Shown here one piece after another: positions 1 through 64,000 of a stretch of 64,000 nucleotides of DNA. The position numbers and the translations under genes were made by a program. The first letter of the stretch is position 1. Each line of letters opens with the position of its first letter. Source of the DNA: Candidatus Acidiferrum sp. (GTDB lineage Bacteria; Acidobacteriota; Terriglobia; Acidiferrales; UBA7541); the NCBI GenBank assembly GCA_035524135.1, contig DATKPM010000104.1, positions 27,718 to 91,717 on the forward strand, given 5' to 3'. The notes beneath the pieces were generated by a model that did not search any database, had not been told where the DNA came from, and saw nothing but the letters and a program-made list of their open reading frames with translations.

Positions 1-1475
1 TCCGGGCAAGCGTGAAGAACGACGGTGCCGAAGGCCGTTCCGCTCATCCGGGCATCCGAGATGCGGACCATATCCGTGACCCCCTTGCGAAGGATTTTCG
101 CAGGCAAGGCCATGTTCCCGACTTCCGCCATGCCGGGATACCCGCGCGGGCCGCAATTTTTCAGCACGAGCGCGCAGGTTTCGTCTATATCGAGCGCCGG
201 ATCGTCCACGCGCTGGTGATAGTGCTCGATGTTTTCAAAAACCACCGCGCGGCCGCGATGCTTCATAAGCGCCGGAGTCGCAGCCGACGGCTTGATGAGA
301 GCGCCGTCGGGCGCGAGGTTGCCGCGAAGAATCGCAATCCCGCCGTGTTCAACCAGAGGGCGATCGTGCGGGCGAATAACCTCTTCGTTCCAATTCGGCG
401 CCTCACGCGAATTGTCCCAGAGAGTACGGCCATTCACCGTGACGGCGTCGCGATGAATCAGCCCGTGTTCGCCGAGCGTGCGGATGACCGCAGGGAGACC
501 TCCGGCGTAGAAGAAATCCTCCATCAGGAAGCGGCCGGAAGGCATGATGTCTAGAATCGTGCGGACATCGCGGCCCAGGCGGTCCCAATCGTCCAAAGTG
601 AGCGGCACTCCGACGCGCCCGGCAATCGCGATCAGATGGATGACGGCGTTCGTCGAGCCGCCGATGGCGCCGTTGACGCGGATGGCATTTTCAAATGCCT
701 TGCGCGTGAGGATTTTCGAAATACGCATATCCTCGCGGACCATTTCCACGATGCGGCGTCCTGCGAGATGGGCGAGGACCGAACGGCGAGAATCGACGGC
801 CGGAGTCGCCGCGTTCTGCGGCAGCCCGAGGCCGAGCGCTTCCATCATCGACGCCATCGTCGACGCCGTCCCCATCGTCATGCAGTGTCCTGCCGAGCGG
901 GACATGCACGATTCCGCGTCGCGAAACTCCGAATAGGTAATCGCGCCCGTCTTCAATTCTTCGCTGAACCGCCACACATCCGTCCCCGAGCCGATGTCGC
1001 GCCCGTGGTATTTGCCGTTGAGCATCGGCCCGCCGGAAACCACAATCGCCGGCACGTCGCAGCTCGTCGCGCCCATCACCAGCGCGGGCGTAGTCTTGTC
1101 GCAGCCGCACAGCAGCACCACGCCGTCGATCGGATTTCCGCGAATCGATTCTTCCACGTCCATGCTGACCAGGTTGCGGAAGAGCATCGCCGTGGGCCGA
1201 ATGTTCGATTCGCCGAGCGACATCACCGGAAATTCGAGCGGGAAGCCGCCCGCTTCCCACACGCCCCGCTTCACTCGCTCGGCGAGCCCGCGGAAATGCG
1301 CGTTGCAGGGGGTGAGTTCGGACCAGGTGTTGCAGATACCGATGACCGGACGGCCGTCGAAGACATCTTCGGGAAATCCCTGATTGCGCATCCAACTGCG
1401 GTGGATGAACCCGTCTTTATCCTGCCGGCCAAACCAAGCGGTGGAACGAAGAACAGGTTTCTTGTCCTGACTCAC
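1..1475 (-). CDS. IlvD/Edd-family dehydratase (sugar-acid / dihydroxy-acid dehydratase type); C-terminus lies outside the window
   Basis: Absent from the ORF track because it runs off the window edge. Hand translation of the - strand from GTG 1475-1473 gives [52 protein letters not shown]. The same frame at the window edge reads [19 protein letters not shown]. Both are hallmark IlvD/Edd strings. GGAGG lies at 1487-1483, 7 nt upstream. The long + strand ORFs here (12..554, 636..1571) look like Arg/His-rich antisense shadows. Confidence 0.85.
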
Positions 1476-1620
1476 AGCGGAGCCTCCAACAACGGCGTGG
1501 CACACTGTGAAGCAAGACAAAAAAAGTTTCAACCGGGAAGTGCGGGCGCGGAGCCTCGTGGGGGAGATTAGGAAAAGGAAAATCGAAATGAGCGCTGCGT
1601 GCGCGGGAGGGCCAGGCCGG

Positions 1621-1651
1621 ACCCGCGCGAGTGGTGAAGTGCCGCGCGGGT
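1621..1651 (-). terminator. 9-bp GC hairpin downstream of poxB, without a U-tract (possible terminator)
   Basis: ACCCGCGCG (1621-1629) pairs with CGCGCGGGT (1643-1651) around a 13-nt loop, 40 nt after the poxB stop. No U-run follows on the - strand. Confidence 0.3.
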
Positions 1652-1690
1652 TGCCGGGAGGCGGAGAAGCTGGTCTTTGTCCCGTCGCGT

Positions 1691-3424
1691 TCAGACCAAG
1701 TGAATGTTGCGCTCAGCGGTCTTGATGACTTCATCGAGACGGCCGGAGAGCACCTGCTTGGCGAGACTGAGCGTGTAGCCTTTCGCCGTGTGGAAGGGCA
1801 CGTGCGACGGCAACGAAAGGGCATAAGGGTCCACAACGGCATCGACGACAACCGGTCCGTCCTTGTAGGCCAGAGCTTCCGTGAGACCTTCCTTCACGTC
1901 GCCGGGCTCTTCGAGGCGAATGCCTTTGGCGCCAATCGCTTCGGCCACACGAGCGAAATTCGGGTTCTTGAAATCCACTCCAAAAGGTACGAAGCCTGCT
2001 TCTTGCTGTTCGATGTTCACGAAACCGAGTGATTCGTTGTTGAGGATGATGTGCACAACTCGCGCCTTGCGCTGGACCAGCGTCGGCAGGTCGCCGAGCG
2101 CAAGCATCGTAAAACCGCCGTCGCCGCAAAGAGCAATCGCCTGCCGACCGGGGTAGGCTAACTGTGCGCCGAAGGCGTTAGGCACGGCATTGGCCATCGA
2201 TGCCCAGGAGAACGACCCGAAAAGGCGGCGGTTGGCGCCGCCCTTGATATGCCGCGCCATCCAGATGCAAGCTGTTCCAGTGTCGGCAAAAAACATGGCG
2301 TCGTCGGAAGCCAGCGCGCTTAATGTCGCGGCGAGGTACTCGGGACGAATCGGTTTGATGCCCGGACCTTTGCCTACATAATGACTCAGCAAATCCTCGA
2401 ACTCGCGCGTTTGGGCAAGGTGCTTTTCGAGGAAGCTTGCGTCCTTTTTCTCGCTCACCTTTGGCAGGACGGCCGCGAGAGTCGCCTGCACGTCTCCGAC
2501 GAGACTCAGATCCAGCGCTGTCCTGCGGCCGAGATGCTTCGGGTTCACATCAATTTGGACTTTTTTCACTCTGCCGTTCGGCAAAAACTCGGAGAACGGA
2601 AAATCTGTCCCGAGCAGCATAAGAACATCGGCGCCCTGAATCGCGCTGTACGTACCGCCGTACCCGATTAGGCCGGTCATACCCGTAGCGTATGGATTAT
2701 CGTGCTCGAGCCACTGCTTGCCGCGAAAGGAGTAGCCGATGGGAGCTTTCAACTTGGTGGCGAGAGCCAGGACTTCGTTGCGTGCCTCCCGGCATCCATC
2801 GCCGCCGAAGATGGCGACGGTCTTTGCATCGTTGATTAAGCGTGCGAGCTTTTCCAATTCCGCGTCGGCAGGACGCAAGACGGGCTTGGCAGGAATCGCG
2901 ACGGCATGCATTTCCCCCGGCGCCTCGGACGCCGCGACATCTCCGGGAAGCGAGATAACCGTGGGACCTCGATCGGCGACGGCGGTTGTGATGGCGGTGT
3001 TGATCACTGCACGTGCCTGCTCCGGATTGATGAGGCGCCCGATATAGAGCGCCGCAGCGTCGAAAAACTTGTAAGGATTCAGCTCCTCAAGAGCAGCCGT
3101 GTCGATCAGACTCGTTTCGACGTCACCCGCAATGGCGATGACCGAGGCACGTTCTTTCTTTGCGTCCATCAGACCGTTGAATAGGTGAGTCACACCAGGG
3201 CCAGCCGTGCCGCAAACGGCAACTGGGTTTCCCGTGAGGTAGGCCTCGGCAACCGCGGCGAAGACACCGTACTCCTCATTCCGGACATGAACGAAATCGA
3301 TTTTTCCGTTTCGACGGAGCGCGTCTATCACTGGATTTAGGGCATCTCCGACTATTCCGTAGCAGCGTTTCACTCCTGCCTTCTCGAGCATTTCCCAAAG
3401 CACATCCGCAACGTTTCTTGCCAT
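1691..3424 (-). CDS. poxB: Thiamine-diphosphate-dependent pyruvate dehydrogenase (quinone) / pyruvate oxidase, PoxB-like
   Basis: 577 aa. N-terminal TPP-enzyme signature (VKRCYGIVGDALNPVIDAL), a GDGGF TPP-binding motif, and a C-terminal tail (GYTLSLAKQVLSGRLDEVIKTAERN) resembling the PoxB membrane-binding end. GGAGG precedes the ATG. Confidence 0.85.
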   Translation of the reverse strand: MARNVADVLWEMLEKAGVKRCYGIVGDALNPVIDALRRNGKIDFVHVRNEEYGVFAAVAEAYLTGNPVAVCGTAGPGVTHLFNGLMDAKKERASVIAIAGDVETSLIDTAALEELNPYKFFDAAALYIGRLINPEQARAVINTAITTAVADRGPTVISLPGDVAASEAPGEMHAVAIPAKPVLRPADAELEKLARLINDAKTVAIFGGDGCREARNEVLALATKLKAPIGYSFRGKQWLEHDNPYATGMTGLIGYGGTYSAIQGADVLMLLGTDFPFSEFLPNGRVKKVQIDVNPKHLGRRTALDLSLVGDVQATLAAVLPKVSEKKDASFLEKHLAQTREFEDLLSHYVGKGPGIKPIRPEYLAATLSALASDDAMFFADTGTACIWMARHIKGGANRRLFGSFSWASMANAVPNAFGAQLAYPGRQAIALCGDGGFTMLALGDLPTLVQRKARVVHIILNNESLGFVNIEQQEAGFVPFGVDFKNPNFARVAEAIGAKGIRLEEPGDVKEGLTEALAYKDGPVVVDAVVDPYALSLPSHVPFHTAKGYTLSLAKQVLSGRLDEVIKTAERNIHLV

Positions 3425-3730
3425 CTGGCACCTCCAAAATTTGTGAGAAGATTTTTGTCCTTAATCCTGAGATTCATCCTTATCCTGAAATCACGTTGGA
3501 AAGAGAACTGGGACCCTTCGAGCCCTTGCCCGAGATGGACGGCGTAAAAGAGCTGGTAGCGTTAGTCCTGTCTCTTTGCCATGGAACGGTGAACGCAGAC
3601 GCGAAGGCATCGCGCTCACGCACGCATCCCTTTGATGTTCCCAAATCGGTGAAAGTTCTATGCGGATTTTAGATTGAGGGTAATGGCCGAAGCGGCCCGG
3701 CCTTTGGTGAATGGGGTTGCGCCCTTCCAT

Positions 3731-3759
3731 GCCTGGGGAGATGAGAGGTCTCCCCAGGC
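3731..3759 (-). terminator. Perfect 10-bp hairpin just downstream of the haloperoxidase-family gene
   Basis: GCCTGGGGAG (3731-3740) pairs with CTCCCCAGGC (3750-3759) around a 9-nt loop, 28 nt after the stop at 3787. There is no clear U-tract. Confidence 0.4.
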
Positions 3760-3786
3760 ACGGACCAGCGTTGAATGATTGATGGT

Positions 3787-4629
3787 TTATGCAGTCGCCG
3801 ATAAGGCGTTGCCTTGGAAGAAGGCCAGCAAATCGGCGTTGATTATGTCCGCATGGGTTGTGGGCATTCCGTGCGGGAGGCCGGAATAGACCTTGAGGGT
3901 TGCATGCTTGAGCAGCTTCGCGGCCGCCGGCCCCGCGGCTGCAATCGGCACGATCTGGTCGTCGTTGCTATGCAAGACCAGCACGGGAATTTCGATCTTC
4001 TTCAGGTCCTCCGAAGTGTCGGTCTCCGAGAACACCTCGATGCAGTCGTAGTGGGCTTTGACGCTTCCCAGCATGCCCTGAAGCCACCAGTGCTCCCGGA
4101 TGCCTTCCGAAATCTTGGCGCCCGGCCGGTTGTATCCGTAGAACGGGAGCGTGATATCAATGTAGAACTGCGGGCGGTTCGCCGCGAGGGCTGCCCGAAG
4201 GCCGTCGAAGACTTCAACGGGCGTGCCCAGTGGGTTCTTTTCCGTCTTCAACATGAACGGCGTGATGGCGCTGATAAGCGCGGCCTTGGCAACGCGCTTT
4301 GTGCCGTGGCGTCCCAGATAGCGCGCCACTTCGCCACCGCCCGTCGAGTGGCCCACCAAGATGGCGTCCTTGAGATCGAGTGTTTCAAACAACACCGCAA
4401 GATCGTCCGCGTAAGTGTTCATATCGTTTCCGTCCCAGGTCTGGTCGGAACGGCCATGGCCGCGCCGGTCGTGAGCGATTACACGATAGCCGCGCTGTCC
4501 GAAGTACAGCATTTGTCCGTCCCAGTCGTCCGCCGAGAGCGGCCAGCCGTGGCTAAAGACGATCGGCTGTCCCTTGCCCCAATCCTTGTAGAAAATATGC
4601 GTCCCGTCTTTCGTCGTGATTGTCGGCAT
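3787..4629 (-). CDS. Alpha/beta hydrolase, non-heme haloperoxidase / arylesterase family
   Basis: 280 aa. Contains [15 protein letters not shown] and the nucleophile elbow GHSTGGGE, typical of cofactor-free chloroperoxidase-like hydrolases. AAGGAGG RBS. Confidence 0.85.
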
Positions 4630-4759
4630 GATGGAATTCCTCCTTTGAGAGTTGAGAATTAGGATGGGTCTTGATTATCCGGCGAGCGCCCGGAATGGTC
4701 CCGAACTTACACTTGGCTAACGCTTGATTCGATCTTATGTCGTGAGGATTGCCAGCCTC

Positions 4760-5347
4760 TTACAGCTCCCCGAGCGCTTTGCGAAGCGCTTCAGGATCGT
4801 TGAGGTTAAGCAGCACGCCTTCCTCGTCCGTCACAACTTCCTCAACCTCATCAGGATGCGCGCGCACGACTTGGCGGGCCCCGACGGAATCCGACGCCCC
4901 GAGCAACTGTTCGTACAAGCTGGCTCGGAATATCACAGGGTGCCCGCGGCGTCCCCCATGCGTCGGAACCACGATCGCCTTTCGCGTTCCGGTGAAAGCT
5001 TGGATAAGCTCATCAATGAGATGCACGGAAATGAGCGGATGGTCCACGGGAGTTATGATTATTCCTTCTGTCTCGTTCGGCGGCAGGCTGCGAATCGCCG
5101 ATTGGATCGACGAGAGTTGCCCCCGCCTCCAGTCCGGATTGATCACGATTTGCGCGGCAGGCAGGGCAAGGTGCGCCTGAATTTCGTCGGCGCCCGCGCC
5201 CAGCACAACAATCTGCATTCCCACGCGCGGATGGCGCGTCACTTCGATCAGGTGTTCGAGAAATGTGATGCCTCGATAGGGAAGCAGCGCTTTTGGCTGG
5301 CCCATTCGGCGGGATTCCCCGGCAGAGAGAATCGCGGCGGCAAGCAC
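4760..5347 (-). CDS. MobA/MocA-like nucleotidyltransferase (molybdenum cofactor cytidylyl/guanylyl-transferase family)
   Basis: LAAAILSAGESRRMGQPKALL is the N-terminal NTP-transferase motif. I place the start at GTG 5347-5345, immediately after the xdhC stop. The ORF-track start at 5446 would overlap xdhC by 95 nt. Confidence 0.7.
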   Translation of the reverse strand: MLAAAILSAGESRRMGQPKALLPYRGITFLEHLIEVTRHPRVGMQIVVLGAGADEIQAHLALPAAQIVINPDWRRGQLSSIQSAIRSLPPNETEGIIITPVDHPLISVHLIDELIQAFTGTRKAIVVPTHGGRRGHPVIFRASLYEQLLGASDSVGARQVVRAHPDEVEEVVTDEEGVLLNLNDPEALRKALGEL

Positions 5348-5351
5348 GGCG

Positions 5352-6176
5352 CTACTCGTTCGTCGTAATCGTGATTTCGGGATGGCGGAGGGACTTATGC
5401 GGAATGCGCGTGGCGCCGCGCCGCACGGCCACCAGCTCCGCGGCAATGCTCACGGCGATTTCTTCGGGCGTCAGCGCGCCGATGTCGAGCCCGATCGGCG
5501 CATGCACCAGCCCAAACTCTTCGTGCGTGTAGCCTTCTTTTTCGAGCGCGTGATAGACGGAGAGCACTTTCCGCCGGCTGCCGATCATCCCCACGTATCT
5601 CGCTTGGGTGCGAACGGCCCACGCCAGCACGCGCATGTCGTCTTTATGCCCGCGCGTGACGATGACGATGTAGGTGGAGGAATTGGGCTGGAGCTTTGCA
5701 AAACTTTCCTCGTAAGAGGTGAAAATTTCTGCCGCCATCGGGAACCGCGTCGCGTTGGCAAACGATTCGCGGTCGTCCACAACCGTAATGAGAAATCCGG
5801 CGGCCGAGGCCGCGCGAGCCAGAGAAACCGAAATATGCCCCCCGCCAAATATGCAAAGAACGGGCTGCGGCAGAATCGGCTCAACAAAAATCTCCAGCGT
5901 CCCGCCGCAGATCAATCCCGAATCGTACGTCGCATCATTATTCAGGCTGAACGTCATCTTGCGGGGCTGCTCGGCATGCATGACTTCTTTGGCCGCGGCC
6001 CACACTTCCGCCTCGACGCAGCCTCCACCGATCGTGCCCACGACGGTCCCGTCTTCCCGCACCAGCATCCGCGACGATTCGTAGCTCGGGATCGAGCCGT
6101 TCGTGTGCACAATCGTCGCCAGCGCGCCTCGCTCCCCCGCTCGCCTCATTCGCACGATCTCTTCGAAAATGTCCAT
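5352..6176 (-). CDS. XdhC/CoxI-family molybdoenzyme maturation factor
   Basis: Contains MDIFEEIVRMRRAGERGALATIVHTNGSIPS, GGGCVEA and a Rossmann-like IFGGGHISV. The start is taken at ATG 6176. The track start at 6203 is a TTG lying directly next to the predicted -10 box. Confidence 0.8.
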   Translation of the reverse strand: MDIFEEIVRMRRAGERGALATIVHTNGSIPSYESSRMLVREDGTVVGTIGGGCVEAEVWAAAKEVMHAEQPRKMTFSLNNDATYDSGLICGGTLEIFVEPILPQPVLCIFGGGHISVSLARAASAAGFLITVVDDRESFANATRFPMAAEIFTSYEESFAKLQPNSSTYIVIVTRGHKDDMRVLAWAVRTQARYVGMIGSRRKVLSVYHALEKEGYTHEEFGLVHAPIGLDIGALTPEEIAVSIAAELVAVRRGATRIPHKSLRHPEITITTNE

Positions 6177-6203
6177 CTTGGCCCCGCCGCAGCCTCTGCC
6201 CAA

Positions 6204-6232
6204 AGACTAAGTCCGCTATGAGGGTGTGTCAA
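6204..6232 (-). promoter_or_regulatory. Sigma-70-like promoter for xdhC-mocA (TTGACA-17-TAGTCT)
   Basis: On the - strand, TTGACA lies at 6232-6227, followed by a 17-nt spacer and TAGTCT at 6209-6204. This is about 28 nt upstream of ATG 6176. Confidence 0.45.
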
Positions 6233-6373
6233 CCGCAGAGAACGCTGTTTATCGGCGTAATAAGCATTCTGGATGGGAGAAAAAATGGGCTTTTGTCGCA
6301 GGGTTTGGCCGCTAGCCGGGGCATTCCGCAGCGACAAATTTCCCTTATGGCATCTCAACTCGGACGGATTTGG

Positions 6374-6976
6374 CTACGCGATTACCCAGCCCGCAATCGT
6401 CATCACCAGAACCAGCGCCAATAATCCCAGGCTGATCAGGCTCAGCGCCCGCCCGTGTCCCAGCAACGAATCGCGTGTCTCTCGATTGATGCACAGCAGG
6501 ATCGTCACCACCACCACCGCGCCCCACGCCAGCGCTGCCGGCAAGCCGGGATAACGCTCGATTGTCGTCAGGAAGCCCGGTGACGGCTGCCCTGCGGGAA
6601 CCCAGCTCGGCAGGAACGGCGCGACGCTCGCCAGCAGCGTGAACGTCAGCAGCTTCCGCGTCACCCACGCCTTGACCTTCGGCCGCGATTGCCACAGCAG
6701 AAAATCCCACGCCAGCAGCGCGGCGGCAATCGGAATCCAGCCATAGAAGGCGATCTTGTAGTCCGTCCACAGCCACGCGCGGTAGAGCAGCCGTGTGTCC
6801 TGTCCGCTCGCATGCCGTGGCAGCAGGTAAATCGCCACCACTGCGTTGAACGCCACCACCACCAGCAGTGTGCACAGGCTCAGCAGTTGCAGCCAATGCC
6901 GCGAGGAGAGCTGCCCGCACCGCTCGCACGACGATTTTCGCGAAGGGAATTTTCGACCGCAACGCTCGCAGAACAT
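6374..6976 (-). CDS. Membrane protein with an N-terminal zinc-ribbon (CxxC-N13-CxxC), function unknown
   Basis: MFCERCGRKFPSRKSSCERCG is followed by several hydrophobic helices. Start taken at ATG 6976, which has GGAGGA upstream. Confidence 0.6.
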   Translation of the reverse strand: MFCERCGRKFPSRKSSCERCGQLSSRHWLQLLSLCTLLVVVAFNAVVAIYLLPRHASGQDTRLLYRAWLWTDYKIAFYGWIPIAAALLAWDFLLWQSRPKVKAWVTRKLLTFTLLASVAPFLPSWVPAGQPSPGFLTTIERYPGLPAALAWGAVVVVTILLCINRETRDSLLGHGRALSLISLGLLALVLVMTIAGWVIA

Positions 6977-7166
6977 GATTCTGTTCCTCCAGCGCTCGTT
7001 CTCTCGTTCCAAACAGCCTAACAATCGCCGCCCTCGAAAATCTACTGTACAGAGGTGCAGCGAAACGGACGAAAGTCCAGCTTTCGCAGTACTGCCCGAT
7101 CTTCGTCTCTGCTCCGCTCCCCGTGCTTGTGCTGCGCCCTGGTGCCGCTTTGCCTTTGCTTTTTAT

Positions 7167-7193
7167 GGAGTGCGGCGAGTCATCGCCGCTTTG
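7167..7193. repeat. REP-like hairpin repeat, copy 1 (GGAGTGCGGCGAGTCATCGCCGCTTTG)
   Basis: 7-bp stem GCGGCGA/TCGCCGC (7172-7189) with a 4-nt loop. Preceded by a T-run and followed by a T-rich tract with GCTTTTGC-type units. Confidence 0.7.
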
Positions 7194-7294
7194 TTTCTCG
7201 CTTTTGCTGTTGTCTTTTGCGCAGCCCGCCTGCCGAAGGCAGCTGCGGCTGCCCGGCGTGGCTTTTGCTCTTCCGCTTTTGCCGTGTTTTTTTT

Positions 7295-7321
7295 GGAGTG
7301 CGGTGGCTCGACGCCGCTTTG
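7295..7321. repeat. REP-like hairpin repeat, copy 2 (GGAGTGCGGTGGCTCGACGCCGCTTTG)
   Basis: 22/27 identical to copy 1. The differences are confined to the inner stem and loop. Located 128 bp downstream of copy 1 in the same orientation. Confidence 0.7.
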
Positions 7322-7514
7322 CTCTTCAAGCCGGAGGCGCCGGATCCCCCATCTTCTGCGGCTCTCCCTGCTTGCCGAGTGCCCGCCGCAAACAGGTGCC
7401 TCTCTTGTTAGCTTGCAGGCCCCTGCCTGCAGGCTTTCCTCGGCCGGCAGGATGCCTTCTTCACTTCAGTCGTTTCCTCCGACTATCCCTTCGCGCAGTG
7501 CCTTTCACCTCTCC

Positions 7515-7542
7515 TTGAAATCTGAAATTTCAACTTTGAAAT
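7515..7542. promoter_or_regulatory. AT-rich cluster of TGAAAT half-sites / palindromes in the long spacer
   Basis: TTGAAAT lies at 7515-7521. TGAAATTTCA at 7523-7532 is a perfect 10-bp palindrome. ATTTCAA-CT-TTGAAAT lies at 7527-7542. The cluster is conspicuous in an otherwise GC-rich context. Confidence 0.35.
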
Positions 7543-7682
7543 CGCCTTCGGAATTTCTGCCCTTCCACCGCCGCTCACTTCCCAAGGCTGGCTCCTTCAC
7601 GAGTCACGAATCACCAATCTCGTCCTCTCTCGTCACTCACCACTAGCCACTTTAGTCCACACCCACGGTGATTTGACGCGAA

Positions 7683-7691
7683 TGCTAGAAT
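7683..7691 (+). promoter_or_regulatory. Extended -10 promoter-like element (TGcTAGAAT)
   Basis: TGCTAGAAT lies at 7683-7691 on the + strand. If used, it would give the ADH gene at 8092 a C/U-rich 5' UTR of about 390 nt. Confidence 0.3.
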
Positions 7692-8091
7692 GGCCAGAGG
7701 CATGAAAAATTTCCATGTCGCCGCCGCGGCGTTTCGAAGAATCCCCCCAGGGCAGCGTCTTTCGTTCCAATAGTTTCCATACGCCATTTTCTCTGATCGT
7801 CTTCAAATCACTCGCCCCGCGGCTTGCCCTCCCATCTGCACTTCCTCCAACCTCTGACCTCAAACCTCTGCCTTCCGCCGTCCGCCGGTTCGGAACACAC
7901 GCGGAAACCGGATTCGCTGTAACTTCAAGAAAACACACGATCGGCCTCTTTCCGGTTCGCAACACTCTTCGGGGGAGTGGCCTTTCGCTTTTTGTGCGCT
8001 TCGCTCCCGTTTTTGCCGGCCGCTGCTCTTCTTTTTCTTCGCGCGTTTCCGTTCTGTCCTTTTCGCCCTCGGCCTCCCGGCAGGTGCCCTC

Positions 8092-9117
8092 ATGAAAGCC
8101 ATCGTTTTTGAACGCCACGGCGGCCCGGAAGTCCTGCAATACACGGACGTGCCGGAGCCGGTCGTCGGAGTGAATTGGATTTTGGTCCGCGTCCGCGCCT
8201 GCGCCCTGAACCATCTCGATCTTTGGGTCCGCAAAGGCCTGCCGGGGATTCCGCTGCCGCACATTCCTGGTAGCGATATTGCCGGAGAAGTTGTCCGCGT
8301 TGGTGAGGCCGTCACCAACATGCGCATCGGCGAAAAGGTACTGCTCCAGCCCGGTGTCTCCTGCGGGCATTGCCCCAAATGCCTGGCGGGCAACGATAGC
8401 CAGTGCCGCCAATATACGCTGCTGGGGCAGGGAATCGATGGAGGATGCGCAGAGTACGTTGCCGCGCCGGCCTCGAATGCCGTGCCGATTCCTCACGGTG
8501 TCAGCTTCGAGGAAGCCGCCGCATTTCCGCTGGTCTTTCTCACGGCGTGGCACATGCTCTTCACCCGGGCGCGGCTCGCTCCCGCCGAGACGGTTCTGAT
8601 TCTCGGCGCGGGCAGCGGCGTGGGAACGGCTGCAATTCAACTGGCCAAGGCGGCCGGGGCGCGTGTGATCGCAACAGCGGGTTCTGCGGCCAAGCTAGCC
8701 AAGGCGAAAGAATTGGGAGCCGATGAAACGATCGACCATTCAGCGCAGCAGATTTCGAAGGAAGTGAAAAGGCTGACCGGCGGGAAGGGCGTGGACGTTG
8801 TATTCGAGCACGTCGGCCAGGCCACTTGGGAAGAAAGCCTGCGAAGCCTCGCGACGGCGGGACGCCTGGTCACCTGCGGCGCCACCACCGGACACGAAGG
8901 GCAAATCGACATCCGGCACTTGTTCGTCAAGCAGCTTTCGGTGCTCGGATCGTTCATGGGCGGCAAGGCGGAGTTGTTTCCTTCGCTCGAACTATTTGCG
9001 CGAGGTATCGTGAAGCCGGTCATCGACGTGGTGATGCCTCTTGAAAAATGCGCCGAAGCGCACCGGAGAATCGAGCGGCGGGAACAGTTTGGGAAAGTGG
9101 TGCTGAAAGTGGATTGA
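8092..9117 (+). CDS. Medium-chain (zinc-type) alcohol dehydrogenase / quinone oxidoreductase family protein
   Basis: 341 aa. Structural-Zn Cys cluster [15 protein letters not shown] and a Rossmann motif [15 protein letters not shown]. Confidence 0.9.
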
Positions 9118-9143
9118 GCCGAAAAAATCGCATTTTTCAAGCG

Positions 9144-9172
9144 TTGCAAAGGATGCTTCAAAGAGGGAAAAT
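9144..9172 (+). promoter_or_regulatory. Possible own promoter for the solitary nuoB (TTGCAA-17-GAAAAT)
   Basis: TTGCAA at 9144-9149, a 17-nt spacer, then GAAAAT at 9167-9172. An AAGGAG RBS precedes ATG 9197. Confidence 0.35.
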
Positions 9173-9196
9173 GGCGTTGTAAGGAGCGAACGGCCC

Positions 9197-9742
9197 ATGG
9201 CACAAGAGATTTCCCACGGCGTGACTCTGGAAACTCCCGAAGATGCGGCGAATTTCCTGCGCGATGAAGGAATTTTCTTTGCGACTCTCGACAAGGTGGT
9301 GAACTGGGCGCGCCGCAGCTCCATTTGGCCCATGGGATTCGGTCTGGCCTGCTGCGCGATCGAGATGATGTCGATGGCCGCGTCCCGCTACGACGTCGCG
9401 CGGTTCGGCGCCGAGGTTTTCCGCAGCTCGCCCCGCCAGTCCGACCTGATGATTGTTGCCGGACGCGTCTCCGTAAAAATGGCGCCGGTCATCAAGCTGC
9501 TCTACGATCAGATGCCCGAGCCGAAGTGGGTGATTTCGATGGGCGCGTGCGCCACGTCGGGCGGAGTCTTCAACAACTACGCGATCGTGCAGGGGGTGAA
9601 CCAGGTGATTCCCGTCGACGTCTACGTCCCCGGCTGCCCTCCGCGGCCCGAAGGATTGCTCTACGGAATTCTCCAACTGCAAAAAAAGATCGACAACGAT
9701 CGCGGCAGCTTCCTCCGTTCGCTGAACCTGCCCAAAAGCTGA
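9197..9742 (+). CDS. nuoB: NADH-quinone oxidoreductase subunit B (NuoB / 20 kDa, N2 cluster subunit), solitary copy
   Basis: Contains [18 protein letters not shown] and VPGCPPRPE, which supply all four N2 [4Fe-4S] cysteine positions. No other nuo gene is adjacent. Confidence 0.9.
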
Positions 9743-9793
9743 AGCGCCGCTTCCTTCGAACGGACAATTTCGCGTGAAAATTTCCGCCTTTCG

Positions 9794-10771
9794 CTAGGCT
9801 TCTTCCGCAAGTTCGCTGACGGCTGGCGAACCTCTCTGCACCAGCACGACTGCTCCCACAATCATGGCCGTCGCGATTCCTGTCGCCAGGGAAAGCCGTT
9901 CGCCAGCGACGAGCCATCCTATCAACACCGCGACAACGGGATTGATGAAGGTGTGCGTGGTCACGAGAGTGGGTGAATAGTGCTCGAGGAGCCAGTTGTA
10001 GGCGGTGAAGGTAATCACCGAGCCGAAGATGACGAGAAAGCCGAACCCGAGCCAGGAGCGCGTTGTGACATGCGAGAGCGAGAAACCGCGCCATTCACCG
10101 AGGAGAGTGGCAACGAGAAGTAATTGGACGGACCCGGCGAGCAGGGACATGGCGGAGAGCAGTAGCGGATGTCCGGAAAGATGTGAACGGCGAGAGTAGA
10201 CGACGCCGGAAGCCCAGGAGATGGCGCTGAAGAGAGTGGCAATCGCGCCGGTGATCATGACGGGACCGGCGGAGAAGACACTGCCGCGAAGCAGGACGGC
10301 CACACCGGTGAAGCCGAGCAGGATTCCGCCGATGAGAGCCGGAGTCATCCGCCAGCTGCGCGTGACGGCGCAGATCAAGAGATAGACCCAAATAGGCTCG
10401 GTGGCGATCAACAGGGAAGCGAGGCCGGAGGGAATGCGCGTCTCAGCCCAGTGGAGAGAGCCGTGGCCTCCGACAAAAAAGAGAGCGCCAATCACGAAAC
10501 TGGCGCGGACCTGCGCCCAAGTGGGGCGAAGCCGTCTATAAGCGCACCAAGAAATGAGAATGAGTCCGGCGCAAAGATGGCGAAAGCCCGCAGCGTAGAG
10601 CGGAGGGATGGTCTCGACGGCATAGCGGATGGCGAGATAAGTGGAGCCCCAGATGAACCATGTGGCGCCGAACGACAGAATGACGCCGAGGCGATGACCT
10701 GCGGATTTTTCCACGGGCGCAGCAGGTTCGCGGGTTGCGGGGGAAAGCGATTTGGCGGCGCCGGTGCTCAT
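9794..10771 (-). CDS. EamA/DMT-family transporter
   Basis: About ten hydrophobic helices and a duplicated EamA-like architecture. Start moved to ATG 10771 (MSTGAAK...). The track start at 10972 would overlap the upstream ygfZ-like gene. Confidence 0.8.
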   Translation of the reverse strand: MSTGAAKSLSPATREPAAPVEKSAGHRLGVILSFGATWFIWGSTYLAIRYAVETIPPLYAAGFRHLCAGLILISWCAYRRLRPTWAQVRASFVIGALFFVGGHGSLHWAETRIPSGLASLLIATEPIWVYLLICAVTRSWRMTPALIGGILLGFTGVAVLLRGSVFSAGPVMITGAIATLFSAISWASGVVYSRRSHLSGHPLLLSAMSLLAGSVQLLLVATLLGEWRGFSLSHVTTRSWLGFGFLVIFGSVITFTAYNWLLEHYSPTLVTTHTFINPVVAVLIGWLVAGERLSLATGIATAMIVGAVVLVQRGSPAVSELAEEA

Positions 10772-10946
10772 GAGATTTGGAACGCCAGGTTCAGCGTTGC
10801 GAGATAGATGAGCAGAGTTCGGCGCGCGGTTCAAAGAAAAAATGAAGCGGGGGAGCGGGGTGCAGACCGCCATTTTGGAGAGAGGAGAGGCCAAAATGGG
10901 AGCACACGAAAACGAAGCAGCAGAAATTGAAGGGCGGAAGTAGGTG

Positions 10947-11996
10947 CTAGAGGACGGTGGCCGTGCCGCCATCGAAATCGACGACGCTGCCCGGGGCGAT
11001 GTGTTCGCGACGAAGGTAGCCCATGCCGACCGCTGCCCGGGCCTGCGGCGAAAACGCGGCGCTGGTGACGAGGCCGACTTCTTTGCCTGCAGAAAAAAGG
11101 TGCGCGCCGAACTCGGGCGGCATGGGAGCGGAGAATTGAAGGCGGACGCGGCGGCGATTCACTTGCCCGCGCGAACGCACGCGTTCGACGATTTCCTGAC
11201 CGGTGTAGCAGCCTTTCGAGTAGCTGATGTGGGATTCTTCGAGAGCCGCTTCGTGGGGAATTACGTTTTCGTTGAAGTCTGCCGGAAACCAAGGAACGCC
11301 GGCCTCGAGACGCAAAGCATTGAGAGCCTGCATGCCGATGGGCGCGCCGCCATCTGCCTGAACTGCAGCAAGAAGCTTCGGCCAAAGACGGACTAAAGAG
11401 TCGCGCGAGGCGAGAAATTCGGCGCCAGGAGAATCGAAGTGCGACTTGACGATGATTTGGCAAGGAACTCCGCCGACGACGGAATCGAAAATTGAAAGCG
11501 GAGGAAGATCGGTGATGACGATTCCGCAGGCCTCGCGGAGGATTGGCGCGGCATGCGGCCCTTCGACGGCGAAGCTGCCTAGCGAATCGGAAATATCTTC
11601 AAGCTCGACGTCGTCCATGATGATGTATTTTTCGAGTGTCTCTCGCGTGCGCGCGCGGACAGACGCATGAGTGCGAACCAAGAGGCTATCGGGAAGCCGG
11701 AAGATTTCAAATTCGGCGAGAATGCGTCCCTGCGGATTGAGCAGCAGAGCGGCGGCTCCGCGGCCTTCGCCCAAGGCTTGGATGTTGTTGCTCACGACGG
11801 CGTTCAGAAAGCGGACGTGGTCCTGGCCTTTGAGAACGTATGTGGCGTGCCAACTCGTGTCGAAGATTGCAGCGGAGTCTCGCGCGGCGCGGTATTCTTC
11901 GAGGAATCCAGCAAAGGATTCCGGAAGAGTGCAACCGTCACTGACGGCAAACGCGGCGCCAGCAGCGCGTTCCTCGGCCTGCAGAAAGGTTTCCAT
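10947..11996 (-). CDS. ygfZ: Folate-binding YgfZ / glycine-cleavage-T (aminomethyltransferase) family protein
   Basis: 349 aa. GcvT-like fold strings (IFDTSWHATYVLKGQD, LRLEAGVPWF) and the YgfZ-type KGCYTGQE motif. Confidence 0.8.
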   Translation of the reverse strand: METFLQAEERAAGAAFAVSDGCTLPESFAGFLEEYRAARDSAAIFDTSWHATYVLKGQDHVRFLNAVVSNNIQALGEGRGAAALLLNPQGRILAEFEIFRLPDSLLVRTHASVRARTRETLEKYIIMDDVELEDISDSLGSFAVEGPHAAPILREACGIVITDLPPLSIFDSVVGGVPCQIIVKSHFDSPGAEFLASRDSLVRLWPKLLAAVQADGGAPIGMQALNALRLEAGVPWFPADFNENVIPHEAALEESHISYSKGCYTGQEIVERVRSRGQVNRRRVRLQFSAPMPPEFGAHLFSAGKEVGLVTSAAFSPQARAAVGMGYLRREHIAPGSVVDFDGGTATVL

Positions 11997-12082
11997 ACGT
12001 TGATTCCATCTTATCAGATGAGATTGATCTGGCTTGGATTCGAGAGGGAGCTTTTGATGGACCGAGAGCAGGCGTTGATATA

Positions 12083-12802
12083 ATGCGAGACGAAGCGATG
12101 GCGGAAACGCTCATTCACGAAATTCTTCCCGTAGGATTGCTGCAGTGCAACTGCATGATTTTGGGCGATCCTGCGAGCCACGAAGCGGTGGTCATTGACC
12201 CAGGAGACGAAAGCGAGCGCATTCTGGAGATTTTGCGGCGGCATCAGCTCAAGGTGCGCGCGATTATCAGCACGCACACACACATCGATCATGTGGGCGG
12301 GCTTGCGGCGCTGCATCGTGCGACGGGAGCGCCGGTGCTGATTCATGAGGCGGACCTGGAACTCTATCGCCATCTCGATGTGCAGGCGCAGTGGATCGGG
12401 ATTCCTACGCCGGAAACGATGGCGCTGAAAGATTTTGTGGTCGAGGGCGACCGTATCCGCTGGGGGCCTTACATTGCGGAGGTGCTGCATACGCCGGGAC
12501 ACACGCCGGGAAGCATCAGCTTGGTTATTCGGCGAGGAGAAGAAGAGCCGGACGCGAAAGGGAGGCCGGTAAAAGCTTCACCCACGTTGATTGCTTCACC
12601 TCCGGATCGGCTGATTTCCGGCGACACGCTTTTCTACCGAAGCATTGGAAGGACGGATTTGCCCGGCGGCTCGACACCTCAGATTCTCCGCTCGGTCCAC
12701 GAAAAGTTACTGACGCTCCCCGAAAGCCTCGTCGTTTATCCGGGGCACGGAGATACGACGACCATCGGCGCCGAGCGCGAGTTTAATCCCTTCGTTCGTT
12801 GA
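12083..12802 (+). CDS. MBL-fold metallo-hydrolase (glyoxalase II-like)
   Basis: Contains the THTHIDHVGG metal-binding motif and a later TPGHTPGS. The start may instead be ATG 12098, because TATAAT at 12079-12084 overlaps the first ATG. Confidence 0.85.
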   Translation: MRDEAMAETLIHEILPVGLLQCNCMILGDPASHEAVVIDPGDESERILEILRRHQLKVRAIISTHTHIDHVGGLAALHRATGAPVLIHEADLELYRHLDVQAQWIGIPTPETMALKDFVVEGDRIRWGPYIAEVLHTPGHTPGSISLVIRRGEEEPDAKGRPVKASPTLIASPPDRLISGDTLFYRSIGRTDLPGGSTPQILRSVHEKLLTLPESLVVYPGHGDTTTIGAEREFNPFVR

Positions 12803-12889
12803 TTGCAGCCTCTTCCGCAACTCGCCGGCTTTCTCATACTTGACGGAAGCAACTATCTATGTGCTATCGTCAATGTGTAGGAGGCTGCC

Positions 12890-13831
12890 ATGCCCAACCC
12901 TGAAATGCAGGCAATGGTAAGCGACGTTCGCGCGTTCAACCGCTTCTATACCCGCCAAATCGGTGTGATCGACGGAAGCGCGAGCAGTCCGTTTTCCCTC
13001 GCCGAGGCCCGCGTGCTCTTCGAACTCGCGCACCGCGAACGAGCCACGGCCACCGAAATCCGCAAAGAGCTGGATCTGGACGCCGGATACATGAGTCGAA
13101 TCCTTCGCGAGTTCGAGCGTCGCAAGCTTGTGAAGCGAGAACCGTCTAAAACGGACGAGCGGCAAAAGTTTCTTTCACTGACAACCAAAGGCCGGCGGAC
13201 CTTCGCGCCGCTTGACCAGCGTTCCAATCATGCCGTAGAGGCGACCCTTCGAAGGCTTTCGCCGCCGGAGCGTAGGCAGATGATCGCGGCTTCTCAGACC
13301 ATCGTCCGGCTTCTCAGTGACAAGTCTGCGCCGAAGACTCCCTATTTGCTCCGGGAGCACCAGCCGGGAGATCTGGGTTGGATTGTCCAGCGGCAAGCCG
13401 TTCTCTATGTCGAAGAATATGGTTGGGATGGAACCTACGAGCGCCTTGCCGCGGAAGTCGTCGCGCACTTCATCAAGAATTATGATCCGAGGCGCGAGCG
13501 CTGCTGGATAGCAGAAAAAGACGGCGAGAGGGTCGGCGGCGTCTTCGTTGCAAAGGCGTCGAGCGAAGTCGCCAAGCTGCGCTTGCTACATGTGGAATCG
13601 AGTGCGCGAGGGCTAGGGATCGGCAAGCGGCTGGTGGAAGAATGTGTCCGGTTTAGCCGCCAGGCTGGGTACCGAAAGATGACGCTATGGACGCAGAGCA
13701 TTCTCTTCGCAGCGCGCCACATTTACAAACAAATGGGATTCCGTATCGTTCACCAGGAACGGCACCACAGCTTTGGGAAAGACCTGATTGCCGAAACGTG
13801 GGAACTCGACCTGCGAGCAGCGGCGAAATAA
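12890..13831 (+). CDS. MarR-type HTH fused to a GNAT N-acetyltransferase
   Basis: An N-terminal winged-helix MarR region (LAEARVLFELAHRE...ATEIRKEL) and a C-terminal GNAT region (RGLGIGKRLVEECVRFSRQAGY). AGGAGG RBS. Confidence 0.85.
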   Translation: MPNPEMQAMVSDVRAFNRFYTRQIGVIDGSASSPFSLAEARVLFELAHRERATATEIRKELDLDAGYMSRILREFERRKLVKREPSKTDERQKFLSLTTKGRRTFAPLDQRSNHAVEATLRRLSPPERRQMIAASQTIVRLLSDKSAPKTPYLLREHQPGDLGWIVQRQAVLYVEEYGWDGTYERLAAEVVAHFIKNYDPRRERCWIAEKDGERVGGVFVAKASSEVAKLRLLHVESSARGLGIGKRLVEECVRFSRQAGYRKMTLWTQSILFAARHIYKQMGFRIVHQERHHSFGKDLIAETWELDLRAAAK

Positions 13832-13848
13832 AAGATGCTAGCGACGGG

Positions 13849-14103
13849 CTACTTTGCAGTCCTGATCTCTTCCATCACGCTCTGAATCAGTTCCTTGGCA
13901 TTTTGAAGCTCGCGCGTAATCAGGCGGATGTCCATCGCCGGGACGCCGGGGCGATTTGCGCTCTGGCAATAGACGCCGTGTTGGCCGACGAGAACCATAG
14001 CGTTGGTGACAAGATCGAGCGTGACCGCAAGACGCCCGCGGTGCGGGCCCATCATGGTCTCGTAGTGTTCCAACTCTTCGGCGTGATCGTCGCGCGCGCT
14101 CAT
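13849..14103 (-). CDS. Hypothetical 84-aa protein, translationally coupled to the upstream PilZ gene
   Basis: The ATG at 14103-14101 overlaps the PilZ TGA at 14102-14100 (ATGA). I recognise no family. Confidence 0.45.
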   Translation of the reverse strand: MSARDDHAEELEHYETMMGPHRGRLAVTLDLVTNAMVLVGQHGVYCQSANRPGVPAMDIRLITRELQNAKELIQSVMEEIRTAK

Positions 14104-14480
14104 TCGTCATTTTCCCGCGCGTCGTGAGTTTTCAGAAGACGCGCCACCAGCGATTCAAAACGCACCCTGTTGTCTTCGCTCAGATCGGAAAATTGGACCC
14201 CCATGCCCTCACCGGGATTCAGGTTTCTGACTACGGCGGTTCCGCGAATTTCGCCTTCGGCCACTGAGAAGAGAAGGGAAACCGCGTCGCCTGCGAGCAG
14301 TGGCTGGTTGGTAAGGATGTAGAGGCCGCCCAAGTTTAGATCGCGGACGCGAGAGACGGTCTGGTCGGCGCCGGGCACGCCCTCGCGTTGCCACGCGACC
14401 CAAAGGCCATGCGGCGTGGCGATGCGCGGGAAGCGGCGAAGGCTGATCTTCGAGTTTTCGGCCACAGTTTCAGAATCCAT
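14100..14480 (-). CDS. PilZ-domain protein
   Basis: Contains RRFPR (RxxxR) and DLNLGG (D/NxSxxG-like), followed by a beta-barrel-like remainder. Start moved to ATG 14480. Confidence 0.7.
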   Translation of the reverse strand: MDSETVAENSKISLRRFPRIATPHGLWVAWQREGVPGADQTVSRVRDLNLGGLYILTNQPLLAGDAVSLLFSVAEGEIRGTAVVRNLNPGEGMGVQFSDLSEDNRVRFESLVARLLKTHDARENDE

Positions 14481-14641
14481 TTCAGGGTTTAAGAGACGGG
14501 ATGAAGACCCACTCCCGCGAGGGGATACCAGACGGCGTCCAGCCTTCAATTTTTTGTAGCAAAATCCGGGGCATTCCGCCAGGGGAGGTTTTGCGCACCA
14601 TTTGCAGATGAGCTACAAGAGGAAAAACCATGGGTTTCGAG

Positions 14642-14789
14642 CGAGGAATCTGTGGCGCGGCTGCGAACGAATCGATAGAGCCGGGAATCGCGTGGAGGGG
14701 AGTTGGCTCCGTTCGTATAATCTCGAAACGCTTGCTGCGAGGTATCCGCCGTTCCGGCCTGTCCGGCAGGCAGGCGCCGAGATTCCTCG
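14642..14789. other. Long-range inverted repeat enclosing nested hairpins, in a gene-free interval
   Basis: CGAGGAATCT (14642-14651) pairs with AGATTCCTCG (14780-14789). GGCGC (14654-14658) pairs with GCGCC (14774-14778). Inner stems include CGAACG/CGTTCG and GAGCC/GGCTC. Confidence 0.35.
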
Positions 14790-14953
14790 ACTGATCTCCC
14801 GAGCTCGACTAACCGTCCACCCGGGAGCCCTATCTTGCACAGGCGCACGATTTTCGCGCAATCACAGAAAGTCGGCGCGAAGATCGGGGCGCTCCTCCTC
14901 GGAATGCCAATATTGAGAGCCACGGAAGGGAGAGGATGTCAACGGGGGCAGGG

Positions 14954-14967
14954 TAGTCCTAGGACTA
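14954..14967. promoter_or_regulatory. Perfect 14-bp palindrome TAGTCCTAGGACTA
   Basis: Read directly from the sequence. A second palindrome, GGAACA-AG-TGTTCC, lies at 14983-14996. Both are about 150-195 bp upstream of the ORF at 15150. Confidence 0.35.
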
Positions 14968-15149
14968 TCTATTGCTCCCTTCGGAACAAGTGTTCCCTGG
15001 CTTGCTTTACTCACCCGAAATGAAACACGATAATCACGTGGCTATCCAGCGCCTGGCGACATATCCCTTGTGAGGCGGGACCGCCACAATCCCGGACAAT
15101 ACTAAGCCGGGGAGGCTCCGGAGGAAGAAATTTCGCGGGGTGAAGAGAT

Positions 15150-15710
15150 ATGAGACGCTCTGACTTGGTACGGAATCCCAGCAAGAACAAGAGCCCTCGG
15201 ACATCGCAGATCGTTTTCGGAGAGCGGCAGCATTTGCTGCGCGTTTTGGATTCGGTGGAGCGGAGCGCGCTGCCGGCGCCGCGTCTCGAACAAGAGCGGC
15301 GAATGATCGAGCAGTTGATCCATGCGCGCACGCAGGAGCTGAACCGCATCAACCAAGGATGGGATGAGAAGGTAGGCACAGTGCTGAGCGCGGAAGTGAA
15401 GGCGGAAACGCTCGAATCGTTGTCGCGACAGGCGCCAAAGGAAGATTACTATCTGCTGCGGCTGATCAGCGAACATCCGAAAGTGATGGCGAAGACGCTG
15501 GCGCGGCTTTCGCATCATCCGTATTCCGCAATTCGCGAAAATATCGCAAGGCACCCGAATACCGATGCATCGACACTCTCACGCCTGAGCCGCGACCGCA
15601 CACAGCCGCTGTGGTATCTGGTAGCATTCAATCCGAATGCACCTGCGCCGCTGCGAAAGAAGCTACAGGAGCGGATGCGGCGGCTGGGCGAAAAAACCGC
15701 CACGCAATAA
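15150..15710 (+). CDS. Hypothetical protein with leucine-rich-variant / HEAT-like repeats in its C-terminal half
   Basis: 186 aa. Repeated HP/NPxxxxxxLxxLS units (EHPKVMAKTLARLSHHPYSAIRENIARHPNTDASTLSRLS). Codon pattern looks coding. Confidence 0.55.
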   Translation: MRRSDLVRNPSKNKSPRTSQIVFGERQHLLRVLDSVERSALPAPRLEQERRMIEQLIHARTQELNRINQGWDEKVGTVLSAEVKAETLESLSRQAPKEDYYLLRLISEHPKVMAKTLARLSHHPYSAIRENIARHPNTDASTLSRLSRDRTQPLWYLVAFNPNAPAPLRKKLQERMRRLGEKTATQ

Positions 15711-15806
15711 GCCTCTCCGGACAAGTCCAACCCCTGAAATCGCGGGAAGCGCTTTGTCGCGCCCAAAGTGCCTTCGGAAAGCACCGTATTTAGAGGTGCG
15801 GAGCGC

Positions 15807-16400
15807 CTACGAGTTGCCCACAATTTCGAGCGGCACACCGGAGGCACAAAGCGGACATTGAGAAGGCGTCCAAATGGTGTTCGCCATTCGATCCAGGAGT
15901 TCGAGAGGGATGTGATGCTCAGCCGTGAATCGGATGATTGCGTCGCCCAGCGCGAGAAGTGCGCCGATCGCTACGACGGACGCGTCGAGGGCTTGCATGT
16001 GATAGAAAGCTCCGCGAACAGCGGAGCCAGCGTTGATAAAGTCGTTTACGATGGCGACTCGCTTGCCCTTGACCGCCGGCCACAGTGCCTTGGGGATGTG
16101 ATAATCGACGGGAAATAAACCCTCCCGCGCCGTATCAGCAATCCGCTCTGCATAGGTAAACTCGCAATCCAGCTCAAGAGAGACGAGCAGGGCGATGAAG
16201 GCGCCCTCGACGAACGGGCCGCAGACCGCGTCGATCTTGTAAGGGGCGAGCTGTGCGGCAAGCCGGGCTGCAAACGGCTTGAGTTCGCGGGGGCGGAGGC
16301 ACAGGGTTTCCAGTTGAAACCATAGATCGCCGTGATGACCTGACTCCAATTGGAAATGGCCCCGGCGTCCGGAGACGAACGTCAGCAAATCTTCTGTCAT
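15807..16400 (-). CDS. Phosphoribosyltransferase-family protein (orotate PRTase-like)
   Basis: PRPP-binding loop VAIVNDFINAGSAV. Start moved to ATG 16400 (MTEDLLTFVSG...). Confidence 0.7.
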   Translation of the reverse strand: MTEDLLTFVSGRRGHFQLESGHHGDLWFQLETLCLRPRELKPFAARLAAQLAPYKIDAVCGPFVEGAFIALLVSLELDCEFTYAERIADTAREGLFPVDYHIPKALWPAVKGKRVAIVNDFINAGSAVRGAFYHMQALDASVVAIGALLALGDAIIRFTAEHHIPLELLDRMANTIWTPSQCPLCASGVPLEIVGNS

Positions 16401-16635
16401 GAGGTCCGATGGGTGACTAGTTCTGAGTTGCTGGCAGAGCGAACGCTGGCAGCAGCGCAAATTCTACATCAGGCCGCTCAACGGGATTTGTGGCGAGGGG
16501 CCAGAAGAAGTGGGGCATAGCGAAAACGATGCCTGATGTGTTCTTGGAGGCTTCTTACAATCAAGGCCTTGACGTAAGATTCGCTAGTTGGTCAGTTTCC
16601 GGTTTAACCGTTTAGGGAGACCTAGATAGGTGCGG

Positions 16636-17577
16636 CTAGTTGGAGGTCATGCCGATGGACCGCAACCATGCTTCTACAAGCCGAGGCCATCCTGTGATGG
16701 GGAATTTCGTCCGCCGCAGCCCAAATGCGTGCCCGCCGTTCGCATACAAGTGCATTTCCACGGGTGCTCCGGCGTTCTTGAGAGCGATGTAGTAGACGAG
16801 CGAGTTGTTTATACTGTCCTCGTCGTCATCCTCTGCGTGCAATAAAAATGTTGGCGGCGTACTACGAGTGACGCGGATGTCCGGGTTCAGCACAAAACTT
16901 TTTTCGTTAATCCACAGATGCCCGGGATAAAGGGCCACGGCAAAATCGGGACGGCAGCTTTCTTTGTCGGCGGCGTCGACAGGCAAATAGAAGCGCTTTT
17001 CAAAGTGCGTGCTTATCTCTGCGGCCAAGTGACCACCCGCTGAAAACCCCAGCACTCCAATCTTGTGCGGGTCGATGCGCCACTCAGCGGCGTGGAGGCG
17101 CACCAAGCCCATCGTTCGCTGTGCGTCTTCGAGCGCCGTCGGTGCTTTCGGAGACTTCTGGCACTGGCATCGCTCATCCCAATGCATTCCTGAATCGGGC
17201 ACGCGATATTTCAACAGCACGCACGTTATTCCCTTAGAAGTCAGCCAGTCGCAAACTTCTGTCCCCTCCAGATCAATGGCGAGAATCTGGTAACCCCCGC
17301 CGGGGAATACGACAACCGCGGCGCCTGTATTATTGCCCGTCGGCGAATAGACCGTCATTGTTGGCTGGGAAACGTTGCTGATATAAACCCAGGGCTTTCC
17401 AGCGACTAGATTCTCGGCCTTGGCGGAGGTTTCTGGCCCGGAGACCGGCTGCGAATCAGGAGGTATGCCTGGCCAGATAGGAATTTGCGCGTGCTCTGGC
17501 GAGGGTTGCCAGGTGGGCGTTTGCGCCCTTACCCCCGATAAGGACAACACAGCACATAAAACAAACTTCTCGAGCAT
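16636..17577 (-). CDS. Secreted alpha/beta hydrolase (esterase / BD-FAE-like)
   Basis: Signal peptide MLEKFVLCAVLSLSGVRAQ, an FPGGGY oxyanion region and a GFSAGGH nucleophile elbow. Start at ATG 17577 with an AGGAG-type RBS. Confidence 0.8.
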   Translation of the reverse strand: MLEKFVLCAVLSLSGVRAQTPTWQPSPEHAQIPIWPGIPPDSQPVSGPETSAKAENLVAGKPWVYISNVSQPTMTVYSPTGNNTGAAVVVFPGGGYQILAIDLEGTEVCDWLTSKGITCVLLKYRVPDSGMHWDERCQCQKSPKAPTALEDAQRTMGLVRLHAAEWRIDPHKIGVLGFSAGGHLAAEISTHFEKRFYLPVDAADKESCRPDFAVALYPGHLWINEKSFVLNPDIRVTRSTPPTFLLHAEDDDEDSINNSLVYYIALKNAGAPVEMHLYANGGHAFGLRRTKFPITGWPRLVEAWLRSIGMTSN

Positions 17578-17764
17578 CCTCACGCTCCTAACGTTCCCCT
17601 TCAAAGAGGTTCTCGGGTGGTTCAGCAGCAGGTTTCCTTGGGAAGGCTACCAAGATGCGACAATGGTTCCGAGCGTCACATTGTACGAGTTGACGTGACT
17701 CTTAACCCCCGACAGGGCGGCGAGTCAGAAACCGGGCTCGAGCCAAGGTTCTTCTACAAAGACA

Positions 17765-17805
17765 AATTGGCTCTTTACAGGTAGAATTGGCTGAGTATAT
17801 TGGCC
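17765..17805 (+). promoter_or_regulatory. pdxR promoter (TTTACA-16-TATATT) interleaved with three direct AATTGGCT-type repeats
   Basis: AATTGGCT lies at 17765-17772 and 17785-17792, and TATTGGCC at 17798-17805. The -35 TTTACA is at 17774-17779 and the -10 TATATT at 17796-17801. Confidence 0.45.
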
Positions 17806-17820
17806 TGCGAGAACCGACCA

Positions 17821-19359
17821 ATGCTTCCACTTCATTTGCAACCGGAAAGCCACATCCCGCTGTACGTGCAACTGCGCGATCAACTGCGCGCGCTAGTACA
17901 CACGGGGGAATTGCGTGACGGCGACCGAATCCCGGCGAGCCGCGAATTGGCGGGTCAACTGGGCATCCATCGGACAACGGTGGCCAACGCGTATGCGGAG
18001 CTCGAATCCGAGGGCCTGATTCGCGGGCACGTGGGACGCGGGACGTTCATCTGCGGGAAATTGGGAAAGCAGTTTTCGCCTCCGCCGCGGACGAACGGCA
18101 ACGGCGGGGCGACGCGATGGGAATCTCTGTTTGCGGATGAGCGGGGCGACGAGGGTCTCTCGCGCCTGATGCCGGATGTGCCGGAAGGGGCGATTGCGTT
18201 CACGTGCGTGCGGCCGCCGGAGGCGCACTATCCCGTGGAGGAATTCCGGCGCTGCTGCAACGCCATGTTGCGCAGCGAAGGGAGGAAGATTCTCCAACTC
18301 GGGTCGACGGACGGATTTGAAGCTCTGAAGAGCGAACTGCTGAAGATGCTGCAGCGCGAGGGGCTGAACTTCCGCAGCGAGCAACTCCTGATCACGGATG
18401 GGTGCCAGCAGGCGCTGGATTTGATCTGCAAAGCTTTCCTGCGGCCGGGCGATTCGGTGGCTGTGGAAAATCCCGCCTATCCGGGGGCGCTGGCGATTTT
18501 TTCGGGCGCGCGGGTGCGAATTCTCCCCGTAGGCGTCGAGACGGATGCGCGGCGGTCGGGACATACGGGCATGTCGCTCGACGAACTGGAATCCGTCCTG
18601 TTGCAGAATCGCGTGAAATTCATTTTCGCGACGCCGGATTTTCAGAATCCCACGGGGACGGCGTTGCCGCTCGAACAACGGCGGGCGCTTCTGGAAATTG
18701 CCGCCCACTATCAAACACCGGTGATCGAGGACGCGATTTATTCGCGAATCCGGTTGCGCGGCAGCGCGCTGCCGACGCTGAAGGCGCTCGACCGGATGGG
18801 CAATGTGATCCAGGTGGACAGCTTCTCGAAGATCGCGTTTCCGGGGTTGCGCGTCGGATGGTGCATTGGAGCGGAGAGCGCGATTGAGCGGCTGCGGCTG
18901 GTGAAGCTGGCGACGGATTTGCATACCGACCAACTGGCGCAGGCGACGCTGGCGGAATTTATGAGGCGTGGCTGCTTGACGCGGCACGCCGCGAAGATGA
19001 AGAAGCTTTATCTTCGCCGGCTGGAAGCGATGGAAGAGGCGCTCGCGAAATACATGCCGGAAGGGACGATTTGGACGAAGCCGGAAGGCGGGATGGCCGT
19101 GTGGGTCACGCTGCCCGCCGGATTTGACGCGGCGGAACTGCTGATTCACGTGAGAGAGCGGGGCGTATACTTCATTCCGGGAAGAGTTTTCTACGCACAG
19201 AATCCGCAGCCAAATACTTTGCGGCTGGGGTTCGCGAATCTCGAGGAGAAAGTGCTGAGGCGCGGGGTGCAAATCCTTGGCGAGCAACTGCGGATCGAAT
19301 TGCGCAAGCGGCAGCGAGGAGCAAGGCATGAAGCAATGTCGCGCGTGGCGCTGGTGTAA
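17821..19359 (+). CDS. pdxR: MocR/PdxR-type regulator (GntR HTH fused to a fold-type-I aminotransferase-like domain)
   Basis: A GntR wHTH (IPASRELAGQLGIHRTTVANAYAELESEGLI) plus an AAT-like domain with a PLP-lysine context (DSFSKIAFPGLRVGW). It lies directly upstream of pdxS/pdxT. The first ATG is at 17821. The track TTG at 17800 lies within the predicted -10 box. Confidence 0.85.
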   Translation: MLPLHLQPESHIPLYVQLRDQLRALVHTGELRDGDRIPASRELAGQLGIHRTTVANAYAELESEGLIRGHVGRGTFICGKLGKQFSPPPRTNGNGGATRWESLFADERGDEGLSRLMPDVPEGAIAFTCVRPPEAHYPVEEFRRCCNAMLRSEGRKILQLGSTDGFEALKSELLKMLQREGLNFRSEQLLITDGCQQALDLICKAFLRPGDSVAVENPAYPGALAIFSGARVRILPVGVETDARRSGHTGMSLDELESVLLQNRVKFIFATPDFQNPTGTALPLEQRRALLEIAAHYQTPVIEDAIYSRIRLRGSALPTLKALDRMGNVIQVDSFSKIAFPGLRVGWCIGAESAIERLRLVKLATDLHTDQLAQATLAEFMRRGCLTRHAAKMKKLYLRRLEAMEEALAKYMPEGTIWTKPEGGMAVWVTLPAGFDAAELLIHVRERGVYFIPGRVFYAQNPQPNTLRLGFANLEEKVLRRGVQILGEQLRIELRKRQRGARHEAMSRVALV

Positions 19360-19424
19360 GAGCGGACGGGGACGAGCCTGGCCGATAGGCGGCACGAAAT
19401 TTTGAAGTTCAAGGGAGACGGAAA

Positions 19425-20315
19425 ATGGATTTGATGAACAACAACCTGTGGCGCGTGAAGGTCGGACTGGCGGAAATGCTAAAGGGCGGCGTCATCATGG
19501 ACGTCACGACAGCAGAGCAGGCGAAGATCGCCGAGGAAGCGGGCGCCTGCGCAGTGATGGCGCTGGAACGCGTCCCCTCCGACATTCGCAAGGAAGGCGG
19601 GGTGGCGCGGATGGCGGCGCCGCGGATTATCCGCGAGATCGAGAACGCCGTGTCGATTCCCGTGATGGCTAAGGTGCGGATCGGACATTTTGCCGAAGCG
19701 CAAGTGCTGGAAGCGCTCGAAGTGGATTACATCGACGAAAGCGAAGTGCTGACGCCGGCGGATGAGGAGCATCACGTGTGGAAGCACGGGTTCAAGGTGC
19801 CGTTCGTTTGCGGCGCGCGCAATCTGGGCGAGGCGTTGCGGCGGATTGCGGAAGGCGCGGCGATGATTCGCACGAAGGGCGAGGCGGGGTCGGGAAACAT
19901 CGTCGAGGCCGTGCGGCATCTGCGCGCGATTATCGGGCAAATGAAGAGGCTGACGACGCTGGGCGAGGAAGAATTGGTTCATGAGGCGAAGGAATTGGGC
20001 GCGCCGCTGGAACTGGTGGCGTGGGTGGCGAAGCACGGGAAGCTGCCGGTGCCGAATTTTTCGGCGGGCGGCGTAGCGACTCCGGCCGATGCGGCGCTGG
20101 TGATGCAATTGGGCGCGGAAGCGGTGTTTGTAGGCTCGGGGATTTTCAAGTCGAGCGATCCGGCGCAGCGCGCGCGGGCGATTGTGAAAGCGACGACGCA
20201 TTACAAGGATGCGAAGATTGTCCTCGAAGCATCGGAGGAGCTGGGCGAGGCGATGAAGGGAATCGACGTCCGGCAGCTCGATGAGAAGGACCTGCTGCAG
20301 ACCCGCGGCTGGTAG
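19425..20315 (+). CDS. pdxS: Pyridoxal 5'-phosphate synthase lyase subunit PdxS
   Basis: 296 aa. Contains [19 protein letters not shown] and [10 protein letters not shown], a highly conserved PdxS/SNZ sequence. Confidence 0.95.
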
Positions 20316-20406
20316 GCGTAAAGCGGCAGCCTCCGGAAGAGTCCTGTCGACACAAAGAGCTTTGCTCCATCGCGGAGGCTGAACGCGCGGTGCGGCCCGG
20401 AAGACT

Positions 20407-20979
20407 ATGAAAATCGGCATTGTGGCAATTCAGGGCGATTTTGAGGCGCATGCGGCGATGCTCGAGAAATTGGGCGTGGAGCATCCCTACGTGCGGACGC
20501 CGAAGGACCTGGAAGGACTTGACGGCGTAATCCTGCCGGGCGGCGAGAGTTCGACGCACCTGAAGGTGATGAAGGAAGAAGGGTTGTTTGACGCCTTGAA
20601 GAATTTTGCCGGGAAGGGCGGAGCCATCTACGGCACTTGCGCGGGCGTAATTTTGCTGGCGCGTGAGGTGCACAACCCGGCGCAGGATTCTCTTGGGCTG
20701 CTCGACGTTTCGGTGCTGCGGAACGGATACGGAAGGCAGCTTGCGAGCGACGTGCATAAAGCAAAGACAACGCTTCGAGAGGAGCCGCTGGAGATGGTGT
20801 TCATCCGCGCGCCGATCATCGAATCGAGCGGCGCGGGAGTGGAGATTCTTGCGGAAGACGAAAGGCACCCGGTGCTCGTGCGGCAGGGAAAAATTTTGGC
20901 TTCGACGTTTCATCCCGAATTGACTTCGGATACGACAATCCACGGGTACTTCTGTAGAATAGCGGGCAATGGCCACTGA
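20407..20979 (+). CDS. pdxT: Pyridoxal 5'-phosphate synthase glutaminase subunit PdxT
   Basis: 190 aa. Contains MKIGIVAIQGDF, GTCAG (catalytic Cys) and FHPE (His/Glu). Confidence 0.95.
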   Translation: MKIGIVAIQGDFEAHAAMLEKLGVEHPYVRTPKDLEGLDGVILPGGESSTHLKVMKEEGLFDALKNFAGKGGAIYGTCAGVILLAREVHNPAQDSLGLLDVSVLRNGYGRQLASDVHKAKTTLREEPLEMVFIRAPIIESSGAGVEILAEDERHPVLVRQGKILASTFHPELTSDTTIHGYFCRIAGNGH

Positions 20980-21400
20980 AATTGCATACATGCGAAAGCG
21001 GGTGCTGTTTGTGTGCATGGGCAACTGCGTCCGCAGCCAAATGGCGGAGGCGCTGGCGCGGCACCTTGCAGCGGATGTGATTCTTGCGGAGAGCGCGGGG
21101 ATTCACCCGCTCGGGTTTATCGACCCGACGACGCTTGAGGTGTTGAAGGAAGAGGGAATCTCGTGCGACGGCCAGTATTCCAAAGGACTCCGGAACTCGC
21201 ACGTGGAGACGCCCGACCTGATCGTCAATATGAGCGGGTTGCCGGGGAAAGGGCTATTCCACGGCAAGGTGTATGAAGATTGGCAGGTGCAGGACCCGTT
21301 CGGCGAAAGCGAAGAAACCCACAGGCGGATCTTTTCGGAAATCCGCGACCGCGTGAAGCTGCTGGCCGAGCGTTTCCGCGCGGCGCTGGCTGAGGCGTGA
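20969..21400 (+). CDS. Low-molecular-weight protein-tyrosine phosphatase / ArsC-like
   Basis: CX5R(S) P-loop VCMGNCVRS. Overlaps the pdxT end by 11 nt. An alternative start at ATG 20990 would remove the overlap. Confidence 0.8.
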   Translation: MATEIAYMRKRVLFVCMGNCVRSQMAEALARHLAADVILAESAGIHPLGFIDPTTLEVLKEEGISCDGQYSKGLRNSHVETPDLIVNMSGLPGKGLFHGKVYEDWQVQDPFGESEETHRRIFSEIRDRVKLLAERFRAALAEA

Positions 21401-21427
21401 GATCGTGGGGCAAGAGAAGCGCGGGGA

Positions 21428-24208
21428 TCAGCCGGTGTTATGGAGACCGGCAGCAATGCCGTTCATTGTGGCGCCAAGACAGTAATTGAGTTCGTCGGAG
21501 TCTTCTCCCGACCGCTTGCGCTTCAGAAGTTCCACCTGAATCAAACTCATCGGATCGACGTAGGGATTGCGCAACTTGATGGAGCGCGAAAGAACTGCGT
21601 TCTTTTCGAGAAGCTCCTTCTGATTTTTCACGCGCAGAAGTTCGGAGCGAGTCCGGAGAAACTCTTCCGAAAGCATTGAGAAAACGCGCTCGCGGAGACT
21701 TTCGTCCTGGACAAGGCCGGCGTAGAGGCGTGCAATGCCCATATCGGCCTTAGCCATGGCCAGCTCCACGTTGCGCAGCATGGTGAAGAAAAGAGGAAAT
21801 TGGCCGACCATTTCCTGCAACAGGCGTTCGTTCGCCACGGACGAATTGCGAAAGCGTTCGAGAGCGCGTCCGACGCCGAACCACGCGGGAACGGCATGCC
21901 TGCTTTGCATCCAACCAAACACCCAGGGAATTGCGCGGAGATCTTCGAGGCGGCGGCTGGAGCTGCGGCGCGAGGGGCGAGAGCCGATGCGCAGATTATC
22001 GAGCTCGTTTACAGGCGTCGCCTGTTCGAAGTATTCGAGAACTTCGGGATTTTCGGCAATCTGGCGGCGATAGAAATCGTAGGCGGCCTGCGACATTTCC
22101 TCCATGGCTGCCGACCATCTGTCGGAGTCCTCCTTGCGCGGAAGCTGCGGATGCAAGAGAGCTTCGAGACTCGAAGAGATCATCAGCTCGAGATTCCACT
22201 CGGCGAGGAGCGGGTCGGCATATTTCCAGTTCAAGACTTCACCCTGTTCGGTGATGCGAATCCAGCCAGCGAAATCGCCGGGCGGCTGCGCCAGAATGGC
22301 GGCGTGAGTCGGCCCGCCACCGCGGCCGACGGTGCCTCCGCGACCATGAAACAACCGCAGCTTGACGCGCGTTTCGCGGGCGGCCTCGTGAAGAGCGGCG
22401 TGGGCTTTGTAGAGTTCCCACGTGCTGGTCAACATTCCACCGTCTTTATTTGAATCCGAATAACCGAGCATGACTTCTTGCCAGCGTCCCCAGGAGTCGA
22501 GAAGAGGCTGGAACCCGGGGCGTTGCCAGATGCGGCGCATGACGCCCGCGGCCCCACGCAGGGAAGCGATGGATTCAAACAGAGGAACGGGCATCAGACC
22601 GGGATCGGACTTCGTACCGGCGGCGGAGACGCCGCCAATTTCAGCGAGGCGGAGGACCGTGAAATAGTCCTGCTCGTTTTCGGTGGCACTGATTATGTAG
22701 CTGCGCAGGCTCTCCGGAGGGTATGCAGCCTTCAGGCGCGCGATGGTGCGAAAGGTGTCCAGGACTTCGAGGGTTGCGTCGGAAAGGCCCCCACGGAGCT
22801 CCGAGACGTTGCGGCCGACGGTCGCGGCAGCAGCGAGCTCGGCGAGAGCGCGCTCGTGAACGCGGGCGTGCTGGCGGACGTCGAGCGTGTGGAGGTGAAA
22901 GCCGAACGTGCGGACTTTGCGGATGAGCGGATCGACCTCGAGCGCAGCGAGGCGAAGGGCGCGGTTGTCAGCCAGACTTTCGCGAATCAGCAACAGGTCG
23001 TCGAGGAAATCCTTCGGAGATTCGTAAGCCTCGAGCGATTTGGAATTATTTTCCGCGGCGCGCAAGCGGTGCGACACGTAGCCGAGAAAACGGCGATAGA
23101 TTTCTTCCGGAGAACGCGTCGCCCACTCAAAGTGAACGTCTTCCATCTGATCTTCGTAGAGCTTGATTCTTTCCAGAAGGGAATCCGAGGCTCCAATTTG
23201 GTGAAGCGAACTGCTGAGACGCTCGGTCAGCTTCGCAAGATCGCGCAGATACTCCTGCAAGATCGCCGCGCGGGCGGAGCGCAACGCTTCTTCGGTGGAA
23301 CGCGCCGTGACAAAGGGATTTCCATCGCGGTCGCCGCCAACCCAAGAGCCAAAACGGACGACGGTAGGAAACTCCATCTCGTCCTGGGGGCGGCCGAATA
23401 TCTCGGAGAAAGAGTCGCGCAACTCCCGATAAAGATGCGGAAGCGCTTCAAACAAGGACATCGAGTAATACGAGACGCCCATGAAGATTTCGTCGCTCAC
23501 AGTGGGCTTCATCAAGCGGACTTCGTCGGTCTGCCAGAGAGCGGTGACCTCGGCAAGGATGGCCAACTCATATTCGGTGGCGGCGGCATCCGGGAGTGGA
23601 AGACGGTCGAGTTTTTCGAGGCACTCGGCGACGCGCATACGCTTGAGGAGGACCGTACGGCGAGCAACCTCGGTGGGATGCGCGGTAAAAACTGGCTCTG
23701 CGGTGATGCCGCGCAAGGCTTGCAGGGCTTGATCGGCGGTGACACCCGCGTCGCGGAGGCGGATTAGGGTGCCTCGGAAAGAGCCCTCGAGAGGTGTGGC
23801 GGCGGACTGCACCTGATGAGCGCGGCGGCGGCGCTTGCGATGATTGGTCTCCGCGAGGTTCGTCAACTCGAAGTAGATGGCGAAGGCCTTTGTGACGTGA
23901 TACGAGGCGGACAAATCCATTCTGGCAACGGTTTCTTTGGCGCGCTGAAGAAGTGAATCATCGCCTGCGGAGGATTGCGAGCCAGCAACGAACTGATCGC
24001 GATGCTGGATCATGAGACGACGAAGAGTCTCGACCTTCTCAAGCAGAGGTTCACCCGACTGTTCGAGGAGGACGCGGCCGAGAAGACGGCCGAGAGAGCG
24101 GACATCACGGCGAAGAGGCAGCTCCTTATCCGCGCTGGCGCGCGAGGCAGTCAGTTCAGTGAGACGGCCAGCCTGGTCGGCGGCAGCCCATAGAGGGGAT
24201 TCCGTCAT
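21428..24208 (-). CDS. ppc: Phosphoenolpyruvate carboxylase
   Basis: 926 aa. Contains VFTAHPTE, GYSDSNKDGG, FHGRGGTVGRGGGP and a C-terminal NTG. Confidence 0.95.
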   Translation of the reverse strand: MTESPLWAAADQAGRLTELTASRASADKELPLRRDVRSLGRLLGRVLLEQSGEPLLEKVETLRRLMIQHRDQFVAGSQSSAGDDSLLQRAKETVARMDLSASYHVTKAFAIYFELTNLAETNHRKRRRRAHQVQSAATPLEGSFRGTLIRLRDAGVTADQALQALRGITAEPVFTAHPTEVARRTVLLKRMRVAECLEKLDRLPLPDAAATEYELAILAEVTALWQTDEVRLMKPTVSDEIFMGVSYYSMSLFEALPHLYRELRDSFSEIFGRPQDEMEFPTVVRFGSWVGGDRDGNPFVTARSTEEALRSARAAILQEYLRDLAKLTERLSSSLHQIGASDSLLERIKLYEDQMEDVHFEWATRSPEEIYRRFLGYVSHRLRAAENNSKSLEAYESPKDFLDDLLLIRESLADNRALRLAALEVDPLIRKVRTFGFHLHTLDVRQHARVHERALAELAAAATVGRNVSELRGGLSDATLEVLDTFRTIARLKAAYPPESLRSYIISATENEQDYFTVLRLAEIGGVSAAGTKSDPGLMPVPLFESIASLRGAAGVMRRIWQRPGFQPLLDSWGRWQEVMLGYSDSNKDGGMLTSTWELYKAHAALHEAARETRVKLRLFHGRGGTVGRGGGPTHAAILAQPPGDFAGWIRITEQGEVLNWKYADPLLAEWNLELMISSSLEALLHPQLPRKEDSDRWSAAMEEMSQAAYDFYRRQIAENPEVLEYFEQATPVNELDNLRIGSRPSRRSSSRRLEDLRAIPWVFGWMQSRHAVPAWFGVGRALERFRNSSVANERLLQEMVGQFPLFFTMLRNVELAMAKADMGIARLYAGLVQDESLRERVFSMLSEEFLRTRSELLRVKNQKELLEKNAVLSRSIKLRNPYVDPMSLIQVELLKRKRSGEDSDELNYCLGATMNGIAAGLHNTG

Positions 24209-24343
24209 ACCTCATTGATACCACAGGTTTTTCCGATGATTCCCCGCGAAGCGTGAAGAATTTCCCATCCATGCGTTCGGAGGACAGACCAATAAACAGC
24301 AAGAGGCCTGTCGTCGGCACGTTCCGATGACCGCAAAAAGGCC

Positions 24344-25186
24344 TTACTCAGGCGCGGCCACCGGGTTTTCTACGACAGTATCGACAGGGCGAATGGTGAG
24401 CCAGTCGGTGCGGACGCGGTCCCATTCCTGAATCAGAAAACCCTGCGATTCCAAAAATTCACGGACGCGCGGACGGGTCCAGCCGACGATCTTTTCAAGG
24501 ATCGGCACGAGAACCGCAAGAGACGTGGAACTGAGAATGGTCTGCTGAGCGATCGGAGCGACGTGCTTCGATTCGGAAACGGCGATGGTGAAGCCGTCGC
24601 GAGCATTGACGTGAAGCATGACGTGGACATCCGAGCTCCCGTCTCCGGAATACACGACATGGTCCGGGCCGACTTGCAGCGCGGCTTCGAGTTGGTCAAG
24701 GACGGCGACTTTGCCGTAGCCCGCGGTCGCGCGAACGATGGACTCGATTTCCCCGGAAGCGCTGTAACGGAATTCCGTACCGAAAATATGGTCCTCGGGA
24801 AGGATGCCCTCGAGAGCCGATTGGATGACCTCGACCGGAGCGGCCGAGGTGACGTAGAAATCGAAGTGGTAGCCGGGAATTTCGCGGTCGAGAATCTCGT
24901 AGAGGCGGCGGATATCGGCCTTCAGGCGAATTCGCTTGCCCGTCTCGTGGAGATGGCTCTTGCGGACTTTGGCGCGGAATTCGGGATCGTGCAGGAGCAG
25001 ATATGCCAGCTCGGCTCCCTGCTGAACAAGGTTCAGCTTGGCCATTCCGGTCGACTTCCGCTCGAACTCCTGCGTGGGAATGCCGACGATTTCGCTGAGG
25101 ACATAGCCGCTGTCGTTGAAGGTGAGGGTCTGGTCAAAGTCGCTCGCGAAAAGGTAGTTTTTGATCAGGTTCTCGTTCATATGCAT
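24344..25186 (-). CDS. HAD-superfamily hydrolase (subfamily IB-like)
   Basis: Motif I DFDQTLT near the N-terminus and motif IV GDGSSDV. Confidence 0.75.
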
Positions 25187-25498
25187 AAGCTTACCTCGAA
25201 CCTCTCTGGAATCGTTGCTTGGTTCTTTATGGTTTATCCATTAGATGCTGGGCGAACGCGGCGGGGGGATTCATATTCCCGATGCGTTCCATTACGAAGG
25301 TTTTGGTCAAAAGGTTGTAGTTCTTGAATTTGGCACCGCACGGGTGTAATTTTTGGTTTGCCGCGAGGTTCCACTGGCAAATGGCTCTTGCGCACCCACA
25401 CGGCGCCTGGTTATTCGGCCCCGGTCGCTTCTGCCAGATCGAATCCAAGACGATTTTCCCAAAGGGACAGTCGAATTTCGGGCATCAAGGAGGAATTT

Positions 25499-26998
25499 AT
25501 GGCAACTGCCGTTGCGACACCGCAGATTGACCAAAACGTCGCGAGCTTCGTCGCTCGCAAACACAAGCTTTTGATTAATGGGAAGTGGGTGGACACAGCG
25601 TCCCGAAAGACCTTCTCTACCTATAACCCGGCTACTGGCGAAGTGTTGTCAGAACTAGCGGCCGGCAATGCGGAGGATATCGACCGGGCGGTGAAGGCCG
25701 CACGAGCGGCATTCGAGACCGGTCCGTGGTCGAAAATGTCACCTTCCGAACGCGGACGCGCCATTTGGAAGCTGGGCGACCTGATCGAAAAGCACGCGGA
25801 AGAATTCGCCCAACTGGAATCACTCGACAACGGAAAGCCATTGAAAGTGGCACGCGTGGCGGATATCCCTCTTGCCGCGGATCATTTCCGGTATTACGCG
25901 GGGTGGGCGACAAAGCTAGAGGGAAACACAATCTCTTTGGGGCTGGCACCGCAAGGAAAGTTTCACGCGTATACCGTGCGGGAGCCTGTGGGCGTGGTGG
26001 GGCAGATCATCCCGTGGAATTTCCCGCTGCTGATGGCTGCCTGGAAGCTGGCGCCTGCGCTAGCTTGCGGATGCACCATCATCCTCAAGCCCGCGGAGCA
26101 AACGCCGCTGACCGCATTGCGGCTGGGCGAGCTGGTTCAGGAGGCCGGAATCCCGGATGGAGTGATCAACATTGTCACCGGATTTGGAGAGGAAGCGGGC
26201 GCACCGCTGGCCGCGCATCCCGACGTGGACAAAATTGCGTTTACGGGTTCAACGGAAGTGGGGAAATTGATCATTCAAGCTGCTGCCGGGAACTTGAAGA
26301 AAGTGTCGCTCGAATTGGGGGGGAAATCGCCCAACATCGTTTTGGATGACGCCGATATTGACAGGGCGGTACCCGGCGCAGCGAGCGCAATTTTCTTCAA
26401 TCAGGGACAGACGTGCTGCGCGGGCTCGCGACTCTACGTCGAGAAAGACATTTTCGACAAGGTTGTGGACGGCGTGGCACAACAGGCAGACAAAATTCGC
26501 CTTCGCCCGGGATTCGATCCGGAGAGCGACATGGGGCCGCTTGTTTCCGAAGAGCAGTTGAACCGCGTGTGCGGCTACATCGACTCCGGCAAGCAGGAAG
26601 GGGCGAAGGCGGTGGCGGGCGGTGCGCGGGTCGGCGACAAGGGGTATTTCGTCAAGCCGACGGTGCTCGTGAATACCAACGAAAGAATGAAGGTTGTGCG
26701 GGAAGAGATCTTCGGGCCTGTGGTGACAGCGATACCGTTCAGCGATCCGAATGAACTGATGCCCAAGGCAAACGACACGATCTACGGGCTTGCCGCGGGC
26801 ATTTGGACGCGGGATATCAAGAAGGCTCATGCGATTGCGTCCAAGCTGCGGGCGGGAACCGTATGGATCAATTGCTTCAATGTGTTCGACGCGGCGCTTC
26901 CATTTGGCGGGTACAAGCAGTCAGGATGGGGCCGCGAAATGGGGCACGAAGTGCTGAAGAATTACACGGAAGTGAAATCGGTCTGCGCCGCGCTGTAA
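25499..26998 (+). CDS. NAD(P)-dependent aldehyde dehydrogenase
   Basis: Contains [15 protein letters not shown] and the catalytic Cys context [10 protein letters not shown]. Start moved to ATG 25499, which has AAGGAGG 6 nt upstream. The track start at 25358 adds an implausible 47 aa. Confidence 0.9.
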
Positions 26999-27021
26999 GG
27001 GCGGTGAATCAATCGGAGAGC

Positions 27022-27052
27022 GAGAGCCCCCAGGAAGATTCTGGGGGCTCTC
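27022..27052. terminator. Bidirectional terminator hairpin between the convergent ALDH and TPR genes
   Basis: Perfect 12-bp stem: GAGAGCCCCCAG (27022-27033) pairs with CTGGGGGCTCTC (27041-27052) around a 7-nt loop. The + strand continues TCATTTGTTGG. Confidence 0.6.
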
Positions 27053-27072
27053 TCATTTGTTGGGGCCGCCGA

Positions 27073-27432
27073 CTACTGCCCCTGCTTGGATTTTTGTTCC
27101 TTCAATTGTTGCTTCCAGCCGAGGATCCGCGCCTTGTTTCCAGCCTCTTCCGCTTCGGGAACCATCCCTTTGCGCTGAAAGGCGCGGGAAATGGCGGTCC
27201 AGGCAAGGATGTCGTCGGCATCGATTTCGAGGATTTTGCGAGCTGTTTCAATCGCCCGGTCAAATTCGCCTTTCGCATGGTACGCTTGCGCGAGACCATG
27301 CAATGCATCGACAAAACGAGGCTCGATGGCGAGAGCCCGCTCGTATTCGGCGATGGCCTCGTCGAGTTTTCCTTCACCGAAGAAGTCGATTCCCGAGTAG
27401 TAGTGATCTTCCGCGCTTGCGGGAGAGGTCAT
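27073..27432 (-). CDS. Small tetratricopeptide-repeat (TPR) protein
   Basis: 119 aa with three TPR-like units (GKLDEAIAEYERALAIEP, ALHGLAQAYHAKGEFDRAIE, AWTAISRAFQRKG). Confidence 0.8.
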   Translation of the reverse strand: MTSPASAEDHYYSGIDFFGEGKLDEAIAEYERALAIEPRFVDALHGLAQAYHAKGEFDRAIETARKILEIDADDILAWTAISRAFQRKGMVPEAEEAGNKARILGWKQQLKEQKSKQGQ

Positions 27433-27500
27433 GGCGGATTCGTCTCCGATGTGGAAATTCTATCATCACGACCGGAGACGGCCCGAGCCACATCACGCGT

Positions 27501-27719
27501 ATGCTGAACGCTCTTCGCTATTACTGGATTATCGCGAAAGGGCATCGATTGAGGCCGTGGACTTCGCCTTACATCCAATGGCGGCTGGAAACATTCTTCG
27601 GCAATGAGGCCGCGGGATTGACGGCGAGCAAATTCTTCGGACTCATGTGGCGGAACAGGGACAGAATGGAACATTTTTTGGACTGGGTGGAGGATTCGAG
27701 AAGGCGAACCCGGCATTGA
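27501..27719 (+). CDS. Hypothetical 72-aa Trp/Arg-rich protein
   Basis: MLNALRYYWIIAKGHRLRPWTSPYIQWRLETFFGNEAAGLTASKFFGLMWRNRDRMEHFLDWVEDSRRRTRH. Coding-like codon pattern but no clear SD. This is the only plausible start in that frame after the divergent TPR gene. Confidence 0.35.
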   Translation: MLNALRYYWIIAKGHRLRPWTSPYIQWRLETFFGNEAAGLTASKFFGLMWRNRDRMEHFLDWVEDSRRRTRH

Positions 27720-27756
27720 GCGGAAGCCGTAGGTTCCCGGTTTTGCAGGAGTATAA

Positions 27757-28905
27757 TTGGCGGAGTTGGCATCAATTATGCAAGAGCTGAAAATTCTTCA
27801 GCGGCCGCGCACCGTGCAGGAGGCTCGTTGGTGGGAGCCGGAGCCGGGCGGAAAGGTGCATTGCTTTCTCTGTCCCCGCCACTGCCACATCCATGATGGG
27901 CAGTCGGGCTTTTGTTATATTCGCGTAAACGAGGGCGGAAGACTTTTCAGCCTCGGGTACGCCCGCCCGGCCGCGATTCAAATCGACCCGATCGAGAAAA
28001 AGCCGCTCAATCATTTTTTGCCCGGGACGCGCGTGCTCTCGATGGGTACAGCCGGATGCAACATGGGCTGCTTCTTTTGCCAGAACTGGGACATCTCGAA
28101 ATCCGATGCGGACCAAGTGCGGTCCTCCTACGTTCCTGCGGAGGACGTCGTGGCGATTGCCATGGCCAATGGTTGCCCTTCTATTGCGTTTACATACAAC
28201 GAGCCGACGATTTGGGCCGAGTACGCCCTCGACATCGCCGCCGCGGCGAAGAGCTGCGGGATCCGCACCGTGATGGTGAGCAACGGCTACATTACGAGGG
28301 AAGCGTTTCATGACGTCTACGACCACATCGACGCCGCGAATATCGACCTGAAAGCGTTTACGGAAGAGTTCTACGGGCGAGTGACGCTGACGCATTTGGC
28401 GCCGGTATTGGAGACGCTGATGCGGCTGAAGCAGGAAACGGAAGTGTGGTTCGAGATCACGAACCTTATGATCCCCAGCTTGAACGACTCTTTGGACGAA
28501 ACACAGCGACTTTGCGACTGGATCCTGGAAAACCTGGGCCCGGATGTGCCGTTGCACTTCACGGCATTTCACCCGGATTTCAAACTTCGCGACAAGCCAC
28601 GCACGCCTGCGGAAACGCTGCATCGAGCGCGGGCCCTGGCTTTGCAGGCGGGGTTGCGCTACGTCTACGAAGGGAATATTTTCAGCGACGCCGCGAATAC
28701 GTATTGCCCCTCCTGCAAGACGACACTGATAAGACGCTCCTGGCACGATGTCCGCGAAAACAAGCTGAAGGAGGGGCGCTGCCTCGAATGCGACTGGGCG
28801 ATTCCCGGACGCTGGGACGACCAGAACCGCACGAAACAAATTCTTCCCGACGATCACATACGGGCTCGCGAAATCGCGGCTCGCTACGAAGACCTGAACC
28901 TATAA
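27757..28905 (+). CDS. AmmeMemoRadiSam-system-type radical SAM enzyme (PFL-activase-like)
   Basis: Contains WWEPEPGGKVHCFLCPRHCHI, IDPIEKKPLNHF, the CX3CX2C cluster GCNMGCFFCQNWDIS, and C-terminal CPSC...CLEC. The true start is possibly ATG 27778, because the track TTG overlaps a TATAAT at 27752-27757. Confidence 0.85.
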   Translation: MAELASIMQELKILQRPRTVQEARWWEPEPGGKVHCFLCPRHCHIHDGQSGFCYIRVNEGGRLFSLGYARPAAIQIDPIEKKPLNHFLPGTRVLSMGTAGCNMGCFFCQNWDISKSDADQVRSSYVPAEDVVAIAMANGCPSIAFTYNEPTIWAEYALDIAAAAKSCGIRTVMVSNGYITREAFHDVYDHIDAANIDLKAFTEEFYGRVTLTHLAPVLETLMRLKQETEVWFEITNLMIPSLNDSLDETQRLCDWILENLGPDVPLHFTAFHPDFKLRDKPRTPAETLHRARALALQAGLRYVYEGNIFSDAANTYCPSCKTTLIRRSWHDVRENKLKEGRCLECDWAIPGRWDDQNRTKQILPDDHIRAREIAARYEDLNL

Positions 28906-28978
28906 CCTGATCTGAAATTCGAGGGCGTCGCACGCACGGCCGCCTTTCCGCCGCTTGGATTTATCTCCGCGAATTGAA

Positions 28979-29620
28979 TTAGTCGAGTGGCGAGTAATAG
29001 CCGGGGCCGACGCGCATGTGGTGTTGCCAAGCCAGCGGGAAAGCCCAAAAGACGAGCGTGCCGAGAATCGCCTGCCCGATCGCAAGAGGAATGATATTTC
29101 TGGCCTTCCCGAACATCCAGGCCATTGCCGTTCCGGCAATGAACGTCAGCGGAACAAGCACAGGATTCGGCCAATGGCAGGCGGCGAAGATGGAGCCAGT
29201 GAGAACGGCTGCGAGCCAGTCTTTGCGAATCAACGAAAGCATTCGATTGTGGAGCAGGGAATTGAGAGCGACTTGCTGAAGAAGGCAAAAGGCAAAGTAT
29301 CCTTCGAGCCTGCGCCACTCAATCAAGTGCGAAGGAATCGCGCTCGGCGCGTGGAGGATAATGCCGACGAGAATCAATCCGAGAGCCATCAGGGCGAAGA
29401 TTCCGAGAGCCCTCTTCGATGCTTCCGCCAGATTGCCGGCCGTCCATCCAAGGGATTTTGGGGTATCGCGATGAACGAAAAAGCTGACCACCATCCAAAC
29501 GATAAAGATGACCCAGGTCCAGCGAGCCGTAAATTGCAATTGCCAGATGAACCATAGAATGAACGCAGGGAGAAGAGTTACATCGGCCAGAGAGGCTACC
29601 CGAAGACGGGAAGAGATCAT
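28979..29620 (-). CDS. CPBP-family intramembrane glutamic endopeptidase (CAAX protease / Abi-like)
   Basis: A polytopic membrane protein with Abi-like spacing of helices and an AACHWPNP (His motif) region. Its ATG overlaps the upstream ORF's stop (ATGA at 29620-29617). Confidence 0.7.
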   Translation of the reverse strand: MISSRLRVASLADVTLLPAFILWFIWQLQFTARWTWVIFIVWMVVSFFVHRDTPKSLGWTAGNLAEASKRALGIFALMALGLILVGIILHAPSAIPSHLIEWRRLEGYFAFCLLQQVALNSLLHNRMLSLIRKDWLAAVLTGSIFAACHWPNPVLVPLTFIAGTAMAWMFGKARNIIPLAIGQAILGTLVFWAFPLAWQHHMRVGPGYYSPLD

Positions 29621-29985
29621 TTTGCTGCCGCCGCGTTGACTTGCAGCAAGAGGCTTATTTTCTCGTCAAGGGAATTGAGCTCTGGATAGGTCTGCGCGTC
29701 GGCAGAAAAGAAGGCATTCCAATCTATCTCTGGAAAGCCCAGCCTTGCGGCCGCTGCAGGGAATTCCTCGCGAATCGCTTCCGGTGTTGACGCTCTGCTT
29801 TGCAGGAGCAGGCCGTAAATCACGCGATGGTCGGGGAGCTTCCATTGATATGCCGAGAGCGAACGCAAGGCGTCGGTAGGCCGGGTAGAGCCGAGGCGCA
29901 TCTCGGCGATCCCGCGAAGGACGGAGCGCTCGATCAATTCCCGCTCGAATGCCGTCGGAGCGTGGCTGTGTGATGCCGGATCCAT
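29617..29985 (-). CDS. Hypothetical 122-aa protein, translationally coupled to the CPBP protease
   Basis: Overlapping stop/start with 28979..29620. I recognise no family. Confidence 0.5.
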   Translation of the reverse strand: MDPASHSHAPTAFERELIERSVLRGIAEMRLGSTRPTDALRSLSAYQWKLPDHRVIYGLLLQSRASTPEAIREEFPAAAARLGFPEIDWNAFFSADAQTYPELNSLDEKISLLLQVNAAAAK

Positions 29986-30144
29986 GGCTGACTATTTTAG
30001 TCCCGTCAAAGGCGAGGTTGTACTCCGTCTGTGATGAGTTCAAAAATTTCAGAGGGGATGTAAAGGGGGGGTGAATGGAACGAGTGACAACACTATGGTC
30101 TGCCCGTTCGAGACTGGAGACTAGACGGCTGCTGAATGCGACGT

Positions 30145-30486
30145 TTATGCGGCGGTGGAAACCACTGGGCGAACGAAGTCGATCCGGTCAATTGCGGCAG
30201 CCACGCCATAAATCGGGGTGAGCTCGCCCGGAATCGAAGAGACCCGGACTGCCCGAGCGCTGGCGCGGACAAGCACCGAGGAACCGCGATCTTTCTCGGT
30301 TGGAAGCGCGAAGGTGAGTTCGACGCCGGTACCTGTGCCGATCTCCACTGCGGAGTGAAAGAAGATGCCCGTGCGGGAGACGTCGCGGAGTTGCGCTGTG
30401 TAAAACTCGGGATTCTTCTTGCGAGACAGACAAACCTGTAGCGGAAGAAAAACCTCGTATCTCCTTGCTTTCCGGCGTTCTCCCAT
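30145..30486 (-). CDS. PilZ-domain protein (tandem copy 3 of 3)
   Basis: MGERRKARRYEV (RxxxR) and DVSRTG (DxSxxG). Start moved to ATG 30486. Confidence 0.75.
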   Translation of the reverse strand: MGERRKARRYEVFLPLQVCLSRKKNPEFYTAQLRDVSRTGIFFHSAVEIGTGTGVELTFALPTEKDRGSSVLVRASARAVRVSSIPGELTPIYGVAAAIDRIDFVRPVVSTAA

Positions 30487-30733
30487 GTGACACCCCCACG
30501 CCTTCGTATGCATTGTCGATTCCAACTGTTTAGGTTTGTTTACATTGAAATCAAAGGAGTTATCTGTTGATGGTATGTGAAATTTGTGCGTCTCTGTGGA
30601 ATTTTTTCCTGGTGTGGGAAATTGCTGCAGCGGTGAGGCTTAGGGGAGGCAATCCTGCCCAAGTCCGGGAAACGCTTCCCAAGATAGTATTAGGACTTCT
30701 AGTACCAACCCGGAGCAGAGCTTTATTGGACTG

Positions 30734-31264
30734 CTACACGATGTGGTCGAGCAGGATGGAAGAGGCTTCACCCTCTGTAAGCATACCCTTGGTGACGAGC
30801 AGTCGCAGTAGGCGAGTGATCGCGCGCATCGACTTTGCGTCTGGAGCCTCCGCGTGCCGAACGACCGGGTGGTGCTCAATCGATGCTGGCTTCTCTGCGA
30901 TACCGTCTGAGAGCCAAGCTTGCAAATCCGATTGCTGGCTATCGCTGAGGTTAACGAACGAGACGCCCATACCCATTCCGCTCTGCGAGTAGACGATCAT
31001 CCCGTCCGTGCGAAACTCGCTCTTTCCTTTCGAGATCCGGACATGGACGCGAGTTCCGACGGGAAGAGGGTTGGTGGTGTCGATGAAACATCCGCCGGGG
31101 CCCAAATCCATCGTTCTGGTTGCAAAGCGTGCGCCGGTCACCTCTTCGATGACCTCGGCAGTTGCGGCAAATAACTGACGGTCTGATGTTCGCCGTTCGG
31201 CTTCCTTCACCGCCGCCGATTTTCCCGCCTCTGTAGAAGGATGAGTCTTGTGCTGGTGAGTCAT
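30734..31264 (-). CDS. PilZ-domain protein with a C-terminal extension (tandem copy 2 of 3)
   Basis: ERRTSDR (RRxxxR) and DLGPGG (variant DxSxxG). Start moved to ATG 31264 (MTHQHK...). Confidence 0.7.
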   Translation of the reverse strand: MTHQHKTHPSTEAGKSAAVKEAERRTSDRQLFAATAEVIEEVTGARFATRTMDLGPGGCFIDTTNPLPVGTRVHVRISKGKSEFRTDGMIVYSQSGMGMGVSFVNLSDSQQSDLQAWLSDGIAEKPASIEHHPVVRHAEAPDAKSMRAITRLLRLLVTKGMLTEGEASSILLDHIV

Positions 31265-31378
31265 TTGTCCTCGGTCCTGGCTCGCGGGCTGCAATTCACA
31301 AGTGCGCCGCGTAAATGTCGTTCCGGCCCGTAGCGCTTGCATTCTGTTGCAGCACCGGACCGTCACTCCAACAAATCT

Positions 31379-31726
31379 CTAGAGTAAGAATTGCACCGCC
31401 ACACCCTGCGTGCCGTCCGTGCGCTCTTCCAGGCGAACAACGGTGCCAAGAAATTTTTTGTGAGCCGACACCTTTTCACCGAACGGGAATTTCAGGATCA
31501 ACCTCATGCCGGTGAAGTAGTGCGGCATGCAGGAGAGGAAATAGAGGCCTTCTCGGGAGAAGTCCGTGACCTCACCAACGTCCATGATCTCCGCGAAACG
31601 GGCGTCGAAGGGCTGCACCTGCACAGGCAGGGAGACGCGAAGCCTTCGCCTCTTCCTCGCCTCGACTCCTTTGGAGTGGCGCTTTTCACCCGATGATTGC
31701 TTGGGTTCGAGAATAGCCGTCGTCAC
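31379..31726 (-). CDS. PilZ-domain protein (tandem copy 1 of 3)
   Basis: RKRRRLR (RxxxR) and DFSREG (DxSxxG). I place the start at GTG 31726, which has GGAGGA 5 nt upstream. The track start at 31894 adds a Cys/His/Leu-rich segment that is unlikely to be real. Confidence 0.7.
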   Translation of the reverse strand: MTTAILEPKQSSGEKRHSKGVEARKRRRLRVSLPVQVQPFDARFAEIMDVGEVTDFSREGLYFLSCMPHYFTGMRLILKFPFGEKVSAHKKFLGTVVRLEERTDGTQGVAVQFLL

Positions 31727-32040
31727 AAGAATCCTCCGCGCCCGCCGCTCTAGGCGGCATTGCCCCTCATGCAAGCTAAGTCTATGAAGGCAAATCGGCT
31801 GCCCCAATAGGCCGAGGGTACTAGTTGGGGGAAACGGGTGTTCAATCTGCCAGCAGTCCCCGGAAAGCAGGTGCGTAGCTGTGCGGCATATCATTGAGGC
31901 ACCGGCCGATGTGCCAAGGGGGTGTAACTAACTTATCCGCCATGGATTAGCTACAGAAGGGAAGGTATGAGGATCCCACATGCACCCGGAACATGCATCC
32001 CTGGGGTCAGTTCCAGGTAAAGAAACCTAGTACGGATCGA

Positions 32041-32907
32041 TCAGGGGAGCGACGCGGCACGGGTCTCGGGCGGACTTGAGAGATCGACAGTGCCGAGCGA
32101 AAGCCGTGGTTTGTGATGAGCGATTCTCCAATTTGCGGCTGCGTTAGAGCCCCCTTCGAAAAACGTGCTTGCCCCAGACCACATCAGCTGTAACCCCGCG
32201 GCGAGAGCGATCAGAGCTACGGCAGCTTTCAACTTCTGCGCTGGAATTCTTCTGTTGAGTAGGCAGCCTGCGAGCACTCCGGGAATTCCCCCGGCGAGGA
32301 GATGCCACAAGCTGGCCGTGCTAATCGTTCCGAGAGTCCAATGGACGACGCTGCCTATGAGCGCCAGGACAAGCCCGAACAAGAGATCGGTGCCCACAAC
32401 CTGACCCGGCGACATTTCCGAATAATTGAGGAGCAGGACAGTTCCAAGCGCGCCAGCTCCTGCCGAGGAAAATCCAGCCTCGATTCCCAGCGGGAACGCA
32501 AGCCACGGCAGCCAGCGCGAATTTTTCCGCGCAAAAGTCGGATTCTGCGCGCGCGGGATGAAGCTGATGCTGGCCGTGACAGCGAGCAGAAAGCCAAGCA
32601 GAAAAACGATCGCCAAATCATGCCCATAATTTCCGAGCAAGCGCAGCGCGAGCATTCCCAGGATCAATCCAGGAATTGCGCCTTGTAGAAGCAGCAGAGA
32701 GTAACGCGCATGGACGCGGCGCTCGGCCAAGTAAAAAGGAGCAGCGAGAAGTCTAAGCACGCCGGCAAAAACGAAGGCAGTACCTACAGCTTCCGGCGCA
32801 GGCAGGCCGACAAAGACCAGGAGCGCGGGAACGGTGAAGCTGCCGCCACCAATGCCGGTGAGCCCGACCACCAAGGCAATCGCAAAGCCCAGGAGAGCCT
32901 GCATCAT
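32041..32907 (-). CDS. TauE/SafE-family anion (sulfite/sulfate-type) permease
   Basis: A polytopic protein with GIGGGSFTVPALLV near the N-terminus. Its ATG at 32907 overlaps the cysH TGA (ATGA). It is the last gene of the cys operon. Confidence 0.85.
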   Translation of the reverse strand: MMQALLGFAIALVVGLTGIGGGSFTVPALLVFVGLPAPEAVGTAFVFAGVLRLLAAPFYLAERRVHARYSLLLLQGAIPGLILGMLALRLLGNYGHDLAIVFLLGFLLAVTASISFIPRAQNPTFARKNSRWLPWLAFPLGIEAGFSSAGAGALGTVLLLNYSEMSPGQVVGTDLLFGLVLALIGSVVHWTLGTISTASLWHLLAGGIPGVLAGCLLNRRIPAQKLKAAVALIALAAGLQLMWSGASTFFEGGSNAAANWRIAHHKPRLSLGTVDLSSPPETRAASLP

Positions 32908-33602
32908 TGGAGGTTCTCTGAGACTGTGTGAATGCCGCACTCCAATTTCTTGCCGCCCCAACGACCGGATCGCGGATTATTGGGGTCCGCGGGAAGAGCG
33001 GTGCAGGGCTGGCAGCCAATGCTCAAGTATCCATCGTCGTACTGAGGCAAGTAACTGAGACCGTTTTCCGCCGTGAATCTCCAGACTTGCTTCCACGTCC
33101 AATCGGCCAGAGGACTGATTTTCAAGAGCACCTTTCCACTAGGCAGGCGGTGATGCTCGACTTTCTTCAGGTTTTTCCGCGTCGGCGACTGTTCGCGCCG
33201 CAAGCCCGTAAACCAAATGCCGAAAGGCTCAAGCGATTCCATGAGCGGTTCCACTTTGCGCAGTTGGCAGCACTTCGTGGGGTCGGTGCCATAGAGGATT
33301 CCAAACTCAGATTCCTGCTGGGCGACCGTTTTCTTGGGAAGTACGTTCATCAGGCGGATATTTGTTTCGCGGGCGTATTTGTCACGAAACGCGTAGGTCT
33401 GCGCGAAGTGATAACCCGTGTCGAGAAACAGGACAGGAACATCCGGTCGAAGTTTCCGGAGAAGCTCGAGGACGATGATGTCCTCCGCCTGGAAGCTGCA
33501 AGTGGCGCAGGGACTTGCTTCCGGATGAGAACTCAAGACGATGCGTACAATTTCCTCTGCGGTGTGGTTCTCTAGTTCGTGAAATTCGGCGCTATCGGAC
33601 AT
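32904..33602 (-). CDS. cysH: Phosphoadenosine/adenosine phosphosulfate reductase, APS-reductase type by motif
   Basis: Contains KCCQLRKVEPL (Cys-Cys pair), SIGCQPCT (CxxC) and the C-terminal ECGIH. The CC plus CxxC pattern is the [4Fe-4S] signature of APS-utilising CysH enzymes. Confidence 0.9.
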   Translation of the reverse strand: MSDSAEFHELENHTAEEIVRIVLSSHPEASPCATCSFQAEDIIVLELLRKLRPDVPVLFLDTGYHFAQTYAFRDKYARETNIRLMNVLPKKTVAQQESEFGILYGTDPTKCCQLRKVEPLMESLEPFGIWFTGLRREQSPTRKNLKKVEHHRLPSGKVLLKISPLADWTWKQVWRFTAENGLSYLPQYDDGYLSIGCQPCTALPADPNNPRSGRWGGKKLECGIHTVSENLQ

Positions 33603-33620
33603 AATCCACCTGGCCTTCCT

Positions 33621-35351
33621 CTAATTTTGGACTGCGGGAGTTCGAAGCGATTCCGCAACCGCCATCACTTCAGTCGAGTCTATGGTTGAGGGTTGAGGGC
33701 CAGGCGGGAAATTGTGGACGAGGAACCTTGCCGACAGTGCATCAGGCAAATAGGTGCGGGACGAAGAGTCGGGTCCCGCCCAAAAGACAATCAAGAAGCC
33801 GGCGGACAACAGCTTTTCGAGAAGGCGAGAAAGAGAGTTGGGGCTGAACTCGTCATGTCCAATGAGAATGGATTCAAAGCCTTCTGAAAAAAGAAGAGCT
33901 TCCGTGCGTTTTGCATCTTCCAATTCTCCGACGATAGAAAACACGGCTGGACGATGACCATGCCGCTCGTGACGCCGCTCGACAGAGAGTTCGTCGGGAG
34001 ACCCGTCCGGGTGCAGGGCGACCGTTTCACCCTCACTGAGAAACGAAACCGAAAGATCCTCGCGAATCATGCCCGCACCGAGCGTGGCGTTGGAGACTGG
34101 ATCGATCAAAATGAAGCTGCCGGTCGTCCGGTTGCGCTCGTAGGGATCGAAAAAGAGCGGACTGCTTGTTTCGAATTCGATGGCGGCGATCCCGTTCATT
34201 TCGAGTGCATCGGCCGCGCGGGTTCCCGCGGCGTTCGGGTCGACGAAGAAGCGGATTTTCCCGGGAGTCGCCTTCACGTGCCGGCCGGCATGTTTGGCGA
34301 GATACTTCGTTCCCACTTCCAAAGGCGCCGGGTGCAGCCACACGACCATGGCCAAAAAATGGTTGGAAATTCGCGGCAAGGCGTGAGAGGACACCAGCAT
34401 GTCTCCACGGCTCAGGTCGATTTCGTTCTGCAGCTTCAGAACGACCGATTGAGAAAGAGACGCGGAATCCAATTCGCCGTCATAACTTACAATCGCTTCG
34501 ACAACGGCCTGGCGCCTTGAAGGAAGTGCAATTAGCGAGTCGCCCGGGTGTATGACCCCGCTTGCGACCCGCCCCGCAAAACCGCGAAAGCCCGCATGGG
34601 GACGAATGACTGTCTGAACGGGAAAGCGGACTGCTTCCATTTCCGTGCGAGAAGGGATTTCCACGGTTTCCAGAAACTCAAGCATCGATGGGCCGGAATA
34701 CCAGGGCATCCGACCGCTGGCGGATACGACGTTGTCCCCGTCCAGAGCGCTCACCGGCGCGCAATGGACATGTGGAATCCCGATGCGCCGCGCCAAGGCG
34801 ATGAAATCCTGCTGAAGGTTCTGAAACGCTTTCTGTTCGAAGCCAACAAGGTCCATTTTATTGATGGCGGCCAGGACATGCGGAATGCCGAGTAGGCTGG
34901 CGATGTACAGATGACGGTGCGTCTGCGGCAGGAGTCCCTTGGCCGCGTCGACAAGGATCACCGCAAGGTCGGCCGTGGAGGCTCCTGTCGCCATGTTGCG
35001 TGTGTATTCCTCATGCCCAGGCGTGTCGGCGATGATGAATCTTCGACGGGAAGTGCTGAAGTAACGATAGGCGACATCAATGGTGATGCCTTGTTCGCGC
35101 TCGGCGCGCAGTCCGTCGGTGAGAAGCGAAAGATCGATCGCGCGGCCGGAGCGATTGACGCGGCTGTTCTTCACGGAGGCCAATTGGTCTTCATAGACGG
35201 ATTTGGAATCATGGAGCAACCTGCCGATGAGCGTGGATTTGCCGTCGTCCACGCTGCCTGCTGTGGTGAAGCGGAGGAGTTCCTTGTTTAGGTCATTCTC
35301 AAGGAATGCAGCGAAGTCCGGGGTAGCCGCGAACTTTTCGGCAGCAAGCAT
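33621..35351 (-). CDS. cysN: Sulfate adenylyltransferase subunit 1 (CysN GTPase) with a degenerate APS-kinase-like C-terminal domain
   Basis: G1 is GSVDDGKST, G3 is DTPGHEEY and G4 is NKMD. Residues about 431-576 resemble CysC, but the Walker A position reads GELEDAKRT. Confidence 0.9.
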   Translation of the reverse strand: MLAAEKFAATPDFAAFLENDLNKELLRFTTAGSVDDGKSTLIGRLLHDSKSVYEDQLASVKNSRVNRSGRAIDLSLLTDGLRAEREQGITIDVAYRYFSTSRRRFIIADTPGHEEYTRNMATGASTADLAVILVDAAKGLLPQTHRHLYIASLLGIPHVLAAINKMDLVGFEQKAFQNLQQDFIALARRIGIPHVHCAPVSALDGDNVVSASGRMPWYSGPSMLEFLETVEIPSRTEMEAVRFPVQTVIRPHAGFRGFAGRVASGVIHPGDSLIALPSRRQAVVEAIVSYDGELDSASLSQSVVLKLQNEIDLSRGDMLVSSHALPRISNHFLAMVVWLHPAPLEVGTKYLAKHAGRHVKATPGKIRFFVDPNAAGTRAADALEMNGIAAIEFETSSPLFFDPYERNRTTGSFILIDPVSNATLGAGMIREDLSVSFLSEGETVALHPDGSPDELSVERRHERHGHRPAVFSIVGELEDAKRTEALLFSEGFESILIGHDEFSPNSLSRLLEKLLSAGFLIVFWAGPDSSSRTYLPDALSARFLVHNFPPGPQPSTIDSTEVMAVAESLRTPAVQN

Positions 35352-36328
35352 CAGAAGTAGCCCTCTCGCTTCTTGATTTCCATCGAGCCTTCTTCGTCAT
35401 GATCGATGGCCCGGTTTTCGCGCTCTGACCTGCGGAATGAAATCATTTCCTCGATGATTTTGGGAACCGTGTCGGCTTCGGAGCGGATGGCGCCGGTGCA
35501 GGGCACGCAGCCGAGAGAACGCATCCTGCAAACGACTTGCTCGATGTGTTCGCCTGGCAAAAGGCGATCGGAGGGAGTTGTCACGATCAGGGAACCATTG
35601 CGATTCACCACTTCACGCAACTTCGCAAAATAGAGAGGGACAATCGGAATGCGTTCGACATGGATATAGAGCCAGATATCCAATTCCGTCCAATTCGAGA
35701 GGGGAAATACGCGGATGCTTTCGCCCTTGTTGATGCGCGCGTTGAAGATATTCCAGAGCTCGGGCCTCTGGTTTTTGGGGTCCCATTGGCCGTGCACATC
35801 ACGGAAGGAATAGATGCGCTCTTTCGCGCGCGATTTTTCTTCGTCACGCCGCGCGCCGCCAAAAGCAGCGTCAAATCCGCCAGCGTTGAGAGCGTCGAGA
35901 AGGGACTTGGTCTTGAGCAGGCCGCAGCATTTCTGGGTGCCAAGCTTGAAAGGATTCGCCCCCTGGTCGAGCGCCTGGCGATTCTGGTGGACGATCAATT
36001 CGGCGCCGATTTCCTTGGTATACCGGTCGCGAAATTCGATCATTTCCGGGAATTTGTAGCTTGTGTCGATATGCAATAAAGGAAAAGGAATTTTGCCGGG
36101 ATAAAAGGCCTTCTGAGCGAGCCGCAACATCACCGACGAATCCTTGCCGATCGAATAAAGCATTACGGGATGAGCAAATTCCGAAGCAGCCTCGCGGAGA
36201 ATGTAAATGCTCTCGGCCTCAAGCCACTGGAGATGATTCAGGCGCCTAGGGGAAGGGAAGCCTTTCTCTTTTCTGCCAACTGTCCTTGGGCTTTGCCCTT
36301 GAAAATGTTCCGTCGTTGCACTTGCCAT
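35351..36328 (-). CDS. cysD: Sulfate adenylyltransferase subunit 2 (CysD)
   Basis: Contains [23 protein letters not shown] (PP-loop) and [21 protein letters not shown]. Its stop overlaps the cysN ATG (TGATG at 35353-35349). Start placed at ATG 36328 with GGAG upstream. The track start at 36370 lies inside the terminator stem. Confidence 0.9.
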
Positions 36329-36353
36329 GGTTCTTGGTCTCCAAAGAAGGCGT

Positions 36354-36392
36354 GAAAACAAAAAACCCATCGCCAGAGATTCTGGCGATGGG
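36354..36392 (-). terminator. Intrinsic terminator (attenuator) in the cysD leader
   Basis: On the - strand, CCCAUCGCCAG (36392-36382), loop AAUCU, CUGGCGAUGGG (36376-36366), then UUUUUUGUUUUC (36365-36354). The stem is a perfect 11 bp. Confidence 0.75.
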
Positions 36393-36454
36393 CTGGATGA
36401 ATTGCGACTCGACTAGTCCAGGATTCTTAGGCCGTGAGCCTCCCTTCGCCAGAA
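36380..36454 (-). promoter_or_regulatory. Candidate antiterminator pairing that competes with the cysD-leader terminator
   Basis: UUCUGGCGAAGGG (36454-36442, inside the sORF 3' third) can pair with CCCAUCGCCAGAA (36392-36380). That gives 9 bp, one A.A mismatch, then 3 bp, and it sequesters the entire 5' arm of the terminator. Confidence 0.55.
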
Positions 36455-36519
36455 GACACGTTGTCCCAACAAGTACAACAACAAGCCATCGTGCCGTTCA
36501 GACGAAAACTCAGTGCCAT
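36427..36519 (-). CDS. Candidate leader peptide, 30 aa, poly-Cys (MALSFRLNGTMACCCTCWDNVSSGEGRLTA)
   Basis: Found by hand on the - strand and too short for the ORF track. ATG at 36519-36517 and TAA at 36429-36427. Codons 13, 14, 15 and 17 are all UGU (36483-36469). The ATG starts 8 nt after the -10 hexamer, which suggests a leaderless mRNA. Confidence 0.55.
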   Translation of the reverse strand: MALSFRLNGTMACCCTCWDNVSSGEGRLTA

Positions 36520-36526
36520 GGCTTAA

Positions 36527-36555
36527 ATCATAGAGCAGGTCATGCAGGCTTGCAA
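36527..36555 (-). promoter_or_regulatory. Sigma-70-like promoter of the cys leader (TTGCAA-17-TATGAT)
   Basis: On the - strand, TTGCAA lies at 36555-36550, followed by a 17-nt spacer and TATGAT at 36532-36527. Confidence 0.6.
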
Positions 36556-36596
36556 CCAAAGAATCACAAATATCGAGGGGGTGTTTTCAGGAAGGG

Positions 36597-37034
36597 CTAC
36601 TTCTTCGACGAGTCCTGCGTGGTGGGTTTAGGCAAAACACTTGCGCTTCCTGTGTGCCGCTTCCTCTGTGAGGGGTCCCAATCTTCGGGTGGGAACATGA
36701 TGCGCCAAAATAGGGGCGAGCGCTCGGCAAACTGGAGTCCGACCTGGATGCGGTCACCCTCTTTCTGCCCGAGGAACATAACCTGGCAGGGAAGCTCCTC
36801 GGCTGTTTTCGAATTAATGAGCATTACCTCCTGGGCTCGTTCCAGAGCGCTTTTCATGAGGACGAGGCAGCCGTGGGCGTTGACCGTGACCGTATGAGTT
36901 TTTTCCTCGAAAACCTGGCCTTTGTAGGTTCCCTTCACAATGACGGGCATCATGATCTGCACGCGTTGAGTCCGCCGCTTCTTTTCGTAGGGTTCGGGAA
37001 GCTGCGGCTGGGTCGGGATTTTCGTCTCAGACAT
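36597..37034 (-). CDS. PilZ-domain protein
   Basis: KKRRTQR (RRxxxR), then a beta-rich region ending in FAERSPLFWRIMFPPEDW. Start moved to ATG 37034 with an AAGGAGAG RBS. Confidence 0.7.
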   Translation of the reverse strand: MSETKIPTQPQLPEPYEKKRRTQRVQIMMPVIVKGTYKGQVFEEKTHTVTVNAHGCLVLMKSALERAQEVMLINSKTAEELPCQVMFLGQKEGDRIQVGLQFAERSPLFWRIMFPPEDWDPSQRKRHTGSASVLPKPTTQDSSKK

Positions 37035-37277
37035 GATCTCTCCTTGAAAATCTTCTCGCTTTACGGACCCTCGCGCAACCAATCTCCAAGCGAATGCGTG
37101 CAGAAGCTAAATAGGGCATTTTCTGTTTTGAGGGCCAAACGAAGGCAAGAGTTGCCAAAGCCACGGCCCGAAGTTTGAAAAAGTACCAGATACTCTTTCT
37201 CTACAAGTGCGGTTTACGCCGCGCCGCACGGTCCCGTTTGCCTCTATTCTTGGGGTATCGGCTTCCAGCTATTTTCT

Positions 37278-39095
37278 ATGAGTGAAAGCTCCAATCCGCC
37301 GCGTCCTGGTGAGCCACGGCCCATCGCCGCCCGCGACACCGTACTCTTGACGCCCTCTTCCACGGACTCACGCTTATCCGGGCAGCAACAGCCCGCAAAC
37401 TCGCCGGACGTGCAAGGGACGGTCTTGGTTAGCAACATCAGCCCGGCCGCACTTGCTGCTCTCGGGCAGCGCTACGACATCCTGGCAGAGGCCGGGCACG
37501 GCAGCATGGGGAATGTCTATAAGGCTCGGGACCGGGAGACCGGCGAAATTGTTGCGCTCAAACTCCTGAAGCCGGAAATCGCCTCGGATCAGGCGATGAT
37601 GGAGCGATTCAAGAACGAGTTGCTGTTCGCACGGAAGATCACACACAAGAATGTTTGCCGCGTCTACGACTTCAACCGCATCGCCGGCGTTGCCTATACC
37701 TCAATGGAATTCGTCGAGGGCGAAAGCCTGCGCTCGGTCCTCACCCGGTTTGGCGGTCTTCCCACGCGCAAAGGCGTGGACATCGCTCTGCAAATCTGCT
37801 CGGGGCTGAAGGAAGCTCATGCGCAGGGAATCGTCCACCGCGACCTGAAGCCTGAAAACGTGATGGTCGATGGGCAGGGCAACGTGAAGATCATGGACTT
37901 CGGGATCGCGCGGTCGATGGACATGGCCACTCGCCTTACGGGAAGCATGGTCGGAACGCCTGCCTACATGGCACCCGAGCAAGTGGCGGGCAAGCCGGTG
38001 GACTACCGCACGGATATCTACTCGCTCGGCTTGGTTCTCTACGAAGTGTTTACCGGTGTGCCTGCCTTTCATGCAGACACGGCTGTCGCGGTGGCGCTGA
38101 AGCAGATGAATGAGGCTGCCCCGCCGCCGCACACCATAGACCCGTCTTTTCCCGCGCCAATCGAGCGCGTGATTCTTCGCTGCCTCGAGAAGGAGCCGGC
38201 AAAGCGCTTCGCTTCGGTTGCGGAATTGGCGCAAGCGCTCAGCCCCTCTGGCGTACAGCCGAGCGCGATGCGGGCCGTTGCTCCTGCCATGATGCCACAT
38301 CCGCCGTTGCGGAGTTCTGCGGTCTCAGCCGAGAGCGGGCATATGGCAGCTCCCCCTGCAAGCGCCGTGACAAATCCCTTTTATTCCCCCTCCGCTGTTC
38401 CGCCGAAGCCGAAACACGGAACGTCGCCGCTGGTTTGGCTGCTCCTGGGAGCCGCAGTGGCACTGGTGGCACTGGGAGGGCAAGAGTGGATTGCACAGGC
38501 GAGATTGGCCGAGCACATTCCGCCTCCGGCGTTGCCCCGCGCACTTGTGCCGGTACCGCCTGGCTTTGCGCTTAACGCTGAGCCTTCTTCGGCGTCGACC
38601 GACGGTTCGCCAGCAACAAACAGCCCATCTGGACAGCAGCCTTCTGCGGCGAACCCGACAGCGCCTGCACAGCAGGCCGCAGACGACTCGAAGACCGACC
38701 CGGGTGAGGCAACGTCCAGTCCCGCTGGTACGTCAACGAAGGCCGGCACTGCTGCAAATCCCCCGAGTGGGCGCAGCGAAGAAAGTCACCGAGCGACGGG
38801 CGCTTCCAAGGAAGCATCTGCGCCTGTCGCGGCATTCCACACCGGGGCATATTTATGGGTGGGGCGGTATGAAAGGAAAGAAGGCGCGGAGGATGCGGCC
38901 AAACAGATCGAGGACTTGGGGCTTCCCGCGCTCGTGGTGCCGCGGCGAGGTCTTTTCGAACAGTTTTATATCGTGCTTTCAGGCCCCTTCGAGGATAAAC
39001 GGCTGTCGAGCGTGACGGAGTGGTTGCGGGAACAAGGCTTCCGCGACGTTCACGAATTCAAGTGGCCAGTACCAAAGCAAGAGAAGAATCCATAG
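37278..39095 (+). CDS. Ser/Thr protein kinase with one TM segment, a low-complexity linker and a C-terminal SPOR-like domain
   Basis: Hanks motifs are present: GHGSMGNVYKA...VALK, HRDLKPEN, DFG and APE. There is a hydrophobic helix (LVWLLLGAAVALVAL). The C-terminus (GAYLWVGRYERKEGAEDAAKQIEDLGLPALVV...YIVLSGPFED) has a SPOR-like pattern. Confidence 0.9.
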   Translation: MSESSNPPRPGEPRPIAARDTVLLTPSSTDSRLSGQQQPANSPDVQGTVLVSNISPAALAALGQRYDILAEAGHGSMGNVYKARDRETGEIVALKLLKPEIASDQAMMERFKNELLFARKITHKNVCRVYDFNRIAGVAYTSMEFVEGESLRSVLTRFGGLPTRKGVDIALQICSGLKEAHAQGIVHRDLKPENVMVDGQGNVKIMDFGIARSMDMATRLTGSMVGTPAYMAPEQVAGKPVDYRTDIYSLGLVLYEVFTGVPAFHADTAVAVALKQMNEAAPPPHTIDPSFPAPIERVILRCLEKEPAKRFASVAELAQALSPSGVQPSAMRAVAPAMMPHPPLRSSAVSAESGHMAAPPASAVTNPFYSPSAVPPKPKHGTSPLVWLLLGAAVALVALGGQEWIAQARLAEHIPPPALPRALVPVPPGFALNAEPSSASTDGSPATNSPSGQQPSAANPTAPAQQAADDSKTDPGEATSSPAGTSTKAGTAANPPSGRSEESHRATGASKEASAPVAAFHTGAYLWVGRYERKEGAEDAAKQIEDLGLPALVVPRRGLFEQFYIVLSGPFEDKRLSSVTEWLREQGFRDVHEFKWPVPKQEKNP

Positions 39096-39106
39096 GCGGG
39101 ATTCCG

Positions 39107-39913
39107 ATGGAGTTTGCGGCAATAACAGATACAGGGCGTGTGCGGGGCAACAACGAGGACTGCTTCGGCGTGGCGGAAGAGATTGAGCTCTTCGTGCTCT
39201 CCGACGGAATGGGAGGCTACGCGTCCGGGGAGGTGGCCAGCAAGATTGCCGTGAATTCAGTTCTCGATCATGTTCGAGCGTCGGAGAAAAACGCGTCCCT
39301 TCCGCTTCTTGGGACGCCGCATCCGGGAGCGTCGAGCGTTGCGCAGAGGCTTGCATCGGCTGTGGCGATTGCCAACCAGGCCATCCGTGATGAAGCGGAG
39401 AAGAATTCCGCGCGGCGTGGAATGGGCGCAACCATTGTCGCGATGCAGTTTCACGAACAACGCGTGAGCATCGCGCACGTAGGAGACAGCCGAGCCTACC
39501 GGCTGCGCAATGGAACGCTTGAACAGCTCACGGACGATCATTCGTTCGTTGCGGACCAGGTGCGGCGCGGGAAAATGACGCAGGCGGAAGCGGAAACGAG
39601 CAAGTTCCAGAATGTGCTGATGCGCGCGCTTGGGCCCGAGCCGGAAGTGATTGTCGATATCAGCGAGGAAGTGGTCCTGGATGGCGACACTTTCCTTTTG
39701 TGCTCCGACGGCTTGAGCAAGGAGTTGAGAAGCACGCAAATTGGAGCGACTCTTGGCAGGACGGATGGCACTGAGGAAATCGCGACGCGATTGATCCAGA
39801 TGGCGAATGACGCGGGTGGAGAAGACAACATCACGGTAGTCATCGTCCGGTTTGCTCCGAAGCTGGTAGGTGCATTGGTCCAAAAGCTCGGGCGGTGGTT
39901 CAGGGAATCTTAG
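39107..39913 (+). CDS. PP2C-family Ser/Thr phosphatase (Stp1-like)
   Basis: Contains TDTGRVRGNNED, SDGMGG, GDSR, CSDGL and DNITVV. Start moved to ATG 39107. Confidence 0.9.
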   Translation: MEFAAITDTGRVRGNNEDCFGVAEEIELFVLSDGMGGYASGEVASKIAVNSVLDHVRASEKNASLPLLGTPHPGASSVAQRLASAVAIANQAIRDEAEKNSARRGMGATIVAMQFHEQRVSIAHVGDSRAYRLRNGTLEQLTDDHSFVADQVRRGKMTQAEAETSKFQNVLMRALGPEPEVIVDISEEVVLDGDTFLLCSDGLSKELRSTQIGATLGRTDGTEEIATRLIQMANDAGGEDNITVVIVRFAPKLVGALVQKLGRWFRES

Positions 39914-39972
39914 AGGCAGAAATTGAATTCGAGGCAGAGTCGCCGCGGGAATTGCGGCGGGAGGGTAGAGCA

Positions 39973-40707
39973 ATGCCAAAGCTGGTGCTGAAATTCGAGC
40001 AGTCGGTCCTGAAAGAAGTGCCGGTGGGCACGAAGGAAGTGAGCATCGGGCGCGCTCCGGACAATGGCCTGGTGATCGACAATCCGGCCGTGTCGAACTA
40101 TCACGCGCGCGTTTTCAACGAAGAAGGGCGGCTGATGCTGGAGGATTTTGGCAGTCTTAACGGAACATTTGTGAATGGACAGCGAATCAAGATGGTGACC
40201 ATCAAGCCCGGAGATTCGGTCCTCGTAGGGAAGCACAGCATTGTCGTCACAGAATCGCGAGAGCCGGACGGATTTGCCGATTGGAACGCCCAACAGAAGC
40301 CTTTTGCCCCGAAGATCAACGAGACTGTAATGCTCGACACGAAGGATCGCAGGAATTTCCTGCAGCAGGCCGCGGCTATCGGCGAGAGCGCGCAGGTTTC
40401 GCCAACGCGAGTCAAGGTGGCATGGCTCGTGGTTCAGTCCGGAAAGACGGACCAGCGCGAATACATCTTGAGCGACAAGCTCGTCGTCATCGGGAAGTCA
40501 GCCATGGCTACAGTAAAGCTAAAAGGTTGGTTCAAGCCGAAGGTGGCGGCGCAGATTACGCGCCGGGATGACAATTCCTACTACATCGGCCCGGCCGACC
40601 AGATTCCATCCGTGAACGGAAACGCCGCTACGCACGCGACAAAGTTGTCTTCAGGAGATGTGATTGAGGTGGCAGGCGTCCACCTGGAATTTGCCTATCG
40701 CGAGTAA
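39973..40707 (+). CDS. FHA-domain protein (N-terminal FHA plus a second FHA-like domain)
   Basis: Contains GRAPDNGLVIDNPAVSNYHARV...SLNGTFVNG, and a second IGKS...SVNGNA region. Start moved to ATG 39973. Confidence 0.85.
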   Translation: MPKLVLKFEQSVLKEVPVGTKEVSIGRAPDNGLVIDNPAVSNYHARVFNEEGRLMLEDFGSLNGTFVNGQRIKMVTIKPGDSVLVGKHSIVVTESREPDGFADWNAQQKPFAPKINETVMLDTKDRRNFLQQAAAIGESAQVSPTRVKVAWLVVQSGKTDQREYILSDKLVVIGKSAMATVKLKGWFKPKVAAQITRRDDNSYYIGPADQIPSVNGNAATHATKLSSGDVIEVAGVHLEFAYRE

Positions 40708-40784
40708 AGGCGCCAATTCCCACCGTTCATCCGTAGGCGTCTCGGCGAAGACGTGGAATTCGCCTTCCTGTTAAAATCGGCGCC

Positions 40785-41405
40785 ATGCCGGGGCGCCGGA
40801 GTCTCCGTCCAATCAAGCGGTCTGAACTGCCATACAATGCCGCAGAACTCGCGAGTTTCCTTATAGGGAAGACGCTGGTGCGCGAGCTGCGCCGTGATGG
40901 CAAGCAACGGCGGATTCTCGCGCGCATTGTCGAAACAGAGGCGTACGAGCCCGGAGACGCCGCAGCGCATTCGTTTATCGGGCAGACAGCACGGAACCGT
41001 TCGCTATTTCTTGAGCGCGGGCACGCGTACGTCTATTTTTGCTATGGAATGCACTTCATGCTGAATATCTCCGCGGAGTCTGAAGGAGTTGGGGCGGGAG
41101 TTCTCTTCCGGGCGGTGGAACCGCTGGAAGGAGCGCAGTGGACGCACGGATATGGAAAGGCCGCGGACCTGCGGAGCATTGCCAGCGGCCCCGGGAGGCT
41201 TGCGCGTGCGCTGCGGGTGACGCGAAGCCTCGACGGACTCGATCTGACGGAGCCCGGCCCGCTCTGGCTCGCGGCGCCGCTACGGCCATTGGGAGAAATC
41301 GCGACGAGCGTGCGAATTGGCATCACGAAGGAAGTTCATCGCCCGTTGCGATTTTTCGAACGCGGAAATCCGGCGGTCAGCGGCCCGCGGCGCTTGAATC
41401 AGTGA
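40785..41405 (+). CDS. mpg: DNA-3-methyladenine glycosylase (Mpg/AAG family)
   Basis: Contains IVETEAYEPGDAAAHSF, YVYFCYGMHFMLN and GPGRLARAL. Confidence 0.85.
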   Translation: MPGRRSLRPIKRSELPYNAAELASFLIGKTLVRELRRDGKQRRILARIVETEAYEPGDAAAHSFIGQTARNRSLFLERGHAYVYFCYGMHFMLNISAESEGVGAGVLFRAVEPLEGAQWTHGYGKAADLRSIASGPGRLARALRVTRSLDGLDLTEPGPLWLAAPLRPLGEIATSVRIGITKEVHRPLRFFERGNPAVSGPRRLNQ

Positions 41406-42774
41406 TGGAAACACCGCTCGGTGCGCCGCGAGCCATCCGGTGCGAAGCGTCCGGCTGCTGCTTGTAGACTTTCCCAGCCTTCATGACGAACGGAATGTTT
41501 TCGAGAAGGCGCACGTTTTGCGTCGGGTCACCTTCGACGGCAACGATGTCAGCATACTTCCCAGTGCGGATCGAGCCGAACTCATCGCTGTGCCCGAGCA
41601 GATCGGCGGCGGAGCTGGTGGCGGACTGAATCGCCTGCATCGGCGTCATCCCGTATTTCACCATGTATGCAAACTGCTTTCCGCTGGTCCCGTAGGCGCA
41701 GACGCCCGCGTCTGTTCCGAAGGCCAATTTGACGCCGGCCTGCACGGCTTTGCGGAAATTGTCGCGCTGGATTTGGCCGAGCTTCGCATCGTGCTGGAGA
41801 AAGTCGGGCGGAATGGCGTTGGCCCTGCCGTCAGCCTCGATGCACTCCTCATCATAAATATCCATGACAAGATAGGTTCCATGCGCTTTGGCAAGCGCGA
41901 TTCCCTCGTCGTCAATCATCGTGGCGTGTTCGACGGAGGTTACCCCGGCAAGGATGGCGTTTTTGATTCCCTGGGTCGAATGAGCATGGCATGCGACACG
42001 CAATCCAAAATGGTGAGCTTCGTCAACCGCTGCCTCCAGCTCCTCCATCGTGAACTCCTGCGAGCTGGGATTGCTGCCATGCTCGAGAACAGCGCCCGAA
42101 GAGAGGATTTTGATATGGTCGACGCCGTCGTTGGCAAGTTTGCGGATAACGGCCCGAACCTCCCAAGGGCCGTCGGCCTGCCCGTAATGGAGATTCCAGG
42201 GCAACGTGATGTCCGGCGCCGGCCCTGTGAGCGCTCCTGCACCACCCGTGATGGTGACGTAAGCGCCGGCGACGAACATGCGCGGCCCGATGATGTCTCC
42301 GCGGGCGATTGCATCGCGCATGGCAATGTCGTTGAGGGCGCGGTAAACGCCGACGTCGCGAACTGTCGTAAATCCGGAATAGAGCATGGCCCATCCATTC
42401 GGCACGGATTCGAAGGCTACTTCGGCGGCGGTCTTCTTCAGGTAGGTAAGCGGATCGCCGGAGGGATCGCGCGCGCCGTCGGCCAGGTGTGTGTGGCAAT
42501 CGATGAGTCCCGGAAGGACAGTCATGTTGGACAGGTCAATGACTTTGGCCCCTGCGGGAATTTGAACGTCTTTCCCGACGGCTTCGATGCGCTCGCCCCG
42601 GATCAAGATGATTTGATCGGTCAGAGTTTTGCCCGCGTCGGTGTCAATCAACTTACCCGCGCGAATCGCGGTTACGGGCGAATCGACATTCTGGGCCGAG
42701 TCTGTCTGTGCCTTTGCTGTGAAAGGACAGAAAAACAACAAGAAGAACAAAAAAGCGGTTAGTTTGATTTTCAT
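41377..42774 (-). CDS. Secreted amidohydrolase-family metallo-hydrolase (imidazolonepropionase / Xaa-Pro dipeptidase-like)
   Basis: Signal peptide MKIKLTAFLFFLLFFCPFTAKAQ, a GLIDCHTH metal motif, and later AHS and GTDAG. Start moved to ATG 42774. The 3' end overlaps mpg by 29 nt (convergent). Confidence 0.85.
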   Translation of the reverse strand: MKIKLTAFLFFLLFFCPFTAKAQTDSAQNVDSPVTAIRAGKLIDTDAGKTLTDQIILIRGERIEAVGKDVQIPAGAKVIDLSNMTVLPGLIDCHTHLADGARDPSGDPLTYLKKTAAEVAFESVPNGWAMLYSGFTTVRDVGVYRALNDIAMRDAIARGDIIGPRMFVAGAYVTITGGAGALTGPAPDITLPWNLHYGQADGPWEVRAVIRKLANDGVDHIKILSSGAVLEHGSNPSSQEFTMEELEAAVDEAHHFGLRVACHAHSTQGIKNAILAGVTSVEHATMIDDEGIALAKAHGTYLVMDIYDEECIEADGRANAIPPDFLQHDAKLGQIQRDNFRKAVQAGVKLAFGTDAGVCAYGTSGKQFAYMVKYGMTPMQAIQSATSSAADLLGHSDEFGSIRTGKYADIVAVEGDPTQNVRLLENIPFVMKAGKVYKQQPDASHRMARGAPSGVSITDSSAAGR

Positions 42775-42928
42775 TTCGGGCCCCCTATGAGCCCGGCATT
42801 CTACACGGGTTGGGCAAGCGAAAGAGCGCCCAATAGACGGGAACCCTGAAGGGATGGACACAGAAAATGACCGGGAGACAGCTTGGAAGAGCGATAGAGA
42901 AAAGAATCTTGCAGCGGGGATATAAAGG

Positions 42929-43318
42929 CTAAGAGGCGCCGCTGAAACTTTCGACCGCTTCAGCCGCGCTGGGCAAGACGCCGATGACCTTGTCCACTTG
43001 CGTCATTTCCAGAACCGAACGAACCATTCCTTTTGCACCGGCAAGCCGCAAACCACCGCCTGCTTTCAAGAGGTGCGTGTGAGTGCGCACAATCAAGCCG
43101 ATGGCGGCGCTTTCCACGTGGGTGACGCGTGAGAGGTCGAAGACAATGTTCTTCGCTCCTTTTGCCAAATGCGCCTCGACTTCCTGATCGATGCGCCGGC
43201 AGTCCGGCCCCATATGAATGCTTCCAGACATATCCAGCACGATGATGCCGGGCTTGGGAGAGAGAGTCCGTATTTCCACGTTTTCCCAGTCCTTTCGAGT
43301 GTTGATGGGTTGAGCCAT
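42929..43318 (-). CDS. STAS-domain protein (anti-sigma-factor antagonist-like)
   Basis: 129 aa with a SpoIIAA-like pattern (IVFDLSRVTHVESAAIGLIV...LRLAGAKGMVRSVLEMT). Confidence 0.8.
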   Translation of the reverse strand: MAQPINTRKDWENVEIRTLSPKPGIIVLDMSGSIHMGPDCRRIDQEVEAHLAKGAKNIVFDLSRVTHVESAAIGLIVRTHTHLLKAGGGLRLAGAKGMVRSVLEMTQVDKVIGVLPSAAEAVESFSGAS

Positions 43319-43331
43319 GGAGAACCTCGCG

Positions 43332-43616
43332 TCAGGCTTCGTAGGGAAACTGGCGAATCATTCGCAGGCAATCGGCCAGGGCTTTGAGCAGCGAATCTCC
43401 CCAGCCGGAGGGGAGCACAGGAACTGATTTCTGGTTCACGTGCTTATCCGCTTCAGCGAAGAACCGGAGCGACTGACCGGGAGGCGGGGCCGCATATTCC
43501 TTCACGACGATGCGAAACTCGATCGTCTTTTCGCCCTCGCGCTTCTTCATCGTGAAGTGATGAACCTGAGCGAGTTCCTCCGCCTTATCAGTCTGGGCGT
43601 ACTGCCAATCGGACAC
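43332..43616 (-). CDS. Hypothetical 94-aa protein, 13 nt upstream of the STAS gene
   Basis: GTG start with GGAGG 5 nt upstream. I recognise no family. Confidence 0.5.
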   Translation of the reverse strand: MSDWQYAQTDKAEELAQVHHFTMKKREGEKTIEFRIVVKEYAAPPPGQSLRFFAEADKHVNQKSVPVLPSGWGDSLLKALADCLRMIRQFPYEA

Positions 43617-43780
43617 GGGCGCCTCCGCGGGTGTGGAAAATGCTTACGCGAAGCAGGCGCATCTTAAGATGCCCGCACTTGCAAGTCAACGTCCCGACTC
43701 ACTCTTCGCGCGTTCGTCCTGTCCTTTGCTGGCATCGTCGTGTAACATCACTCTACTTTTAATTCAACCGGAGGGCCTGG

Positions 43781-44383
43781 ATGCCTGTCTGCGAGGGGTG
43801 TGGCACCCGCTCCGACGAACTCCACGTTCAGAGGCGTGCGGAGCGGTTAGCGCTCGCTAGTAAGTTTCGACCCGGGCAAGTTCACATATTGTTTCTCGAT
43901 TCCGCTCCTCCCGCCCGGGCAGAGGATTTCTTCTACTCCGTGGCCACCGACCGCTCCATTCGCTCTGCCGCGTCGCGCGGCTATTTTGATGAATTAATGA
44001 AGGCGACGGGGCAGGCTCCCGGAGCCGAAAGGAGTGAAGAAGCGGCTTTGGCGGAATTCTCGCGCAAGGGATTCTTCTTGCTCAATGCGGTGGAATGTCC
44101 GTTCGAGGATCTCATAGATCCTCAGAACTCACTGAGACGTGTGGCGCCCACAGTGATCAAGAAGATCCAAACGGAATTGAATCCTGCCTACGTGGTTCCC
44201 CTGTCGAAGCCGACCCAAGAGCTTGTGCGCTTGTTCGGATTGGTCGGCTGGGGAGACCGGCTGATTCTCGACAACGGGGCGCCATTCTCGGACCCGCACC
44301 TCGATGACCCGAAAAAACAAGCGGCTGCGGGCAGCGCGTATGGCGAGAAAATCCGGAAGATTCTGAGCGCGCTCCCGTCCTGA
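43781..44383 (+). CDS. Hypothetical protein, possibly a divergent uracil-DNA-glycosylase-superfamily fold
   Basis: 200 aa with a GGAGGG RBS. FFLLNAVECP followed by a (P)AYVVPLSKP segment recalls the UDG family-4 layout. However, the position of the catalytic GEAPG motif reads LDSAPP. Confidence 0.5.
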   Translation: MPVCEGCGTRSDELHVQRRAERLALASKFRPGQVHILFLDSAPPARAEDFFYSVATDRSIRSAASRGYFDELMKATGQAPGAERSEEAALAEFSRKGFFLLNAVECPFEDLIDPQNSLRRVAPTVIKKIQTELNPAYVVPLSKPTQELVRLFGLVGWGDRLILDNGAPFSDPHLDDPKKQAAAGSAYGEKIRKILSALPS

Positions 44384-44422
44384 ATTGCGCTCGCAAGGAA
44401 ACAGACCGCGCCTGAAGAGAAG

Positions 44423-44497
44423 TGGTGCCGAGGGGCAGAATCGAACTGCCTACGCCGGCCTTTTCAGGGCCGCGCTCTACCAGTGAGCTACCTCGGC
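44423..44497 (-). tRNA. tRNA-Phe (anticodon GAA), with encoded CCA
   Basis: The reverse complement folds by hand into a cloverleaf. Acceptor is GCCGAGG/CCUCGGC. D-arm is GCUC-ACUGGUA-GAGC. The anticodon stem CGGCC/GGCCG carries the loop CUGAAAA. T-arm is GGCAG-UUCGAUU-CUGCC. Discriminator A, then CCA. Confidence 0.9.
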
Positions 44498-44580
44498 ACA
44501 CGAGCAGCTACTTATTGTAAGGAAATCGAGCCAAGCAGAAAAGAGGAAACGCGATTCACGCGCTCACGCGACGCGCGAAT

Positions 44581-46917
44581 CTATTTGGCGGATTCGTCGA
44601 ATTCCCTCATCCAGTCGCGCTTCTTGAGCACCTCGCGAGGCTTCGCGCCATCCGGCGGCCCGACAATGCCGTCCTTCTCCATCAAGTCGATCAAGCGCGC
44701 GGCGCGGCCGTAGCCGATTCGCAAGCGGCGCTGCAAAGTGGAAGTCGAAGCCCGCCCCATTTCGCACACGACGCGCACCGCATCCTGGTAGAGGTCGTCG
44801 TCCACATCCTCGCCGCCGTCAACTCCAGCTTCACCCCCTGAATCTCCCGAAGCCCCTTCTTCTTTCGGCGGACGAAGAAGTTCCTCGTTGTAGATTGCCT
44901 TGGCCTGCTCGCGCCAGAACTCGCAGACGGCCGTCACTTCGTTTTCGTTCACGTAAGGCCCGTGAATGCGGTGAAGCCGCGACGAGCCAGCGGGGAGGTA
45001 AAGGCTGTCGCCTTTGCCAAGCAAGGACTCCGCGCCATTTGAATCCAGGATGGTGCGCGAATCGACTTTCGTGGCCACGCGGAATGAAATGCGCGCGGGA
45101 AAGTTTGCCTTGATGAGGCCGGTGATGACGTCGACGGAAGGCCGCTGCGTGGCGAGGATCAAGTGAATGCCCACGGCGCGGGCCATCTGTGCGAGCCGCG
45201 TGATTGATTCCTCCACTCCGTTCGTATCGACCATCATCAGGTCGGCCAGCTCGTCGATGATGATGACGATGTACGGCAGTGGTTTGTGCTCCACTTCCTC
45301 GACATGGTCAAAGAGAGACAGCGACTGCGCCTTTTCGAATGTGCGGTTGTACTGGTCGATATTGCGCACGCCGCGCTGTGCCAACACCTTCAAGCGGCGC
45401 TCCATTTCCCGCACGGCGTTGCGAAGAACATTGGCCGCAATCTTCGGATCGGTCACGACCGGCGTAAATAAGTGGGGAATATCGCCGTAGAGTCCGAGTT
45501 CCAACCGCTTCGGATCCACAAGCACGAGTTTCAATTCATCCGGCGTCGCCTTGAAGAGCAGGCCCATAAGAAGGGAATTGATGAACACGCTTTTTCCGGT
45601 GCCGGTGGAACCTGCGATCAGAAGGTGAGGCATCTGCGTCAAGTCAGCGGCGCGAATGCGGCCGGTCAAATCCTTGCCGAGAGGAATCGTCAGCTTGGAA
45701 GCTGGGTGGCTGAACTCGGGCGATTCGATCACGTCGCGGAGCGCGATCGTTTCGCGGTGCGGGTTCGGGACCTCGATGCCGACGGTTGATTTGCCCGGGA
45801 TACGTTCGATCAGGATCGATTCAGCCTGCAACGCAAGGCAGAGGTCATCGCCAAGTCCGGCGATGCGGCTGTACTTGATTCCCGCTTCAGGCTTGAATTC
45901 GAAAGTGGTGACGACAGGGCCGGGATTTATCTGCGTGACGTGCCCGCCAACGTCAAATTCGCCGCATTTTCCCTCGATGGCGCGTGCGTATTCCTTGAGC
46001 TCCGCTTCGGTCATCTTTTCGCTGCGCTCCACCATCTGCAGCAAAGAAGGGGAGGGCAGGCGAAAGCTCCTGTTCCCGTCGCCAATCTTGGGCTCTGACC
46101 CCCTTTTCGGAGGCTTGGAGCTGCTTGCAAAATCGTCGCGCTCGCTGATTTTGATGACCGTGGACGCGCGGCTCGGCTTCTTCTCTTCTTCTGCAGTCTC
46201 TGCTTCCTGCTTTTCGTCAATTTCCAGAGTGGATGACTTTTGAAGCGCAACTGGTGGCCGGCCCGAGACCTTAATCTGCTCGACGCGCTTGCGCAACCGC
46301 TCCGCCTCCTTTGCTTCGCGCCATTCCCTCATTCGGCCAAGCCACTGGCCGAGGAAGCCCTCTTCGGCTATCGGCTTCTTAACCCATTGAACCGCGGCGC
46401 GGAAGGAGAACGTAGTAGTCAGAAACATCGCTGTGAAAAGAGCCGCCAGCGAAACTAAATTTGCGCCCACAGGATTGAATGCGGCCCGCAATCCGCCCGC
46501 CAGCAACGAGCCCAGCAAACCACCCGCCGGAAGAGCCCCTCGCACTTGCGGCGCGTGAACCAGTGCCAGTTCGGAGGAAAGGGAAGCGACCAGCAATCCC
46601 AAGCCGACCGATTTCGTGACGGGATTCTCTACCTCTTCCGTCCGGAACCAGCGCATGGCCACAAGGAACATTGCTGCTGGGAAAAGAAACGCGGAATAGC
46701 CGCAGAACTGGAAGAACAGGTCGGCAAGATGCGCCCCCACAGGACCGATCCAGTTGTGCGCCGGACTATCCGGAGGCGGAGCCGCAGAAACATTGAATGC
46801 CGCGTCGTGCGGCGAGTAGCTCAGAAGGCTCAGAGCCAGTAAGACGGCCAGGCTCAGCCCAATGAAGCCCACCATTTCGTTCAATCGCTTGTTGTCCGTC
46901 GGGGTCAAAATTCGCAC
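44581..46917 (-). CDS. ftsK: DNA translocase FtsK
   Basis: 778 aa with an N-terminal membrane domain. Contains Walker A GSTGTGKS, IIIDELADLMM, and a C-terminal gamma wHTH (STSTLQRRLRIGYGRAARLID). GTG start with GAGGAG upstream. Confidence 0.95.
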   Translation of the reverse strand: MRILTPTDNKRLNEMVGFIGLSLAVLLALSLLSYSPHDAAFNVSAAPPPDSPAHNWIGPVGAHLADLFFQFCGYSAFLFPAAMFLVAMRWFRTEEVENPVTKSVGLGLLVASLSSELALVHAPQVRGALPAGGLLGSLLAGGLRAAFNPVGANLVSLAALFTAMFLTTTFSFRAAVQWVKKPIAEEGFLGQWLGRMREWREAKEAERLRKRVEQIKVSGRPPVALQKSSTLEIDEKQEAETAEEEKKPSRASTVIKISERDDFASSSKPPKRGSEPKIGDGNRSFRLPSPSLLQMVERSEKMTEAELKEYARAIEGKCGEFDVGGHVTQINPGPVVTTFEFKPEAGIKYSRIAGLGDDLCLALQAESILIERIPGKSTVGIEVPNPHRETIALRDVIESPEFSHPASKLTIPLGKDLTGRIRAADLTQMPHLLIAGSTGTGKSVFINSLLMGLLFKATPDELKLVLVDPKRLELGLYGDIPHLFTPVVTDPKIAANVLRNAVREMERRLKVLAQRGVRNIDQYNRTFEKAQSLSLFDHVEEVEHKPLPYIVIIIDELADLMMVDTNGVEESITRLAQMARAVGIHLILATQRPSVDVITGLIKANFPARISFRVATKVDSRTILDSNGAESLLGKGDSLYLPAGSSRLHRIHGPYVNENEVTAVCEFWREQAKAIYNEELLRPPKEEGASGDSGGEAGVDGGEDVDDDLYQDAVRVVCEMGRASTSTLQRRLRIGYGRAARLIDLMEKDGIVGPPDGAKPREVLKKRDWMREFDESAK

Positions 46918-47048
46918 AAATGGCTCCTCTGCATTCCGGAAGCCCGCAAAAAATGCTGCGGGGGATCCGGCGATGGCACCGGCCCATCAAGCCAAGCATA
47001 AGCCTTTGCCCGGACAAAAGGCAGGACAATTGCCTGGCTCGATTGAGT

Positions 47049-47084
47049 AAAAAAGGGGAAGGCTCCCGCTTTACATCCGGGAGC
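47049..47084 (-). terminator. Intrinsic terminator between uppP and ftsK
   Basis: On the - strand, GCUCCCG (47084-47078), a 9-nt loop, CGGGAGC (47068-47062), then CUUCCCC and UUUUUU (47054-47049). Confidence 0.55.
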
Positions 47085-47137
47085 GTCGCGGGCGCTGGCG
47101 CGCGAGTCCCGAGAGGAGGAACGCGAGTGACTTCGTG

Positions 47138-47146
47138 ACTATAGCA
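47138..47146 (-). promoter_or_regulatory. Extended -10 element (TGcTATAGT), about 55 nt upstream of the terminator hairpin
   Basis: The - strand reads TGCTATAGT at 47146-47138. Together with the terminator it would define a transcript of about 85 nt. Confidence 0.3.
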
Positions 47147-47263
47147 AATCAAAAGTGTAAACGCGGGAAGAAATCTGTGGCGGCGGTGCTCAGGTAACAA
47201 ATGCTTCGCGAGGTGCTTTTTCACAAACGCTGCAGCAAGGTCGAAGCGGAACAGGTTCTGGCG

Positions 47264-48136
47264 CTAGTATCCGCTGCGGTAAAGTAGCCCAACGACGAGT
47301 GCCGCAACCAGGCAATAAATCCCGAACCAATACCACCGACCCGTCTCCAGCCAACGGCTCAGCCATTTCAAAGCCAGCAATCCTGCTAAAAATGCAAACA
47401 CCATTCCAACCATGCTCGGCACGGTGGCAGGCATCAAGCTCGCGATTGAGTGCAAATGCTCCGTTTTTGCCATCCTCAGCATTTCGCGCGCAATCGCCAC
47501 GGGCGTCAGCACGACAGCCAGCGCAAAGCTGAAATCTTCGGCGCGCACTTTCGCAACGCCCGCGAGCATTCCGGTCGAGATCGTAGCCCCGGAGCGCGAG
47601 AAACCGCGAAAGGGCAGGCAAAACCCCTGCACGATTCCGATCCAGGATGCTTGCGCGGCGGTGAGGTCTGATGCGATTTCAACTCTGCCTCCCTGATGCG
47701 CGCGTCTCTCCGCGAGACCAGCGACGAGGATGAGTATCCCCGCGGCCGCCAGTGCGCCCGCGATCAGGTCAAGGCGCCCGAAGAGCTGTTCGACCCATGC
47801 GTGAGGGGCGTTGCGGAACGCGAGCTTCTCAATGGCTTCTGTCAAAATGCCACCGACAATACCGGTGAGGATGGTCGCGAGGATCAGCGCAATAACGAAG
47901 CTCTTGAATTCCGCAGCGCCTTGGAAGAAGGCCTTGCGCCATCTTCCCCAGAAGTAGGCAATGACAGCGAACATGGTTCCCGTGTGCAGCATCACGAGCA
48001 GGAGCGTGGTCTCCGGGGCCGAGGGATCCATCCCCATCAGCTTTTCGGCCACGATGACGTGCGCGGAACTCGACACTGGCAAAAGTTCCGCCAGTCCCTG
48101 CACAATCGCGAGGATCAGTACGTGAAGTAGCGACAT
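47264..48136 (-). CDS. uppP: Undecaprenyl-diphosphate phosphatase (UppP/BacA)
   Basis: 290 aa. Contains QGLAELLPVSSSAH and the FSRSGATIS motif. Polytopic. Confidence 0.9.
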   Translation of the reverse strand: MSLLHVLILAIVQGLAELLPVSSSAHVIVAEKLMGMDPSAPETTLLLVMLHTGTMFAVIAYFWGRWRKAFFQGAAEFKSFVIALILATILTGIVGGILTEAIEKLAFRNAPHAWVEQLFGRLDLIAGALAAAGILILVAGLAERRAHQGGRVEIASDLTAAQASWIGIVQGFCLPFRGFSRSGATISTGMLAGVAKVRAEDFSFALAVVLTPVAIAREMLRMAKTEHLHSIASLMPATVPSMVGMVFAFLAGLLALKWLSRWLETGRWYWFGIYCLVAALVVGLLYRSGY

Positions 48137-48232
48137 CTCGGCTTAGCCTCTCTCACCGGCGGCTCTTGAAATTCCATTTTGTTTTCAGTTGAGCTCAAGA
48201 AGGTCTCTTGTTGTAAGGTGTTCGCGGCGCAT

Positions 48233-48769
48233 TCAGTCCCGCCGTGGAAGAATCTTGAACATCGCAAAGGCGTCACGTCCGCCAGGATAATACCCCTTCC
48301 TTACGCCCCGGTTACGATAGCCATGCCTTTTCCAGAAGGCAATTCCCGCTTCGTTGTCTGTTGCTGTTTCAAGCGACACTTCGCGAACTCCATTGCTCGC
48401 CATTCGGCCCTCCGCTTCCTTGACCAGCAGGGTCCCAACCCCGTGCCTGCGCCAGTCCGAAAGAACGTCCATCGTAATCACATATCCCAATTCGCTGCGG
48501 CGGGCCGTGATGCAGAATCCGGCGATCGCAGCGCGAGGGATGGAATCTCTCTCTCTCGCCTCCGCAACAACGCAGTCCGCACCCCAGAAGCTCAGATAGT
48601 TCTTCAGTTCGCGGCGCGAGTAGGCCACCTGAGGTTCGTAGCAGGCCTGATCAATCCGCCAAAGCGTCTCGAAGTCATCGGGCTCGAAGGAACGAAGGCG
48701 AAATTCGACCGCAGCGCCGGACGATAGCTCTTTTGAATTCTTGCGGCGAGTTCCTTGTGAGGGTGTCAT
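48233..48769 (-). CDS. rimI: GNAT N-acetyltransferase, RimI-like
   Basis: Acetyl-CoA motif WRRHGVGTLLV. Start moved to ATG 48769 to remove an overlap of about 100 nt with RNase J. Confidence 0.7.
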   Translation of the reverse strand: MTPSQGTRRKNSKELSSGAAVEFRLRSFEPDDFETLWRIDQACYEPQVAYSRRELKNYLSFWGADCVVAEARERDSIPRAAIAGFCITARRSELGYVITMDVLSDWRRHGVGTLLVKEAEGRMASNGVREVSLETATDNEAGIAFWKRHGYRNRGVRKGYYPGGRDAFAMFKILPRRD

Positions 48770-48795
48770 TAAGGTGGACGCCGCGCCCGCGAAAG

Positions 48796-50466
48796 CTACA
48801 TTTCCAAAATTACGGGAAGGATTAGTGGCCTTTTTGCCGTCTGCTTGTTCAGATAGCGTTTTAGATCCGCGCGAATCTTTTCCTTGATGACGCTCCAATC
48901 CGTCTTTTCTTCCGGTGTCGATTGCTCGACGGTCTTGATCACAATCCCGCGAGCTTGCGCCAGGAGTTCGTTGCCGTCTTCCGAGGGCAAAAATCCGCGC
49001 GTGACGATTTCCGGCGTGATTTCCATTCGCCCGGTGTGCTTGTTGATGGCGATAATCGGGACCACGACTCCGTCTTCCGCAAGGTGCCTGCGGTCCCGAA
49101 TTACGACTTCTTCAATCTCTTCGAGCGAACCGGAATCGACAAGCACGCGGCCTGCGGTCACAGGCTCTCGCCGCAGGGCGCGTCCGTCAGCCGTGAACTC
49201 GACGGGCTGGCCGCTTTCGAGCAGGAAAATTTCGCTCGAGACCGCGCCCACCTGTTCCGCGAGCGCCGCATGCTGGAATAGCTGGCGGTATTCACCGTGC
49301 AAAGGAATGAAGTATTTCGGCCGCACCAACTGAAGGAGAATCTTCTGCTCTTCCTGGCTCGCGTGGCCGGACACGTGGATGGGAGCGGACCGGCCGCCTT
49401 CGTAGTAGACAAGCGCCTGCCGCCGGAACAAGTGGTCAATCATCCTGAAAATCGCCTTTTCGTTTCCGGGAATGATGCGCGCTGACAGGATCACCGTGTC
49501 GCTCTCGGCAATGCTGAGCAGTCTGTGATTGTCCACGGCGATGCGCGAAAGAGCGGAAAGCGGCTCGGCTTGCGTTCCGCTGGCCAGCACGACAAGCCTC
49601 TTTGGGTCAAAGCTGCGAATGTCCTGTGGGCGTACGAGACTGCCGTCGGGAATTCGCAGTTTGCGCAAATTGTGGGCGATCTCCACGTTATCGACCATGC
49701 TCCGGCCGACGATTCCAACCTTTTTGCCCATGCTGACGGCGATATCGACGACCTGCTGAATGCGGTGAATCGAACTCGAAAAGCAGGACACGATCACGCG
49801 CTGAGGAGCCGCGCGAAAGAGCTCTTCCAATCGGACAACCACAGCTCGCTCAGAAGGCGTGAACCCTGGCCGCTCCACATTCGTGCTGTCGCTGAAAAAC
49901 GCGAGAACTCCCTCTTGTCCGTAACGCGCGAAGGCATGAAGGTCGAAGGGCTTTCCATCCACTGGAGTTGGGTCAATTTTGAAATCTCCTGTGTGGATGA
50001 TCACACCTACGGGAGTCCTTACAGCTAGCGAGACGCAATCGATGGTGCTGTGCGTCACGTGCAGATATTCGATCGTGAAGGGGCCAATGGTCGTTGTTTG
50101 CCCCGCCTTCACTGTGTTGAGGCGCGCTTTTTCAAGGAGACCGGCTTCTTCCAGTTTTTTCCGAACAATCGCGAGAGTGAATTCCGTGCCATACACAGGC
50201 ACGTCGAGTTCCGGAAGGATGTAAGGCACGGCGCCGATGTGATCCTCGTGCGCATGCGTCAAAATAATCGCGCGCACCATTTGCTTGTGCTGTTTCAGAT
50301 AGGTGATGTCCGGGATGACGATGTCGACGCCGAGCAACTCCTGCTCGGGAAACATCAACCCCGCATCTATCACAATAATTTCGTCGCCGCAGCGAAGCGC
50401 GAGCATGTTCATGCCGAACTCGCCCAGCCCGCCCAGCGGTATTGCCAACAACGATGGTTTGCTCAA
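48796..50466 (-). CDS. rnj: Ribonuclease J (beta-CASP metallo-beta-lactamase RNase)
   Basis: 556 aa. Contains GGLGEFGMN, THAHEDHIG and beta-CASP/C-terminal domain strings. TTG start as in the track. Confidence 0.9.
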   Translation of the reverse strand: MSKPSLLAIPLGGLGEFGMNMLALRCGDEIIVIDAGLMFPEQELLGVDIVIPDITYLKQHKQMVRAIILTHAHEDHIGAVPYILPELDVPVYGTEFTLAIVRKKLEEAGLLEKARLNTVKAGQTTTIGPFTIEYLHVTHSTIDCVSLAVRTPVGVIIHTGDFKIDPTPVDGKPFDLHAFARYGQEGVLAFFSDSTNVERPGFTPSERAVVVRLEELFRAAPQRVIVSCFSSSIHRIQQVVDIAVSMGKKVGIVGRSMVDNVEIAHNLRKLRIPDGSLVRPQDIRSFDPKRLVVLASGTQAEPLSALSRIAVDNHRLLSIAESDTVILSARIIPGNEKAIFRMIDHLFRRQALVYYEGGRSAPIHVSGHASQEEQKILLQLVRPKYFIPLHGEYRQLFQHAALAEQVGAVSSEIFLLESGQPVEFTADGRALRREPVTAGRVLVDSGSLEEIEEVVIRDRRHLAEDGVVVPIIAINKHTGRMEITPEIVTRGFLPSEDGNELLAQARGIVIKTVEQSTPEEKTDWSVIKEKIRADLKRYLNKQTAKRPLILPVILEM

Positions 50467-50590
50467 GGTATTCTTCCGGTTTCTTTCTTTGAATTCGTAG
50501 GAGGGACGCTCGACCAGGTAGTCATTCCGGGTTCAACGGCCGCTTTCAACCACTCATCCTACCACAGGGCAACACACGGCGCTTTCACCG

Positions 50591-50911
50591 TCAATCCGAG
50601 CCACCGCCGGCAAACAGGCGGGCAATGGCCACCAGGACGACAGCCCCCACCGTCGCGGCGGCCAGGCTGCCCCAGAAGCCCCACATCAGAATTCCGAGCT
50701 TCGAGAAAATCCACCCGCCCACGACTGCGCCTACGAGTCCAAGAATGATATTCACGATGCATCCGAATCCTTGGCCCCTTGAAATTTTCCCAGCGACCCA
50801 GCCGGCAATCAGCCCGATCACGATCCAGGCGATCAGGCCATTCGGCTTCACTCCAATGAATAAAAATCTGTCGTGTTGCTGTGCCAGCAGAGAAGCGGCC
50901 AAGGCCGACAT
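50591..50911 (-). CDS. GlsB/YeaQ/YmgE-family (transglycosylase-associated) small membrane protein
   Basis: IVIGLIAGWVAGKI...ILGLVGAVVGGWIF is the typical family pattern. Start moved to ATG 50911. Confidence 0.8.
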   Translation of the reverse strand: MSALAASLLAQQHDRFLFIGVKPNGLIAWIVIGLIAGWVAGKISRGQGFGCIVNIILGLVGAVVGGWIFSKLGILMWGFWGSLAAATVGAVVLVAIARLFAGGGSD

Positions 50912-51038
50912 GGATGTCTCCCGTAGGGCGGTGCTTTCATTTTGCCACGATTTCCGCAGCAATTTAGTGCGGTGTTTGTAAAAAGCGAGGAGTATTGCCG
51001 ACGTCCTATCTCAGAATAGGAATCGGTTTCTCGTCAGC

Positions 51039-51926
51039 TCACTGACAAAAGGCGTAGCCGAGGCACTTGTACACCAGCTTGGCGGCAAGAAAGTTGGACG
51101 AATGCGCTCCGGCCTGTGGGAGCAGTTCCACAACGTCCATCCCCACGATCTTTTTGTGGTCAGCCACCGCGCGCACCAAGGAGGTCACCTGGTGCCAGTC
51201 GAGTCCCCCGGGCTCCGGCGTTCCCGTCGCAGGCACAAGCGAAGGGTCGAATCCATCCAAGTCAATCGTCAGATAGACCGTCGAAGACAAATCGTCGAGG
51301 ACCTTTGCGATCCAGGCTTTCAAAGGGGCGCGAACGATGTCCTTCGCCCAATAGATTTTGGTTTTCAGCTTCGGCAGCGCTTTCGCTTCCTCAATCGAGA
51401 TCGAGCGGATGCCCACCTGCACGGCGGGACAAACTTCCAAAACTCGGCGCATGGCGCACGCGTGACTCGAAGAATTTCCGTGATACTGGTCTCGCAAATC
51501 GGCATGGGCGTCGATCTGCAATACGCTCAGATCCTTGTGCTTCTTTGCCATCGCCGCGACAAGCGGTGGGGTCAGCGAGTGTTCTCCGCCAAGTGCGACC
51601 GGAAATTTCCCGTCGTCGATAAACGCCATCTGCGCGGTATAGATTTCCGTGATCACTTCCTCGAGCGTGCCATCTTCTGTGTCGATGGCTGGCATCGTGG
51701 CGATGCCGATTTCCTTGTAGGGTTCGACCTCCAATTCTTCGTCATAGAGCTCCACGTAGCGGCTGGCTTCGAGTATGGCTGCCGGGCCTTTTGCGGTGCC
51801 TCGCTCGTAAGACGTGGTGCGCTCCAGAGGAACAGGGAAGATCACCGCTCGCGCCGATTCGTATGCAGCATCGGCATCGGAAAGTCCCAGAAAATTCTGT
51901 GGTGCCACCGGCGTGTATCGTTTCAT
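51039..51926 (-). CDS. speB: Agmatinase (arginase/ureohydrolase family)
   Basis: Contains GGEHSLT, DAHADL and IDLDGFDP Mn-binding motifs. Start moved to ATG 51926 (MKRYTPV...). The track start adds 88 implausible residues that overlap the divergent gene. Confidence 0.85.
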   Translation of the reverse strand: MKRYTPVAPQNFLGLSDADAAYESARAVIFPVPLERTTSYERGTAKGPAAILEASRYVELYDEELEVEPYKEIGIATMPAIDTEDGTLEEVITEIYTAQMAFIDDGKFPVALGGEHSLTPPLVAAMAKKHKDLSVLQIDAHADLRDQYHGNSSSHACAMRRVLEVCPAVQVGIRSISIEEAKALPKLKTKIYWAKDIVRAPLKAWIAKVLDDLSSTVYLTIDLDGFDPSLVPATGTPEPGGLDWHQVTSLVRAVADHKKIVGMDVVELLPQAGAHSSNFLAAKLVYKCLGYAFCQ

Positions 51927-52021
51927 GTTCAGATTTGGCTCGCTTCTGTGCGCAAGATTTTTCTTCCGCCCCGGCCTTATTCGTATTATCAATGTGTCGC
52001 GCCATTTTTCGCTCAGGCGTT

Positions 52022-52052
52022 CACAATTGCGCAACACAATCCCGCCCACAAT
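52022..52052 (+). promoter_or_regulatory. Three direct CACAAT repeats in the speB / DHS-like divergent promoter region
   Basis: CACAAT lies at 52022-52027, 52035-52040 and 52047-52052 (spacing 13 and 12 bp). The repeats are 39-69 bp upstream of ATG 52091. Confidence 0.35.
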
Positions 52053-52090
52053 CTCCTGTGGGGAACTAACATTACCTGCGAGGCCGACGA

Positions 52091-53185
52091 ATGGCAAAGA
52101 AAAAGGGTCCCACTGGACGCATCCTTCACGATCCCATTGAAGACCGGTTGATGCCGATTTATCCGCTGGACCTGTCGCGCATTCGTACAATCGACGACAT
52201 GGTTCGCGCGATGGGACAGACGGCCTATACCGCGCGCCAAATCGGCGACGCCGCCGACGTGCTGGAGCACATGGCCCGCGACAAGGATTGCTTCGTCGTT
52301 ATGACCCTCTCGGGCGCTCTTACGGTCGGGAAAATGGGCCTGCTTTTCTGCGACTTGGTCGATGCCGGAATTGTGAAGGCCATTGTTTCCACAGGCGCGC
52401 TCATGGCGCACGGGTTAGTGGAGGCCACCGGCCGCTCGCACTTTCGTTATGACCCCCGGATGGGCGATACAGAGCTTTTCCTCGCCGGATATAACCGCGT
52501 GTACGATTCCCTGGAGCCGGAAGTGAATCTTGATGCCGTTGAAGAAGTCGTTGACCACGTTCTGGAACATTGGGACGCCGAAGAGACCGTCAGCAGTTGG
52601 AAACTCAATCACCGCATCGGCCAATACCTGGCGCGCCATGCCAAGGGACGGGGAATCCTGAAGTCGTGCGTCGAAAAAAATGTGCCGGTGTTCGTCCCGG
52701 CCTTTACGGATTCCGAGCTTGGCATCGACCTCGCCTTGCACCAGCGCATGAGAAAGCAAAAGGGGCGCGCGCTTCTCCGCTTTGATCCCTATCTCGATTT
52801 CGAGCACTATGCTTCCACAATGCTGGCCACTAAGCGCATGGGGATTTTCACAATTGGCGGCGGCGTGCCGCGAAATTGGGCGCAGCAGTTCGGCGTGTAC
52901 GCAGAGCTCCTCGCTCGCCGCGGTTTCGAAAAGCTGCCCCTCAAGCGCTATAACTACGGCGTCCGCGTTTGCCCCGAGCCCGTCAACTGGGGAGGCCTTT
53001 CCGGCAGCACCTACACCGAGGCGGTTTCCTGGGGAAAGTTTGTGCCTCCAGAAGAGGGCGGGAAATTTGCGGAGGTCCTCGACGATGCAACGGTTGCGTT
53101 GCCGCTCATCGTCGGCGCAGTGCTGGAGCGGGTTGGCTACCTCAAGCCAGGTGCGGACACCATCAAAGGAAAGAAATCAAGGTAG
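52091..53185 (+). CDS. Deoxyhypusine synthase-like protein (bacterial DHS homologue; SpeY/homospermidine-synthase-type candidate)
   Basis: 364 aa. Contains TLSGALTVGKMG, VSTGALMAHG, and FTDSELGIDL plus GGGVPRNW, which are typical DHS NAD-binding and active-site regions. Confidence 0.85.
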   Translation: MAKKKGPTGRILHDPIEDRLMPIYPLDLSRIRTIDDMVRAMGQTAYTARQIGDAADVLEHMARDKDCFVVMTLSGALTVGKMGLLFCDLVDAGIVKAIVSTGALMAHGLVEATGRSHFRYDPRMGDTELFLAGYNRVYDSLEPEVNLDAVEEVVDHVLEHWDAEETVSSWKLNHRIGQYLARHAKGRGILKSCVEKNVPVFVPAFTDSELGIDLALHQRMRKQKGRALLRFDPYLDFEHYASTMLATKRMGIFTIGGGVPRNWAQQFGVYAELLARRGFEKLPLKRYNYGVRVCPEPVNWGGLSGSTYTEAVSWGKFVPPEEGGKFAEVLDDATVALPLIVGAVLERVGYLKPGADTIKGKKSR

Positions 53186-53224
53186 GGACCTGCAAATAAG
53201 AAAAAACTGCGATGGAAACGCGGG

Positions 53225-53782
53225 CTAGTCGTCTTCGCCGAGAAGGATGGCTGCCGCAATCACCGTCGTCCACAAGCCCCGCTTATCGCCAACGGCCGAT
53301 TGCGTGATGTTCATCGTGCGGACAATCTTGTTCGAAATCCGGTAGACCTCTTTTTTCTCATCCCAGGAAAGATCCGGATCGAACTCCACGTTTAGCGTGG
53401 TGGCAAGCATTTCGGCGGCGAGTTCTTCCGTGTATTCGCCCGCGACCTCTTCACTCTCACCGAACGAGTGATGCTCCGACAAATATCCAAACATCGATTT
53501 GTCGCCTGGAAGAGCCAATCCCACGCCGGCAGCGATCAAGCGGTGCGGCTCGCGAGTCTGGTTCTCGCTGATGACGGTAAACGCCACTTGCCCCGGCTTC
53601 AGATGTTTCAGACCTTCGCTGCGGGAAATCAGTTTGCAGTGCGGTGGGAAGATTGAGGAGACGCGCACGATGTTGCACGCAGCAATGCCGGCGTTGCGCA
53701 AGGCCAGCTCAAAACTGGAAAGACGCTCGCGGTGTTTTCCGGCTCCCTTGGTGAGGAAAATCTTCTTCGCGACAAACGCCAT
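53225..53782 (-). CDS. pdaD: Pyruvoyl-dependent arginine decarboxylase (PdaD)
   Basis: Contains KIFLTKGAG and the self-cleavage region VSSIFPP, plus GYLSEHH. Start moved to ATG 53782. Confidence 0.85.
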   Translation of the reverse strand: MAFVAKKIFLTKGAGKHRERLSSFELALRNAGIAACNIVRVSSIFPPHCKLISRSEGLKHLKPGQVAFTVISENQTREPHRLIAAGVGLALPGDKSMFGYLSEHHSFGESEEVAGEYTEELAAEMLATTLNVEFDPDLSWDEKKEVYRISNKIVRTMNITQSAVGDKRGLWTTVIAAAILLGEDD

Positions 53783-53840
53783 GGACCCTACCGGGTTGCG
53801 GTTCCTCCGGACGCTGGAGTCGGATTCGGTTAGCAAGCAA

Positions 53841-53869
53841 AAATTAACAAGTGCACTTCTCGCTGTCAA
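53841..53869 (-). promoter_or_regulatory. Sigma-70-like promoter for pdaD (TTGACA-17-TAATTT)
   Basis: On the - strand, TTGACA lies at 53869-53864, followed by a 17-nt spacer and TAATTT at 53846-53841. Confidence 0.5.
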
Positions 53870-53906
53870 TCATTATTCGCCCGAATGTTAATGCCGTGTG
53901 ACCAAC

Positions 53907-55607
53907 TCAGTGGTTTTTGCTCTCGGAATCCTTTGCCGCCTGAACCTCCATTGCGCTCACGGCATCTCTGGGGATTATTTTCCAGTTGCCGTCAGACTCG
54001 TCGGGGATTTTCCCCGTGCGTTGCAGATAAGCGATTAAGAGGTCTCGAATCCCCTCGGGGGAGCGATAGACAATCGGCAGACCCTGGTAGACCTTGTAGC
54101 GTCCTCCGCCCGTGTAGCGGTAGTTGTTTACGGCGACGCGTAGTTCGCGGTCCGGAGCAAGGGGCTTTCCTTCAAATCGTAGATTTCGGATTCGGTCCCC
54201 GACAGGCTTTGTCAGATCGATTTCGTAGCTCACGCCCAAGGCTGAGTCCGCATTGTATCCGGGAAGCGCCAGTTTCTGCCCTGGTGAGGGCGGCCAAAAA
54301 GGATAGAAGCTTGCCGCATGTTCGAGAGCGTCCTTTAGCTGTTCCCCCCTCATCTTCACCACATAGAGCGCGTTTTCGTAAGTGTAAAGTGCGGCTGCCT
54401 GCCGGACGGTCACGGGCCCTTTCGGGATGATCGTCCCCGGGTAAAACATCGTTGCCAGAGAAACGTCCGCGTGGCCTGCCTCCATCTGCACTTTGTTGAT
54501 CAAAGTCACTAGCGGGCCGTCGTCGTACCGCTCGTCCTCTCCGCTGAGCTGCTTGGAGGAATAGGCAATCGGCGTATCCAGGTATTTCTGTGTCGCCTCG
54601 TGATACGGAGCGGCGATTCTCATAATTTCGGGATCGGCCACAGTTTCAGGAGTGACGGGGATCGTCCACGAACGTTTTGACACAACCGTCCATTTCTTTG
54701 CGCCATTTCTGCTCATATTCACATCTGCGCGCGCCAGGGAAATTCCCCAATTCTTGGCCTGTGCCATCAGGACGCCGTTCACAAGCAGTTCGGGCATTTC
54801 CTGATGCGTGTGTCCATAGAAAATCACATCGATCTCCGGGACTTGCTCCGCCAGCTCCCAGGCCGCGTTCTCGCCCGAAATCTGATCGCTCTCCATTTCG
54901 CCGGTCTTGGGATCGCGGTCCAGACCCGAGTGCATGATCACGACAAGGAGATCGACCTGCTTTCGCACCTGCGGAATAATCTCTTTCGCGGATTCGACGA
55001 TGGGTACGAACTCGTATCCCTTGTAATGGTCCGGAATCTCCCACCGCGGCACGCCTGTTGTGACGAATCCCACGATTCCTATGCGCACCCCTCGGACATT
55101 CTTGATGATGTAGGGCCGAATGTACGGAACGCCTTCCGTATAAGTCTGCCGGATATTGGCCGCAAGCCAGGGAAAGCTCGACTCCGATTTGGCTTTCCAC
55201 ATCACCGTTTCGCCGAAATTGAATTCGTGATTGCCCACAGCCATCGCGTCGTAATGCATGGCGTTGAAGACGGCGATCTCGGGATTCGGGAACGACTTAT
55301 CTTTAACCGCGAAATAGTACGCAAGCGGAGTCCCTTCGATCGTGTCCCCGCAATCGAGGAGTAGCGCATCCGGCGCTTCGGCTCTCTGCTCTTTCACCAG
55401 CGTTTCGAGCTTGGCCAAGCCCAGGTCCGCCGGTTTGTTCGCGTAATAATCCCACGGTCCGATATGCCCGTGCGAATCGGTCGTGCTGAGGAGCGTGATT
55501 GTGACTCTGGAATTCGAGGCGGAAGAAACGGCAACGGCCACGCTCGCGGCAAGCGTGCCGAACACGATTGGAAAGAAAAAACGCTGGGCTCTGCTCAATT
55601 TCTTCAC
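53907..55607 (-). CDS. Secreted bifunctional metallophosphatase / 5'-nucleotidase (UshA/CpdB-like)
   Basis: A signal peptide, then the calcineurin-like motifs TDSHGH, GDTIEG and GNHEF, plus a C-terminal 5'-nucleotidase domain. Confidence 0.85.
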   Translation of the reverse strand: MKKLSRAQRFFFPIVFGTLAASVAVAVSSASNSRVTITLLSTTDSHGHIGPWDYYANKPADLGLAKLETLVKEQRAEAPDALLLDCGDTIEGTPLAYYFAVKDKSFPNPEIAVFNAMHYDAMAVGNHEFNFGETVMWKAKSESSFPWLAANIRQTYTEGVPYIRPYIIKNVRGVRIGIVGFVTTGVPRWEIPDHYKGYEFVPIVESAKEIIPQVRKQVDLLVVIMHSGLDRDPKTGEMESDQISGENAAWELAEQVPEIDVIFYGHTHQEMPELLVNGVLMAQAKNWGISLARADVNMSRNGAKKWTVVSKRSWTIPVTPETVADPEIMRIAAPYHEATQKYLDTPIAYSSKQLSGEDERYDDGPLVTLINKVQMEAGHADVSLATMFYPGTIIPKGPVTVRQAAALYTYENALYVVKMRGEQLKDALEHAASFYPFWPPSPGQKLALPGYNADSALGVSYEIDLTKPVGDRIRNLRFEGKPLAPDRELRVAVNNYRYTGGGRYKVYQGLPIVYRSPEGIRDLLIAYLQRTGKIPDESDGNWKIIPRDAVSAMEVQAAKDSESKNH

Positions 55608-55640
55608 AGGAATTATTTAGGAAGCTGAGTCGATGAAATT

Positions 55641-56207
55641 CTACGCCCGTACAACCATGGGCATGCAGTGGGAAAGTGAGTCTGCAATCATCTTCAGCTC
55701 ACGTAGCTGTGGATGGGTAAAGTCCGGGCCTGCCTCCGCCGCGGTTTTTCCTTTTCTCGAAACCTGGATCACCCCGACGAGTTTTTGGTTCAGCAGGATG
55801 GGGGCACTCATGATCTTCTGAATAGGGTCGCCTCGCTCTTCGGCAATTGGCACCGCCTCGAAGACCGACGCGTGAGGCACTACGGCAAAGTGATTGATGA
55901 TTTCCGCGCGCTTTTCGCGAGCCGTTCTCGCGGCCAACGAATTTGTGCTCGACAGAGGGATCATTCCAACCACTTTCAGTGCCTCGGGGACCACAAACTG
56001 AAGAAATCGCTCGTCCGTTCCCAGAGTAAAGATAGCCACCTCGTGCGGCTGAACGGCAAAATTCCTGCTAATCAGCTCCACTGCGCGCGTCAACCCGACG
56101 AATTCCCCCTGCGCGGCGTTGTGGGAAATCGTCGCCATCCATTTCTTCAGCTCGCCGATGTATTCGCTTTGCATTTCCGAGAGGGCTCGCTGAGGCCAGT
56201 CTAGCAT
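55641..56207 (-). CDS. GAF-domain protein
   Basis: 188 aa. A GAF-like core with SAPILLNQKLVGVIQVSRK. Confidence 0.7.
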   Translation of the reverse strand: MLDWPQRALSEMQSEYIGELKKWMATISHNAAQGEFVGLTRAVELISRNFAVQPHEVAIFTLGTDERFLQFVVPEALKVVGMIPLSSTNSLAARTAREKRAEIINHFAVVPHASVFEAVPIAEERGDPIQKIMSAPILLNQKLVGVIQVSRKGKTAAEAGPDFTHPQLRELKMIADSLSHCMPMVVRA

Positions 56208-56289
56208 CGGGGAACCGCCATGCTAGCCTCACGGCTGCTTGCGGTTTCCAATCTGCAATCCCCCCTTTGGCCGCTACAAAGCTCGCTCC

Positions 56290-57774
56290 CTAGGGCGTCC
56301 TTGCAAGCCCCTGGAGCACAAGCCCAAGCTCCCGGACGCCCCTCCGAATCTCGCTCGCATCCACGGCAGCAAACCCCAGTTGCAATCCCTCGCGCCTCAC
56401 TTGGCCGCGCGCGAAGCGTCCTATGGGCGTCACCTCGACGTTTTGCATCGCCGCAGCTTTCGCCGCCCGCTCCGCTCGAATCCCTTTCTTCAGCCAGCCT
56501 ACCGTCTGCAAGCCGGCCTCGACAGTGGAGACTTCGAGAAGGCCCTCCAGGCTCTCCCGCGCGCAATCCAGGAGCACCGAATGCCGCTCCGCATATATCT
56601 CACGCATACGACGCACGTGCCTGCCGAAGTGCCCCTCGGTGATGAAGTCGCACACAATTGCCTGGTCCAGCAGCGGTGCGTGCCGCCTTGCCAGCGACTG
56701 GTTCGCCTCAAAATAGGACACAAGGTCGGGAGGGATCACCAAATAGCCCAAGCGCAGGGAAGGGAACAGCGCCTTGTTGAAGCTCCCCGCGAACAGAACG
56801 ACACCGTTTCGATCGAGTCCCTGCAATGCCGGAACCGGCCGCCCGGAGAACCGAAACTCGCTGTCGTAATCGTCCTCGAAAATCAACGCTCCTGTTCTCG
56901 CCGCCCAGTCGAGCAGATTCAGCCGCCGCGGCAGGCTCATCGTAATCCCCAGCGGGAATTGATGCGCGGGAGTGGCGTAAATCAGTTTTGCTCCCCGCAT
57001 TTTCTTTTCGTCTATCGTGATGCCTTCGATGTCCAGAGCCCGCGGCAAGACCGTCGCTCCGAAAGCATCGAAAACAAATCCAGCGCCGATGTAACCCGGT
57101 TCCTCCATGCACACTCTGTCGCCGGGGTCGAGCAGGACGCGGGCTGTCATCTCCAGCGCTTCCTGCACTCCGGAAATGATCGCGATCTGTTCCGCCTCGC
57201 AGTTCACGCCGCGCGATGTCGTCAAGTAGTGGGCCACGGCTTCCCGCAGCGGCTTGTACCCCATCGGGTCGCACCCAAGCAGAAGGCTCACGGGAGCGCG
57301 TCGCACACGCCGCGCAGCGATCTGCGCCCAAAGCGTTGTAGGAAACTTGTCCAGCGCCGGGACGTTTGGCCGGAAGGCCCGGCTCGGCTTCTGCTCAAAT
57401 CCTGTGAAAAGCGTCGTTCTCCGTGCAGCGCTCGAAACGCATCGGCGTGGCATCCGCTGGGCGCGGGCCTTCGCGTCTTCCGGGCGTTTTGCTTCCAGAA
57501 ACTCCTCTGGCAGCACTTTGCTCACATAAGTGCCTGAACCGACACTTCCGCTGATGTAGCCCTCGGACATAAGGAGCTCGAAAGCATTGACGACAGTTCC
57601 TCGCGCGAGCCCATATTGGCGCGCCAGATCGCGCGTCGAGGGCAATCGTGCTCCGGGACGCAACCGGCCTTCCAAGACTCCCGCACGCAGCGCGGAATAG
57701 AGCCAGTGATACGCAGGCGTGTCCGGTTCGCGTTCGGGCAGCGACAGTTCCAGCGCGGCTGTTCTCTTGGGCAT
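56290..57774 (-). CDS. MocR-family regulator (GntR HTH plus aminotransferase-like domain), second copy in the window
   Basis: wHTH LPSTRDLARQYGLARGTVVNAFELLMSEGYI and an AAT-like domain with SFNKALFPSLRLGY (PLP Lys context). Start moved to ATG 57774. Confidence 0.85.
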   Translation of the reverse strand: MPKRTAALELSLPEREPDTPAYHWLYSALRAGVLEGRLRPGARLPSTRDLARQYGLARGTVVNAFELLMSEGYISGSVGSGTYVSKVLPEEFLEAKRPEDAKARAQRMPRRCVSSAARRTTLFTGFEQKPSRAFRPNVPALDKFPTTLWAQIAARRVRRAPVSLLLGCDPMGYKPLREAVAHYLTTSRGVNCEAEQIAIISGVQEALEMTARVLLDPGDRVCMEEPGYIGAGFVFDAFGATVLPRALDIEGITIDEKKMRGAKLIYATPAHQFPLGITMSLPRRLNLLDWAARTGALIFEDDYDSEFRFSGRPVPALQGLDRNGVVLFAGSFNKALFPSLRLGYLVIPPDLVSYFEANQSLARRHAPLLDQAIVCDFITEGHFGRHVRRMREIYAERHSVLLDCARESLEGLLEVSTVEAGLQTVGWLKKGIRAERAAKAAAMQNVEVTPIGRFARGQVRREGLQLGFAAVDASEIRRGVRELGLVLQGLARTP

Positions 57775-57803
57775 AACAAGTGGTGCAGCAAGAATATCGT
57801 AAA

Positions 57804-57824
57804 TGGACCTTATGGTAAGGTCCA
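57804..57824. promoter_or_regulatory. Perfect 9-3-9 palindrome TGGACCTTA-TGG-TAAGGTCCA between the MocR-type regulator and the doxX-like gene
   Basis: Read directly from the sequence. It lies 30 bp upstream of the regulator ATG (57774) and 88 bp upstream of the divergent DoxX ATG (57912). Confidence 0.5.
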
Positions 57825-57911
57825 CTTGCGTTTAAAGTATCGCTTGGTTATCGGTCAGTCGCCGCTGAGTTGGGGGATTTCCGGCGTCGAGGCTGAGAGG
57901 AGTCAATCGCC

Positions 57912-58406
57912 ATGAGCGCTTCCCTGTCGCACGGCATTTCGAGGGACAACCCCATCGAATTCCTGAGCCGCCTCCCGTGGAGCCGCCTCAGTCTCTTGTA
58001 CGTCCGCTGTGCGCTCGGCGCTGCATTTCTCTCTGGAATTGCGGACCGCTTTGGTCTTTATCGCGGGAGAAACGTGGGATACGGAAATTTCGAAGGCTTT
58101 GTCCGCTACACGGCTCAGGTGAATTCGTTCATGCCCGCATGGACCATTCCTTATCTCGCCTGGGCCGCCACGATGGCTGAGTTTTCGCTGGGAGTGCTGC
58201 TGCTCCTCGGCATCTGGCGCCGGCCAGTCGGCGTGGCGAGCGCGATCCTCCTGCTTCTATTCGGGACAGCCATGGCGATTTCCTTTGGGATTAAATCGCC
58301 GCTCGATTACTCCGTCTTCTCCGCTTCCGCCGCGGCACTTTTCCTCGCGTTTTACGATTGGTCATCGCGAGCCGGACCCGGCGAGAGGGAATTTACTTCG
58401 AACTGA
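57912..58406 (+). CDS. DoxX-family membrane protein
   Basis: 164 aa with four hydrophobic helices in a DoxX-like arrangement (AMAEFSLGVLLLLGIWRR). Confidence 0.7.
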   Translation: MSASLSHGISRDNPIEFLSRLPWSRLSLLYVRCALGAAFLSGIADRFGLYRGRNVGYGNFEGFVRYTAQVNSFMPAWTIPYLAWAATMAEFSLGVLLLLGIWRRPVGVASAILLLLFGTAMAISFGIKSPLDYSVFSASAAALFLAFYDWSSRAGPGEREFTSN

Positions 58407-58443
58407 ATTTCTGCGATATCGCCGGAGCCGAAAGGGAGAATAT

Positions 58444-58905
58444 ATGCACCGCAAATTCACAATCCTGTTGGCAGTCATCGCTTCCTGCGTCTCGATTTCC
58501 ACCGCTGTTCTTTTCGCGCGTCCTCCACAGCCGCCAGACGATTTGCTTCAGGTCCGCGAAACTGTCTGGCGCTCCTGGTTCGCCGGCGACATCCCCACGC
58601 TCGAACGCCTTGTTCCACCAGACACGATTGTCGTCAGTCCTGGCCAGGCAAACTTCGAGACGCAGGCAGACATCATTGCCGAATCGAAGAGGTTTCACGA
58701 CGGCGGCGGCAAGCTGATCCGCTTGGAATTCCCGCTCACCAAAGTCCAGCGGTTCGGCGGCGTAGCCATCATCTACAGCCACTATCTCTACGAGACTGAA
58801 TCCGGTGGAAAGCGCGTGATCCACACCGGAGCTTCCACAGAGACATTTGTTCTCCGCGACGGCCATTGGGTCAATCCCGGCTGGCAAACCGCCTCGGACA
58901 AATAA
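58444..58905 (+). CDS. Secreted NTF2-like (SnoaL/DUF4440-type) protein
   Basis: A signal-like N-terminus (MHRKFTILLAVIASCVSISTAVLFA), then an alpha+beta cone-like pattern ending in FVLRDGHWV. Start moved to ATG 58444. Confidence 0.6.
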   Translation: MHRKFTILLAVIASCVSISTAVLFARPPQPPDDLLQVRETVWRSWFAGDIPTLERLVPPDTIVVSPGQANFETQADIIAESKRFHDGGGKLIRLEFPLTKVQRFGGVAIIYSHYLYETESGGKRVIHTGASTETFVLRDGHWVNPGWQTASDK

Positions 58906-58910
58906 TCCGC

Positions 58911-58944
58911 GGGCCGCGCATCCTTCTGTGCGGCCCCGGTTTGT
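58911..58944 (+). terminator. Hairpin terminator candidate after the NTF2-like gene
   Basis: GGGCCGCGCA (58911-58920) pairs with TGTGCGGCCC (58927-58936), giving 10 bp with one G.U. This is followed by CGGTTTGT. Confidence 0.45.
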
Positions 58945-59017
58945 CCGCACCCAACTGCTCTCCACTTAAAGATTTCCGACGCTCTGAGCTATACTCTTCC
59001 GCGGGTTTTTTGAACAA

Positions 59018-60244
59018 ATGCGCCGCTACCTTTGGCTCGCGTTGGGAATCCTGCTCGGAGGAACAGTTCCGCTCTTGGCACTCGATAACGCCACCACCAA
59101 AAATCTCAGTCCCGCCGCACGCCTTCATTTTTCCTCGATTGTCGTCGATACGCACGACGATACGACTCAGCGCCTTTTAGAGCCGCACTTCGACATCGCC
59201 GCACGTCACGCCGACGGCAGCATCGACATTCCCCGGATGAGGCAAGGCGGCCTGAGTGCAATCTTCTTTTCGATTTGGATTTCCGGCAAAGTGACCGGCC
59301 CTGAGGCGACCGAACGCGCCCTTCACCAGATTTCGCTCGTCCGGCAGATGGTTGCCAGCCATTCAAACGATCTCGTCTTGTGCACCACAGCCTCGTGCAT
59401 CCGCCAGGCAAAAGCGGAGAGCAAAATAGCTGTTCTGATGGGCGTCGAAGGCGGGCATATGATTGACGATTCGCTCGCCAATCTCGACAAATTTGCCGCT
59501 CTTGACGTGCGTTACATGACTCTCACGCATATGGTTAATACGGACTGGGCGGATTCGTCGACAGACAAACCCGCGCACAACGGGCTGACGGATTTCGGCA
59601 AACAAGTTGTTTTGGAAATGAACCGGCTCGGCATTATGGTGGATATTTCGCACGTCTCCGACAAGACCTTTTACGATGCGCTTGCAGCGAGCAAAGCCCC
59701 GCTTATCGCCTCGCACTCATCTTGCCGCGCCCTTTGCAATGCGCCGCGCAACATGACGGATCAGATGATCCTCGATCTGGCGGCGAAGGGCGGTGTGATT
59801 CAGATAAACTATCACGTCGGGTTCCTGGACCAGAAATTCCGCGATGCCGACGCTGGGAAGCCCGAACTTGGAAAGCAGATTGAAACCGCAGCCAAATCGC
59901 GATGTGGCGATGACGACACTTGCCAACTCATCGAGTCCGAAAAAATCACTCGTGAGTACATGGAAGAAGGAAAATATCCGCGGGTCGAATGGACTGAAAT
60001 TGTCGACCATATCGACCACGCGGTCAGGCTTGTGGGCCCCGACCACGTTGGATTAGGCTCGGATTTCGACGGAGCCGTGATGCCGTTCGGCATGGAAGAC
60101 GCTTCGCACTTGCCGCAGATCACCGAAGCGCTCCTTGCCCGCGGGTATAAGCCCGAAGACATTCAAAAAATCCTGGGCGGAAACACTCTTCGATTGATGG
60201 AACAGGTGGAAGCCGTGTCTCAACAGATGAAAGGACATTCATGA
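59018..60244 (+). CDS. Membrane (renal-type) dipeptidase, peptidase family M19
   Basis: Contains VVDTHDD, GVEGGH, LTHMVNTDWADS, VDISHVSD and GLGSDFDG. Confidence 0.9.
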   Translation: MRRYLWLALGILLGGTVPLLALDNATTKNLSPAARLHFSSIVVDTHDDTTQRLLEPHFDIAARHADGSIDIPRMRQGGLSAIFFSIWISGKVTGPEATERALHQISLVRQMVASHSNDLVLCTTASCIRQAKAESKIAVLMGVEGGHMIDDSLANLDKFAALDVRYMTLTHMVNTDWADSSTDKPAHNGLTDFGKQVVLEMNRLGIMVDISHVSDKTFYDALAASKAPLIASHSSCRALCNAPRNMTDQMILDLAAKGGVIQINYHVGFLDQKFRDADAGKPELGKQIETAAKSRCGDDDTCQLIESEKITREYMEEGKYPRVEWTEIVDHIDHAVRLVGPDHVGLGSDFDGAVMPFGMEDASHLPQITEALLARGYKPEDIQKILGGNTLRLMEQVEAVSQQMKGHS

Positions 60245-61014
60245 AGCGCACCAGTCCGTTATGGATCCTGCTGGGCTTGAGTCTTATTCTTCCTCCGGCA
60301 GTGCCTGCTCAGACTTCGTCAACAAGCTCGACGGCGCCGCAGAGAACGGTCCACCACCACACAGACCCGGCGCTTTACCATCCTGCGAGCCTCACCGCGA
60401 AAGCGCCGCCGGTTTACGAAGTGAAGTTCATCACGACAAAGGGCGACTTCGTCGTTCAGGTCACCCGCGCTTGGGCTCCTTTGGGCGCGGATCGGTTCTA
60501 CAACCTGGTGAGACATCACTTCTACGACGAAGCCAGCTTCTTTCGCGTGATTCCCGGATTCGTCGTTCAATTCGGATTGAGCCCGAATCCTTCCATTACC
60601 AGGATTTGGGAGAAAGCAAACATTGCGGATGACCCGGTGACGCAATCGAACCGCGCGGGATACGTCACGTTCGCAACTGCCGGCCCGAACACTCGCACCA
60701 CGCAGGTGTTCATCAGTCTGGGCAGCAATGCGCAGCTCGATTCCATGGGATTTGCCCCGTTTGGGCAGGTTACTTCGGGAATGGATGTTGTCCAGCAGCT
60801 CTACGGCGGTTACGGCGAAGGCGCTCCCGATGGAGCCGGGCCCGCCCAGGACAAAATTCAAGCGTATGGGAAGGAGTATCTCGATAAGAACTTTCCAAAA
60901 TTGGACAGCATTGAGAGGGCGATCATCATCTCGCCGGCTCCCGTCGAGCATCATCCCGCAACTCATAGGGTGGCTCCGGCGGCGAGCACAGCACCGTCCA
61001 GTTCCAAACCGTAG
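60241..61014 (+). CDS. Secreted cyclophilin-type peptidyl-prolyl isomerase
   Basis: A signal peptide, then FYNLVRHHFYDEASFFRVIPGFVVQFG. Its ATG overlaps the dipeptidase stop (ATGA). Confidence 0.9.
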   Translation: MKRTSPLWILLGLSLILPPAVPAQTSSTSSTAPQRTVHHHTDPALYHPASLTAKAPPVYEVKFITTKGDFVVQVTRAWAPLGADRFYNLVRHHFYDEASFFRVIPGFVVQFGLSPNPSITRIWEKANIADDPVTQSNRAGYVTFATAGPNTRTTQVFISLGSNAQLDSMGFAPFGQVTSGMDVVQQLYGGYGEGAPDGAGPAQDKIQAYGKEYLDKNFPKLDSIERAIIISPAPVEHHPATHRVAPAASTAPSSSKP

Positions 61015-61063
61015 TTAGGAGCGCAGCGAAGTCCTCTGCAAAAATTCTGAAGAGGGAGTGGAG

Positions 61064-61624
61064 ATGGCGACAAATTCAAAATTGCTCGACCCGCAGTCGT
61101 TGAACGCGAAAGCACCCGATGTCTTCCAGGCCGAATTTTCGACCACCGCGGGGAATTTCACGATTGAGGTCACAAGGGAATGGGCCCCGCTTGGAGCGGA
61201 TCGCTTCTACAATCTTGTGACGAACAACTATTTTGACGATTCCGCCTTTTTTCGCGTCGTGCCCAAGTTCATCATTCAATTCGGCCTCAGCGCCGATCCC
61301 GACGTGAACCGGAAGTGGCGCATGGCGAATCTGAAGGACGATCCGGTGAAACAGTCCAACAAACCCGGATATCTCACCTTTGCCACCGCCGGGCCGAACA
61401 CCAGAACGACGCAGCTCTTCATCAATTTTGGGAACAATGGATTCCTCGATTCGCAAGGATTTGCGCCGTTTGGAAGAGTCGTTTCCGGAATGGATGTGGT
61501 CGAGAAGATTTTTTCAGGATATGGCGAGCAGCCGGATCAAGGCAGCATCCATGCGCAAGGGAAGGCTTACCTGGATCAGAAATTTCCGAAGCTTGATCGG
61601 ATCAAATCTACAACGGTGGTTTAG
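61064..61624 (+). CDS. Cytoplasmic cyclophilin-type peptidyl-prolyl isomerase (tandem paralogue)
   Basis: Contains FYNLVTNNYFDDSAFFRVVPKFIIQFG. Start taken at ATG 61064, 5 nt after AGAGGGAG. The track GTG at 61058 overlaps that RBS. Confidence 0.9.
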   Translation: MATNSKLLDPQSLNAKAPDVFQAEFSTTAGNFTIEVTREWAPLGADRFYNLVTNNYFDDSAFFRVVPKFIIQFGLSADPDVNRKWRMANLKDDPVKQSNKPGYLTFATAGPNTRTTQLFINFGNNGFLDSQGFAPFGRVVSGMDVVEKIFSGYGEQPDQGSIHAQGKAYLDQKFPKLDRIKSTTVV

Positions 61625-61684
61625 AGAGACGCAGCTTCTCCGCACCGGACTTGACAGGCCGGCGAAATAGGCGGCGGACGGCGC

Positions 61685-61735
61685 CAGCTCAACTAGTGGT
61701 GTGAGCTGAAGCTTATTTCCTTCTTTCTCTTTTGA
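61685..61735 (+). terminator. Hairpin plus U-rich tract after the second PPIase gene
   Basis: CAGCTCA (61685-61691) pairs with TGAGCTG (61702-61708). This is followed by AAGCTTATTTCCTTCTTTCTCTTTTG. Confidence 0.4.
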
Positions 61736-61766
61736 TGAGCGCCCGCTACACTGCTCGCGGCCTGAA

Positions 61767-63338
61767 ATGAGTGATTCAACCGCGCTGCCCTCCGCCGCTG
61801 AATCTGTTCGATCCCCTCGCGCGATTGCGGCCGCTCTCAGTGACAATGCGGTCCTCGCCATTGTCACGGGCTTCGCTCTCCTGTTTCACGCCCTGGCGAT
61901 TCGCAACTACGGATTCTTTCGCGACGAGCTCTACTACATCGCCTGTTCCCGCCATCTGGCGTGGGGATATATCGACCAACCGCCGCTTGTCGCCGTGGTG
62001 GCCTGGATTTCGCGACACCTCTTCGGAAATTCTCTCATAGGCATCCGTGTTTTCCCCGCGCTTGCCGGCGCGGCTGCCGTTCTGCTCGCAGGACTCTTCG
62101 CGCGCTCCCTCGGCGGCGGCCGCTTCGCACAGTTCTTGGCCTCTTGCGCAGTCCTCCTCGCGCCCGCATGCCTCGCATTCACGGGCTTCTATTCGATGAA
62201 CGCGTTCGAGCCTTTGTTTTGGTTGGGATGCGCTTGGATTGCGGTCCGGATAATCCAGGGGACCTCGCCGCGGTTATGGATACTCTTTGGCCTGATTGCC
62301 GGCGCCGGAATCGAAAACAAGCACACGATGATTGTGTTCGGATTTGCCCTTGCTTGCGGGCTGATTTTCTCCGGCAACTATCACCTCTTCAAGTCTCCGT
62401 GGATTTGGCTGGGAGCGGTGCTCGCTTTTTTGATCTTTCTGCCGAATCTTCGTTGGGAAGTTGCTCATGGGTTTCCGCAATTCGAAGTCGTCCGCAATGC
62501 GCAGCTCTACAAGAACGAGCCAACTGGCCCCGGGCGATTCATTTTCGACCAAGCGCTTTTCGTGCAACCGATTACATTCCTCTTATGCCTGGGCGGCTTG
62601 GTGTGGCTGTTCTTCTCGAAGCAAGGCAAACGATACTCGTTTCTCGCCTGGTGTTATTTTGTTGTTCTCGCCGTTTTCATCGTACTGGACGGCAAATCCT
62701 ACTACGTTGTTCCGATCTATCCGATACTCATCGCTGCCGGTGCCGTCGCGTTTGAAGACGTTGTGCGAAGACGCGCTTTGCGCACAGCGTTTGTTGCTCT
62801 GCTTGTTATCGGTGGGCTCGTGGCGCTTCCTCTGGGACTCCCCATCCTTCCGGTGAACGTGTTCTTGCGGTACCTCAAAATTGTTCCGTACGGAAGGGTG
62901 CAGACAGAGCGAGACGCGACCGTTGCCTTGCCGCAACTTTATGCTGATATGTTCGGCTGGGAAAATCTGGCAAAGCAAGTCGCGCTCGTGTACGACTCTC
63001 TCCCGCCCGACGAGCGCGCGAATTGCGCAATCGCGGCTGGCAATTACGGCGAAGCGGGTGCGATCGATTACTATGGTCCGTCACTCGGATTGCCACCCGC
63101 CATTTCGGGTCACAACAGCTATTATGATTGGGGACCGAGAAATTATTCGGGCTCGTGCGTAATCCTGGTCGGTGAAAGATCGAACGAACTGATTCAATAC
63201 TTCGGAGACGTTTCTCTTGCGACCAAAGTAGCGAATCCCCACGGCATGCCCACGGAGCGCAATGTCCCGGTCTATATCTGCCGCAAGCCTGTGGCGCCTC
63301 TCAAAGAGCTGTGGCCGCACTTCCGAATGATCATATAA
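61767..63338 (+). CDS. Glycosyltransferase family 39 / ArnT-PMT-like membrane glycosyltransferase
   Basis: 523 aa, polytopic. The first-loop motif FRDELYYIACSRHLAWGYIDQPPL is typical of GT-C (GT39/83-like) enzymes. Confidence 0.8.
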   Translation: MSDSTALPSAAESVRSPRAIAAALSDNAVLAIVTGFALLFHALAIRNYGFFRDELYYIACSRHLAWGYIDQPPLVAVVAWISRHLFGNSLIGIRVFPALAGAAAVLLAGLFARSLGGGRFAQFLASCAVLLAPACLAFTGFYSMNAFEPLFWLGCAWIAVRIIQGTSPRLWILFGLIAGAGIENKHTMIVFGFALACGLIFSGNYHLFKSPWIWLGAVLAFLIFLPNLRWEVAHGFPQFEVVRNAQLYKNEPTGPGRFIFDQALFVQPITFLLCLGGLVWLFFSKQGKRYSFLAWCYFVVLAVFIVLDGKSYYVVPIYPILIAAGAVAFEDVVRRRALRTAFVALLVIGGLVALPLGLPILPVNVFLRYLKIVPYGRVQTERDATVALPQLYADMFGWENLAKQVALVYDSLPPDERANCAIAAGNYGEAGAIDYYGPSLGLPPAISGHNSYYDWGPRNYSGSCVILVGERSNELIQYFGDVSLATKVANPHGMPTERNVPVYICRKPVAPLKELWPHFRMII

Positions 63339-63346
63339 AAGATCAT

Positions 63347-63982
63347 CTAGTGAATCGGAGCTCTCTTCGGATCTTTCGCCGAGCGTTCCAGCCTTTCCAC
63401 ATCCAACCCTGTCGATGCGAGGCGTTGCCCGATTTGAGAACTCGTCTCTCGCGCCATGGCCAGAAGCACTGATTCGCTCGTCAAAATAGGGATTATTTTT
63501 CCCGCGCGCCGCTCGCGCCCGGGCGTGATTCTCGCTGCGCGCCGAAACATGGATTGCAGCTCTCTGGATATTCCGAGGCCATTTTTTGCATTCGATGGCC
63601 GGCGGCGCTTGCGCAGAGAAAACTTGTCGCGGCCATTGCCATTTTCTACGCGCCGCGCTGCCTCGAATTCCAGCAGCCATTTGTGCCATCGCTGGGGACT
63701 TACGCGGCACAGCGATGCCAGATATTTTTCAATGTCGCCGGAATCCTGCCAATAGCTGTCGAGCCGTTCCCAGTGATTGAGATACATCGCGGCAAGAAAG
63801 TCAGCTGCGCTGATCCACTCCAGAGCCCGGCTCTTTGCCAGCATCACGGCGAGGCGCGCTGTGCGGTCGAGTTCCTTGGTAAATCGGAAGGGAAGCTCGT
63901 CGAATAAAAAAGGCGACGCATGGGCAGACGCGGCTTGCCCGTACGACTCGCGCCCATTAAGTCTTTTCCCAAGGACCTTCAT
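63347..63982 (-). CDS. Hypothetical protein (weak resemblance to a Clp N-terminal repeat)
   Basis: 211 aa. Two helical segments resemble Clp_N repeats (ISAADFLAAMYLN, ILTSESVLLAMAR). Unverified. Confidence 0.45.
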   Translation of the reverse strand: MKVLGKRLNGRESYGQAASAHASPFLFDELPFRFTKELDRTARLAVMLAKSRALEWISAADFLAAMYLNHWERLDSYWQDSGDIEKYLASLCRVSPQRWHKWLLEFEAARRVENGNGRDKFSLRKRRRPSNAKNGLGISRELQSMFRRAARITPGRERRAGKIIPILTSESVLLAMARETSSQIGQRLASTGLDVERLERSAKDPKRAPIH

Positions 63983-64000
63983 CGCCTATGGAAGCTCCCA

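Follow-up and report, generated by a model that had tools for sequence, protein, structure and literature searches.

The enteric leader-peptide transcription attenuators (trpL, hisL, leuL, thrL, pheL and ilvL) follow the Yanofsky model, and Rfam holds Trp, His, Leu and Thr leader families. The 1:2 hairpin belongs to the trp subtype, and a leader can be classed as a leader-peptide attenuator without it. To our knowledge, cysteine is absent from the textbook list of amino acids under leader-peptide transcription attenuation, and the only Cys uORF system that has been studied experimentally is the mycobacterial one, which acts on translation.

Polycysteine leaderless sORFs, Ms5788A and its relatives, have been described in mycobacteria (Canestrari et al. 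2020, bioRxiv 10.1101/834739; Mol Microbiol 114:93). These act on translation, through pairing of the Cys tract with a downstream Shine-Dalgarno sequence; they lack an intrinsic terminator, and cysteine leaves their transcription unaffected (bioRxiv 10.1101/834739). Cys leader peptides have also been predicted in Actinobacteria, explicitly with no terminators or conserved hairpins and with Rho dependence as the proposed mode of action (Seliverstov et al. 2005, PMC1262725). In Rhodobacterales, the uORFC-8-2 motif was predicted bioinformatically upstream of cysS; it is alpha-proteobacterial, occurs only before this tRNA synthetase gene, and carries two tandem Cys codons, mostly UGC, inside a stem (Brewer et al. 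2021, PMC8632094).

Here we describe a leader located on the minus strand of a 64-kb stretch of DNA from a soil acidobacterium (the window, i.e., the whole stretch that was analysed). Comparative data make it likely that this leader is a ribosome-mediated transcription attenuator, which would respond to charged tRNA-Cys and govern read-through into the cysD-cysN-cysH-tauE operon. As in the enteric attenuators, an intrinsic terminator lies directly before the first biosynthetic gene and a mutually exclusive antiterminator uses the terminator 5′ arm; as in leuL, the regulatory codons are rare. Unlike the enteric systems, it would sense cysteine, its sORF is predicted to be leaderless and has no Shine-Dalgarno sequence, region 2 is situated within the sORF instead of after the stop codon, the host phylum is Acidobacteriota, and there is no Rfam match. 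It also departs from the four-region trp design in having no conserved 1:2 pause/protector hairpin.

The resemblance to the mycobacterial Ms5788A lies in a sORF that is here presumably leaderless, in the consecutive Cys codons, and in the position before cysteine and sulfur genes including rhodanese. Ribosome stalling is the read-out of the mycobacterial sORFs and, as proposed below, of this leader, which differs from them by a conserved terminator/antiterminator and by the lack of Shine-Dalgarno pairing. Short ORFs with Cys-codon runs upstream of cys operons are likewise shared with the actinobacterial Cys leaders (PMC1262725), in contrast to which an intrinsic terminator is present here. The uORFC-8-2 motif, too, combines Cys codons with an intrinsic terminator and is predicted to act by ribosome-mediated attenuation but, unlike the leader in the window, it is not described as leaderless and comes without a sulfur-assimilation regulon (PMC8632094). 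The initial annotation of this DNA knew of no description of a terminator-based Cys version in this kind of genome. A Cys uORF with a terminator had already been predicted upstream of cysS in Rhodobacterales (PMC8632094), so that the idea has a partial precedent.

Results

Architecture of the cysD leader

The whole leader element is compact (about 165 nt) and precedes cysD. The features used throughout, with coordinates in the window, are as follows:

36550..36555, minus strand: -35 hexamer TTGCAA, 17 nt upstream of the -10 box
36527..36532, minus strand: -10 hexamer TATGAT, with a 7-nt gap to the sORF ATG
36427..36519, minus strand: leader sORF MALSFRLNGTMACCCTCWDNVSSGEGRLTA, 30 codons plus TAA stop (36429-36427), ATG at 36519
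36469..36483, minus strand: predicted sensor codons UGU UGU UGU ACU UGU (Cys codons 13-15 and 17; UGU at 36483-36475 and 36471-36469)
36442..36454, minus strand: region 2, the antiterminator 5′ strand UUCUGGCGAAGGG, in the last third of the sORF
36436..36440, minus strand: middle helix 5′ strand GGCUC, just upstream of the stop codon, which would extend the antiterminator
36406..36410, minus strand: middle helix 3′ strand GAGUC, partner of GGCUC
36380..36393, minus strand: region 3, the terminator 5′ arm GCCCAUCGCCAGAA, common to the terminator and antiterminator helices
36365..36377, minus strand: region 4, the terminator 3′ arm UCUGGCGAUGGGU, containing a spurious in-frame ATG (36370)
36355..36364, minus strand: U-tract of the intrinsic terminator, U5GU4 after the last U of the stem
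36338..36342, minus strand: cysD Shine-Dalgarno sequence GGAGA (ribosome-binding site)
35351..36328, minus strand: cysD, 325 aa in public gene calls, start ATG 36328
33621..35351, minus strand: cysN
32904..33602, minus strand: cysH (PAPS/APS reductase)
32041..32961, minus strand: TauE/SafE-family sulfite exporter-like membrane protein (coordinates of the longest ORF, in which translation probably begins at a start codon located more downstream)

The promoter TTGCAA-17-TATGAT (36555-36527) is the sole promoter-like match within 35800-37400, and the ATG at 36519 follows its -10 hexamer closely. Because the AUG follows the -10 box at a fixed distance of 7 nt, the transcript is predicted to start at A36519 or an adjoining nucleotide, i.e., to be a leaderless mRNA. 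Four Cys fall within five codons of the sORF, which has no gene call in public assemblies and is the single case in the whole 64-kb window of a sORF with at least four Cys in six residues. The promoter, the start codon, the 30-codon frame with four UGU in five codons and its stop are all present as the initial annotation had described them.

The terminator hairpin (36394-36364, minus strand) consists of 13-14 bp with a 3-nt loop (-24 kcal/mol) and is followed by U6GU4, the end of which lies 26 nt before the cysD ATG (36328). The hairpin, the U-tract and the distance to cysD had been correctly recognized at the outset, but the stem length of 11 bp given then was an understatement. A generic repeat can be ruled out, as the terminator motif has a single occurrence in the 64-kb window and in each related locus. 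From the first base of the last Cys codon to the start of region 2 there are 17 nt, and 12 nt separate the end of region 2 from the stop.

The genes downstream are CysD, CysN, CysH and TauE, which confirms their first identification. The ORF-track start of cysD at 36370 had been suspected to be wrong, and the public gene calls, which give 325 aa, support this suspicion. ATG 36370 is owed solely to a window-specific compensatory change from C-G to U-A in the terminator stem (GATGGG in the window vs GGTGGG elsewhere).

Conservation in related loci

Related loci were taken as the best 80 of 580 matches from a genome scan of species-level genomes; the relatives listed by a CysD protein search were all at least 80% identical, and the related sequences are MAGs or metagenome contigs throughout. 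With a strict criterion of at least three Cys in six residues, a Cys-run sORF is found upstream of cysD in 73/80 genomes of this best-80-of-580 set, and the same criterion selects 5.5% of control windows. The seven loci that failed this tally include three CC-only variants, one leader located further upstream, one located before an upstream transporter and one locus without upstream sequence. When CC-only variants and further-upstream leaders are counted, the leader is present in 78 of the 79 related Terriglobia/‘Acidoferrales’ cysD loci from these best 80 matches, and L071 is the only one truly without it. Runs of at least four Cys in six residues occur in just 3 of 1714 control 480-nt windows of the related loci.

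The homologous sORFs are about 30 codons long and contain 3-8 Cys codons, with a median of five Cys per sORF (74 homologues). A TTGnnn box stands 16-18 nt upstream of a TAnnnT box in 69/74 of these leaders. The gap between the -10 box and the start codon is exactly 7 nt in 50/74 and 5-9 nt in 72/74 (the 69 leaders with the full -35/-10 pattern and three with a -10 box only), as compared with a background of 0.47% for such promoter spacing before any ATG. Taken jointly, the leader elements are well beyond chance expectation. An intrinsic terminator was detected in 68 of the 74 leaders scanned, at 12-62 nt before cysD in 66 of them and at about 150 nt in L045 and L068; the 12-62 nt distance leaves no room for a separate promoter. 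In the homologous leaders, the last Cys codon is followed at a distance of 12-28 nt by region 2, whose end is separated from the stop by a median of 8 nt.

Codon usage in the leaders is strongly biased towards UGU (TGT 288 vs TGC 82, i.e., 78%), the opposite of that in the cysD coding sequence (TGT 51 vs TGC 312, 14%). The peptide sequences are unconserved except for the Cys run and the stretch overlapping region 2. The RNA motif of region 2 is read in different frames according to leader class (S-S-G-A-G vs F-R-T-D-A), which argues that selection acts on the RNA and not on the peptide.

A predicted sulfur regulon and a Thr/Ile version

In soil metagenomes, the Cys leader precedes a NirA/Sir-type sulfite reductase in 24/24 cases, a two-domain rhodanese in 16/16 and a one-domain rhodanese in 6/6, and is also found before CysD. 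At the genome locus L030, it stands before an SsuABC-like sulfonate-type ABC transporter. The same terminator, now accompanied by Thr/Ile runs, precedes aspartate kinase, and 0/16 of those leaders have a Cys run; the Thr/Ile version is found before aspartate-pathway genes. The genes that follow thus match the pathway of the amino acid presumed to be sensed, which for cysteine means CysD/CysN/CysH/TauE in the window and sulfite reductase, rhodaneses and a sulfonate transporter in related loci. The leader is no one-off: it belongs to a family predicted to control a sulfur regulon, with a putative Thr/Ile-sensing sibling.

Covariation and folding of the two alternative helices

In a structure-naive MAFFT alignment the antiterminator is 80% paired, vs 26-48% when the partner strand is slid, and 0/500 shuffles match this value. 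An independent set of 80 metagenome leaders gives 87% vs 36-48%. The terminator stem is 95% paired with compensatory changes (68 leaders). Within the terminator 5′ arm, alignment column 188 shows covariation both with column 96 (UA 39, CG 16, UG 11) and with column 199 (AU 38, GC 15). Through this three-way covariation of columns 96/188/199, a single position is tied to its partner in each of the two alternative helices. The comparison of orthologous cysD leaders suggested by the initial annotation hence returns both a conserved Cys-run sORF (78/79) and two conserved, covarying helices.

Folding leads to the same pair of structures. In the window, leaving out the terminator 3′ arm gives a minimum-free-energy fold that contains the pairing of region 2 (UUCUGGCGAAGGG) with the 5′ arm; the pairing of segment 36454-36442 proposed at the outset is therefore borne out by folding, conservation and covariation alike. 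RNAalifold applied to 43 sequences of class A, the leader class of the window, likewise yields the 2:3 helix de novo without region 4 and the terminator with it. In the cysD leaders, 73% of the cells of the middle helix are paired and 5/6 of its pairs show double changes; this helix has no support in the wider set of 80 metagenome leaders.

Folding with a masked ribosome footprint, which is informative solely for transcripts ending before region 4, gives a probability of region 3 being sequestered of 0.69 with the ribosome on the first Cys codon, 0.66 on the last Cys codon and 0.43 at the stop. Sequestration is higher on a Cys codon than at the stop in 64/68 loci (first) and 59/68 loci (last), with p ~1e-12 to 1e-10; the contrast (0.66-0.69 vs 0.43) is clear without being all-or-none. 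A ribosome held on the Cys codons thus favours the antiterminator in silico, as had been anticipated. The companion proposal, that a ribosome at the stop occludes the antiterminator strand, stands in that sequestration is lower there, but of the antiterminator strand such a ribosome would cover just the 3′ portion, namely the GGG of region 2 and the GGCUC that comes after it. The full-length leader at equilibrium prefers the terminator under every ribosome mask, so that full-leader equilibrium folding was dropped as a discriminator of the two states and the switch would have to be kinetic.

A conserved 1:2 protector/pause hairpin is not found; RNAalifold detects no structure in the sORF alone for class A. 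The trp-like 1:2 hairpin of the window minimum-free-energy fold (RNA nt 8-16 with 77-85) was rejected as a candidate, showing no covariation and 58% pairing, which equals that of shuffles. One other leader class has a strong hairpin containing the Cys codons.

Discussion

Other roles can be envisaged for this element. The mycobacterial precedent (bioRxiv 10.1101/834739) offers a leaderless poly-Cys sORF before sulfur genes with the rhodanese gene cysA2 among its targets, and rhodaneses are targets here as well. By analogy, the Cys tract or leader would occlude the cysD Shine-Dalgarno sequence, stalling would free it, and the hairpin would be incidental or RNA-stabilising. However, pairing of the Cys tract with the cysD Shine-Dalgarno sequence is no stronger than in shuffled controls (median z 0.1), so that occlusion by the Cys tract was rejected, which argues against the mycobacterial translational mechanism; moreover, the Shine-Dalgarno sequence lies 23 nt beyond a conserved hairpin-plus-U-tract terminator, an element missing in the mycobacterial leaders. 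We consider translational control of this type very unlikely. About equally improbable is control of the terminator by a riboswitch or by an RNA that binds a protein or tRNA, with the ORF as a bystander. The terminator/antiterminator pair is conserved, and sulfur genes of other phyla are often under riboswitches or T-boxes, but scans of the leader against Rfam 15 (T-box, SAM riboswitches, amino-acid leaders and any deposited uORF motifs included) return no match at the gathering threshold, and the best matches up to E 10 are unrelated families with E of at least 0.17, so that known RNA families are ruled out. Upstream of region 2, RNAalifold finds no conserved structure, yet the open frame, the fixed distance from the -10 box to the start and the Cys run are all kept, and the sensor codons become Thr/Ile before Thr-pathway genes.

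A Cys-rich micropeptide (metal-binding, redox or RiPP-like) with its own terminator, cysD being transcribed independently, is the least probable of these possibilities. Cys-rich small proteins exist, and the sORF is conserved, with a good promoter before it and a strong terminator behind. Against such a function stand a peptide that is unconserved outside the Cys run and the overlap with region 2, the latter read in differing frames, a terminator placed mostly too close to cysD for a second promoter, and rare UGU codons where efficient expression would prefer the opposite. A covarying antiterminator and the parallel Thr/Ile version before aspartate-pathway genes argue in the same direction. 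Lastly, a ribosome-dependent attenuator could respond to a signal other than cysteine, such as translation stress, oxidative damage to Cys-tRNA, selenium or the status of tRNA modification. Any slowing at the UGU codons would produce read-through, and UGU, a codon read by wobble pairing, responds to the state of the tRNA. We give this little credence, because the regulated genes all serve the assimilation of sulfate, sulfite, thiosulfate or sulfonate, which fits end-product control by cysteine.

We therefore retain attenuation by a translating ribosome that senses charged tRNA-Cys, a trp/his-type logic applied to cysteine that the initial annotation had put forward and that the comparative data support. 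The elements are present and conserved, covariation is seen in both helices, the geometry agrees with the model, and the associated genes are those of sulfur assimilation; translation of the sORF, termination, kinetic coupling of ribosome and RNA polymerase, and the response to cysteine are what these sequence features would predict. In the proposed mechanism, transcription would start at or adjoining the A of the sORF AUG and, given the promoter geometry, a 70S ribosome would load on the leaderless 5′ end. When Cys-tRNA is plentiful, the ribosome would pass the UGU cluster and region 2 and arrive at the stop codon, where it would unwind or cover the 3′ part of region 2 and the neighbouring strand. 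Region 3, left free, would then pair with region 4, and the 13-bp hairpin with its U-tract would dislodge RNA polymerase 26 nt ahead of cysD. With Cys-tRNA in short supply, the ribosome would stall with a UGU codon in the A site and its leading edge just upstream of region 2. Region 2 would pair with region 3 as soon as the latter is made, the terminator would be blocked, and the operon would be transcribed. The leader thus very probably turns the sulfate-assimilation genes on when cysteine is short. As there is no conserved 1:2 protector hairpin, this would be a two-helix design and not the four-region trp design, and read-through would be expected of a leader that is not translated.

The wider picture would be that of one modular leaderless attenuator cassette in the Terriglobia (Acidobacteriota), with a fixed promoter-AUG geometry and a shared region-2/terminator module (CCCACCGCC...GGTGGGUUUU), in which only the sensor codons are swapped. 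The Cys codons would serve cysDNH-tauE, sulfite reductase, two rhodanese families and a sulfonate ABC transporter, and the Thr/Ile codons aspartate kinase, asd and thrB. We lean slightly towards this generalization. If true, the cassette would be the first Cys-sensing transcription-attenuation regulon, as well as the first attenuator family in which, on a leaderless mRNA, the role of anti-antiterminator falls to a translating ribosome and not to a 1:2 hairpin.

Comparison across loci shows the leader to be a real and well-supported candidate attenuator, a variant of a known principle. As a terminator-based Cys attenuator, it has a clean and compact architecture with strong comparative support, and it would combine leaderless translation and attenuation in one predicted device. 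Acidobacteria are abundant in soil and hard to culture, and their gene regulation is almost unexplored. In these organisms the element predicts a sulfur-assimilation regulon from sequence and may aid the annotation of rhodanese- and TauE-type genes; the start of cysD is corrected, and a class of sORFs missed by gene callers is flagged. The Cys and Thr/Ile versions, which appear to share one cassette, would offer a natural swap test of attenuator evolution.

Architecture of the cysD leader

Every element listed in the initial annotation is present when positions 36200-36800 are read on the minus strand, and together they form a candidate cysteine-sensing attenuator made of a promoter, a short ORF (sORF) rich in Cys codons and a terminator that could be replaced by an antiterminator.

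Elements of the leader (window positions)
36555-36550, minus strand: -35 hexamer TTGCAA, followed by a 17-nt spacer
36532-36527, minus strand: -10 hexamer TATGAT, with a 7-nt gap to the sORF ATG
36519, minus strand: ATG start of the sORF (30 codons, MALSFRLNGTMACCCTCWDNVSSGEGRLTA)
36483-36475 and 36471-36469, minus strand: UGU codons of the sORF
36454-36442, minus strand: region 2, UUCUGGCG..GGG, pairs with the terminator 5' arm in the MFE fold of the leader lacking the 3' arm
36429-36427, minus strand: TAA stop of the sORF
36394-36364, minus strand: terminator hairpin (13-14 bp, 3-nt loop, -24 kcal/mol), then U6GU4
36342-36338, minus strand: cysD ribosome-binding site GGAGA
36328, minus strand: cysD ATG

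The TTGCAA/TATGAT pair is the sole sigma-70-like match within 35800-37400, and exactly one sORF in the 64-kb window has at least four Cys in six residues, a density that 3 of 1714 control windows reach. Compared with shuffled versions, the whole leader has a more stable fold (z = -3.3), and without the terminator 3' arm (region 4) its MFE structure pairs 36454-36442 with the terminator 5' arm (region 3).

Downstream of the leader, CysD, CysN and CysH were identified with NCBIfam and a TauE/SafE-family protein with Pfam. The longest cysD ORF begins at ATG 36370, within the terminator 3' arm (36365-36377, minus strand), a start that the initial annotation called wrong; public gene calls and homologues have the 325-aa CysD starting at 36328. 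In the leader alignment ATG 36370 is found in the window genome only, where it results from a genome-specific compensatory change in the terminator stem, with U-A in place of C-G. The longest-ORF start is thus an artefact and the true start is 36328. The sORF itself has no gene call in any public assembly examined. Flanking the operon are three small ORFs that match the PilZ domain (30734-31366, 31379-31894 and 36597-37082, minus strand), the match of the last being weak and under the Pfam cut-off, and a divergent 605-aa Ser/Thr protein kinase with a PknB-like kinase domain lies upstream of the leader region (37278-39095, plus strand).

Conservation in related genomes

A CysD scan of species-representative genomes gave 580 matches, the best 80 of which (77-88% identity) were taken, covering relatives down to about 77% CysD identity. 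Nearly all 80 loci belong to MAGs labelled Acidobacteriota, Terriglobia or 'Acidoferrales', with a few under other phylum labels. Near-identical cysD leaders occur in MAGs labelled Limnocylindria, Eremiobacteraceae, Dormiibacterota, Cybelea and Patescibacteria (loci L004, L010, L019, L040 and L069; source of protein-search entry P0112), and these odd labels probably stem from acidobacterial contigs that were mis-binned or mislabelled.

An sORF with at least three Cys in six residues lies no more than 450 nt upstream of cysD in 73 of the 80 loci (control-window rate, 5.5%). Upon re-inspection of the seven exceptions, three have a homologous leader of just two Cys codons, one has its leader 385 nt upstream of cysD, one has no upstream sequence, and in L030 the leader precedes an SsuABC-like transporter, itself upstream of cysD; L071 is the sole locus among the seven truly without a leader, which brings the count to 78/79. 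At L030:1-2910, the Cys leader and terminator are followed by an NMT1-like binding protein, an ATPase, a permease and then cysD, all in the same direction, so the leader has here been recruited to another first gene.

Of 74 leaders, 69 have their start codon (ATG or GTG) 5-9 nt past a TTGnnn-N16-18-TAnnnT promoter, with a gap of exactly 7 nt in 50 of them; among all ATGs of these loci, only 0.47% show this promoter pattern. Such rigid spacing is the signature of a putatively leaderless mRNA; about 13% of Acidobacteria genes were estimated to be leaderless in an earlier survey (PMC3160421). All 68 analysable leaders of the 74 scanned carry an intrinsic terminator with the consensus AACCCACCGCCAGAA-loop-CUGGCnGGUGGGUUUUUUGUUUU (about -20 kcal/mol), located 12-62 nt upstream of cysD in 66 of 68 and about 150 nt upstream in L045 and L068.

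Predicted mutually exclusive helices

The best duplex that the terminator 5' arm makes with upstream RNA lies within the final third of the sORF. Counted from the first base of the final Cys codon, this region 2 begins 12-28 nt downstream; its end lies at a median distance of 8 nt ahead of the sORF stop. In a structure-naive MAFFT alignment of the 68 leaders, pairing reaches 95% in the terminator, which shows compensatory changes, and 80% in the antiterminator (2:3 helix) taken together with a neighbouring middle helix. The latter figure compares with 26-48% for slid partners, and 58 cells there are changed on both sides; none of 500 shuffles matched the observed pairing or covariation score. 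Column 188 (A/G, region 3) shows covariation with its partners in both region 2 (UA 39, CG 16, UG 11) and region 4 (AU 38, GC 15), the outcome expected from mutually exclusive helices sharing a common strand.

The window's leader belongs to a class of 43 sequences, class A. From these, RNAalifold predicts the 2:3 antiterminator if region 4 is left out and the terminator if it is kept, and it detects no structure in the sORF by itself. An independent alignment of 80 metagenome leaders, picked by the exact terminator motif so that part of regions 3 and 4 is fixed, has the 2:3 helix 87% paired versus 36-48% when slid. Support for the middle helix is confined to the cysD subset, with none in this wider set.

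A trp-like 1:2 helix from the window's MFE fold was rejected, as it is not conserved among related leaders. Another, divergent leader class, D (..AACC(C)RLQMTARAAVSC..; e.g. L022:2745-2879, L028, L036, L059; CC-only variants L053, L064, L066), carries its Cys codons in the 5' arm of a strong hairpin (about -20 kcal/mol), a candidate 1:2 'protector' helix that the window's own class lacks.

Ribosome position and the proposed attenuation decision

The ribosome was modelled by masking a footprint from -15 to +12 of the A-site in transcripts ending ahead of region 4. Under this model, region 3 pairs with upstream RNA at a median probability of 0.69 and 0.66 for a ribosome on the first and last Cys codon, respectively, 0.43 for a ribosome at the stop and 0.59 without a ribosome. 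Stalling gives the higher value than the stop codon in 64/68 loci for the first Cys codon (Wilcoxon p ~1e-12) and in 59/68 for the last (p ~1e-10). The initial annotation had a ribosome at the stop occluding the antiterminator strand; this holds for the 3' part of region 2, which is all that a terminating ribosome would cover, and was worded too strongly for the whole strand. In equilibrium folding of the full-length RNA the terminator always wins, as in classical attenuators; given this preference, the attenuation decision, between the 2:3 and 3:4 helices in this model, would have to be kinetic.

Cysteine as the likely signal

The leaders use TGT 288 times and TGC 82 times (78% UGU), versus 51 and 312 (86% UGC) in the cysD coding sequences of the same loci; four genes of the window contain 16 UGC and no UGU. 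The leader Cys codon is thus the rare, wobble-decoded one. leuL of E. coli likewise uses a rare codon. The region-2 RNA motif reads S-S-G-A-G in the main class and F-R-T-D-A in another, and this use of differing frames indicates selection on the RNA rather than the peptide.

Soil metagenomes scanned by the terminator motif alone yielded 119 matches with enough upstream sequence, 81 of them with a Cys-run sORF and 9 more with a CC pair. The first downstream gene encodes a NirA/Sir-type sulfite reductase hemoprotein in 24 loci (Cys leader in 24/24), a two-domain rhodanese/3-mercaptopyruvate-type sulfurtransferase in 16 (16/16), CysD in 14 and a single-domain rhodanese in 6 (6/6). From codon bias, frame shifts and gene context, we infer that the leader senses cysteine.

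Candidate Thr/Ile sibling leaders

The terminator cassette of the Cys leaders, CCCACCGCC...GGTGGGTTTT, also stands before aspartate kinase in 16 metagenome loci, none of which has a Cys run (0/16). Leaderless sORFs were identified in two of them (L129 and L155) and also at L108 and L179, where the downstream gene is unassigned; these sORFs are rich in Thr and Ile (e.g. MLANVTKRKPSRSKRSIISTTTITTIMCTTTALGDGRNG), and examples of the runs are STTTITTIMCTTT and RITSTGTGMSTRIT.

Terminator cassettes in metagenome loci
L129, 1294-1327, minus strand
L118, 2098-2130, plus strand
Further examples: L155, L179, L108, L140 (plus strand), L146, L190, L196

Single cases precede asd (L152), thrB (L119) and ilvC (L181). 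In the last (L181:5297-5472, plus strand), the ketol-acid reductoisomerase gene (ilvC) follows the motif after 143 nt, and the motif may belong to a branched-chain amino-acid leader. The Thr/Ile leaders resemble a sibling version of the Cys attenuator, one that would sense Thr/Ile. With Cys codons at sulfur genes and Thr/Ile at aspartate kinase, the sensor codons therefore appear to follow the regulated pathway.

Discussion

If the sORF instead encoded a functional Cys-rich peptide with its own terminator, neither the frame shifts of region 2 nor the rare Cys codons would be expected; the lack of space for a separate promoter and the existence of Thr/Ile siblings also argue against this reading. 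Translational attenuation of the mycobacterial type finds no support: the Cys tract forms duplexes with the Shine-Dalgarno sequence that score no better than those of shuffled controls (median z 0.1), and the terminator of these leaders is conserved. A riboswitch or T-box is unlikely, as the leader has no Rfam match and its upstream part keeps an open frame and start-codon geometry, not structure.

We favor termination-based attenuation by cysteine. Canestrari et al. stated that cysteine uORF-mediated attenuation was undescribed before their work, and the control that they reported in M. smegmatis is translational, without termination (bioRxiv 10.1101/834739). The Cys leader peptides predicted in Actinobacteria by Seliverstov et al. 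likewise lack terminators (PMC1262725). Among earlier reports, the one nearest to a terminator-based Cys attenuator is by Brewer et al., who predicted a terminator and a uORF containing two Cys codons upstream of cysS in Rhodobacterales (PMC8632094). Full-text searches outside the subscription-only literature turned up no account of a comparable element in Acidobacteria or before sulfate-assimilation genes.

The acidobacterial leader would thus represent the classical attenuation mechanism in changed form. Unlike classical attenuators, it is predicted to sense cysteine and to be leaderless, is built from two helices, the antiterminator strand lying within the sORF, and would be deployed over a sulfur regulon.
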